Assembly (NCBI GenBank): GCA_044892525.1
Contig: CM097885.1
Location: 17,796,001-17,860,000 of the forward strand
Origin: Schmidtea polychroa
Taxonomy: Eukaryota
Reading direction: 5' to 3'
Length of the DNA stretch: 64,000 nucleotides
The notes beneath the pieces were generated by a model. It worked only from the letters and a program-made list of their open reading frames with translations, searched no databases and had not been told where the DNA came from. The translations under genes were made by a program, and so were the position numbers. Shown in pieces: positions 1 to 64,000 of the stretch. Numbering within the stretch: position 1 is the stretch's first letter; the number at the start of each line of letters is the position of its first letter.

Positions 1-1
1 T

Positions 2-2680
2 AAAACAGAAACAAACTGGCACATACCTAACGAAATCACAAAACTGATACAAAATGTAGCAAATATAACTAATAAATTAGAAGCAAACAATAACACCAAA
101 TGCATAACCGAACACATAATAATTAGCAACGGAAACCCAGTCCATGCAAAAGTCAGACAGTTAGACAAAAATAAACTCGAGATAACTAAGAAAATATTCG
201 ACGAACTACTAGAAAATCAAATCGTCAAACACTCAAACTCAAACTGGTCATCAGCCCTCATGCTTAAAGAAAAGGCAAACGGCGAATGGCGAGCCTGCGG
301 AGACTACAGAGCATTAAACAATATCACAACAGCCGACAAATACCCAATCCCAATAATAAACGATATCATCAACAGATTTAACAAACCCAAAATTTTCAGC
401 AAAATCGATTTACAAAAAGCCTATCATCAAATTCCCGTCAGAACTGAAGACATAAAGAAAACAGCAATCATCACACCCATAGGACTGTTCGAGTATAACA
501 AAATGCCTTTCGGATTAAAAAATGCTGCAGCCACTTTCCAACGCTTCATGGACCAAATATTACGAAATCAACAGAACACAGTCGCATACCTTGACGACAT
601 TCTGATAGCATCTGCAAACAAAACAGAACATATACAAAATATTAAAAATGTGTTCGAAATATTAAGCAAACACGAGCTAAAAATTAACATAAAAAAATGT
701 GAATTTCTGAAAACAGAAATAAAATTCCTGGGACACATGTTAAACGAAAACGGAACAAGACCTTTAGACGACAAAATCAAAGCAATCAAAAATTACCCCC
801 TACCCAAAACTACTAAAGAGCTAAGACGTTTCCTTGGAATGATCAATTTCTATCACAAATACATACCAAGATGTAGTGAAATGCTAGCCCCTCTCAATGA
901 ACTGAACAAAATAAAGAGAAACATCAAAATAGATTGGAACGAAAAACTAATAACAGCGTTCGAGCAGGCAAAAGAAAATCTGAAAAATGCAAGCATCCTA
1001 AACTATCCCAACCAAGATTTACCATACATAGTCAACACAGATTGTTCGGGAGTAGCAATGGGCGGAACGATATTCCAAGAAGAAAATAACGAAAAAAGAC
1101 CAATAGCCTTCTTCTCAAAGAAACTCAAAACTCACCAAATGAGATACTCCACTTTTGACAGGGAGTTATTAGCGTTACATGATACAATCAGACATTTCCA
1201 ATACTTTTTGGAAGGAAAAGATTTCGAAGTGTATACCGACCATAAACCCTTAATAAACGCAATGAACATGAAAAATCCTTCACCGAGACAAATAAGACAA
1301 TTAAACTATATTTCACAATTTAATTGCAAAATAAAATACATAGCAGGTTCTGCTAACATAAGTGCAGATGCATTATCAAGAATAGAAACTGACATAAATG
1401 CACTTAACATAACACCCATCATAGAGTTAGAAAAGTTAAAAACTAAACAAAAAGAAACAACAATCGAAACTCCAAGGATGAATTCACTCCATCTGGAAGA
1501 AATAGACGGCATATGGTACGACACTTCAAATGACAATAACAAAAGGATTGTAGTACCAGCAGAACTGCGCGATCAATACCTCCAAAAATATCACAACATC
1601 TACCATCCGGGAAACAAAGCCACATACGAACTTCTGCATACCAAAGTTGTTTGGCCTTATATGAGAAGGGACGTAAAAATATTCGTAAAAAATTGCCCAC
1701 AGTGTCAAAAGAATAAAATAACAACAAAACAATTCAAAACAACAATTGTACAATTCCCAAGTTCTGAACCGTTCGAAACGATACATATCGACATAGTCGG
1801 CCCTCTACCTCCAAATAATAAACACAAGTACTTATTAACTATAATAGATCGAAAAACAAATTGGTTCGAAGCCATTCCCATAAAGGAAATATCAGCAGCA
1901 AAAATATGCAGTAAATTAGAATTAAACTGGTTCGCCCGGTATGGCTGCCCAAAGACAATAATCAGCGATCAGGGTAGGCAATTTGAATCCGACATTTTCA
2001 AAGGACTTTGCAACAAATATAACATCAACAAAACCAGAACAACAGCATACAATCCACAATCAAACGGAAAAGTCGAGAGATTACACCGATCATTAAAACA
2101 AGCAATCAGAACAAAAACAAATAATAACAACAACTGGTTAGAAAAATTACCAGAAATACTAATAGGATTACGAAACAACCCTTCAAGCCTAAACAACAAA
2201 AGCCCTAGCCAATCAGTTTTTGGACACCATACAAACCTACCAAACTTAAAGGACGAAAACGAAAACAAGATAAAAACTACCGCCAAAGAATCACAAATAC
2301 CCATACTAAAAAGTATTCTAAAAAACAAAAATAATAATAAAACCCAAAACCAAACAGAACTAATAATAGACATGGTTTTAGTAAAGAAACCCTTCACTAG
2401 CGGATTTGAAACAAAGTACGAAGGCCCATACAAACTGTTAAATATGTATAAAAACGTTGGCACAATTTTAAAAGACAATAAACAAATCAAAATAAACATA
2501 CGCAGATTAAAACCATATCACGAAAACAACCACCCAAAGTACAAAACTCAAGAACGAACAGAAATACAGACAAACCAGAAACACATCAGATTCAGCGAAA
2601 AAGACTTAACAAAAATTTTTGACAAGAACACAACAATCTCACCAGAATACAAAAAGCGTTATAGCGATTGCCTCAAATAA
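2..2680 (+). CDS. pol: Ty3/Gypsy LTR retrotransposon pol (RT-RNase H-integrase), 5'-partial, uninterrupted
   Basis: Frame open from base 2. RT motifs CGDYRALN, FSKIDLQKAYHQI, MPFGLKNA, YLDDILI; RNase H TDCS...DRELLA...YTDHKPL; integrase HHCC (H..HPG..CPQC), HIDIVGP, ISDQG, NGKVER; GPY motif. Confidence 0.96.
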   Translation, partial: KTETNWHIPNEITKLIQNVANITNKLEANNNTKCITEHIIISNGNPVHAKVRQLDKNKLEITKKIFDELLENQIVKHSNSNWSSALMLKEKANGEWRACGDYRALNNITTADKYPIPIINDIINRFNKPKIFSKIDLQKAYHQIPVRTEDIKKTAIITPIGLFEYNKMPFGLKNAAATFQRFMDQILRNQQNTVAYLDDILIASANKTEHIQNIKNVFEILSKHELKINIKKCEFLKTEIKFLGHMLNENGTRPLDDKIKAIKNYPLPKTTKELRRFLGMINFYHKYIPRCSEMLAPLNELNKIKRNIKIDWNEKLITAFEQAKENLKNASILNYPNQDLPYIVNTDCSGVAMGGTIFQEENNEKRPIAFFSKKLKTHQMRYSTFDRELLALHDTIRHFQYFLEGKDFEVYTDHKPLINAMNMKNPSPRQIRQLNYISQFNCKIKYIAGSANISADALSRIETDINALNITPIIELEKLKTKQKETTIETPRMNSLHLEEIDGIWYDTSNDNNKRIVVPAELRDQYLQKYHNIYHPGNKATYELLHTKVVWPYMRRDVKIFVKNCPQCQKNKITTKQFKTTIVQFPSSEPFETIHIDIVGPLPPNNKHKYLLTIIDRKTNWFEAIPIKEISAAKICSKLELNWFARYGCPKTIISDQGRQFESDIFKGLCNKYNINKTRTTAYNPQSNGKVERLHRSLKQAIRTKTNNNNNWLEKLPEILIGLRNNPSSLNNKSPSQSVFGHHTNLPNLKDENENKIKTTAKESQIPILKSILKNKNNNKTQNQTELIIDMVLVKKPFTSGFETKYEGPYKLLNMYKNVGTILKDNKQIKINIRRLKPYHENNHPKYKTQERTEIQTNQKHIRFSEKDLTKIFDKNTTISPEYKKRYSDCLK

Positions 2681-2842
2681 ACAATACATGCACCCACAAA
2701 ATTTAGTTGTACAATTTTTATAATGTGCTAGTTGTAAAACACAAAACATAAACACAACTAAATCATCACAAAACACAACAACATATGCTTTATCTTATCT
2801 CTGTAAATATGTAAAGCTGTTTAAATGTTAACCTCCGGTTCT

Positions 2843-2940
2843 AAAGGGGGAAGTTCTGTAATGTATTGTGATTCTCTGTTTTTTTTGGTTTTGTTAATCA
2901 CATTGTATGAATGTAATAAACAATTCTGCACGCTGTACGT
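2843..2940 (+). repeat. Polypurine tract and start of 3' LTR of the Gypsy element
   Basis: AAAGGGGGAAG at 2843-2853 followed by TGTAATG at 2857, downstream of the pol stop; LTR end not determinable without the 5' copy. Confidence 0.55.
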
Positions 2941-3641
2941 GGAGAAGGTTTTTATTTTATTTAAAAAAATAAATAAACTATATAGTGATAATTTACCATA
3001 GTAAATTATCACTATAGAAAAATGACAAATTAATAAAATCAATAAGAAAATTTTAAAAAAAACAAAAACTCCAGAAGATTAAATCAAATTGAACAACTGA
3101 AGAATTAGAATTATCAGCGCTATATTAAATTGAAGAATTGGAAGATATTTTCTTTCCCGTACTCTTTGAACGATCGAAAAGAAAACTAAACAGAAATATA
3201 GACCCCAAGAAAATAGAAAAAGACAAATACACAACCGATAATTTTGTAACAAGTGACAACTGATATACTTTCCTACCAAATTCCTGTTCAGTTCAAATTC
3301 TACAACAACATCCATTACCTATTCTTATATTCCCTAAACAATCAAAAAGAAAACTAAATAGAAATATAAATTCGAAAATAAGGAACGAATACCCAACTAT
3401 TAAAATCGAGTCAAGAGACAATTGATATACTTTTCTATCCTCACTCAAGGTTTTTTAATTTGGTTAAATAAAAGTTTTAGATTAATATACTATTGTTTAT
3501 ATTATTTTTATTTGCTTTATTGTTACACAACACGCACCCCGATAGTCCCAACACATTTTTCTTACCGGTGACTCTATCGGGTCCTTCAAATTTCTAGCAT
3601 AGCACACCACAATAATATAATAATACAACAATCAACCTAAC

Positions 3642-3687
<46 letters not shown>

Positions 3688-3689
3688 TA

Positions 3690-3755
3690 TTGCGACATTT
3701 TGAGTGTGAGTTATTCCCCTGTAAATAATCCTCTTAGGGGGATAAAATATCTTGT

Positions 3756-3798
<43 letters not shown>

Positions 3799-4053
3799 GG
3801 TCAATTAATAATATTTTTAAAAGTAATAATAATTTTTTGATGACTCATACGACCTTGAGAATGACCTTGAATGGGTCATAAGACCTTAAATGAGTCATCG
3901 GCGAGTCATGGTCTTTGTTTAAATTACCTTGATGAGTCATATGCCTTTGTTTAAAATTTGACCTTGAAAAAAAAATTCCAATTTTTTGCCTGGGGGTAGG
4001 GGTCTTTGTCCTTGCGGGTTCGTGGTTTCACAGGCTCACGTCTCTGAACTACT
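3690..4053 (+). mobile_element. Right-end fragment of a related Polinton (subterminal region plus TIR remnant)
   Basis: 3690-3760 resembles 52120-52190; 3835-3975 carries the same TGACTCAT/TGACCTTG/TCTTTGTTTAAA repeats as the right TIR at 52510-52820; ends in CTACT (4049-4053). Confidence 0.75.
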
Positions 4054-5977
4054 TGGATGTATCAGCTTGAATAAACATGGTTTTCTTAAATTGATACTTG
4101 AAAATTCTCAACGTAAATTAATAAAAAGTGAATTATTAATGATTCAAATTATTTATTAACTTTATCTTTATGATATTTTATATATAAATATTTTTATAAA
4201 AAATTTTTAAAATGAAAAAAAACGTGTGCTAATTTATTCTTTTTTCATTGATTAAAATAAAACTGTTGTCAATATTCAAATAAAATAAAATTTAATTTAT
4301 ATAGACGGAATTCTGTTACTATTATCGTCGGCAAAACCGAATGATAATGTAAATATTTGTCTAACCTAAATCTCATCATAATTTAGAACTATTTATAAGA
4401 TTTTGAAAGTTATTCTATTTTCAACACAAATTTACTCTTCTATTTATGATATGTCAATTCTGTTTATCATTGTAAAACCATCAACAGTGATCTTTGCTTC
4501 ACATTTCAGGCGCGACCGATTGTTCATTTTTAAACTTACATTACTTAAAATAAAGTAATTAGTGTTTGATGTAATGAATTTCTTCTTTCTTTTTATTATT
4601 TTTAAACGCTTATTGCAACAATGGATAAATAGTTGAAAAGAACTCTTAGTAAAAGACATACTACTGACAATGAAAAGGAAAAATAAAAAGAAAAGAATAA
4701 TATGTGGCAGAAAAACAGATAGTTTGAAAAAACGATTACTTACGATTACTTATTGCAACTCTTCGGGATGAACACCACTTTTACAATAAAACTTGGAATT
4801 CACAACAACTTGATTATTGTTTCTGGTTTCGATGATCAGTAGATTAGATCTGGTTGCTTCTTAAATTTAACTTGAATTTACTCGATATCTTTAATTCGTT
4901 TTAAATCGTTTCTCGGATAACTTTTTAATTCAATTTGGGTTTCGTTTTAAATCTGTTTTCTTCTTTTCTATACAACTTCTGTTTTTGATTCAGGTTGTTT
5001 TTCTTTTTATCGTCTGTTACTGATATTGACTTCAGTTTAGATACCTTCCTCCAGTACATTCCCTTCAGTCATCTACAATTCTTCAATAATCCCTGAAAGC
5101 TGTCGAGATAAAATTTTTAGAAGACGCTATCACCTTAATAATTTATTTGTTTTGTTATTGGGGGTTTCTCCTTCGTGACAGTTTTCACGTTTATTTTTCC
5201 ATGTGTTTTGGTTTTCGTATGCCTTGCAGATTGTGTGGGAATATTTAATTATTTATTTTGTCGGCGATATTGGTTTCTAAATCTGTGTAGTTACTTCCTG
5301 CAAGCACACGCCTGATTTCTGACGTCATTGCTTTCACAACTAAATCATTTTAAAATTCTTTTGACCCAACGCTGGTTATTTCAAACCGAACATATTTTAG
5401 TTTTGCCTTTAAATTTCTTAGGAACGTGATGGGTTTGTTGTACGCCAGTTATTTATCTTTTAAGTGAGATTTTAAAGCTCCTTCCTGTTTATTTCGTTTT
5501 GTAATAGGGCCTTATGCGGTTTTCCAAATAGACCATCTTATGTAATGTTATCGATTTTGTCCACTATTTCGTTATGTTACTTGGTAGTGCAGCAAATCAA
5601 AATGAGAATAATTATTTTTAGTATTTTATGACCAATAAGGTTAAAGTTTTCTTGGAGAACTCTAACCAGTTAAAAAATTTAGGACGTTTGCTTTAAAATT
5701 AATTAAGGTACTTATTGTGTGTGATTCGTTTGGGTTAAAAAATAGTTCATGTTTTTTCTGAGTTTGAATTACTTCCGTAGTTTCTGTAGGACATTTTGTT
5801 ATTTTATGTTGCGCAGAAAGTTCGTTAAAAGGATATGGTTTACTGTGTATAGTCAACAGTGTCGCTATCTTTGATAACATCAATAATAATAATAATAATA
5901 ATAATTAGAAATAAAAATTGTTTGAATAAATATAATACAAAATTTGTAATAAAAAGGATTTCGAAAAATTTTGAAAA

Positions 5978-6198
5978 GGTATGAGTCATAAAAATTTTTT
6001 GCTGGGGGGTTACATGTCTTTGTTCTAACTTAGAAAAATATGTGACTCGTGCTTTTTACCTGACATGATGGGTTTGAACCGCTGTAGAACAAAGACCATG
6101 AGTCATACACAAACATGATACACCCTCTACACGATGAGTCATCACTGGAAAGTGATGAGTCACAGTTCTTTGTGCCAGCGGGCTCACATCTGCCTACT
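5978..6198 (+). mobile_element. Second Polinton-type right terminus remnant
   Basis: ATGAGTCA repeats and terminal TGCCAGCGGGCTCACATCTGCCTACT resembling TGCCAGCGGTGCCCAATCCATCTACT at 52877-52902. Confidence 0.6.
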
Positions 6199-7729
6199 AT
6201 GATAAGTATTCTGGAAGGCGTAGACTAAAAAATATTCGCGACCTGAAGCTTCATTTTTGGCCTTCTATTAAAAATTGTGTTATATAAATCTAGAATAAAT
6301 ATTTGTTCTTGAATGGAGCATGTTGGACCAAATCCAGTCACCAATAAAAAACGTGTCTAGGTTGGGATGAATGTTATTTTAGCTAGATCAAAAATAATAA
6401 CGAAACTGTTAAATTACTCATGGGTCTAATAATACAATTAAATAAAAAAATATTCAAGGCCGAAACATCTTCTAATTTACTTATTCCTTGCATTAATTAT
6501 TTTTACATAATTTAATCACAGAAAACCAAGAAGCAGCTCAGTCTTAAATGCTTCAATAACAGTTAATTCTGGGATAGAAAAAATAACTTGTTTCTTCAAT
6601 TTAGTGATCAATTTTTAATTGTGATCCTACGACCGAAACAACATTAAGAACAAAAGATCGAGACAATATGAGCTTGATAGATTAATTTAACATTAACCAC
6701 CAAATCAAACCAGATCAACTATCAAATTGAAACAATTATTGATGTATGCTAACATAATAAATTCTATAATGAATATCCTAAACAACAAATGAACAAAGTT
6801 TAACAAACAAAACAAACAGTAATAATAATAAATTGGAATATTCAAACAATCTGATAAAATAATTAAATTGCCAATAAATAACTTTTAATATTGATGAAAA
6901 ATAAATACCAATGTTAATGAGTTTATTACTGTTGACATTTCCAATTTTTGTAATAATTATTTTAATTTATTATTTTAATTATTTGCTTTGAAAAATATAA
7001 GAAATTTTAATAATCTGAATTATGATAAAATTTTTGGAATTAATTAACAACCTAAATTTAAATAAATTCTTTGAATAACTTATAATCAATTTAATAAACA
7101 ACTTTAAATTTAATAATGATATTTTAAAAACAGAGTGCAATTTATTTTTCGATTTAAATTACAATAACCTACAATTTTTGTTTAAATTCTATACTTTAAA
7201 CTCTTCTAGTTTTGGAACTGGAGGAAAATCGCTTAGACAAATGAACAACAAATTAACTGTTCAACAACGACTATCAACGCTGCCTTCCCAAGAATGCCAC
7301 CATTCATATGTACCCAATTATATCACAAAATAGATATGCGCTATTATACATAAGCAGTAAAGTCCATCTTAAAACAGAATAAGAATATAAAAACGTCACC
7401 AAACTATTATAAATGTGAAATCCTAGTTTCAATAAACATCCTATTATGAAAAGAGAATACTAGACCAGACAGTCGCCAAAATAATGAAAATCTAACAAAT
7501 GCAACCCACACTGAAAGTCAGCCTGAAAACCTGGCCGATACCTCCAATTAAAATGACTAATTTGAACTCCAATACTACCACTAACACATTGAAACTAAAA
7601 CTAGTGTCGGGATCATGCGATTTGTGCGATCCACTGGAAACAGTTCCTGGTATTGTCTCGGTAGTACCTCCCTATTGACATGCGGGCCGTTTGTCCCTTG
7701 AAATCTTATGGTCTCGTGCTGCTTGATCC

Positions 7730-8300
7730 TACAGTTCACGCATCTGCATTACTTTCAACTTTTTCATGGTATCCAGCTGAAACCAAGTTGCTTTCACCTT
7801 TTTGCACCATGATTTAAGCTTGTCCATCCTCGCTTGATTTTCGTTCACTTGTCTAGCAGACATGCTCAAATTCATTATAATAAGAAATATTAAAATGATA
7901 AATCCCTGGAACAGTACTTTGTGTTTACTCAGTAGTTGTTCCCACACTAATTATTTCGCTTAGCGGAGTCCTTGCAAGATCATGAACTGACTCCATGCTA
8001 TCCTTACTGGTAAAAGTCTATTAAAATTACGGATACTTCTTCCCAGATGCTTCGAGTCGAATTGTCATATCATTAACCTCGATGGTCATTTTAGTTGCTG
8101 CTACTCCTACGTTTAATGTATCTAACAAATGCTTATCGATGTTTTATTACTTCACAAGTTTCCACAAGGATCTGCTCTCATAATTTTGTTTTAAAGTTTT
8201 ATATACGTTTTGTTATGATCACATTATTCACCAGAGTTTTTGACTCTTGGGTAGGAATTTGTCTCATTATCTGTTTTTTAAATAGAATTCATACGTTAGC
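7730..8300 (-). pseudogene. Degenerate non-LTR (LINE-type) reverse transcriptase fragment
   Basis: Translation QARMDKLKSWCKK...FQLDT.KK.KVM resembles the LINE RT C-terminal Q.DL..L..W...W...FN..K.KVM motif; heavily eroded. Confidence 0.35.
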
Positions 8301-8337
8301 GATGAATCTAGGAAATGTTTAGTTTCAAACTCTAAAC

Positions 8338-8427
8338 CAGGTTTGTCCAACCCGCGGGTTACATGCGGCCCAAGACTGCTATGAATGCGGCCCAACGACA
8401 AATCGTAAACTTCCATAAATTATGAGT
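8338..8427 (+). mobile_element. hAT (Charlie/MER30-like) transposon terminus
   Basis: CAGGTTTGTCCAACCCGCGG...CATGCGGCCCA...GAATGCGGCCCAAC...CGTAAACTT...TTATGAG, preceded by CTCTAAAC, which fits the Charlie nTCTAGAn-like target; other end not found. Confidence 0.6.
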
Positions 8428-8933
8428 GATTTCGGCTGCAAATACCATTAATAACACTAAAAATAAAACTTCAACTTAATGAAGCTATTAATTTATAATA
8501 ATTCATAAAATTATTCTCAAACAATCTCTAATCATTCTGTTAGTGCTGTTGCGTTTAATCTTCAATGTGCTCTTGTACCAGTGTTACACTTGTACCACGG
8601 GATTTTTAAGTCTAAAGCACGTGGTAACTCGCTTTTCTGATATCTGGCAAACAGCCAGTGCTACCGTTTCAGTACAATTGTACTGAATCCAGTACATTTT
8701 TATGAGATTCAGTACGTGAGTACAATATTTTGAAATATGTGCATTTTTCAGTACATTTTTGTGCTTCTGAAATTTTTATAAATAAAATTTAAAAAATTTT
8801 TTACTAATCTTAAAACCTGTTAATAAATTTTAGAATTTGATATAACGAAAGTATTTTTATTTGATCTTTTACACGTATTGATAATACACTGTCAGCTACG
8901 AGATTAGCCGTTAAATTTAATCATCATTATTAT

Positions 8934-9205
8934 TGTTGGGGTACCGCTCGGTTGACTCAAACCACTTTAACTTCTTGTCTAAGGGATGATTATCCATTCC
9001 ACATACTTCATCCGCCATTTTGTCAACTCGGAGCAGAACCCTGCACAATCTATACTCCAACATAGTACCCGTGAATTACTTCACGTTGGTAATGTACTAT
9101 GTCGGCGAGACGCCAGAAAGTAGGTGAGCCCCTGCCTTAGGACTATTCCTTTCTGAGGCCTCGACTTCCTTTTCTCGACTGCCGATAGAAGGGCTTACGT
9201 CTATC
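8934..9205 (-). repeat. Diverged solo-LTR-like copy related to the LTR at 20064-20611
   Basis: Reverse complement shares GACGTAAG.CCTTC.ATCGGC.GTC, GCTCACCT, TCGCC and ACCAAC blocks with the LTR and ends in CCAACA at 8934. Confidence 0.55.
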
Positions 9206-10139
9206 TATCCTATCAATCCTTTCACTGTGTCTAAGCTGGATACAAATGTTTAGTGCACCATCGAACCTCAAGAGCTCCCTCATACGTTTATGGAAAATTT
9301 ACATCAAGACATCGCGTAAAAGAATTACTCGAGAACAAAAGAAGGGTTTATTTGACAATAATGATATAATAAACACAAAACCAATTTACACTCAATATAT
9401 GTACGTCGACATCCAAAAAGGAAAATAACAATAGTTCATTGCTAATGTTCACTAACAAAACTGTCACTCCGCAGCGGGACTCTCACTTTTCCCATTCGGT
9501 GTCAGCTAACAGTTCCTCCAAGTCGAAAAATTCCGATGCATTTTCTTCCCAGGTTACGCCAGCAGCAGAGATGATACGCCCTGGGATCCCTGTTGTCAAA
9601 TCAATTATAGTGGCAGTATTATAATATTCCGATAAGAAAAGAAAACGGGTCGGCGGGCAAGAGAAATTCCCCCAGACGATCGATCTTTATCTTTGTATAT
9701 TAATTACCTACAGAAAACCGGTCGAAATCCTACGAAACTATTCAGAGGATATCTATTATTCTTGTTTTGGCGATAGCGAATTCGAACGAACAAATCTTAT
9801 GCTCTGTTTTATCTACAGGTATCTCGAGAATATTCTTTCGATGTAATAAAAGATTTTTGTGCATATTGTCTCGTTACTTAAATATTATTACCGTTTCCTG
9901 TACAGTTATAATAATGCAAGAGTAAGTGTCCTAAAAACAGATTTGCTACTATAATCAAGATGTGAATAACAATTTCGAAATGGGAAAACAATTTGAAAAT
10001 AGATGATGGTTGATTTGCTACGGTAAACCAAAGATCTAGACCTACGGTTGATGATAATAAGGGATTTCGAAGTACGATGACTACGATTTGTAGAATCATT
10101 ATAGATGTAAATTTTGTAGCCCCCTCAATCACTGTGAAT

Positions 10140-10760
10140 TACCTCTCTACCTTCAAATTCGAATTCATTTTTCACCTTTTCTTCAACCGTTCTTTGTAAA
10201 TTTTTGGCGCTCTTCAGTGACGGACCCGTGAGGAAGCCCCCACATTACGGCCGAATCAACTGCATAATTGAAAGGTTTCATGCCAACCGGCTGAGCACCC
10301 GAAGGCCCCTCACACCATGGCATGAAACGTCTCAACTCCACGTTCCTCATTGAAAGTTTTGTCATAACAAATAAAAATCAAAATCATAAATATATATCGT
10401 GAAAGTCTTAGTTACTATTATAATTCAAATTTAAACATTTTAAGTATTAGCATCATTTAGATTTATGGTTATCGAAAAAGATCAAATGAAGAGAAAAATC
10501 GAAAAGTAAAATTTTTAATTTAATTATATACTAAATAATCAAAATTTGAAATGAGTCGAAAAAAAAGTCGAAATGAGTGAGTTGATTGTACTTCTTGAAA
10601 TGTTCCGAATTTGTCTCTAGTGCTTGCTGATCCTTGAATAGTCTAAATGTCCGTGAAGTGCTGATAGTTTTCGTAACTACGAGTTTTTAAATTTAACCGT
10701 CTAATGATTTTTTACAATTTACTTACCTACGAGTTTTTAAATTTAACCGTAATTATAATG
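10140..10760 (-). mobile_element. Fragment of a Polinton-related transcription unit (homologous to 19900-20040 and 14400-15030)
   Basis: ~130-nt block aligns with 19910-20035; upstream duplicated 24-mer CTACGAGTTTTTAAATTTAACCGT parallels the duplicated blocks at 14900-14975 and 55928-56010. Confidence 0.5.
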
Positions 10761-10762
10761 AT

Positions 10763-11656
10763 TTTAGTGTCTGCTTATATACAAATTTTTCATGTATGGA
10801 ATGTTTGGAACATGACATAACCTTCCTATATGACCTTCTTTCCCAAAACCAAAACATCTAGACACCTTTTTATCTGGACAATTCGTACTTATATGTCCGC
10901 TTCTGTGACACGTCCAGCACTCTGTCTTACTTCGTACTGGACATTCTATTTTCGTGTTGCCTATTTTGTGGCATAGCCAGCACTCTGGTTCTTCTCGTCG
11001 CTTTCTTCTTATCTTTCATCTTTCTGCTTGTACTGTCCTCTTCTGTGTGGATCCTGATAGACCACTCTTCCATAACTTTTCATAGCGTTGATCTTCACTT
11101 TATTCATCAGAATTAATGTTTCCTTTATCTCCTATGTGCTTTTTATCTCCCTGAATATTACTTCTTTCTTCACTTCTTTATTCTCAGCACATACTATCAA
11201 CATCTTTGCTGTTATTTTCTCTTTGGTGAATTCTTTATTCTCAAACAACCTGTCAATAAGGTCCTTCACTTTTTTTAAATATGTTTCAATCTCTTCGCAT
11301 CTTCTTTTATAATTCAATAAACTTTCCATATCCTTTATTACGTCTCTTTCGTAATCAAATGCCATTCGTAACCTGGATTGAAATCCTTCTGCTTTTTTAA
11401 CTGTCTTCGCATATTTCTCCAATAAATCCTCGTCGATCATGCATGCAGTCAATCTTTCCTGTTCTTTTTTATTGATGCCTTTAGAATCGAAATAAATCTC
11501 GCATCTTCTAATGAATTTCTCCAAATCATCACCTTGACAGAACACCTTTGGCAATAATCTTTCGGTAATCGCGTCGGTGTTTACCACTGCCACCATTTTA
11601 GGATTCTCATCCGTGAGAACATTAATATCCGTTTTCAAATCATTAAATAATTCCAC
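10763..11656 (-). pseudogene. gag: LTR retrotransposon gag pseudogene with two zinc knuckles
   Basis: ORF 11132-11656 (LPKVFCQGDDLEKFIRRCEIYF) continues past a stop to CWTCHRSGHISTNC and a degenerate CFGFGKEGHIGRLC; truncated, no pol follows. Confidence 0.8.
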
Positions 11657-11746
11657 AAATTTTTTTTAATAAATTATATACTCAAAAACTTGTCTCTTCT
11701 TATTTTTGTTATTTAAACAAATTTCAATTTTTCTTAAAATATTTTT

Positions 11747-12298
11747 AGTAGATGGATTGGGCACCGCTAGCACAGTACCCCTCCCCCCCCCGCCGGTCGT
11801 AAAAATTTTTTCAAGGTCAAATTTTAAACAAAGACATATGGCTCATCAAGGTCATTGAAACAAAGACCATGACTCATCCGATGACTCATCAAATTTCTCA
11901 AGGTCATTTAAACAAAGACCACGCCTCATACTATGACTCATCAAGGTCATTGTCAAGGACATGTGACTCATAATATGACTCATCAATGTCAAAAATTTTT
12001 CAGGGTCATTTAAACAAAGACCCTGACTCATCAAGGTCATTATCAAGGTCACATGACTCATCCAAGGTCATTCTCAAGGCCATATGACCCATCCAAGGTC
12101 ATTCTCAAGGTCATATGACTCATACTATGACTCATCCAAGGTCAAAAAGTTTTCCAAGGTCTTTTCAAGGTCATCTGGGTCATCCTATGACTCATTAAGG
12201 TCGTTTTCAAGGTCGCATGACTCATCCAAGGTCATTCCCAAGGTCATATGAGTCATCTCGATGAGTCATCAAGGTCATATTATTTTTAAAAAATATTA
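11747..12298 (+). repeat. Left terminal inverted repeat of the Polinton
   Basis: Reverse complement of 52488-52902; built of TGACTCA, YCAAGGTCA and AAACAAAGAC sub-repeats. Confidence 0.93.
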
Positions 12299-12414
12299 AA
12301 AATTTCATAATTCACCATACATACGAGATAAAATAAATGGACAACACAAAGAAATGAATTATTACAGCAAAATTTGAGCTATAAATTAACATAGTATTCT
12401 AGATTTAACAAGGA

Positions 12415-25900: not shown

Positions 25901-28900
25901 AATATATTTCGGTTGGTGCGCATTTTGGCAATTATTTTGATTGACACGCTTCTACACATCGAGTGCTCGTGATTGGAGCTTAATCGACTGGTGCATTATT
26001 GACTCCTCTAAAATGACGATATTGTGTTAAAGACTGTCGTTTGTAAATAAAATTTAAAAATATACAAGATACGAGAATAACATGATAGGTATCAACGAAA
26101 ATGATCCAGCGAAAGAAACCAGTAAGCTCAAGGTTAGCCAAAGTAATATGAATATACAAGACAGTTATACATACGATGCTCATAATAATGACCGGAACGA
26201 ACTATGAAAAGCTATCCAACGTCAACGATAGAGAATGGGAAACAACTAGAACCAGACGGGTGAAATATACAGTAAATGAAATAGCACAGAACACTAAACT
26301 AAGAACCGTGAAAAGAGATCTAGAAAGTATCACGAATTACGAACCCACATACATAGAAAGGCCTATGACTATATATAGTGTGAACAATGAATATATAAAG
26401 GTATATGATTATATAAAAATATATGTATATATATCAGCGCGGTATAATTAGTATATAACTTCGGGAAGTAAAATGATATAAAATTCAGATAAAAGATTAG
26501 GAATCAATGTAGGTGAATTAATAGAATGAAACGGATCACAAGGGAAATCAATCCCAATACCACCACAGGAGAAATATGGAAGCAGAAAAGCGTCATATTA
26601 TCCTAAATAACATTAGTTATACAGAAGCAAGGAATCTCATGGAGGAACAATCTAATAGAAAATATGAACAATGAATTTGTTCGTGAGAGAATAATCAAGG
26701 ACCAGAGAGGAAAAATTGAACTAAAGCGAAGAGAAATAGAACGACTCTAATGATAAAGCCGAATGCAAGAAATGAACTACTAAGAATAGCTGAGGAAAAC
26801 AAAGAGAGAAAGATATGGTCAGAATGTAACGGAAAATATCAGACGTAAAAAGGAAACGGGAAAAGGAAAATGCATTAAGATGAAGATGAGGTACAAATAG
26901 TTATAACAAATCCAGCATAGTATTCATTGAAAATTGTTATAAGATGATGAGTAAACTATTCCGAGAGGGAGGTGGAATGAGTAGAAGAACACTGTATCTG
27001 TATTTTGCGTAAAGGAGAAAAATACAACGTACTATTAGCATGGTCATAACATTGAAAAGAGACGGTAATGGTAGAACTGAGTGCCAAAAAAGAGGACTAA
27101 TTGTATATAAATAATTGCCTATATCGGTATATACACCCCAACCAAAATGATATATAATAAAAGTAGAGGACCGATCACCGTAAACAAAGATAAAATAATG
27201 CGAAAACTCAAATTATTAAAATCTACACTTATTTAAGAGTAAGGAAAATTAATCAGAGAAAATGGGCGTTTGGCAAATATGGTAGGGAGGATACGAGAAC
27301 AAAATACTGAGAACCGAGAGAACACAAGATAATAGATAAATCAAATAATGAATGTCGAGGACGACATTTTGCGAAGACGCGGAGAAAAAATGAGATCAAA
27401 CTAGGACAACAACAAACGGCAGATCAAGATGAAAGTCAAAATGGACATGAGCAGTAATAGGAACAATCGGGAAAATTATACAAAAACATGATTGACGGAA
27501 AATGAAGAGCACACATATAACAAAATAGAATATGAACAAATAAACACAATAAAAATGACAAGGAAAATACAGAACGAAATGAACAACCATGAAACAACAA
27601 ATAACAAATTCACAGAAGGAAAGCAAGGACAAAGACATTTGAATGAAAATTCAAAACAGCGAGAAACGACAAATATAAAATGAAACATGATACAACGAAA
27701 CAGAACAAAAAATTGAAAGCTTAACATCATGAGACGGCCAATTAAAATAACAATAGACACTAACAAAAATGAGATCAAATAGAAATATCGAACAAAAGTT
27801 TTGATTAGGGAAAACGAACATACTGCCAACTTTTACTATGGAGCAAAAAGTTACAATAAATGAAAAACGAACGGACTGTCTACTTTTATTACGAAACAAA
27901 AAGTTACAATCGTGGGAATTTCAATGATAAATTTGATTAAATTCAGAAAATGATAGAAGCAATAATATCAACCACTCCAGGAACAGCGAGAGAGAAATGC
28001 GTACAGATGTAGATATCCAGATATAGGTGGATATATGTATAAGAATATATGTTTATGGATAAGGGTATATATATATGTATATGCGTGTATATGTAGACAT
28101 AGATAAACAATTAAATGAGGTAATCAAAATAAATGACCAATCAAAGTTACGCGCCAAAAGTAAAATAACAAATAGACGCGGAAATAAGTTAAAAACATAA
28201 AATATAGGGAGTGGAACAAAGAGGCCCATAAACAGAAAAACAACAAACAAATTTTGAAAACGTAAAATATACGAAATGAGAAACATTATGATGGGGAAAT
28301 CAGTGAGGTAACATAAAAAATCAAAGCTAAGGAAAATATACGAATACGGAAGCGTGGTAAATTACAAAATTGAGCAGGGATGGTTAATAAATAAACCATT
28401 GACGAATAGAAGGGTAACGAATAAAATGGATAAACAAATATTAACGAGTGATGCGAGAGGGATCTGCCTGAGGAAATAGTGAGCATATTAACGAGAAACA
28501 AGTCAACCGAAGCGGTGAGAGTAAAAGCGATAGCAATAAGACGTTAACTAGACAAGAGACGTGGATATATTTAGAATAATGAAGAAGGACCAAGAGTAAT
28601 CGAGATAAGTAAAGTAAGAGCACGACGTAAAAACGAGAATAAAGTATTACGGAAATTGAGAGCAAAGGAATAAAGAAAACATTGTCTATTAGGATTTTGG
28701 AAATCCACAACCTATGAGCTACGCTCAGCGTAGTGCGGATAAGGCCAGGAAAGTACCAACTGTCCTGACGAAAGATGTGGAACAGGGCCCATCGCATATA
28801 CTGGAACATCTCTGCGTGTGACTGATCACCACACGATCGGAGATCGACCAGTGCGAGTGTTTCGCATCCAGAGTCAGGAGAGTGGGGAAAATCTGGAAGA

Positions 28901-29029
28901 GTAGTAAAAAGAAAACCGAGTAAATGGAAAAAGACAAAGCGAAGTAAAGAGAAACAATTAGAGCTTAAAGACTAAATTAATAAGATAACCGGTAGGCAGA
29001 ATAATATGGGGACAAAGAGAGTCAAAGGA

Positions 29030-29153
29030 AAACGAATAATAGATGCGAATAATAGATGTGAATAATAGATGCGAATACTAGATGCGAATAATAGATGCGA
29101 ATACTAGATGCGAATAATAGATGCGAATAATAGATGCGAATAATAGATGCGAA
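29030..29153 (+). repeat. Tandem repeat, 13-bp unit GCGAATAATAGAT (~9 copies)
   Basis: Direct inspection. Confidence 0.9.
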
Positions 29154-29257
29154 TCCGGAGTCAGAGGAGTGAGGAAAACCCGTAAGAGCAGTATAAAACA
29201 GACATGCAGGGGATAAACGTTTGGAAAGTGCACAGTGACTAAAGGAAGACAACGACA

Positions 29258-29920
29258 ATAGTGAGGCCGTGAAATAATACGGAAAATAGTGAGGCCGTGA
29301 AATAATACGGACGATAGTGAGGCCGTGAAATAATACGGACAATAGTGAGGCCGTGAAATAATACGGAAAATAGTGAGGCCGTGAAATAATACGGACGATA
29401 GTGAGGCCGTGAAATAATACGGACGATAGTGAGGCCGTGAAATAATACGGACAATAGTGAGGCCGTGAAATAATACGGACAATAGTGAGGCCGTGAAATA
29501 ATACGGACAATAGTGAGGCCGTGAAATAATACGGACAATAGTGAGGCCGTGAAATAATACGGACAATAGTGAGGCCGTGAAAATAATACGGACATAGTGA
29601 GGCAGCCATAGAGCTGACATAGTGAGGCAGCCATAGAGCTGACATAGTGAGGCAGCCATAGAGCTGACATAGTGAGGCAGCCATAGAGCTGACATAGTGA
29701 GGTAGCCAATAGAGCTAACATAGTGAGATAGCCACCAGAGCTAAATAGTGAGATGGCCTTATAAAGCCAAATACAGTGAGATAGCCTAATAAAGCTAAAA
29801 TTAAGTGAGATGGGCTAATAAAGCCAAAAATACAGTGAGATAGCCTGATAAAGCTAAAAATTAAAATGGGATAGCTTATTAAAACTAAACCATAGTGAGA
29901 TAGAATAGTAAAGCTAGCTA
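29258..29920 (+). repeat. Composite tandem array: 12 x 28-bp ATAGTGAGGCCGTGAAATAATACGGAC(A/G), then ~12 x 25-30-bp ATAGTGAG-[stem-loop] units
   Basis: Direct inspection; each unit contains an inverted repeat (CCGT/ACGG, CAGC/GCTG, TAGC/GCTA, TGGC/GCCA). Confidence 0.92.
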
Positions 29921-30338
29921 GGAAAGAAATCGAGGAAAAATAAGTAAAAATTAGATAATAGGATTAGAATACAGAGAGGAATAAACGAGCTCGTGGTAGA
30001 TGATAATAAAATTTCAGTGAGAAAGAGAAACAGAAAGGAAAATGAATTGAAAAGATAGCGAAAATAAAGAATAAGTGAGAATAAATGATTAACAAAAGAA
30101 AGAAAATAGTTAGACAATTAAAGGGATCCCAGTGAGGTAGAGAAACTGTACAGAATATTTGGTTTAAACCGGGAAAACGATTTTTATTGATTCCAGAGTA
30201 GAACCGAGTAAAGAGTAATAGGTGAATTAGATATAAAAGGATAAGTAAAATGACGAAATTGCGCAAGAGTATACTAGGAAAATGAGGAGGGTAATAAGCA
30301 GCAACGGACAACGACCAATTGATATTATAATTTATAAT

Positions 30339-30630
30339 TATAGATAATTGATGCGACCACATAGATAATTGATACGACCACATAGATAATTGATACGACC
30401 ACATCGATAATTGATACGACCACATAGATAATTCAACATCGACGAAAATTTAGGATTATGGTTAATCACAACCGACGAAATAGGAATTGTACATCATTCG
30501 GAAGTTTCAAAAGTAAAAGCGGACCAGATAATGATTTTTAAAGTTTCAAAAGTAGGGAATTGTACATCATTCGGAAGTTTCAAAAGTAAAAGCGGGCCAG
30601 ATAATGATTTTTAAAGTTTCAAAAGTAGAA
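30339..30630 (+). repeat. 21-bp tandem repeat (ATAGATAATTGATACGACCAC, ~4 copies) and ~75-bp tandem duplication at 30480-30630
   Basis: Direct inspection. Confidence 0.85.
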
Positions 30631-33600
30631 TCGGGGAAATTAAGAATTTTTAATAAGTCTCGAAAACGGAGACCAATGGGATGGGAATTTTGTTTCAGAT
30701 GATTGTTTTGAATGCAGAAACGAACGAGTTAGAATTTGTAAGGTAAAGAGTGGCAAGTTAAGGAATGATAAGATTGGTAAAATTTTTGGGTAGGTATATA
30801 ACAGAAAATAAATGAAATCTCAGTAGACATGACAAGAAATGGATTGATATTAGATAATCTGGTAAGAAAGAATGAGTGAGAATATAAGAAGAATAATGGA
30901 AATTCTAGTTAAGAATGAGCTATAGAAATGACAAAAAATGAGTCAAGTACAGATGAGAGGCAAGACAAGTACAACTGCGAATATAGTTTCAAACTTGAGA
31001 AGAGAAACCGTTAAGTAAAGCAACGAACTAAGTCAAGAAAAACGGCAACAATGACAATAATAATTAATGAAAGGAGGAAATATAAAGGATAACCGCTATA
31101 GTAAACTCAAGAAATGATTAAAACTGGAAACAACTGAGAACAGAACAAGTACCATAGTAATGAAGAAAAACTAAGAGGTAATACAAGTTAATAGATAGAG
31201 AGATAGTCATTCAAAGCCAAGAAAACCATAGAAACGAGGAAAAGGAACACGAATTAAAATAAATAAGGATCAAGAAAATTAAGTAGAACATGAGAATAAA
31301 GGTGTAAACTAAGGGAACAAGGGGACAAATATTAAGAGATGCCCAAGGAAACCAAAATAAAAATATTGCAATTAGGTTATATAATATATAAATTATAATT
31401 TATAAAGATAATAAACGGTAAGGAGGAGTGATATTTTTCTAGTAAGGTAAATCAATCAATCAAGATAACAGCCAAGTATCAACAATCAACCAAAATTCAT
31501 CACCAAATCATTAAGCCAATCGATAATAGAACCAAGTATGTCAAACGAAGAAGAAATGAAAGCTGCAAAGAAAGGAAAACGAACAATCAAATTCGAGCAA
31601 ACGTAAGAGAGTGAAAGTCGACTCTCAAAAGAGAGTGGTAAAAGGAATTTCAAAACAGTCAGTCGAAAAGTGTAAAACGCCAGTGGAACTTCATGAAGGA
31701 GGAAATAATGTAAAAGCAGAACTAGTGAAAGACACTGAAACCTAACTAAAGAAAGAAACCAACGAGGGAGAAATAATATGGATATATGAGCAAACAAGCT
31801 AGCTGAGATGCAAAATCAGACAACCATCCTTACAAAACTATGCAGTAATGTAATCGAGTATCAATCTGAAATAGAAAGAAAGCAACCCCCAAGAATGAAT
31901 GTATTACAATACGTTGGAAGCAGATCACAAATCGAAACCAACCCAACTAAACAACAACAAGGATTAAACACCTTACAGATCACAAAGGCACGAGAAGCAG
32001 AAGAAAGATGGAGTAGACGAAAAGAATTTCAGGCAAAACGAGAAGAAGGACAAAGGAAGAACTGTCGAAAGTTGATATAATAAGATTAACTACCAATGAT
32101 AGCCAGGGGGAAAAGATAGATGAAATGTGTGAAAGACAACAAAGAAAAATACTACAAATCAATATGATGAAAGTGGCACCGAGCAACAAACTGGAATTAC
32201 AAAGAACTCTGGACACAAGAGTGGAAAGTGGAACAATCGAAAGAATAGAAAATGTAATATTGGACCATCAAAATATCAGAATCATTGGGAACAATCGGAG
32301 AAATTATAAAAATATGGACAATCAGGCTGATATTACAGCAATCCAAGAGAATCGCATGAGATCAGACAACAGAAGATATGGCCACAAATCGAAGACTAAC
32401 GAAAACCCTGAAAATCGAAATGGTGAAAATAATGAAAACATCGAGACAGAAAAACGAGAAAAAATGATATAGGCGAGAGTGAACCAAATATCAATAATAA
32501 AGTAAACTAGTATTGTAACCAATGCCAGCAGCGAGGACGCAATGAGCGTAATTGTTCCTTGAATATGATGGGTTGGAATGGTCAGAGAATGAGGCATTGC
32601 GAAAAGAAAAGTTGCCGCATAAAAAGGTGCTACGAATGTAAATGAAAAGGACATTTAATTAACAACTGTCCGAATGTGACAAATCCAGAGGAAAATCAAT
32701 CACGGAGAAGTATCACAGAACCAACCAAGTAAATACGCACTGAGAAAAGGATTCAACAGTCAGATAGTAGAAATGGTCAACCCCCAATGTTAATAAAACA
32801 ACAGTCGACAAACGTACGTAGGAGGGAAGAAACATGTGAAACTCAACGTAATCGAAGAATTGAGAAGACAATGTATCGAACAAGGTAACATAATAAAAGA
32901 ATTTGTGATGAAAGAAAAGAGACAGGATGAATTGATAATGATATGGGGACAAGTTGCCGAAAACAAACCAAAGAAACTGAAGTACAAAAAACAACGATAT
33001 TCAGACTAAACGAAGAAGCAAGGTCAGCCGAATTAAGAATCAACGAAATAATGAATAAGCAAGAGAAATGCAGAGAAATGGTAGCAGACACAAAAATGAT
33101 GACGGCCAAGTAAAGAAAAATGAAGGTATAAAGAGTGAAGTGGAAACTAAAGAAGAAGTGTAGATGAAAATAGGAAATAGGAAGTGTACATATGTAAAAA
33201 TTGATGTATAATGTAGCAAAGGATCGATGTATAAGTAATTAAAATAGAAATGGATCAAGTAATCAGTTGGAAAATACTAAATTTGAACCCTCACAGTGGT
33301 AAAGGAGAACAGAGGCCCAAATGAGAAGAAAGAATATAAATCCAGAAGCAAGATAAAAGTGCAAACCCGGAAAGAATGAGTTAAACGAATATCTAAAAGT
33401 AATACCTAATTTGGAACCCCTAAACAAAGAACGGTAAAAGATCCTAATAAATGAGACAAAAGTCACAGACCCAGTGACATTGGAAAGTTAATCAATTCAA
33501 GCAAACTTAGATCCAAATCGAAGATAAAATTGAGTTACCCATCAAAGAAAGAAAATCCCTTAATAAGAGCAATACCGTAAACAAAACCACCGAGAAAAAC

Positions 33601-34100
33601 CAAAAGAAAAATCAATGTGTCAAATCACCCAGTTAAACAAAAGTTCCGAAGATCCTTGAGCAAGGTCTGTCATATACCATCAAATGATCCAGAAAATCAG
33701 AATCCCAACCAAAAAATCCAAAGAGAATATGGGAAAACAGTCAAACCCCGATAGAGAGAATCCTATGATCTTCAGTAAGTATTACGACCTAAATATGAAA
33801 ATCAACAGCAGGAACCAAACATGCCTACACAACCCAGCCGAAAGATCAAAAACCGAGCCCAGAAACGATAGAAATAACCAACTGATGAATTTATCCAGAA
33901 ATAAAACTTTTGCATATGACTTGTACTTGAGTTTGGACACTGTATCAGTATGTGTATTATGACCAGTCACTGTATGTGGCAACTGCTTGAATTTGAACTT
34001 AGACCTTTTTCTGCTATTTGTATTCTAACATGTCTTAAACTGTTATAGTATGTTTATGGGTTAATGGAAATGTAATAGACTATGATCTGGGAAATTCATA

Positions 34101-34648
34101 TGTTAGGACTGAGTATACAGGCAGATCCCTGCTCAAATTTTTCAAAGGATAATTTAGATATTGTAGGAAATGTAGAACAATAATTATTAGCTGGGAAATA
34201 AGGGCCGATCCCTGCTCAAATTTTTTGTGAGATAGGTTAAATATTCATAAATATCAAGGAAAATACCTAGCAACATTTATTAATAGAAAAATAAGGGCGC
34301 ATCCCTGCACAAAATTTTGAAAAGAAACAATAGAAAACATCTAGAAATGAGGACCATAACCGAATGAGATAGAAAAGTAGAAATAGAAAATGATCAATGA
34401 CGTAAGACCTTCTATCGGCCGTCTATAACCCGAAGAGAAAATACAATGGGGAGTAGTTTTAGCAATAGAGCTCACCTGCTCATTGTTTTTTTTCGCCTTT
34501 GTGTACAGTACCAACATGGTCGTCGCCATGGGTACACAAATGGTTAAAGTACAATAGTCATGGAGGTGCTTAGGAAAGAGTCGAACGATTATGATTACCC
34601 CTATCGTATTTTAAAATGTAAAAATGACACACCCCTAAGTAACCAACA
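34101..34648 (+). repeat. 3' LTR of the 14.6-kb element
   Basis: TGTTAGG...AACCAACA, canonical TG...CA; near-identical to 20064-20611. Confidence 0.9.
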
Positions 34649-34703
34649 GTATCTTTATAATCTGTTTTAATTGAATCTTTTATAATATTTTTTTTAATAT
34701 TTT

Positions 34704-35213
34704 TTATATCTTTTTTAATATTTTTTTTAATATCATCTTTTTTAATAATAATTTTTTGTAAATTTTTTTGTAAATTTTTTTATTTATTTTTTTATTTATT
34801 GTTTTAAATAAATCATTTTTTGGAATCGAAAATTGCCCTAAGTGACTACGATGTTTATTAAAAAATGCCTTATATTTTATTTTTTCGCTAGTTACGCATT
34901 TGGGACATATAAAAAAGTTGATTGAATTAAACGTTTTTTTATAATATTTTTTCATCGTACGATGGCATTGATCGTTATGGCCAATTGACGATTGGCAGCA
35001 ATTTGGGTATAGTCTACCTGTTAAATAATAAAATTAAAGTTTTATTCTTTTTCTATATAGAAAAGTAATTGTTACATCTATAAGGATTTATCATCATTTG
35101 TTATTTAATTCAAATGAACTATATAACAAATGATGATAAATCCTTATAGAAAATAGGTTAATATATTCGAGAGAATATGTTAAATATTAGAGTGACTATA
35201 GTAGATGTGTCAG

Positions 35214-35297
<84 letters not shown>

Positions 35298-36372
35298 TTA
35301 ACTATTGTAGATGCACATTGCAAACTACAAGGATTTATTTTATAACTATAATTTCGTAATCACTTTTTTAAATATTTTCATAATAATTTCATTATTTTTC
35401 AGAAACGTAGTATTTACTTTTCATCATTTTCATCGTAAATCATTTTCATCATAATTTTGATCATAAATCATTTTCATCATTTTCATCATAATTTTGGTCA
35501 TATAATCATTTTCTTCATAAATCATTTTCATTTTCTTCATAAATTTTCGTCATAATTTCATCATTTTCATCATAAATCATTTTCATCATAATTTTGGTCA
35601 TAAATCATTTTCATCATAAATTCATAATTTTCGTCATATTTTCATCATTTTCATCATAATTTTGGTGATATAATCATTTTCTTCATAAGTTTCATTATAT
35701 CATCATAATTTTTATCAAAATATTTAAAAAGTTTTTATCAAAATATTTAAAAAAAAGTGATTACGAAATTTTAAAGAAATATATATAAAAAATATATATA
35801 TAAAAATAAATAAATCTTACATTCAGATTCCATGTCGGAATCATCCTCAGAGAGGACATTATCAATTTCATCATTAATTTCATCATCTTCAGAGAGGACA
35901 TTATTAATTTCATCATTTCCAATAAAATCTGAATCATCTTCAGAGAGGACATTATTAATTTCATCATTTCCAATAAACTCTTCCATGGGATTATTATTTT
36001 GGTCATCCAAGTCCACATTCATAATAAATCCGACATCATTTTCTAAAATGAAAAATTAATTTAATAAACTGAAAAATAATAAAATTTACTTTTTCTTTGA
36101 AAACTGAGGCATAATTAGGGGCATCAGTTTGCCCAATAAATACGACATCATCGTCGCTATTTGAATCATTTTCTGAAATGAAAAAATTAATTTAATAAAA
36201 ATTAAAATAATAAATTTACCGAAGATCTTATCCACATTTAACATCGATTCGTCTTCGGTTACTTGGTACCAATCGAACACATCTAAAAGAATAAAATAAA
36301 ATAAAATAAAATATAATAAAATAAATTACCCGTCGTCAACAGATTTCTTAAAATATTATTGTTATTTTGCAT
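34704..36372 (-). pseudogene. Multi-exon Polinton accessory gene: acidic repeats, possibly ending in a Cys/His-rich exon; probably degenerate
   Basis: ATG at 36372; three 47-nt GT-AG introns (36283-36329, 36173-36219, 36043-36089) join MQNNNNILRNLLTT-DVFDWYQV...-ENDSNSDDDVVFIG...; the third junction is one base out of phase. Exon at ~34830-35017 reads NCCQSSIGHNDQCH...FICPKC. Linkage of the last exon is inferred. Confidence 0.5.
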
Positions 36373-36732
36373 TTGAAAATTGATTTCGAATTTTTAAAAT
36401 TTTAAAATAATTGTGACAAATTTTAGATTTGTCAATGTTTATAAAGAGAATGAATATTTTCCTGTCCCAACCAATGAGAATATAGACACACACACATATA
36501 CACTGAATATTTTACTCTCTCAACCAATCACACGCAAGCATGTATGTAATGTAAATCACTCCGAAATTACATGTGACTGCCTTTGTTAGTCATGCCTTTG
36601 TTAACTTGCACTGTGCATGCTTCAGGCATAGGTAGTCTTTATCTTGAATTAATAATATTTATGTGAATAATAATAAAATTAATTAAAAATAATAATAATA
36701 TTAATATTAATTAAAAATAATAATATTTTCAA

Positions 36733-36796
<64 letters not shown>

Positions 36797-36871
36797 TAAT
36801 AATAATATTAAAATAATAACATTAATCACAACAATAAAGGAAAGGATACATTTATTAAACATCAAATTTTA

Positions 36872-37339
36872 TTAAACATCAAATTTTTTGTACAATAACC
36901 AAGCTAAACAATGTTGACCACATGTTTGGGTCAAAGGATTTTGAAACATAGTTTTATTATACACAATAGGTTTCCCCATTGTTTGTAGTTTTGATATCAA
37001 CAAAGCCGGGTAATAAAAACCCATAGGATCGAACACAAATATATAACCAGGTTTCATATATATAGCTATCCAATGTTCTCCACCAAGATGAGACGATTGA
37101 GTATTGACGACTATTGCTTGATTATTGCTCAAATATGGAATTTTATCAAGAGGAAAAACTCCAACAAATTCATTTCCCAATATCTGTTTTCCGATTTTAT
37201 TGACCTGAACAGAACTACTTAAATAAATCCAGAGTATAAAAAACAACTTACTCCATGACAACTTTTTGTGTTTCAATATACATTTATACCAACACAGTTC
37301 TATTTGCAGTAATTTGAACTTCATTTTCAAATACTCCAT
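36872..37339 (-). CDS. Adenain-like cysteine (maturation) protease
   Basis: FVGVFPLD, VNTQ...GEHWIAIY, FDPMG, FQ.....CGQHC (His/Asp/Gln/Cys catalytic set). True start may be ATG 37256 via a 34-nt intron 37218-37251 giving MDSSVQV. Confidence 0.92.
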   Translation of the reverse strand: MEYLKMKFKLLQIELCWYKCILKHKKLSWSKLFFILWIYLSSSVQVNKIGKQILGNEFVGVFPLDKIPYLSNNQAIVVNTQSSHLGGEHWIAIYMKPGYIFVFDPMGFYYPALLISKLQTMGKPIVYNKTMFQNPLTQTCGQHCLAWLLYKKFDV

Positions 37340-38504
37340 ATATTATAACATGTACTGGTTCAGTAATAGCTTTTGCAAACTTTATATCCAGTCGTAAATT
37401 TCCATTTTGAGGTAGTTGACTCTGATTTAAATCAAAATCAGGGGCTGAAACAAATGTAAAAAATGGGTATTTGCTTTTAAAATCTTCTAGAGTTATTCCG
37501 CAATTCAAATTTTTATCTAAATAACCCAGATTTCTAACAATACTCTGCATATATGTCGCACAGTAATTGTCATTCTCGAAATCTTGAATATATGTTTCTC
37601 TATAATCAGTATTTTTCGACAAAGTCAATGATGTAACACCAAAGTTTTTGAAAATTGAGCTGGACGCAGTATATGATCCATTATATTGTGCTTCACTTTG
37701 AAATGTTATCAGAATAAAATTAGGCATTCTTCTGTCACCAAATGTTTGTTCTTTATAGAATGATGAAGCACCTTTAGCAATAGCAAATTGTACAATTTCC
37801 TTTGTTTTTAATGGATAAATTGCATGTTTTGAATTAAGACCTAATTGATGACCTGCTAATACTGAGGGGTCTACTCGAACTCTTCTCACCAATAATTTTG
37901 CATCAACTAATTGACATATTGGTGCAGTAGTTGCACTAGTAAGAGATAATGCAGAATCAGACCTTTTCAGTCTAATATGTACATTAACTCCCGGTAGTAA
38001 ATATTTCGGTTGATCCATAAAATCAAGTTGTAATGATGAGCACATGGTGAAAACCTTTGAGCCTTTTACCCACTTTTTTCTTTCATCATCACTGCCATAG
38101 CCCATAGGAGTAAGACATGTATTTTTAGTATCGGAATTGTAATTTAACATAGTTTCTATTAATGCCTTGTGAATGAATGTATTATTTCCGCCCTTAATCT
38201 TGATATTATTAAATCCCAACACTGCATCTTTAAAAAGAGTATGAAACAGGAAATTGTTCGGTATTACATCTGCATTGGCATCCAAATCTTTATTATCTTT
38301 ATCTACAACCTTAATCTGAACAGTCAATAAAGTATCGTTCAAATCTAAATATTCGGTTTGCGAACCATTAATATAAAACTCGATATCATTTCTACTATCG
38401 GTAATTGAATTCATAGGAAAAACTTCCTCAAATGCCCCAAATTCTATTACAGCCTGGGGCGACGGTCTATCAAATATACATAATTCAGATTTACCACAAA
38501 TCAT
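37284..38504 (-). CDS. Major capsid protein (PY, double jelly-roll)
   Basis: N-terminal KSELCIF..P.PQ..I....EEVFP.....IEFYI.G....YLDL..T.L and C-terminal G.LRLDIKF.......IIYG.F...V.I...R.V typical of Polinton MCP; position between protease and PW-like gene. Confidence 0.88.
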   Translation of the reverse strand: MICGKSELCIFDRPSPQAVIEFGAFEEVFPMNSITDSRNDIEFYINGSQTEYLDLNDTLLTVQIKVVDKDNKDLDANADVIPNNFLFHTLFKDAVLGFNNIKIKGGNNTFIHKALIETMLNYNSDTKNTCLTPMGYGSDDERKKWVKGSKVFTMCSSLQLDFMDQPKYLLPGVNVHIRLKRSDSALSLTSATTAPICQLVDAKLLVRRVRVDPSVLAGHQLGLNSKHAIYPLKTKEIVQFAIAKGASSFYKEQTFGDRRMPNFILITFQSEAQYNGSYTASSSIFKNFGVTSLTLSKNTDYRETYIQDFENDNYCATYMQSIVRNLGYLDKNLNCGITLEDFKSKYPFFTFVSAPDFDLNQSQLPQNGNLRLDIKFAKAITEPVHVIIYGVFENEVQITANRTVLV

Positions 38505-38869
38505 TTTGCAAATATAGTTCCATGTTCTTTCATTCGTTTGTTTATACGCGATATTCCATGTCCTTTACGTTTTGGAGCTGGGGCTGGGGCTGGAGGCGTA
38601 TCTTTTTGAAACATACCAGCAACTCCAGGTAGAACCTTCCCTAACTCAGCTAAAGCATTTGTTTTTAGAGATGGTAATATTTTCTGTTCATTCATAATAA
38701 CATCTTTTGCAGTTTTCATACCAAAACTACCAATACGTTTAAGAATAGGCAGGGCAAATCTACCAATTGTTCTCAACCATCCTGATCCGTACTGTTTACC
38801 AATAAAATATGGTGATTCACCGCCAGATTGGCTACCACTATACATACTAATAATATCAGAATTAGCCAT
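38501..38869 (-). CDS. Small basic virion core/membrane-active protein (PW-like)
   Basis: Q.GG and QYGSGWLRTIGRFALPILKRIG motif (adenain-type site followed by an amphipathic helix); ATGA overlap with the MCP start. Confidence 0.75.
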   Translation of the reverse strand: MANSDIISMYSGSQSGGESPYFIGKQYGSGWLRTIGRFALPILKRIGSFGMKTAKDVIMNEQKILPSLKTNALAELGKVLPGVAGMFQKDTPPAPAPAPKRKGHGISRINKRMKEHGTIFAK

Positions 38870-39929
38870 TTATTTTACGTAAATGTAATGTCAAATGAGT
38901 TTTTGAGCCTTTTGGAAATTCGATTAATTGACCAGAATCATCTCTTATATTTATTTCTATATTGTTTATACAAAATGTTGAAACAGGTAAGTACATGGGA
39001 TTTTCTATATTGATTTGTACAACTTCATCTTGATCATGTTTTTCAATCCATATAGATTTCATTAAAGAAACACTAGAATCGCCAACAATAGCTGGTTCTA
39101 CGATATTACTGTAAATGAACATTTGCTGATGATGTTTAAGGATTTTCGGTTTGTTTGTTCCTTCACAAATTTGTTCATTTTGTGTACATACTGGTTTAGT
39201 CAATCCTAATGTTTTTGCCAAATTTGAGTCAAATTTAACTTGACTAAGATTAGAATTTATACTAAATCTAAATACTTTATCTTTTTGAAGCTCAAAAACT
39301 GTTAAAATCTCGCTACAATTGTCAGCTAAATAAGTTTGTAATTGTTCGAGGTCTGTAATATATAAATTATCTTTAAAAGTATATGCATGCTCTGTTATTT
39401 CAAAGTATGATAGCTTAAATTTGAATTCCACTAAATTATTAGTTTTTGGAAGTGTAGAGAGATTTATTTTGACTGTATCATTAAATACATTACGTAAATC
39501 AGTAAATCCAAGACGTTTAGCATCGGCCATTGTAGAAAATAAAATTTCGAATGGCTTATTCAAGCAATTCATGTATAAATATTGACCATTATCATAAATT
39601 ATAGGTTTCCTTGATTTCGATGAACTCGTCAAGTTATAACTATCTTTATCAATAAGAACACTAATATATTCCGTTACTGCTACTTTTTTATTATATTCAA
39701 TAACTGATTTGCTATAGATTGGGAATAAATTGTATACAAATGTAAAATCCAACAGAGCAACTTCCCAGTCATTATCCAAATAGATGGGGTTTTGGAGTTC
39801 GATGATGAATTTGCTTGCTTGATTTTCTGGATGAATTAATGGACAACTATTGCTCGGCAAAATAGTATAAAAATTCACTTTACTATGTCTTTTGCTGATA
39901 TCCATAACGGGTTTTGATAACCATGCCAT
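38862..39929 (-). CDS. Minor capsid / penton protein (PX)
   Basis: FYTILPSNS....PEN..SKF...L..PI.L...WEVAL N-terminus; MFIYSNIVEP.IVGD....L...P.YLPV....INNIEINIRDD.G..I.F...T.LTLHLR C-terminus. Confidence 0.9.
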   Translation of the reverse strand: MAWLSKPVMDISKRHSKVNFYTILPSNSCPLIHPENQASKFIIELQNPIYLDNDWEVALLDFTFVYNLFPIYSKSVIEYNKKVAVTEYISVLIDKDSYNLTSSSKSRKPIIYDNGQYLYMNCLNKPFEILFSTMADAKRLGFTDLRNVFNDTVKINLSTLPKTNNLVEFKFKLSYFEITEHAYTFKDNLYITDLEQLQTYLADNCSEILTVFELQKDKVFRFSINSNLSQVKFDSNLAKTLGLTKPVCTQNEQICEGTNKPKILKHHQQMFIYSNIVEPAIVGDSSVSLMKSIWIEKHDQDEVVQINIENPMYLPVSTFCINNIEINIRDDSGQLIEFPKGSKTHLTLHLRKING

Positions 39930-40507
39930 TTGACATAGTATTGTTTATCCTTACCGACCTTTTTAGTTTTCAATATTTTTTGAATTCTAAATACTTTTGG
40001 GGAAGGAATCACTTGTAATTCCTGCTCATAAAATTTCCCTTGTACAATATTATTATCATTGTCTTTGATGACATACATTACAGGATTCTGTTTAGTATTT
40101 ATTTTTGAAATTACAAAGACTTCATCACTCCAATTTGTATCAAAATTTTTAATAAATGGAGATGCACTAATTTTACTAATTCTAACATGGTCACCGACTT
40201 TATATTTAGGTTTTGCAATTTTTACAGATTTCTTAGAAGTCAATGATGTTTTTGATGTAATATCAACCGGTCTGAATCCATTCAGTCCTCGATGTGATGA
40301 ATGTTTATAACTTGTTATTATTTTCGGTAAAGCATTTACCCATTTTTTATTACCTTGATGCACGAACAATTTCTTTAATCTATCTCTCAATGTTCGATTA
40401 AATCTTTCAACATGGGCAGCTTTGTATTGAGAATGTACCGAGTAGTGATTTATTTTCAGTTTATCGAGGATTTGCTTAACTTTGCTATTGTAGAATTCTT
40501 TACCTAA

Positions 40508-40598
<91 letters not shown>

Positions 40599-40603
40599 TT
40601 AAA

Positions 40604-40662
<59 letters not shown>

Positions 40663-41104
40663 CTAAATCTGTTTGCAAGTTATTAGGATGTCCATCTTTA
40701 AATAAAATATTAATTGCCTTGGACATTTCTTCTGCAGATTTTGCCTTGACTGGTATTGCTCGTGCAAACCTGCTGTATACATTAATACATGTTAAAATAT
40801 ATTTATTCCCATTGTTAATTTTCGAATAAGGTATCATCTCCATCAAATCCATTTGCCATAAATCGTCAATACCAAATGTTTTATACGCTCTTGTTGGAAA
40901 TCTTTTCCGCATTGGTTTGTTCAAACTGTACGCAAGCTGATCTGATAACCACTTCTGGGTTTCTTTTTTCGAATTCGGAACTCTTTTGTTTAATTTTGCC
41001 ACTCCACCGAAACCGGCTTCGTCTTCTGGGTTCGTCCAAATCTTCTCCATTACATCAAGAAGATTTAAAATTAAATTTAATGTCGGGCAATGAAGGATTA
41101 GCAC
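39875..41104 (-). CDS. int: Retroviral-type (rve) integrase with C-terminal chromodomain-like segment; intron 40504-40662
   Basis: WQMDLMEM, YILTCINVYSRFA; splicing gives LQTDLGKEFYN; VERFNRTLR; YKVGDHVRIS; YYVKWHGY. Confidence 0.94.
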
Positions 41105-41111
41105 CCATTGT

Positions 41112-41402
41112 TTATGATTGATTTCCTACAACTCCACCTAATAATGATAATGCCAGAGGTATCAAGGCACCAATAAATCCACCTTGTTGTTTATATATAA
41201 TTTTCCTCATTTGCTTACGATTTTTATTATTTACTAAAGATAACAATGGTTTCCTATGTTTGCTCAATAAATGCTTTTTTGATTTACTGATTTTAATTTT
41301 GCCTTTGACTACTTTAAGTATAATATTGAGTAAATCATCGACAACAAAATTTGGGAATGATTGCAATATATTCATCCTTTTCATACTCGGGGCCTTTAAC
41401 AA
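41112..41402 (-). CDS. Small basic Polinton protein ending in QQGGFIGALIPLALSLL (putative core/membrane-lytic precursor)
   Basis: Q.GGF plus hydrophobic helix typical of Polinton small structural proteins; the frame stays open upstream (KPKRKTRKTRK) but the in-frame ATG appears lost. Confidence 0.7.
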   Translation of the reverse strand: MLKAPSMKRMNILQSFPNFVVDDLLNIILKVVKGKIKISKSKKHLLSKHRKPLLSLVNNKNRKQMRKIIYKQQGGFIGALIPLALSLLGGVVGNQS

Positions 41403-41665
41403 TGCATTAAAAATTGGAAAACTGCGATGATTTTTAACTACTTTTTTACTGATTTTACGGGTTTTACGGGTTTTACGTTTAGGTTTAGGATTTTTCGAAA
41501 TAAGATTGTCATGTTGGGGTTGAGAAATTTGGAGTATAGAGAATTTGTTGACAATGTTCGAAATGAGATAATTTCATTGGTCGATTTCTAATTGGTTAAT
41601 TTCTAATTGGTTATTGGTTGATTTAAACAAACGGTTTTTTGTTTAGGATTCATTTATTCAACAAC

Positions 41666-42076
41666 ATGTACAAAATACCAAGCGCAGCAAATTTAATGAA
41701 AGATATTGACGACTATGGTAAATTTAAAATTTTTATTTTGACATTTTTTATATTTATTATTTTAGAAAAATATTTAGAAGTAATGCTGAATAGGATAAAA
41801 TATTATTATCCTCAAATTGCAGAAATAATCAAGGATAGAGAACCAGAAATCATTCCGGATCTCATATTCTATTCCACTCAAATTAGAATCATGGAGGTAT
41901 TCCATCAATTTTTATGGGATATCAAGATTAATAGAACCATGAAAGAAATGGAGCCGGAGTATCAATGTATGTTTGGATGTTCATGTTGTGCTGATCGATA
42001 TCGGCGATATGTCGAATGGGAGTTAGTGAAAACTCTGAGAAGGTTTCACTACTCCCGGATTGTTGATAAATATTAA
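41666..42076 (+). CDS. Polinton accessory protein, unknown function, probable 48-nt intron 41718-41765
   Basis: ATG 41666; GT...TTTAG intron removes a low-complexity F/I-rich stretch in frame; Cys cluster QCMFGCSCCAD; several ATTGG boxes upstream; AATAAA at the stop. Confidence 0.6.
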   Translation: MYKIPSAANLMKDIDDYGKFKIFILTFFIFIILEKYLEVMLNRIKYYYPQIAEIIKDREPEIIPDLIFYSTQIRIMEVFHQFLWDIKINRTMKEMEPEYQCMFGCSCCADRYRRYVEWELVKTLRRFHYSRIVDKY

Positions 42077-42344
42077 TAAATGTATTTTTGTTCTATTGCG
42101 TTTTTATATTTGAAATAGTAATAAATAGTAACAATAGTAATAATATAAATAGTAATAATAATAGAAATAGAAATAGAAATAATAATAATATAAATAGTAA
42201 TAATAGTAATAATAATAGAAATAGTAATAATAAAACATTAATAATAAAACATTAATAATAATATGTCACATTAATAGAACATAAATGCAGCATTAATGCA
42301 AATGACATGCAAATTTAAACAAAGACATGCTATAATCTGATTGG

Positions 42345-42770
42345 TTGATATGCATGAGTCAAAGGTATAAAAACCCTGTAACATTTCAATTTAATCATTA
42401 TTCACTATGGCCAAGAAAATTTCATGCACCGAAAAAACCTAAAGAAATGGTACAACCAGTTCAAATGTTCCACAACTACAAAATGTATTTTTTAAAAGAA
42501 GAAATCAATATGAAATTGGTTGCACCCGTCAAGCTAATTCCAACTAAATTTCAATTCTTATCCGGCACGCTTTCAATGATTGATGTCAGATTCGATGCAT
42601 GGTTCAACAATAGATATGCAAGATTTTATGATGCTTTTAATGAAATCAGTTTCAAAGAAAATGAAATTTGGTATATAACAATTGCAATCCAGGGATATAA
42701 AATTGATAATAATGATGTATATTCTCCTATTTGGAAAATTATGTCTGCTAGACTTTCACAAATATTTTAA
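42345..42770 (+). CDS. Polinton accessory protein, possibly an OB-fold ssDNA-binding protein
   Basis: CCAAT(rev)+TATAAAA at 42337-42373, so the true start is likely a downstream ATG; C-terminal ITIAIQGY...YSPIWKI pattern only loosely recalls viral SSBs. Confidence 0.45.
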   Translation: MICMSQRYKNPVTFQFNHYSLWPRKFHAPKKPKEMVQPVQMFHNYKMYFLKEEINMKLVAPVKLIPTKFQFLSGTLSMIDVRFDAWFNNRYARFYDAFNEISFKENEIWYITIAIQGYKIDNNDVYSPIWKIMSARLSQIF

Positions 42771-43192
42771 TGTTATATTTAATAAATGTATTAGTCATAT
42801 TTGTTTTTCTCTTTATTAATTGCAACATAAATGCAAATGACATGCAAATTTAACAAAGAAAATCTATAAACAAACTTATAATATAGTTTTAAAGTGATGA
42901 AAATGACTGCAGAAAAAGGTTAACATGATTAATTAATTACTGAATTATTTAGTATTTAGAATTTGTAATCAACTTTTTGTTGGAAAAGTTAGCAGAAATA
43001 TCTGGTGTGAAAATTGAGGACATATTATCTATTACAAATGCCTTAAATATCGGCTGGATAGTTGAGAGTCAAGATACAGGATTTGATGATGAAGAAGAAA
43101 CTCAAGAAATTGATGAGGAAGAAACTCAAAAAAATTGATGAGGAAATCTATGAACCTATAGATGAACCTATAGATGAACCTATAGAGGAACC

Positions 43193-44021
43193 TGTTTAAT
43201 TCAATGCTTGCGTCTGTGTGCGCTTTTTACTCTCCTTGTGTATTTTTGGTTGTGTGCGCACACAGACGCGTAAAATTGTGCATGGCAAGTATGTTTTTGG
43301 GGAATGCTTTTCGAGTTTAATTTTTTGTGTGTATTGTTTAGTGGAAATCGAGTTGTTGAGTTTTATTCGATTGGTTTTTTGAATAATTGAAATTTACAAT
43401 GGCAACATCTAAATATAACGGGGGATTGATGGATCTCGATGATTTAGTGGCAAGGTTGAATAGAACCCGCAGCAAAATGGAAATAGAAACTATTTGTAAA
43501 GACGATGTTATCAGATCTATCAAATCTATTAAAATTCTGGGTAATGGATTCTCTCTAATCACATTATCTCGAGACCGGCAATTAGTTCAATCTGTACCTG
43601 ATCAAAATGGCCGAATCGATATTGTTTTGTGTTCAGAAAGGAATAATATGAGATCAAATTTATGTGTAGCTACACAAAGACAGGTTCCAGATAAAATGAT
43701 TGAGAAGAGTTCAGCTACAAGATTGTTTAATATTACTGAAAGTACTGGAAGTGTTATGACTGGTATGATCCCTGATTATCGATCTCAAGTATGTCGTGCA
43801 CAAGTGGAAGCCGCTCGATTTAGATATAAACATGGATATGAAATGCCTTGCGACATAATAAGTCGTTCTGTTGCGGATATTAAGCAGTTTTCTACCCAAT
43901 CAACCGAGATGCGACCATTAGGTTGTTCAATGATGACATTATCTCCTGGTATGGACACGGAAAAACTGTTATTATTCAGAAATAAAATGATTATGTGTTA
44001 TTATGAATTTGAAAATGAACA
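43193..44021 (+). repeat. 5' LTR of BEL element (contains captured host coding fragments)
   Basis: Differs from 49650-50478 at ~3 positions, all in the first ~70 bp. Confidence 0.95.
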
Positions 44022-44439
44022 TGGTAACAGAGCGTGGTTCCGGCTAGCCAGCCGGAACAAGGTAATTAATGATTATAAAATGTCTTTTTTGTGTTTATGT
44101 ATATTATGTAAATATTATGTGTATTATGTGTTTACTAATATTTTTGTAAAATTAACCATCCTCCCTTCCCTACCAAGCGTGGGAAAGTGCTGCTATGGGC
44201 CCCAGCACTCTTTTAAAGGTGGAAGCCAGGGAAACAGGGTAAAGAACAGAGCTGAGTCAAGGGTGAGGGCGAACGGGGTAATGGGTTTTGAATTGCGATT
44301 GGAAAGTATAAATCAAATATTTGTCAAAACTCTTACTGGTAAGACAATAACTCTTAACATTGAATCGAACGACACAATTGAAAAGGTAAAAGGAAAAATC
44401 CAGGACGAAAAATCCAAGAGAATGAAAAATGAAAATTAA
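43387..44439 (+). CDS. Chimeric ORF: SNF8/Vps22 fragment (43399-43599) + proteasome subunit alpha-6 fragment (43666-43935) + ubiquitin fragment (44314-44409)
   Basis: [10 protein letters not shown]...[17 protein letters not shown]...LVQSVP (SNF8); TQRQVPDK...LFNITE..G.VMTGM..D.RSQV.RA..EAA..RYK.GYEMP.D.....AD..Q..TQ..EMRPLGC (PSMA6); [25 protein letters not shown] (ubiquitin). One continuous 350-codon frame. Confidence 0.85.
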
Positions 44440-44444
44440 CGAGA

Positions 44445-47400
44445 TTGAGAAACAAGATTCTCAATGATATAAATGGGAAGGATGTTAGCGAATGGTTGGC
44501 GGAATATGAAGATCAAAAGGAGAGTCTAGATGAAGAATTAGGGGATCTGAGAACGATCAGTAAAAAATTGCAAAGATTGGACATCACTGCAATCTTAGAT
44601 AAAGACCTGCAAGAGATCGAGGAAAAACATCAAATAATTGGGGCATTGGTGGAAAGAAAAGCAAATCAATCTTTTATGGAAAAGAAGGAAAAGGTGAATG
44701 ATGATACAATCAAGAAGAATAATTCCGTGCATAAAAGAAAACTGGAAAGTCTACAGAAAATTACAATCCCTGTTTTTGAAGGCAAGATGAAAGAGTACGA
44801 ACCATGGAAAGCAGCTTTTACGGCATGTGTTGACGAAGCGGAAGGTGATGAGGTTGAAAAGATGTTTCACCTGCACAAGTACCTTCACGGAGAGCCATTA
44901 AAGTTAATTGAAAATCTTAAATATTCGACAGAGGCTTATCAAATGGCAAAAGAGAAGTTGGATAGGCGATATGGTGGGGATGAAAGGATATATTTATCAA
45001 TGTTAGAGGAGATGGAACAGTTCAGGCCAATTCGAGAAGGAGATTTGAAGGATCTAGACTTATTTGTTGGATTATTAGAAACGGTCACCGTGCGATTTAA
45101 ATCCACTGGGAAAGAATTCGAGTTAAAGACTGGATATCTTTTTCAAAAGTGTTTGGGCAAGTTAACGACGAATTTTGTGTATAAATGGAAAAAAGACAAA
45201 ATAGAAAAGGAATTGCGGGAGACGATAGAGGATTTGAGAAGATGGATACAACAAGAAGCGGAGATCCTAAGGTCCATTAACGAGGTTGTGTATGGGACTA
45301 AACCAAGCACCAGGGCTTATGATGGGTCAAGAGTAGAAGGGGTGTCTAGAGGAAGAGAAAGATTCAATCCAGGAGGTCGGACGCATTTTACGGGCAACCA
45401 GATGGCAGAGTTAAAAGTGGAACGGTTATACAGGTGAATAACTCGAACGGCTATAGATCAGAGTGTGTACAATTTGGTGGTCAACATTACCTAGACCAAT
45501 GTGACAAGTTCAAGCAACTCACAATTCCAAAAAGGAAGAAAGTCATTGAAGAAAAGAAACTGTGCAGGAATTGCTTCAAAAGAAATCACATGGCCAAGGA
45601 ATGTCGTAAAGAATCTTTCTGCAAGGTTACCGGATGTAAGCAAAGGCACAACGAGTTATTACATGAAAGACAAATTAGTGAGGAGAGTGAAAAAGGTAAC
45701 AACACGATGCTGACCCAGAAAGGTATGAACGAGAAAAACCTAAGACCTTACCTTAGTTTAAGAACAATTTCAATCTACCTTTAAAATTGGAACAAGAAAA
45801 TAAAAGTCAATGCACTGTTAGATGATGCAAGCTCAGTAAGCTACATCAATCTAAGAATTTTAAAGGAGCTTGGGTTAAAAGGGGTGGAAAAGAGGACACC
45901 GATAGGGGTTATCGGCGGTAATGTCCAACAAATGATGGCTACTCCAGTGACCATGAAGTTAATTAGTAATGACGGCCGATTGACGAAAACGTCAACGCAC
46001 TGGCCGTAACAAATATCACGGGAGAAATGAAGGTAGTAAATTGGGCCAGAGAAAAACATAAGTGGACTCACCTGAAGGGCATCCATTTTCCGATGCTAGA
46101 CGAGAGACAGGCAGTTGAAGTGTTAATTGGCGCGGATTATTTAACGCTTCAACGAGCACTCAAAGAAATCGATGGTAAGTTGGATGAACCGATTGCCCGT
46201 TTAACTCCACTTGGCTGGACATGTGTTGGAAGAACCTCGGTGGGAAGAACTTGGAACCATCAAAGCAATTTCATACGAACGTTCTTCGGTAATGGCGAGG
46301 ATTTGCAACGACAAATGGAGCGATTTTGGGAAATTGATGATAGCGGCTTAAAGGAAAATATATTTGCAGCGAAAGACCAGGCGATTTATGAGAAAACCAA
46401 ATCTGAGATGAAGAAAGTAGACGGACATTTCGAGGTAAAAGTGCCATGGAAAGAGTCACCAACAGCTTTGCCCAATAGGGAAAAAATGGCAGAAAGTCGA
46501 CTGCGAAGTTTGGACAAGAGGCTTGAAAAGGAAGACTTACGAACTGAGTATCAGGATATTTTGAATGGTTACCTGAAAAAAGATTATATAAGTATTGTAA
46601 AAGAGAAAATGATGCCTGGAGATTCGGAATGGATATTACCACACTTTCCCGTGGTTAGAGGAGATAAGGACACCACGAAAGTGTGTATTGTGTTTGATGC
46701 AGCAGCCAGGTGTAATGGGGTGGGACTTAATGATATGGTGGAAGTTGGCCCAAAATTACAAAATGAAGTTTTTGATATTTTAATACGTTTTCGTCGATTT
46801 TCCTTAGCTGTGGTTTGTGATATAGTAGAAATGTATCTGCAAATAAGAATGGCTCTTGAAGACAGGAAATATCATCGGTTTTTATGGTCAACTGGGGGGA
46901 AAATTATTAAGTATGAGTTTATTCGGTTAGTGTTTGGTCTTAATGCATCTCCATTCCTTACCCAGCTAGTCGCGCAAGAGAATGCAAAGAAATTTGAAAA
47001 GGACTACCCAAAGGTGACAGAATCTATTTGCAAGTCTATGTATATGGACGACACTATGGACTCTGTTGATTCTGAAGAAGAAGGAATGAGGCTGAAAGAG
47101 GGGCTAGAAACAGTTTGAAGCAATGCCGGAATGTGGCCTAGAAAATGGCTGTCCAACTCGGAAAGAATTATGGCGACAATCCCAATTGAAGAACGAGCTA
47201 AAACACTGAATATTGAAAAGGAAACGACAATGGCCGTCAAGACCCTAGGTTTGAAATGGTACTCGGAAGACGATGAATTTAGTTTTCAAGTAGATCTGCC
47301 GAATGAAGAATGTTTATCGAAAAGAAAGGTATTGAGCATAGTGGCAAGAATCTTTGGTCCATTGGGACTGTTAGGCCCATTCATAATCATATGGAAAAAG

Positions 47401-49608
47401 ATTATTCACAGGTTGTGGTTGTCAGGGCTTGATTGGGACGAAAAGCTACCTCCAAAGTTGAATAAAGAAATACACAAGTGGGTAGAGGACACAAATAATC
47501 TCGGAGATCTGCGAATTGCGAGATGTTTAAGGACTCAAATGAAAAATGAATGGCAATTACATGTCTTTTCCGATGCGTCAAGCACCGCATATGGGTCAGC
47601 TATATATCTACGGGAAGAAACTATGGTGGGACCTAAAAATGTGTTGATTGCGTCAAGGGCAAAGGTAGCTCCAGTGCAAATTATAAGTATACCAAGGTTG
47701 GAATTAATGGCAGCGTGTACTGGAGTTAAATTAGCAAGACGGGTTTCAGAAGTGCTAGGGAAACCGATGAGTGAGATATGGTTCTGGTCCGATAGTAAAG
47801 ACGTAATACATTGGGTTCGAAATTATTCGAGGCTATTCAAGCCATTCGTAGCTAATCGAATTGGGTTCATTCAAGAAATGACCAAACCTGGGCAATGGCA
47901 TTATGTTCCAACAAGTGAAAATCCATCGGATTTGATCACAAGAGGATTATCGGCATCGGATTTGATAAAAAGCACCATGTGGTGGGAGGGACCGAAATTT
48001 CTACTAGAACCAATGGGAAATTGGCCAGCGACGGAGTTAAACCAATCCAGTGTAACAAAGGAGTTGCGAAAGGGAATAACAATGATGGCATGTGTAGAGG
48101 GGCAAAGACGAATAGGGAACACGGACTGTTTCAAAGTAGAAACCTTTTCCTCATGGCAGAGATTGATCAGGGTTCGGGCCTGGGTGGAGCGATTTATTTT
48201 GAACACGAGAACGACACAGTCCCAAAGAAGCACAGGGCAACTGACAACTGAGGAGCTTAAAAGAATGGAACTCAATGTAATTAAAGGAGAGCAGGCGAAG
48301 TTTTTCTCTGAAGACCTGGCACGACTTATCAAGAATGAAAGGGTAGATATCAGAAGCCGTTTGTTAAAGTTGACACCAGTTTTAGATGAGATGAAGGTGT
48401 TACGAAGTAATAGCCGCATAATTCATGCAAAGAATTTACCATGGGAGACAAAATATCCAATAATTCTATCTGACAAGAGTTGGGTCACCAGACTAATCAT
48501 CAAAGATTGCCATGAAAGTTTGAGCCATTATGCAGGAACTCAACATGTCTTAAGTGTGCTGAACGAAAAATATTGGATTTTGAAGGCCAAAGTAATGATC
48601 AAACAATGTGAGACAGATTGCGGAATGTGTAGAAAAAGAAAAGCTAAAGGAATGAGTCAAATAATGGCACCGTTACCGGCGTTCAGGGTTTCAGAACCTT
48701 TTAGAGCATTTGTTCACTCGGCAGTAGATTTTGCAGGACCGTTTGAAACTAAAGTAGGCAGAGGAAAGGTGAGAAATAAAAGGTACATTTGCCTATTCGT
48801 ATGTTTAAAGTCACGGGCGGTGCATATTGAAATGGCATATGGGTTGGACACAGACTCATTTATTCGAGCGTTTATGAGGTTTGCAGCGAGGCGGGGGATG
48901 CCAAAATTGATGATTTCAGACAATGGCACAAATTTTATAGGCGCCACTTCTACAGTAAAGAATTTTGTAATCGACAACTATAAAACTCAAAGAGAGTTGT
49001 CGAAGCATCAATGCAGTTGGATTTTCAATCCTCCATCAGCACCGCATTTTGGGGGAGTTTTTGAGTCCATGATCAAATCGGCAAAGCGAGCAATGAATGC
49101 AATACTGACAAGTGCAGATGTGACCGACGAGGAATTGGGAAATGTTTTGACAAGGGCTGAAATGTTGATAAATTCTCGGCCCTTAGTGGTTCAGGCAGTA
49201 GACAGTAAGGAAGACGCTGTGCTAACTCCAAATCATTTATTAATTGCCGTTTGGAAAGGAGAAGCTGTGGAAAATATAGAAGTGAAGAAAATGTCATGTA
49301 CTATGTTTCCGTGGAGACGAATTCAGGAGTTAACTGAACACTTTTGGCGGCGATGGATGAAAGAATTGGTCCCGTGCTGGCGGCGAAGGGCGAAATGGAA
49401 TAAGATAGAAGCTGATGTTAAGACAGGGTCAACAGTGTGGGTCTTAGACAAAAAGAATGAGTATGGAAAGTGGCCAATGGGGAGAGTAATCGAAGTGATA
49501 CCTGGAGAAGACGGAAAGCTACGCGTGATGAGGATAAAATGTGAAGTAAAGGAGGTATTAAGATGCATATCCAAATTAATGCATGATCGCAAAAGAAGGA
49601 GAAGTTAA
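44445..49608 (+). pseudogene. BEL/Pao gag-pol (gag, zinc knuckles, aspartic protease, RT, RNase H, integrase) with 2 frameshifts and 2 stops
   Basis: IPVFEG...W...F gag core; CRNCFKRNHMAKEC and CKVTGCKQRH; ALLDDAS protease; LPHFPV, VFDAA, YMDD; FSDAS, IPRLEL, WSDS; VDFAGP, SDNGTNF, PHFGGVFE. Breaks near 45435, 45782, 46010 and 47116. Confidence 0.95.
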
Positions 49609-49649
49609 TGGGGATGAGAGATTGACACCAAAGTGTCAAGGGGGGAGGA

Positions 49650-50478
49650 TGTTTAATTCGATGCTCGCGTCTGTGTGCGCTTTTTACTCTCCTTGTGTAT
49701 TTTTGGTTGTGTGTGCACACAGACGCGTAAAATTGTGCATGGCAAGTATGTTTTTGGGGAATGCTTTTCGAGTTTAATTTTTTGTGTGTATTGTTTAGTG
49801 GAAATCGAGTTGTTGAGTTTTATTCGATTGGTTTTTTGAATAATTGAAATTTACAATGGCAACATCTAAATATAACGGGGGATTGATGGATCTCGATGAT
49901 TTAGTGGCAAGGTTGAATAGAACCCGCAGCAAAATGGAAATAGAAACTATTTGTAAAGACGATGTTATCAGATCTATCAAATCTATTAAAATTCTGGGTA
50001 ATGGATTCTCTCTAATCACATTATCTCGAGACCGGCAATTAGTTCAATCTGTACCTGATCAAAATGGCCGAATCGATATTGTTTTGTGTTCAGAAAGGAA
50101 TAATATGAGATCAAATTTATGTGTAGCTACACAAAGACAGGTTCCAGATAAAATGATTGAGAAGAGTTCAGCTACAAGATTGTTTAATATTACTGAAAGT
50201 ACTGGAAGTGTTATGACTGGTATGATCCCTGATTATCGATCTCAAGTATGTCGTGCACAAGTGGAAGCCGCTCGATTTAGATATAAACATGGATATGAAA
50301 TGCCTTGCGACATAATAAGTCGTTCTGTTGCGGATATTAAGCAGTTTTCTACCCAATCAACCGAGATGCGACCATTAGGTTGTTCAATGATGACATTATC
50401 TCCTGGTATGGACACGGAAAAACTGTTATTATTCAGAAATAAAATGATTATGTGTTATTATGAATTTGAAAATGAACA
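49650..50478 (+). repeat. 3' LTR of BEL element, with second copy of the SNF8-PSMA6 ORF (49844-50488)
   Basis: Translation identical to the 5' copy through ...YYEFENE. Confidence 0.95.
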
Positions 50479-50677
50479 GAACCTATAGATGAACCTATAG
50501 AGGAACCTAAAGGTGAATCTAAAGATAATATTACGAATGATTGTATTGATCATGTCGTTGAAAATATAATGAAATGTGGAGATGACGACTGCGAATGTGT
50601 TAATTAATAAATTTTAGTTAATTAGTGTTTGTAAATTTATTTAAAATTTTATTTAAAAATTAAACAAAATAACTATA

Positions 50678-51200
50678 TTAATTTTTATTTAAAAATCGGG
50701 ATAAAACATACCAAATAGCAACACCTGTTGCAAGTTTTATATAGTTTTTAAATTTCATTTTCTGTTCATCTATTTCCTTCGCATTTCTGGCGAGTTGATT
50801 CAGTACGCCCCATCCGCCATTGGCTTCAATCCATGGTTGAAACTTTGACTTGATTATCTAGAAAATATATATATTAATAAAATATAGATTATAAAAGTAT
50901 TACTTCTTGAGACCACTGATAATAATGTTCAGAGTCCCATAAACTTCTTTCGATTATGATCTTCATATAACAGAACCCTACTAGTATTCGGGTCCACTTC
51001 ATCTCATCGTCACATAGGCAGTTAAAAATCCTATGAAAATAGAATTTTTTCGTTTCGAGGCAATCGAAATTGAGCACATCCTCATAATCAATATGATTTC
51101 CTTCGATAATCTTTTCGGTCCGATCGACCAGGAAACTGAGGCTTTCCATAATCTTCTTGTTGATTACTTCGCTTAAAGGATTTTCCATAAAATGAGACAT
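50678..51200 (-). CDS. Bcl-2-family protein (158 aa; exons 51200-50904 and 50857-50678)
   Basis: BH1-like DDEMKWTRILVGF; after a 46-nt GT-AG intron, BH2-like FQPWIEANGGWG; C-terminal hydrophobic anchor YIKLATGVAIWYVLSRFL; spliced frame is open. Confidence 0.78.
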
Positions 51201-51305
51201 TTCTACAATAATTTAAAATATGATGTTTTATTTATACTAATACCGTATGATTTTGATTGGTTGATAGACTATAAATGTAAAAGAAAGGTTTTGATTTGAT
51301 ACACC

Positions 51306-51806
51306 ATGAAAACTATATTCATATTGCTAATTATTATAACGAGTGTGTGCTCACACAATACAACAATAACAGTGGAGTCTTTTAATAAATCAATATGTGT
51401 TTGTCCGAATATAGCCAAGTTGATGGATATTTTATATATTCTCGACAAACCAAAATGGTCAAAGCATCCAGGAAAAAGAATATCTCAAAGATTGGAGAAT
51501 TTAGAAAGCAGTTATGAACTATCATTTGAATATATACAAAATATAAAAATTAAATTGATTGATCATATTGAAGTTTTCAATAACTCTATTGTTGAAAATA
51601 AAAAGAATATGAAAATTATTGATAAGAAGCATTATTATTTGTTAAAAAAGATTGAATTATTATTAAGAGAAATTCAAACAATCAAAGGATCAATAGAATA
51701 TCTGAAAATCAATTCAACGTTACCAATTTCAAACAATAATGCTGCGAATAGTAGTACATCAATATTTAGTTTACCTTTGTTAATTTTACATTATTTTATT
51801 GTTTAA
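51306..51806 (+). CDS. Secreted, probably GPI-anchored glycoprotein (Polinton accessory)
   Basis: Signal peptide MKTIFILLIIITSVCS; sequons NTT, NKS, NNS, NST, NSS; C-terminal small residues then hydrophobic tail IFSLPLLILHYFIV; ACCATG start; ATTGG and TATAAA upstream; AATAAA after the stop. Confidence 0.7.
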   Translation: MKTIFILLIIITSVCSHNTTITVESFNKSICVCPNIAKLMDILYILDKPKWSKHPGKRISQRLENLESSYELSFEYIQNIKIKLIDHIEVFNNSIVENKKNMKIIDKKHYYLLKKIELLLREIQTIKGSIEYLKINSTLPISNNNAANSSTSIFSLPLLILHYFIV

Positions 51807-51829
51807 ATAAATGTATGTTTTGTTGATTT

Positions 51830-52372
<543 letters not shown>

Positions 52373-52487
52373 ATCGGAATAACAAGATATATGGCTCATT
52401 CGAAGGGTCTTGGATTGAGCTTTAGAATGAGCTCTCGACGAATAATTTTTGTTGGCGGGAACTTTGAAAAATTAATAATAAAATAAT

Positions 52488-52902
52488 AATATTTTTTTAA
52501 AATAATAATATGACCTTGATGACTCATCGCGATGACTCATATGACCTTGAGAATAACCTTGGATGAGTCATGCGACCTTGAAAATGTCCTTGATGAGTCA
52601 TGGCCTTTGTTTAAATGACCTTGGGAAATTTTTGCCCTTGACGAGTCATATTATGAGTCATATGACCTTGAAAATGACCTTGATGAGTCATAGTATGAGT
52701 CATGGTCTTTGTTTAAATGACCTTGAGCAATTTGATGAGTCATCGGGTAAGTCATGGTCTTTGTTTCAATGACCTTGATGAGTCATATGTCTTTGTTTAA
52801 AATTTGACCTTGAAAAAAAATTTTTTTTTTAATTTTTACGACCGGTGGGGGGGGCTACTGTGCTAGCGGTGCCCTGTGCCAGCGGTGCCCAATCCATCTA
52901 CT
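52488..52902 (-). repeat. Right terminal inverted repeat of the Polinton
   Basis: Reverse complement of the left TIR, with fewer sub-repeats and a short internal duplication near the end. Confidence 0.93.
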
Positions 52903-53004
52903 ATTTTTTAAAAATGATAAATTTCGGTCTTCTTTTTAAAATATTTCTCAATAAAAATATATTTTAAATTTAAAATATTTCTAATTAATCTTTAAGAATC
53001 TTTC

Positions 53005-54293
53005 AACTTCCTCATAATCACAATATCGGTAATGAATTTGAAAATTCATTGATCGAATGGAATTTATATTCAAATATTTTTTTATAGTACATGATAATGC
53101 AGCAAATGTTAAAAAGGTGTTTAGAACCAAAAATATCAACCAAATTCTTTGCTTTTCGCATACGTTACAATTAGTGATAAAATATGCTATTGATAATTTT
53201 GATGAAATTCAAAAAATTCTATTTTCCATTCGAAAAATTATTTGATTTTTTTAGAGTTCATCTACTGCAAATAGTAGATTAAAGGAAATACAAAAAAAAT
53301 CTTTCAATGCCTGTTTTAATGCCAATCCAGGATGTTAAGACAAGGTGGAATTCAACCTTTTATATGCTTAAAAGGTTTAATGAAATAAAAAACGGAATTT
53401 TAGTTTATTTTTCTGAAAATTCTAGTGAAAAGGAAGAATTACTAAATCAATTGGACTTTAGTTTAATTGAAGAATTAATAAACATATAAAATTCATTTGA
53501 AGAGATTACAAGAGCTCTATCATATGAGAATTCAACGATTTCGGAAGTTTTACCTGCTATTGAAATTTTGAGAAGATCACCAAATAGAGTTTTTTCCAAT
53601 TCTATTAATAATGAAATTTCCTTTAAACTTAATATATCGTGGATAGCAAGAAGTGAAAATATAATTAGCAATCCTATTTATATTATTTCAGCATTGGTAG
53701 ATCCAAGATTTAAAAACAAAATATTTGATCCAGGAAAATTTAATTTATATTTAATTAAAAAGGAAATGATTAAATATTTTCCTAAATTTGAAATCAAAAA
53801 AACTGAATTAAAAAATGAAATTATTTTTGAAAAAAATTCAAATATTTGGAATTTATTAGATAATTTTGATTCTCCTATTGAGATTTCTAATTGCAAAAAT
53901 TCTTATTTAGCTTTTAAATTCGAGTTAAATAATTATTTATTTGAAAGCTTTTCTCCAAAAGATGAAGATATAATTAATTACTAGAAAATTAATTCTAACA
54001 GGTTTTCTTTACTTTCTAACCTAGCAAAACAATTTCTATCGTGCCCTTCGATTAGCGTTCAATCTGAGCATGTTTTCAGTTGTGCTGGAGATGTAATAAC
54101 TGATCATAGAGCTAAAATTCTTCCTGAAAATGCTGAAAAAATAGTTTTTATAAAAGTAAACAATAAATTTTTAAGTTAAATTTTTTTAAAAGTGGTTTAA
54201 CAAATTTTTTTGTTTCGGAAATTTAATATAATGTGGTTCACCGAAAATTTCGGTTTCGGCCGAAACAAAAAAAATCATTTCGGTGCACCCCTA
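53005..54293 (+). mobile_element. hAT (ZBED/Ac-like) transposon, 5'-truncated transposase pseudogene with right TIR
   Basis: HDNAANV, CFSHTLQL, DVKTRWNSTFYML, LVDPRFK, SEHVFS.AG..IT..R motifs with stops/frameshifts; end CATTTCGGTGCACCCCTA with TTTCGG subterminal repeats. Confidence 0.88.
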
Positions 54294-54503
54294 ATAATTA
54301 TACACATTGTAAGTAAGTTATTGAAGATACGATTTCATTTTTTAGACAAAAAGTAATATCAAAAACCCAAATTCTATTCACCAATACATTACATCAAAGA
54401 ATACAAAAATAAAAATTCCTTACTATCTCTGTATTCGAGTAAGCTGCTACAAAATGGGCATAAATTGCACTAGTTGCATAACTTGGTTTTTGTGACTTAA
54501 AAG

Positions 54504-54790
54504 CGTTGGTATATTGCTGGGTCTTGGGTTGGGTCAGAAAAATACTCTTTTCACACTAGGGGTTGATAGTCCTAACTGCACGAGCAACATGTTATCATTC
54601 CATGGGACCCTTAACCAAACCCCACACGATCATCCTCCGAACATGACACACCCATGATTCGCATCATGTTGGTGCTGTGCCACGTCGGCGAGCTACGATG
54701 GAGCAGGTGAGCCTCTGCCTTAGGACTACTCCCTCATCGCAACTCGACTTAACCATCACTCGACTGCCGATGGAAGGACTTACGTCATCA
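54504..54790 (-). repeat. Diverged solo-LTR-like copy related to 20064-20611 and 8934-9205
   Basis: Shared blocks GACGTAAG.CCTTC.ATCGGC, GGGAGTAGT, GCTCACCTGCTC, ACCAACATG, ACCCCTA. Confidence 0.6.
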
Positions 54791-55094
54791 TCATCATTCT
54801 AAGATCTCATGTATCATTCTGATTTGCAATAAAATTCCACTACCACACTCAACTCACTAGTTTTGTCTTTATTTAGCGTTCAACAGCAAATTTTACCACA
54901 TTACCATCATTCTATCCTTCTTAAACTCAGCTTTATCATATCTCTCCCACACTTTAATTCCATCACTCGCTATCCAATCCCCAAATCAACCATTCATCAT
55001 ACTCAAGCATTCAGAATCATTTAATTTGACAAGTCACAATAAAGAAAAATATATTAACGAACTATTACATTAAAAGTACATTGATAGGTGCTAC

Positions 55095-56200
55095 AATTTT
55101 GTAGAACAACGCAGATATAATCACAGAGTGCTTGGAGAAGCTCCAGCAAAGATCTCATCGAGATCGAAAAAGTCTTTGGCGTTTTCTTCCCATGAGGAAT
55201 CAACGGGCGGGACTACCCGGAAGATAGGAAGGGAATGCGAGGTGGATTCTACTGGAGTAACGACCGAGTTTATGATGAAAAGTCTAGATTAACACGATAT
55301 GAGAATTTAGTATGAGTTGCGATGACGACGATGAAAATCAAGATGTAATAACTTTCCGACAACATCCGATGAACGAGGATTGGATCACCCTAGTCGTTGC
55401 GAAGAATTTCACACATTACCTTCACGAAAATTTTCCATTTTTTCAATGCATTATCCTTCCCTATTCATTTTTAGCTCCGCTCTTCCTGTGGCGACGGATC
55501 AGTGAGGAAGCCCCCAAGATGACCCGCTCAACCACCACGTCGCTGAAGTTGTACCTGGCCTTCTGGCGAGAGGAACAACCCGTGTCCCTCAAGCTGTGGC
55601 CAGTTGAACCTCAGTGTCGCTTGATATCAAAAATAAATAGCATATTGCACAATTTATAATAGTTAAATTTCATAATATTCAATAAAATCTAAATAAGAAT
55701 GAATTACAAAAATTTCATTTAAGGTATTTTGGTGAACAGGAAAAACTGTTAAAAATTCATTTAAGTAAAGTTATTATCATTATTACTAGCTTCCGAAATA
55801 CTTAATAAAAGGTTTACAACAAATAACAAAATTTACTTCGTATAAATTTGAAATGGTTCTCCGAGTGATTTATTTAGCTAATATCCTTGAGTTAGTCCGG
55901 TATAGCAGTGAATTACTGGTTGTGAAGTACCTTAATGAGTTTTTGATTAACACTGAAAATGTAGGTTTGATGCGCTTACCTTAATGAGTTTTTGATTAAC
56001 ACTGAAAATTCTGTTTCAGTGTTTTCCTTATATACTAATTTTTGTGTTTATGCGAGCCAATCAGAATTGAGTGCGGCGTAATTTTTTAATTTAATTCGTT
56101 TTCTTTGTTTTTCTTAGTTTTCTTGGTGTTTCCTTACTGTTTTCTTTTATTTTTTTTTATTTTTTTTCTTATTTATTATTTAATTTCTATTATTTTACTA
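55095..56200 (-). mobile_element. Internally deleted fragment of a related Polinton (homologous to 12415-12540, 14400-14560, 14900-15160)
   Basis: Encodes IFRVVPPVDSSWEENAKDFFDLDEIF; shares CCAATCAGAATTGAGTGCG and CTTATATAC promoter blocks with 14995-15050. Confidence 0.8.
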
Positions 56201-56429
56201 TTTTTTCCAGTTTCTACGTCTTAATTTTTCATTTTTTATTTTTTGTTTTAATTCTCTTTGGTTAATTTGTTATTATTTATTCCTATTGTTTATTTGTCTA
56301 TGTTTTTAATTTATTTTCGCTTTGTTTCCTAATTTTATTTTATTTCTTATTGTTTTCTTCTTATGTTTTTAAATTATTATTTCACGTTCTAGCCCAACAA
56401 TATATATACCCTATATATACCCTAATTTT

Positions 56430-57730
56430 AGTGTTCGAGGATCTTCGTGAATTGATTCAGTTAAACAAGAAGGTTATGTCAAGAAATACGGTGTAAAGGG
56501 TATAAGGTGGAACAGAAATGGTCATAGATATGAAGAATACAAAGTCGAGTTACAGGAAAACAATAGGGAAACAAAGACCGACAGGAAACAGATACAGTCG
56601 GATTAATGGAATATAGGAAGGAGAGGAAATGGAATCGTGGGTAGAGATAAATGAAGAAAACCTTAGTAGGACGTACCCAAACAACAGGGCTCCACCAGTA
56701 GAGGAGTTGGTTGGAGCCATATGCTAACAGAAAAATGGATGGGATATCCTCAAGGGGTAGAAAAGTGGGAGAATTTAGGAAGGGTAAGCGAGAAAGTTTA
56801 CAGGTTCTTAAGGAGCGAAAATTTTGAAGAGGAAGTGGAAAGAATTGAAACGATTGAAACGAAACAGGTGGTAGAAATTGTGTATAACAAGCTACAGGGA
56901 AGACCTAGTGTAACAGTAATGATGAATGGGGAAATTTTCGACTTTTTATTAGACACCTGAGCACGAATAAACGTAACGAGTGTGAACTGTTTTTTTAACA
57001 AGTTATGAGAACAATAATTGATGAGAAGCAACGGAAAGTTATGATGTGCAAACGAAAGTACGATAGAGACAATTGGAAGAACAAAGGTTAAAGTAACTAT
57101 CGGAGATATTTTCAAGGAAGTTAGATTCATTGTGGCGGAGAAAGTGACATCAGATGCAATTGGAGGAGTAGAATTACAAGAAGCATTTCGATATAGGCTG
57201 GCAAAAAAGTAAGATATCGAATCTAGTGAAAAAGACAAGAACTATATTTGTAACATTGAAGCAAAATTCAGCAGACAAATATAGGATGAAGAAAGATTGG
57301 CGTGAGCTTTGGAACACCGAAAGATTAATGAGGATAGAAAATTAAAGGAAATAATAACGACCAGTGTAAACTTGTCTATGACTGATAAATGGGAATTGGG
57401 TGGCATCCATTTGGTAAAACATAAGATAATTACAAGAGGTGAACCGATAAAAATAAAACCATATCGTCAACCATTGAATTTGGAAACAAAAATTGAAGAA
57501 GCAATACAAAATTTGTACCAAAATAGGATTCTACGGAAATGCAAATCTCCATGGAACACGCCGTTAATCTGAGTATGAAAAAAATTAAAAAAATATTAGG
57601 CTATGCTTGGATTTCAGACAGCTGAACGCGGTAACAGAGAGTCAGGCATTCCCAATTCCAAACATAGACGAGTGTTGGATTTGTTGAGAGGGTCCGTTTT
57701 TTTAGCTCAATCGACCTTGGTAATGCATAT
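56430..57730 (+). pseudogene. Gypsy-type protease/RT remnant
   Basis: FLLDT* protease site, KPYRQPL, SPWNTPL, CLDFRQLN, STL/DLGNAY-like motifs; many stops. Confidence 0.8.
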
Positions 57731-58164
57731 TACTTCACCATTCGACACATTAAGAACTTTCACTCAATGGATGCCGAATGGTAAAGTGTATTTTATTCTG
57801 GGTTGCATTGGAAACGATACAAAAGTGTAAAATGTTAATTACCAGCAAACCACCAATTGCATAATATGTAGAGATTTGTTTTGAGGTTTCATATGCAAAA
57901 ATTATCATTATCTTCATTTCAATATTGTTTTATATTTAACACAAAATATTGATGAATAATCTAAGGAATAAATGAAAATAAAAAAATGGAAAAACATAAA
58001 ATTTTACAGAAAATAAAACTTGCATAAAATTTTTAATAAATAAAATTTCTTAAAAACCGATAAAATATATAAACGTTTATTTGAATGATTTAATTTAGAA
58101 GAATTTTAAAATTCTTTATTATTTTTTGACACAAGTGATTTTGATTCTCAGTCAAAACAAGTGA

Positions 58165-58510
58165 TTTTGATATCAGTCAAAATGTGAGGAACCGATTTGC
58201 TGCAAAGTGACTTCTTTCCAAGTTCTTGTTTAAATATGCGGTGAACACTCGTTTCTTAAATGTTTGTGACTCTTGAGATGGCTGGACAGCTTAAGTGGCA
58301 ATTTTCTTCAATCATTTCACGCACAATTATGATATCCTTTTCTGCAGTGCTCGTTCTTCCTCTTCCTGAACCTTCTTTTCGCTGAAATAGTGTTCGCAGT
58401 TTTCTGCACCCCAACTTTCGATAAGAAAGCGGTGGATTTCGGTAGCCGAAAAGTTATTTCGTGTTAAAGCTGCAACGCATACATTTATGTCGCATTGCTT
58501 TGCCTTCATC
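58165..58510 (-). pseudogene. Mariner transposase N-terminal remnant
   Basis: SATEIHRFLIESWG HTH start; SVHRIFKQELGKKSLCSKSVPHILT corresponds to the mariner WVPHEL linker. Confidence 0.7.
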
Positions 58511-59371
58511 TTTCAACCTAAATCATTTAACCAACGCTAAGCAATTTGTTTTAATTTAAATCGTAAACTTTCCGGTCTTATTAATGATTTCTTAGAAATT
58601 TTACCTAAGAAATTTAAATCTTGATCTTCAGATATTTTCTGTCTGATAAAAACGAAATTATTTTTATCGGTCCCTATAGATTAATTGGATTTAACAAAAC
58701 TGTTAAATCAGTAAAACATTTATCGCTTTGTTCACCTTTGAAATTCCATTTATTTCCATTTAGATTTCGGCTTTAGGTGCAATTTTTTTCATATTTAACA
58801 AATTTTCGGTACTGCCTTTTTCAATTGTTACTTATTTGAAGGTAGGCAATGCCAATAATTTGTGTTAAATAGGAAAAGCATTAATTTCTGGTAAAATTCT
58901 AGATGAAATTGCAAAAACCAAATTAGAAACTAGACTGGAAATTCGTGTTAGTAAACACAATAATACTATTGGTAAAATCCTTTATTTTTGTTCACTTTTA
59001 ATCTGTTTTCTTTTCATATTTCATTTATTTTCATAACGTTTATAGATCAGAAATTTATTCTCCTATTTAACACAAATTTTCTGCACTGCCTTTATCAATG
59101 TTACAAATTTGAAAGAAAACATAAACCTCGAACGTAAGTGTATTAAAAATTGAAAAATATACATCAAATATGGTTAATACAATGCCGAAATTCGTTGAAA
59201 ATTTGTGACGGTAAATTAAGGAACTGCTGATAAAGTACTAGCAGTATAATCATCACAAATTCAGTGAAATTACAATAACATTATACATTTGTCAAAAACC
59301 GACTTAGTAAGATTATCAATAAAGACAATAAAAAAAATCATAAACTTCAAGGCTGAGAGAGAAGGATATTT

Positions 59372-60200
59372 TCAAACATCGGAACCTGGAGGTTTCGGAG
59401 TTACCCCATTATTGCAGTAAGTTTTGCGCACAGTAGCTAGCAATTGGTGAATAATAGGTCCGAGATTTTCTGGAAGAGGACGGCCACTTACTTTAGGCAC
59501 AAATTCAAGGAACGCCTGAACAAACGGGTGTTCAATCAATGGCCGTTTGTCGTCATTTAAATCATCATTTGAATCATCACCAGTTGTTATCGTACTGATA
59601 AACCGAGGTCGACCAGTGTTTCTTCCTTTCCAAGTAGCGTGCAACAGTTCTTCGAGAGGTAAGGCAGATCGGATGAGATTTCTGAAAAACCTAACCGGGT
59701 CGCTATCATACGCACAAACGAGTAGATGCTTTCGAATGCGAGGCGATGTTGGAGACAGCATTACGTCTTTATCTGAATCTGGACAAGAAATCCAAAATCG
59801 AGACAAGCGCTGTTCAGCATCACGATATGGAGAAGCCGGTACTGAAGGCAAAGGCCCGGCAGAAGGACTGTTTGTATCCTCACTGTAAATAAGAGGATTT
59901 GTTGATGGAGTTGGAGTGGCACCTGAAGCCCCAGTAGTTCCATAAACATAAAATCGATGACTTTGTAACAATCTATTGATAAAAATCGGAAGATTCGCTG
60001 GAAATGCTTGACCAAATAGACGTTCAATCAAACGCATACTAGCCTGCACGAATGGTTGTTGCCTTAAAGACTGTAAATTGATACTGGACACATCATTGGT
60101 ATTGGGGTCTGAACAAACTGTTATAGATGTTCTAGGCCGACCTCGCTTTTGAGTAACATCCCATGCGAATAAAGCTAGTTGTTCAGGTTTATAGTAAAAC
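59372..60200 (-). CDS. Terminal exon encoding AT-hook (KRGRPR) plus BEN-like domain
   Basis: TTTTAG acceptor at 60201; frame open to 59372; RFFRNLIRSALPLEELLHATWKG...KRPLIEHPFVQAFLEFV resembles BEN helices; upstream exon(s) appear degenerate. Confidence 0.5.
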
Positions 60201-61147
60201 CTAAAACAGTAAATAGATTTAATTTAGCAATAAATTTATCATTAATGTCAGAAATTCTCAAACTTTTTTATGCTGCAACCCTCAAAATCAGATATCTAAA
60301 ATTCCAAGACTCATCAAAGGTTTTGTGCCACTTACCATAATAATTGATAAATAATGTTTGATATATAATTTGTGTATAATATGGAATGCCAGAGTGAGGG
60401 TGAGATCAATTGGAATAAATGAGAATGCAAGTCATGTTTCCTAATGTAATAATAGGAAGCAGGCTGACATTTCTACCATGATTTCCACTGACTAATTAAA
60501 GCGAATAATTTTTCCTATCTGTAATCCGCTGAGGAGGGAATGTTTTATCAGCAACTATTTTCCTTTTTCGTAATAATTTGAGTCTTTTCATGAAGGGCAA
60601 ACGCTTGACATGCTAATAGATATTCTTTCGTTTAGTAGCATTTCAACATCTGTCTTTTGTTTTAGACGTGAGTCATTTTGAATAGCCTCTTCTACATCTT
60701 GAGGATAGCTAACGTTATTATTCACTTTTTCTTTTTGGTTTATTAGATGATTCCATCACTATTTTAATATCGTCGTTATTAATTTCCAATTTTTGTAGTA
60801 TATTTTAAACTTTAGAACTCGCAGGCAGCACATCCTTTGCAATGTCTTTTATTTTCTTTTCATTTTCCTTCATCATTTCTATTTGTAAAATATCCTTTTC
60901 TAATTCAACTGCACGCTTCCTCCCTAGTGATTATATTTAGTAATTAGCTGTCATTTTAAGGGATTCTATTTGTTTTATATATAAAATAATTAGCAATCCT
61001 GTACAGAGGTTGATTACTTAACGACTATCGAGCAGGGTTACGTTGGGTTACGCTGGAAACATCACGTAAGGGTAAGATGTTGATTACCTGTAACCCACCA
61101 GGTTGAAGACCACAAATAAAGCTTTAAATGAAATTCATTCTTTTTGA

Positions 61148-61350
61148 CCGTTTGCGGACGGGACGGAATTAATTTTAATAAGTAGTATTTTAATATAATA
61201 TTTTTTAGCATAAAATCTTTTAGTATACGAATGTCCGATATCGTGGTATGATTTTTTTAAAGTTTGGCCACCACAGCTGGCTATTATTCATTGTAGAACG
61301 TCTGGAACAAAATTCGTGGCCAGCAGTGCTGGCCTACCGTCCGCAAACGG
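61148..61350. mobile_element. Small piggyBac-like MITE
   Basis: TIR CCGTTTGCGGACGG / CCGTCCGCAAACGG flanked by TTGA and TTAA. Confidence 0.6.
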
Positions 61351-62047
61351 TTAATTTGCATTGCTTTTGGGTCAAAGAAAAATTGTGGCCCCATGATTAC
61401 ATTTCTACATGTACTCCTTGTAAATATGAAAAAAGGGCACTTAGAACTTTCTTAAGAACTGCATATAAATCTTATATTTTTTAGGAAAACCTTACATTTG
61501 TTTTTTTTTATATTTCATTTATTTTCATTCTGACAAACGAGAGTTAATTATAAATTTTTAATCTTTTTATTTGAATGAAAATAATTGAAATATCATGTTT
61601 TATTTTCGTATATTTTCTTCGGTTTATATGATAATTCTTAGGTTTAAAATAATTTTTATGAGGTGACGTCGAATATAACTTCCGTGGATATTTATTATTT
61701 GATAACACTCGTATGAACAGATTTGGTATATTTTATTACATTTATATAGTAGTGACCAGGTGATGCGGGCACCTGATAAAAAGTCATCATCCGAAAGAAA
61801 TTCAATGATATAATAAAAACCTTTCATTTAAAATGGTGAAAACATAATTTCCACTAAAAACAAATTTACCTGATTAAATTTTTCAAATATTGAACGCCGT
61901 CTGTATCGAAGGCACTGACAAGTAACTGAAAAGAAACAACCACCGAAAAAGGTTCACCAGACGCAATTTTTACCATATCTTTATTGTCGGCACTTTTCCC
62001 AATCATTTCGATATGTGGAGTCAATTCTGCTTCGATTTCCTCTATAA

Positions 62048-62401
<354 letters not shown>

Positions 62402-62779
62402 CCAAAGATGAAATACTTACAAATAAAACCGATGAAACCAAGATAATTAAAAAAATTTAAAAATTTACGTTTTAGAGGTAAGTCTATAAATTAATAATAC
62501 CAAACCAGAAAAGGATTGAGAGAAATATTATTCACGAAAACCAGAAACAAAATTCAAGAAACGAGATCACTGGCGAAAAGTTGTTAGAATAAAAGAAATG
62601 GAAGCAATAAAACAGAATCTGTTAAAGTAATCAGTCAACGAACATATTCCAGTGTGACTTAGAAAGGACATTGAACCAGAAGACCAAAATAAAAAGAGAT
62701 TAAGTCGAATTCATAGGTGGTATTGATACAATGTCAAAGTTTGGAGTAAAGGTAATGAAGATCAATACTATAGAAACTT

Positions 62780-64000
62780 CATTTACAAATAAAATCCTCA
62801 CTGAGGAAGAAAGAATAAACAAAACACTGATGGCGATGACGGATAAAAAGAATTAAGACATTGAAGGAATGGTGCGGAATGTCAGGAGGGCCAATAGTGC
62901 AACTCCCGCGCGCCAACCAATGCATATGGAGAAAAGAATTGTAGAGCTGAAATAAGAATTAATAAAAGATAACGTATTTCGATGCTGTAAGGATCCTTGG
63001 AATGCCCCATTAGTGATAGTAGAGAAGAAAGATAGATTCAATAAAATGTGTGTAGATTATCTTGGATTGGATGCCGAAATGGAAAATGAATCGTTTGTGA
63101 TGCCTAATACCAAATTTTTACTGGACTGTCTTGAGGACGCTAGAATATTTTCGTCAACCGATTTAGGTCAGGTGTATTACCAAGTAGAACTAGCTCCAAA
63201 TATTCAAGGATTATATTTGATACAAGGACTACATAACTACCGTTTGGTCTGGCGACTGACCCTGTGGCGTTTCAGAGACTGATGTACACATCACTAGAAG
63301 GAATGTTATTTAAAGGAGTAGTAGTTTATCTAGATGATATTTTGATTGATGTTAAAATTAAAAAATAGCACAATGAGCTACAAGGATAATATTTAAAAGA
63401 ATTCAAATAGCAGGGTTGGTGATAAATCCAGATAAATACGAATTCAATAAAACAGAATATGGTTTTCTTGGAAACAAAATTAACGAGTTAATGGAGAGGG
63501 TATTCAGGCAAACAGAAAGAAAGTTAAAGAAATCGAGATAGCGGAAGGATCAAAATGTTCAAAACAGTTAATGTTAATTCTCGGGTTAACGAACGATTAC
63601 CGAAGATTCGTGAAAGATTATATCAGAATCACAGACCCGTTATATGCTGCTCTCTCTGGATGCTATAAAGTTGTAGTTTGAACTAACGAATTTGTGCGAG
63701 GCACCTATTTTCGACTATCCAAGAGAAAGTAGAGCATTTATTTAGACGCATATACTAGTTTAGAAGATATTGTAGCGGTTTTGATTCAAATTAAAGACGG
63801 AGACAAATTTTTTATAGATTATATTTCGAGACATATGACAGCACATGAAAAGGTTTACTGTGTAACCAGAAAAGAACTTCTCACTGTGCATGAATATGTC
63901 AAGCATTTTAAAGAATATTTTTACTGGAAAAGGTTCATAAGTCACACCGTTTGAATACTACAAAGACACCAATCAGCCCACAATTTCAAACATGACTAGC
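62780..64000 (+). pseudogene. Gypsy RT-RNase H remnant, runs off the window
   Basis: PWNAPLVIVEKK, MCVDY, FSSTDLGQVYYQV, VVYLDDILI, YCVTRKELL; many stops and frameshifts. Confidence 0.85.

What the first reader, a model, noticed from the sequence alone, without database searches (positions are those of the whole stretch)
43387..43935. BEL/Pao LTR encodes an in-frame chimera of host ESCRT-II (SNF8) and proteasome alpha-6 fragments
Seen: about two-thirds of each 829-bp LTR is a stop-free ORF joining a ~67-aa SNF8/Vps22-like segment and a ~90-aa PSMA6-like segment, both intronless. Both LTRs carry it, so the capture predates this insertion and was copied by reverse transcription. The ~3 LTR differences lie outside the ORF, while gag-pol has four disruptions. 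Known: retroelements capture mRNA pieces by template switching, and retroviruses use ESCRT and ubiquitin for budding. Inference: two captures from ubiquitin-linked pathways, kept in frame inside an LTR, may be a selected accessory or decoy protein, or a source of small RNAs against host SNF8/PSMA6, spread by every copy and solo LTR. I do not recall a described equivalent.
Basis: partly seen in the sequence, partly recalled or inferred. Interest (0 to 1): 0.87.

Follow-up and report, generated by a model that had tools for sequence, protein, structure and literature searches.

The report
Swappable host-gene leader in retrotransposon LTRs
A jumping gene in a flatworm-like genome carries interchangeable scraps of host messenger RNAs inside its terminal repeats, and these scraps form the front end of one long reading frame that runs through a ubiquitin unit into the element's own proteins; the open frame appears to matter, the scraps' protein sequence does not.

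Summary
Both 829-bp LTRs of a young BEL/Pao element carry an in-frame fusion of host SNF8 and PSMA6 pieces. PSMA6 lacks its host intron exactly, so it was captured as mRNA; host SNF8 has no intron, so that half says nothing.

In sister copies the LTR frame runs on through the primer-binding site, a stop-free linker and a whole ubiquitin domain ending Gly-Gly into Gag-Pol; a deletion hides this in the window's copy. Elements 95-99.7% identical inside carry at least six different LTR cargoes (SNF8/PSMA6, Rab1/PSMA6, two spliced unnamed genes, others), nearly all in the Gag frame. Cargo amino acids drift neutrally (omega 1.1-1.4; Gag 0.29), yet shared stops are purged. A second Gag family here, and 6 of 150 distant database relatives, also have ubiquitin before Gag; one has an HSP90 scrap in the leader.

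Best reading: a disposable, exchangeable N-terminal leader, probably cut off at ubiquitin by host enzymes, not an ESCRT/proteasome decoy. Transcription start, translation and cleavage are inferred, not shown. Ten literature searches and three look-ups in this scan's notes found no equivalent.

The parts
43188..43192 (+). Target-site duplication GAACC (second copy 50479-50483)
43193..44021 (+). 5' LTR, 829 bp, TG...CA
   Evidence: 3 mismatches to the 3' LTR
43209..43270 (+). Palindromic GC-rich hairpin at the LTR 5' end, seen in the other LTR types examined, sometimes duplicated; candidate U3/promoter element (inferred)
   Evidence: fold -34.2 kcal/mol over the first 98 nt; alignments
43352..43640 (+). 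Captured SNF8/Vps22 piece (to about host aa 203); the ORF's ATG at 43399 is an internal Met of the host protein; a 45-nt in-frame stretch with GTGAGT...AG ends is missing at 43600/43601
43666..43981 (+). Captured PSMA6 piece (host aa 49-153) with the 43-nt host intron absent at 43834/43835
43981..43986 (+). AATAAA, read in frame as Asn-Lys; likely poly(A) signal, implying a very short U5 (inferred)
   Evidence: A[AT]TAAA within 70 nt of the LTR end in 84 of 92 copies versus 37 of 486 background windows; position
44022..44040 (+). Primer-binding site, read in frame as (H)G-S/N-R-A-W-F; likeness to the initiator-Met tRNA 3' end is recalled, not tested
44023..44313 (+). Linker from PBS to ubiquitin, open only in the LTR/Gag frame; contains a splice-donor-like AAG|GTAATT (GT at 44062)
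44314..44412 (+). Ubiquitin remnant (residues 2-34); sister copies carry the whole domain ending LRLCGG in frame with Gag
44424..49608 (+). BEL/Pao gag-pol (DUF1759 Gag, CCHC knuckle, RT YMDD, Peptidase_A17, integrase, DUF5641), broken in this copy by two frame changes and two stops
49638..49649 (+). Polypurine tract
49650..50478 (+). 3' LTR with the same SNF8-PSMA6 ORF (ATG 49856; no stop inside the LTR, the frame ends in flanking DNA at 50488)

Best explanation
The SNF8-PSMA6 ORF is one filling of an exchangeable slot at the front of the element's single long reading frame: LTR cargo, PBS, linker, ubiquitin-Gly-Gly, Gag-Pol. Reverse transcriptase switches template onto co-packaged host mRNAs at short homologies and drops pieces into the LTR (SHOWN by intron loss and junction homology). 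LTR types are then exchanged among near-identical internal regions and even between Gag families (SHOWN). Variants that keep the frame open to Gag spread; the amino acids themselves drift (SHOWN statistically, on related and so non-independent copies). The LTR cargo is therefore most likely transcribed and translated from the 5' LTR, that is, it lies in a long R region ahead of an AATAAA near the LTR end (INFERRED). Host deubiquitinases most likely cut after the Gly-Gly and free Gag-Pol from whatever peptide precedes it, which would explain why any cargo is tolerated (INFERRED, by analogy with pestivirus ubiquitin insertions; about 0.55 given the rest).
For: Frame coupling: in 81 copies chosen by Gag similarity that have a PBS, PSMA6 pieces lie in the PBS frame in 53 of 56 and SNF8 pieces in 23 of 25; 39 of 81 are open from Gag more than 50 codons into the LTR, versus 1 of 81 in each other frame. 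PBS-to-Gag distance keeps the frame in 55 of 81 copies and in 11 of 15 shared length classes. Linker: 8 stops in 5,432 codons in frame versus 444 and 488 in the other frames (49 of 73 distinct linkers with in-frame length); shuffles of 9 linkers gave P(no stop) of at most 0.0025. Neutral cargo: shared N/S 13/5 (SNF8) and 60/14 (PSMA6) versus 21/24 for Gag 1-120; shared stop variants in cargo plus linker 1 versus 7.3 expected (P 0.006), singletons 7 versus 8.1. Cargo exchange: six cargo types on internal regions 95-99.7% identical. Ubiquitin under constraint: dN about 0.22 and dS at least 1.6 against host units; in-frame Gly-Gly read in 74 of 89 copies. A second Gag family has the same layout in 9 of 9 PBS-bearing loci, with a freshly recaptured host ubiquitin (dS 0.02). 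6 of 150 distant Gag relatives have ubiquitin directly before Gag, 5 ending Gly-Gly; P0011 also has the GSRA motif and an HSP90 piece in frame.
Against: No RNA, ribosome or protein evidence was obtained, so start site, translation and cleavage are unshown. Copies share ancestry, so P values overstate independence. The Gag control codons were part of the selection query, which biases its omega down. 26 of 81 copies have an off-frame PBS-to-Gag length, including four shared classes (563 in 4 copies; 573, 624, 638 in 2 each). An alignment-based count of all indels was weak (21 of 38 shared versus 18 of 52 singleton events in frame, P 0.057). Out-of-frame ATGs lie between the hairpin and the ORF in many copies, so a simple first-AUG model is not clean; a conserved Met just before ubiquitin could be the real Gag start. 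The element's ubiquitin ends LRLCGG, not LRLRGG, so cleavage is uncertain. Within-family selection on ubiquitin was not significant (omega 0.54 versus 0.83, P 0.17).
Confidence: 0.68

Rival explanations
1. Shield at the RNA level: fresh pieces of essential, highly expressed host mRNAs make it costly for the host to silence the element with piRNAs. The benefit lies in nucleotide identity to host genes, and the open frame is only a constraint. This can coexist with the best explanation.
For: Cargo comes from housekeeping genes (PSMA6, SNF8, Rab1, ubiquitin, HSP90) and is replaced repeatedly by young captures: SNF8 pieces are 93.6-98.0% identical to the host, PSMA6 pieces 76-96%; two unnamed genes 94-100% per exon. 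Planarian PIWI proteins act on both LTR elements and coding mRNAs (PMC6824462, passages). A similar conflict is proposed for maize (10.1101/777037, start of abstract only).
Against: Capture of abundant mRNAs is also what random co-packaging predicts. Strongly diverged PSMA6 pieces persist in multi-copy subfamilies. No small-RNA data were examined.
Confidence: 0.2
2. Ubiquitin stays on Gag (or is cut slowly) and serves as a trafficking, ESCRT or turnover signal, while the leader is tolerated for other reasons.
For: Arg74 is Cys in this family. Ubiquitin on Gag promotes ESCRT-mediated HIV-1 budding (PMC3751857, title and start of abstract).
Against: The surface that ubiquitin receptors usually bind is changed in this family (R42M, I44V, V70S, read; role of these residues recalled), while the Gly-Gly end is kept here and in 5 of 6 distant relatives. 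No envelope gene was seen in the window's element.
Confidence: 0.2
3. One reading: the SNF8-PSMA6 chimera is a selected accessory or decoy protein acting on ESCRT-II or the proteasome.
For: The frame is preserved. The window's first SNF8 stretch is identical in protein to the host over 67 codons, with 3 synonymous differences. PSMA6 pieces are very widespread (1,499 candidates).
Against: Shared variants evolve neutrally. Both pieces are partial domains (Pfam positions 99-197 of 219 and 17-113 of 189). Subfamilies delete 46-72 codons of the PSMA6 piece. About a third of sampled copies lack PSMA6 and two thirds lack SNF8. The 3 synonymous differences could have arisen in the host gene after capture.
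Confidence: 0.06
4. Pure passenger in an untranscribed U3: the frame is open only because young coding fragments are stop-free, and the link to Gag is inherited chance.
For: The captures are young, so their own openness needs no selection. Copies are related.
Against: At least five unrelated cargo ends and five two-gene junctions all fall in the Gag frame. The AT-rich linker is open in one frame only, and a different linker in a second family is open too. Shared stops are depleted while singleton stops are not.
Confidence: 0.06

Closest known systems
BEL/Pao (Belpaoviridae) LTR retrotransposons; planarian families of the Flow superfamily (PMC3118150, passages)
   Same: LTRs with TG...CA, 5-bp target duplication, PBS and PPT, single gag-pol frame with DUF1759 Gag, RT, Peptidase_A17, then integrase and DUF5641.
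   Different: The frame starts inside the LTR, crosses the PBS and holds ubiquitin before Gag. 'Ubiquitin' does not occur in that survey's main text. Placement in Flow was not tested.
LTR-mediated retroposition of host mRNAs (Tan et al. 2016, PMC5131818, passages)
   Same: Template switching at microsimilarities of about 6 nt, partial mRNAs, intron loss, chimeras of several parental genes; one BEL example in mosquito.
   Different: There the capture replaces internal ORF sequence and makes a non-autonomous element. Here it sits inside both LTRs of elements that keep gag-pol, stays in frame with Gag and is swapped between subfamilies.
Ubiquitin insertions of cytopathic pestiviruses (BVDV; PMC13517609, passages)
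   Same: Host ubiquitin (one or two copies) captured repeatedly into a polyprotein just before a protein that must be released, often with other cellular or duplicated sequence upstream.
   Different: Those are sporadic events in an RNA virus. Here the ubiquitin is a fixed feature of a retrotransposon clade. That host hydrolases do the cutting in BVDV is recalled, not read in the passages.
Yeast Ty1, whose GAG starts inside the 5' LTR so that the PBS is coding; MMTV sag ORF inside the LTR (both recalled; one search and two reads, did not confirm the Ty1 point)
   Same: Coding sequence inside an LTR; PBS within a reading frame.
   Different: As recalled, Ty1 has only a few LTR codons of its own sequence, and sag is a fixed U3 gene made from a spliced RNA. 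Neither is a roughly 200-codon slot of replaceable host fragments.
Burro/GYPSM1 giant Gypsy elements of planarians (PMC6431247, passages)
   Same: Planarian LTR element whose polyprotein includes host-like domains, among them a ubiquitin/SUMO-like one.
   Different: Gypsy rather than BEL; the domains lie downstream of Gag inside the internal region and are not described as exchangeable or LTR-encoded.

Membership tests
BEL/Pao LTR retrotransposon | Paired LTRs (TG...CA), target-site duplication, PBS, PPT | tested here: met
BEL/Pao LTR retrotransposon | Gag-protease-RT-RNase H-integrase order with Pao-specific Pfam families (DUF1759, Peptidase_A17, DUF5641) | tested here: met
BEL/Pao LTR retrotransposon | RT phylogeny and superfamily (Flow, Pao, BEL, Tas, Suzu, Sinbad, Dan) | not tested
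   no tree was built
LTR-mediated retrocopy (Tan et al. 2016) | Host introns absent from the captured piece | tested here: met
   PSMA6 intron absent; introns absent in cargo from unnamed genes A and B; not testable for intronless SNF8
LTR-mediated retrocopy (Tan et al. 2016) | Microsimilarity at the switch points | tested here: inconclusive
   6-nt GAAAAG at the SNF8 3' junction against older PSMA6-type LTRs; other junctions not scored, no chance control
LTR-mediated retrocopy (Tan et al. 2016) | Capture replaces internal ORF sequence, leaving a non-autonomous element | tested here: not met
   cargo lies inside both LTRs and gag-pol is retained
Ubiquitin as polyprotein processing signal (pestivirus type) | Complete ubiquitin domain with C-terminal Gly-Gly in frame before the released protein | tested here: met
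   PF00240 1-71 in sister copies; Gly-Gly in 74 of 89; truncated in the window's own copy
Ubiquitin as polyprotein processing signal (pestivirus type) | Cleavage after Gly-Gly by host hydrolases | not testable with these tools
   needs a biochemical assay; R74 is Cys in this family
Selected accessory/decoy gene of a retroelement | Purifying selection on the amino-acid sequence | tested here: not met
   omega about 1.1 (SNF8) and 1.4 (PSMA6) for shared variants; dN/dS about 1.1 pairwise for PSMA6
Selected accessory/decoy gene of a retroelement | Stable presence and intact domains across the family | tested here: not met
   SNF8 in 25 of 81 copies, with more than ten cargo combinations in all; partial domains

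The most novel reading that the evidence does not exclude
A clade of BEL/Pao retrotransposons uses a ubiquitin cut site to uncouple Gag-Pol from its translation start. That turns the LTR into a cassette that continually samples host mRNAs, fuses them in frame, translates them and spreads them in thousands of copies, and fresh captures of essential genes are favoured because they shield the element from piRNA silencing.
Probability: 0.2. Interest if true: 0.88.

Novelty: new variant of a known kind. Interest (0 to 1): 0.7.

Why it matters
It would be a retrotransposon design in which most of the LTR is coding, host-derived and exchangeable, kept open by selection on frame alone, with ubiquitin as a likely release site for Gag-Pol. 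It separates selection on a reading frame from selection on a protein in a natural system with hundreds of dated copies. It offers a direct animal test of the idea that gene capture shields transposons from small-RNA silencing. It is also an in-frame domain-shuffling source. In practice, hundreds to over a thousand near-identical pieces of PSMA6, ubiquitin, SNF8 and Rab1 in this genome will confound gene annotation, read mapping and RNAi design.

Tried and rejected
Expression: no RNA holder was listed on record. Contigs of three runs guessed to be RNA and one unlabelled run cover LTR, linker and gag and include LTR-type variants, but also the flank, and none spans the stretch; not used as evidence either way.

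Indel counting by pairwise alignment was noisy in the AT-rich linker; net lengths were used instead. An exact-string count of copies with and without the 45-nt stretch missed variant copies and was discarded. The Gag 121-520 control is invalid because the reference copy changes frame within it.

First-ATG analysis gave no clean pattern. One of the 90 sampled loci (L173) was fetched on the wrong side of its Gag match, and 8 more had no PBS match; all 9 were left out of the PBS counts. The 20 long-frame regions were chosen for long frames and were not used for frequencies.

Identity of cargo: the 'RNF126/115-like' label for the L164-type piece is recalled from a motif. Pfam, PDB and a homolog search did not confirm it. 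Genes A and B stayed unnamed. The L101 cargo resembles Endonuclease_7/C2H2 clusters, as in Polinton-type polymerases (a lead only).

No tRNA gene in the window. Structure and complex predictions were not run, because models of partial domains would not separate the explanations. The planarian genome paper I recalled was not held; Repbase entries and supplements were not seen and may already note a ubiquitin domain in planarian BEL elements.

Full report
Setting. The window lies in a 781-Mb assembly with four large contigs and about 30% GC. The best database match of the PSMA6 piece is a flatworm protein. I infer a planarian-type host; this was not otherwise tested.

The element. Window 43193-50478 is a BEL/Pao LTR retrotransposon: 829-bp LTRs with 3 mismatches, GAACC target duplication, PBS, PPT, and DUF1759, RVT_1, Peptidase_A17 and DUF5641 domains. 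Its gag-pol has two frame changes and two stops. It sits beside Polinton-like genes (adenovirus-type protease, rve integrase with chromodomain).

The observation. The LTR ORF matches SNF8 and PSMA6. The host SNF8 gene (L031) is a single intronless 244-codon frame. The LTR matches it at 94% over 251 nt and then, after a 45-nt gap, over 48 nt more. The ORF's ATG is an internal Met of SNF8. The missing 45 nt begin GTGAGT and end AG with one base of flanking homology, and 15 distinct copies retain them. This looks like a cryptic intron spliced from the element's RNA and re-copied (inference). Two more in-frame losses have GT...AG ends: 45 nt at the SNF8/PSMA6 join, which also has short flanking homology, and 51 nt in another cargo. 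The host PSMA6 gene (L068) has three introns of 50, 43 and 42 nt, and the 43-nt one is absent exactly from the LTR, so capture was through mRNA. PSMA6-type LTRs without SNF8 share GAAAAG with SNF8 at the 3' junction, and PSMA6 pieces are more numerous and more diverged. SNF8 was therefore probably added later to a PSMA6-bearing LTR.

The frame continues into Gag. Several SNF8 matches lay in open frames of 500-1,400 codons. In most of 20 regions picked for this, the LTR ORF ran through the PBS, a linker and a complete ubiquitin domain ending LRLCGG into Gag, and in some into Pol. The window's copy has lost the second half of ubiquitin, which hides the link. For an unbiased view I searched with the window's Gag N-terminus (701 candidates, 150 scored; 11 of the 150 lie in open frames over 1,900 codons) and took ranks 1-30 plus 60 spread over ranks 31-150. 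Ubiquitin precedes Gag in 89 of these 90 (the other was mis-fetched); 81 have a PBS match. The PBS-to-Gag length keeps the frame in 55 of 81 copies and 11 of 15 shared length classes. PSMA6 pieces are in the PBS frame in 53 of 56 and SNF8 pieces in 23 of 25. In 39 of 81 the frame is open from Gag more than 50 codons into the LTR, versus 1 of 81 for each other frame. The AT-rich linker has 8 stops in frame versus 444 and 488 in the other frames (49 of 73 distinct linkers). The copies are related, so these counts are not independent; the independent evidence is the number of unrelated cargo ends and junctions that share the frame.

The cargo is exchangeable. Among the 81 copies: 25 carry SNF8 (24 with PSMA6); 18 carry PSMA6 behind a piece I recall as RNF126-like (unconfirmed) and 2 carry that piece alone; 9 carry unnamed gene A; 6 unnamed gene B; 6 PSMA6 alone; 4 Rab1-like plus PSMA6; 3 a tandem repeat plus PSMA6; 3 another unknown; 1 an Endonuclease_7-like piece plus a PSMA6 tail; 4 none assigned. 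Genes A and B are intron-containing host loci whose exons are joined in the LTR at 94-100% identity per exon. Ten copies with six cargo types are 95-99.7% identical over PBS, linker, ubiquitin and 120 Gag codons, so the exchange is fast. LTR pairs in 18 of 20 larger regions are 96.7-100% identical, so the family is young. A[AT]TAAA lies within 70 nt of the LTR end in 84 of 92 copies versus 37 of 486 background windows, read in frame as Asn-Lys in the copies printed. The poly(A) site is thus probably at the LTR end, and the cargo lies in R (if translated) or U3.

Selection. Counting each distinct variant once against the host genes: SNF8 shared N/S 13/5 (omega about 1.1), singletons 15/4; PSMA6 shared 60/14 (about 1.4), singletons 48/22; linker about 0.8; ubiquitin 0.54 versus 0.83 (P 0.17); Gag 1-120 0.29 versus 1.16 (P 1.7e-4, biased by the selection query). 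Stop variants seen in two or more haplotypes in cargo plus linker: 1 versus 7.3 expected (P 0.006); singletons 7 versus 8.1. The window's PSMA6 piece has dN 0.108 and dS 0.097 against the host; its first SNF8 stretch has 0 non-synonymous and 3 synonymous differences. In the cargo, all 7 indels shared by three or more copies are multiples of three, against 6 of 16 singletons (read from the lists); over cargo and linker together the contrast is weak (P 0.057). The element's ubiquitin is old and constrained (dN about 0.22, dS at least 1.6 to 19 host ubiquitin loci), and Gly-Gly is read in frame in 74 of 89 copies, changed in 8, out of frame in 7. Selection keeps the frame and the ubiquitin, not the SNF8 or PSMA6 protein sequence.

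Beyond this family. A Pfam ubiquitin search (1,240 candidates) exposed a second Gag family with the same layout: LTR cargo such as Rab1 plus PSMA6, the same PBS phase in 9 of 9 PBS-bearing loci printed, a different open linker, then two ubiquitins. The first is a very recent copy of a host polyubiquitin unit (dS 0.02) ending LRLRGG. Gene B cargo also occurs next to a two-ubiquitin locus (places). A search of 1.84 billion representatives with the Gag part alone returned 150 proteins, of which 6 have ubiquitin directly before Gag. P0011 begins with the GSRA motif, then an HSP90 piece (E 1e-11), ubiquitin and Gag. Their organisms are not given. Many of the 150 are N-terminally incomplete, so 6 is a floor.

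How it most likely works. Reverse transcription from the PBS copies the LTR first, and switches onto co-packaged mRNAs put host pieces there. Transcription from near the LTR's 5' end makes those pieces the leader of the genomic RNA. A stop or frameshift in the leader would block Gag-Pol synthesis or expose the RNA to nonsense-mediated decay, so only open versions spread. Ubiquitin lets host enzymes release Gag-Pol from any leader, so content is free to turn over. Capture, exchange and frame selection are shown at sequence level; transcription start, translation and cleavage are inferred. Whether cargo gives a benefit (an RNA shield) or is only tolerated is open.

Literature. Ten searches found no report of ubiquitin-Gag BEL/Pao elements or of host cargo in frame inside LTRs. 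I saw passages of PMC6431247, PMC3118150, PMC5131818, PMC13517609, PMC7175516 and PMC6824462, and only listings or abstract starts of the rest. No supplements or Repbase entries were seen, and the library lacks most subscription journals. Three look-ups in this scan's notes found no like finding.

Verdict. The feature is real. Interest 0.7.

Noticed in passing
window 36872-41573 (- strand) and neighbours to about 42770: Polinton/Maverick-like gene block (adenovirus-type protease, rve integrase with chromodomain, unassigned 426-aa and 360-aa ORFs). The integrase ORF stays open across a long in-frame (ATT)n expansion.
   Followed up: no
window 11801-12298 and 52490-52823: Inverted repeats about 40 kb apart (293 nt at 91%, 112 nt at 90%) built of short sub-repeats; possible terminal repeats of a large element that encloses the finding.
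   Followed up: no
window 20060 and 34097: A second long direct repeat (at least 300 nt, 100% identical, 14 kb apart), possibly the LTRs of another element.
   Followed up: no
L071-L078, L081-L083, L087, L088: Many short (about 4.8 kb) derivatives lack most of pol but keep leader-ubiquitin-Gag, several with single frames of 1,150-1,290 codons whose last 300-450 residues were not identified.
   Followed up: no
L084 (651-codon frame) and L086: LTR ORFs run in frame into unrelated neighbouring sequence; in L084 into a reverse transcriptase/RNase H of another element. Solo LTRs could seed fusion ORFs.
   Followed up: partly
window 44059-44067 and 71 of 92 copies: Splice-donor-like AAG|GT at a fixed place 37 nt into the PBS-linker; by analogy with retroviruses (recalled) it might suppress the poly(A) signal of the 5' LTR. 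Other copies have a different linker start without it.
   Followed up: partly
L043/L044, L042/L045, L069: A duplicated proteasome alpha gene about 12 kb apart, two similar alpha-type genes on different contigs, and a decayed copy of the PSMA6 3' half.
   Followed up: no
run X3 (organism B) and protein P0001: A contig from a run labelled as a different organism, and a metagenome protein, carry the SNF8-PSMA6 junction with the 45-nt stretch retained.
   Followed up: no
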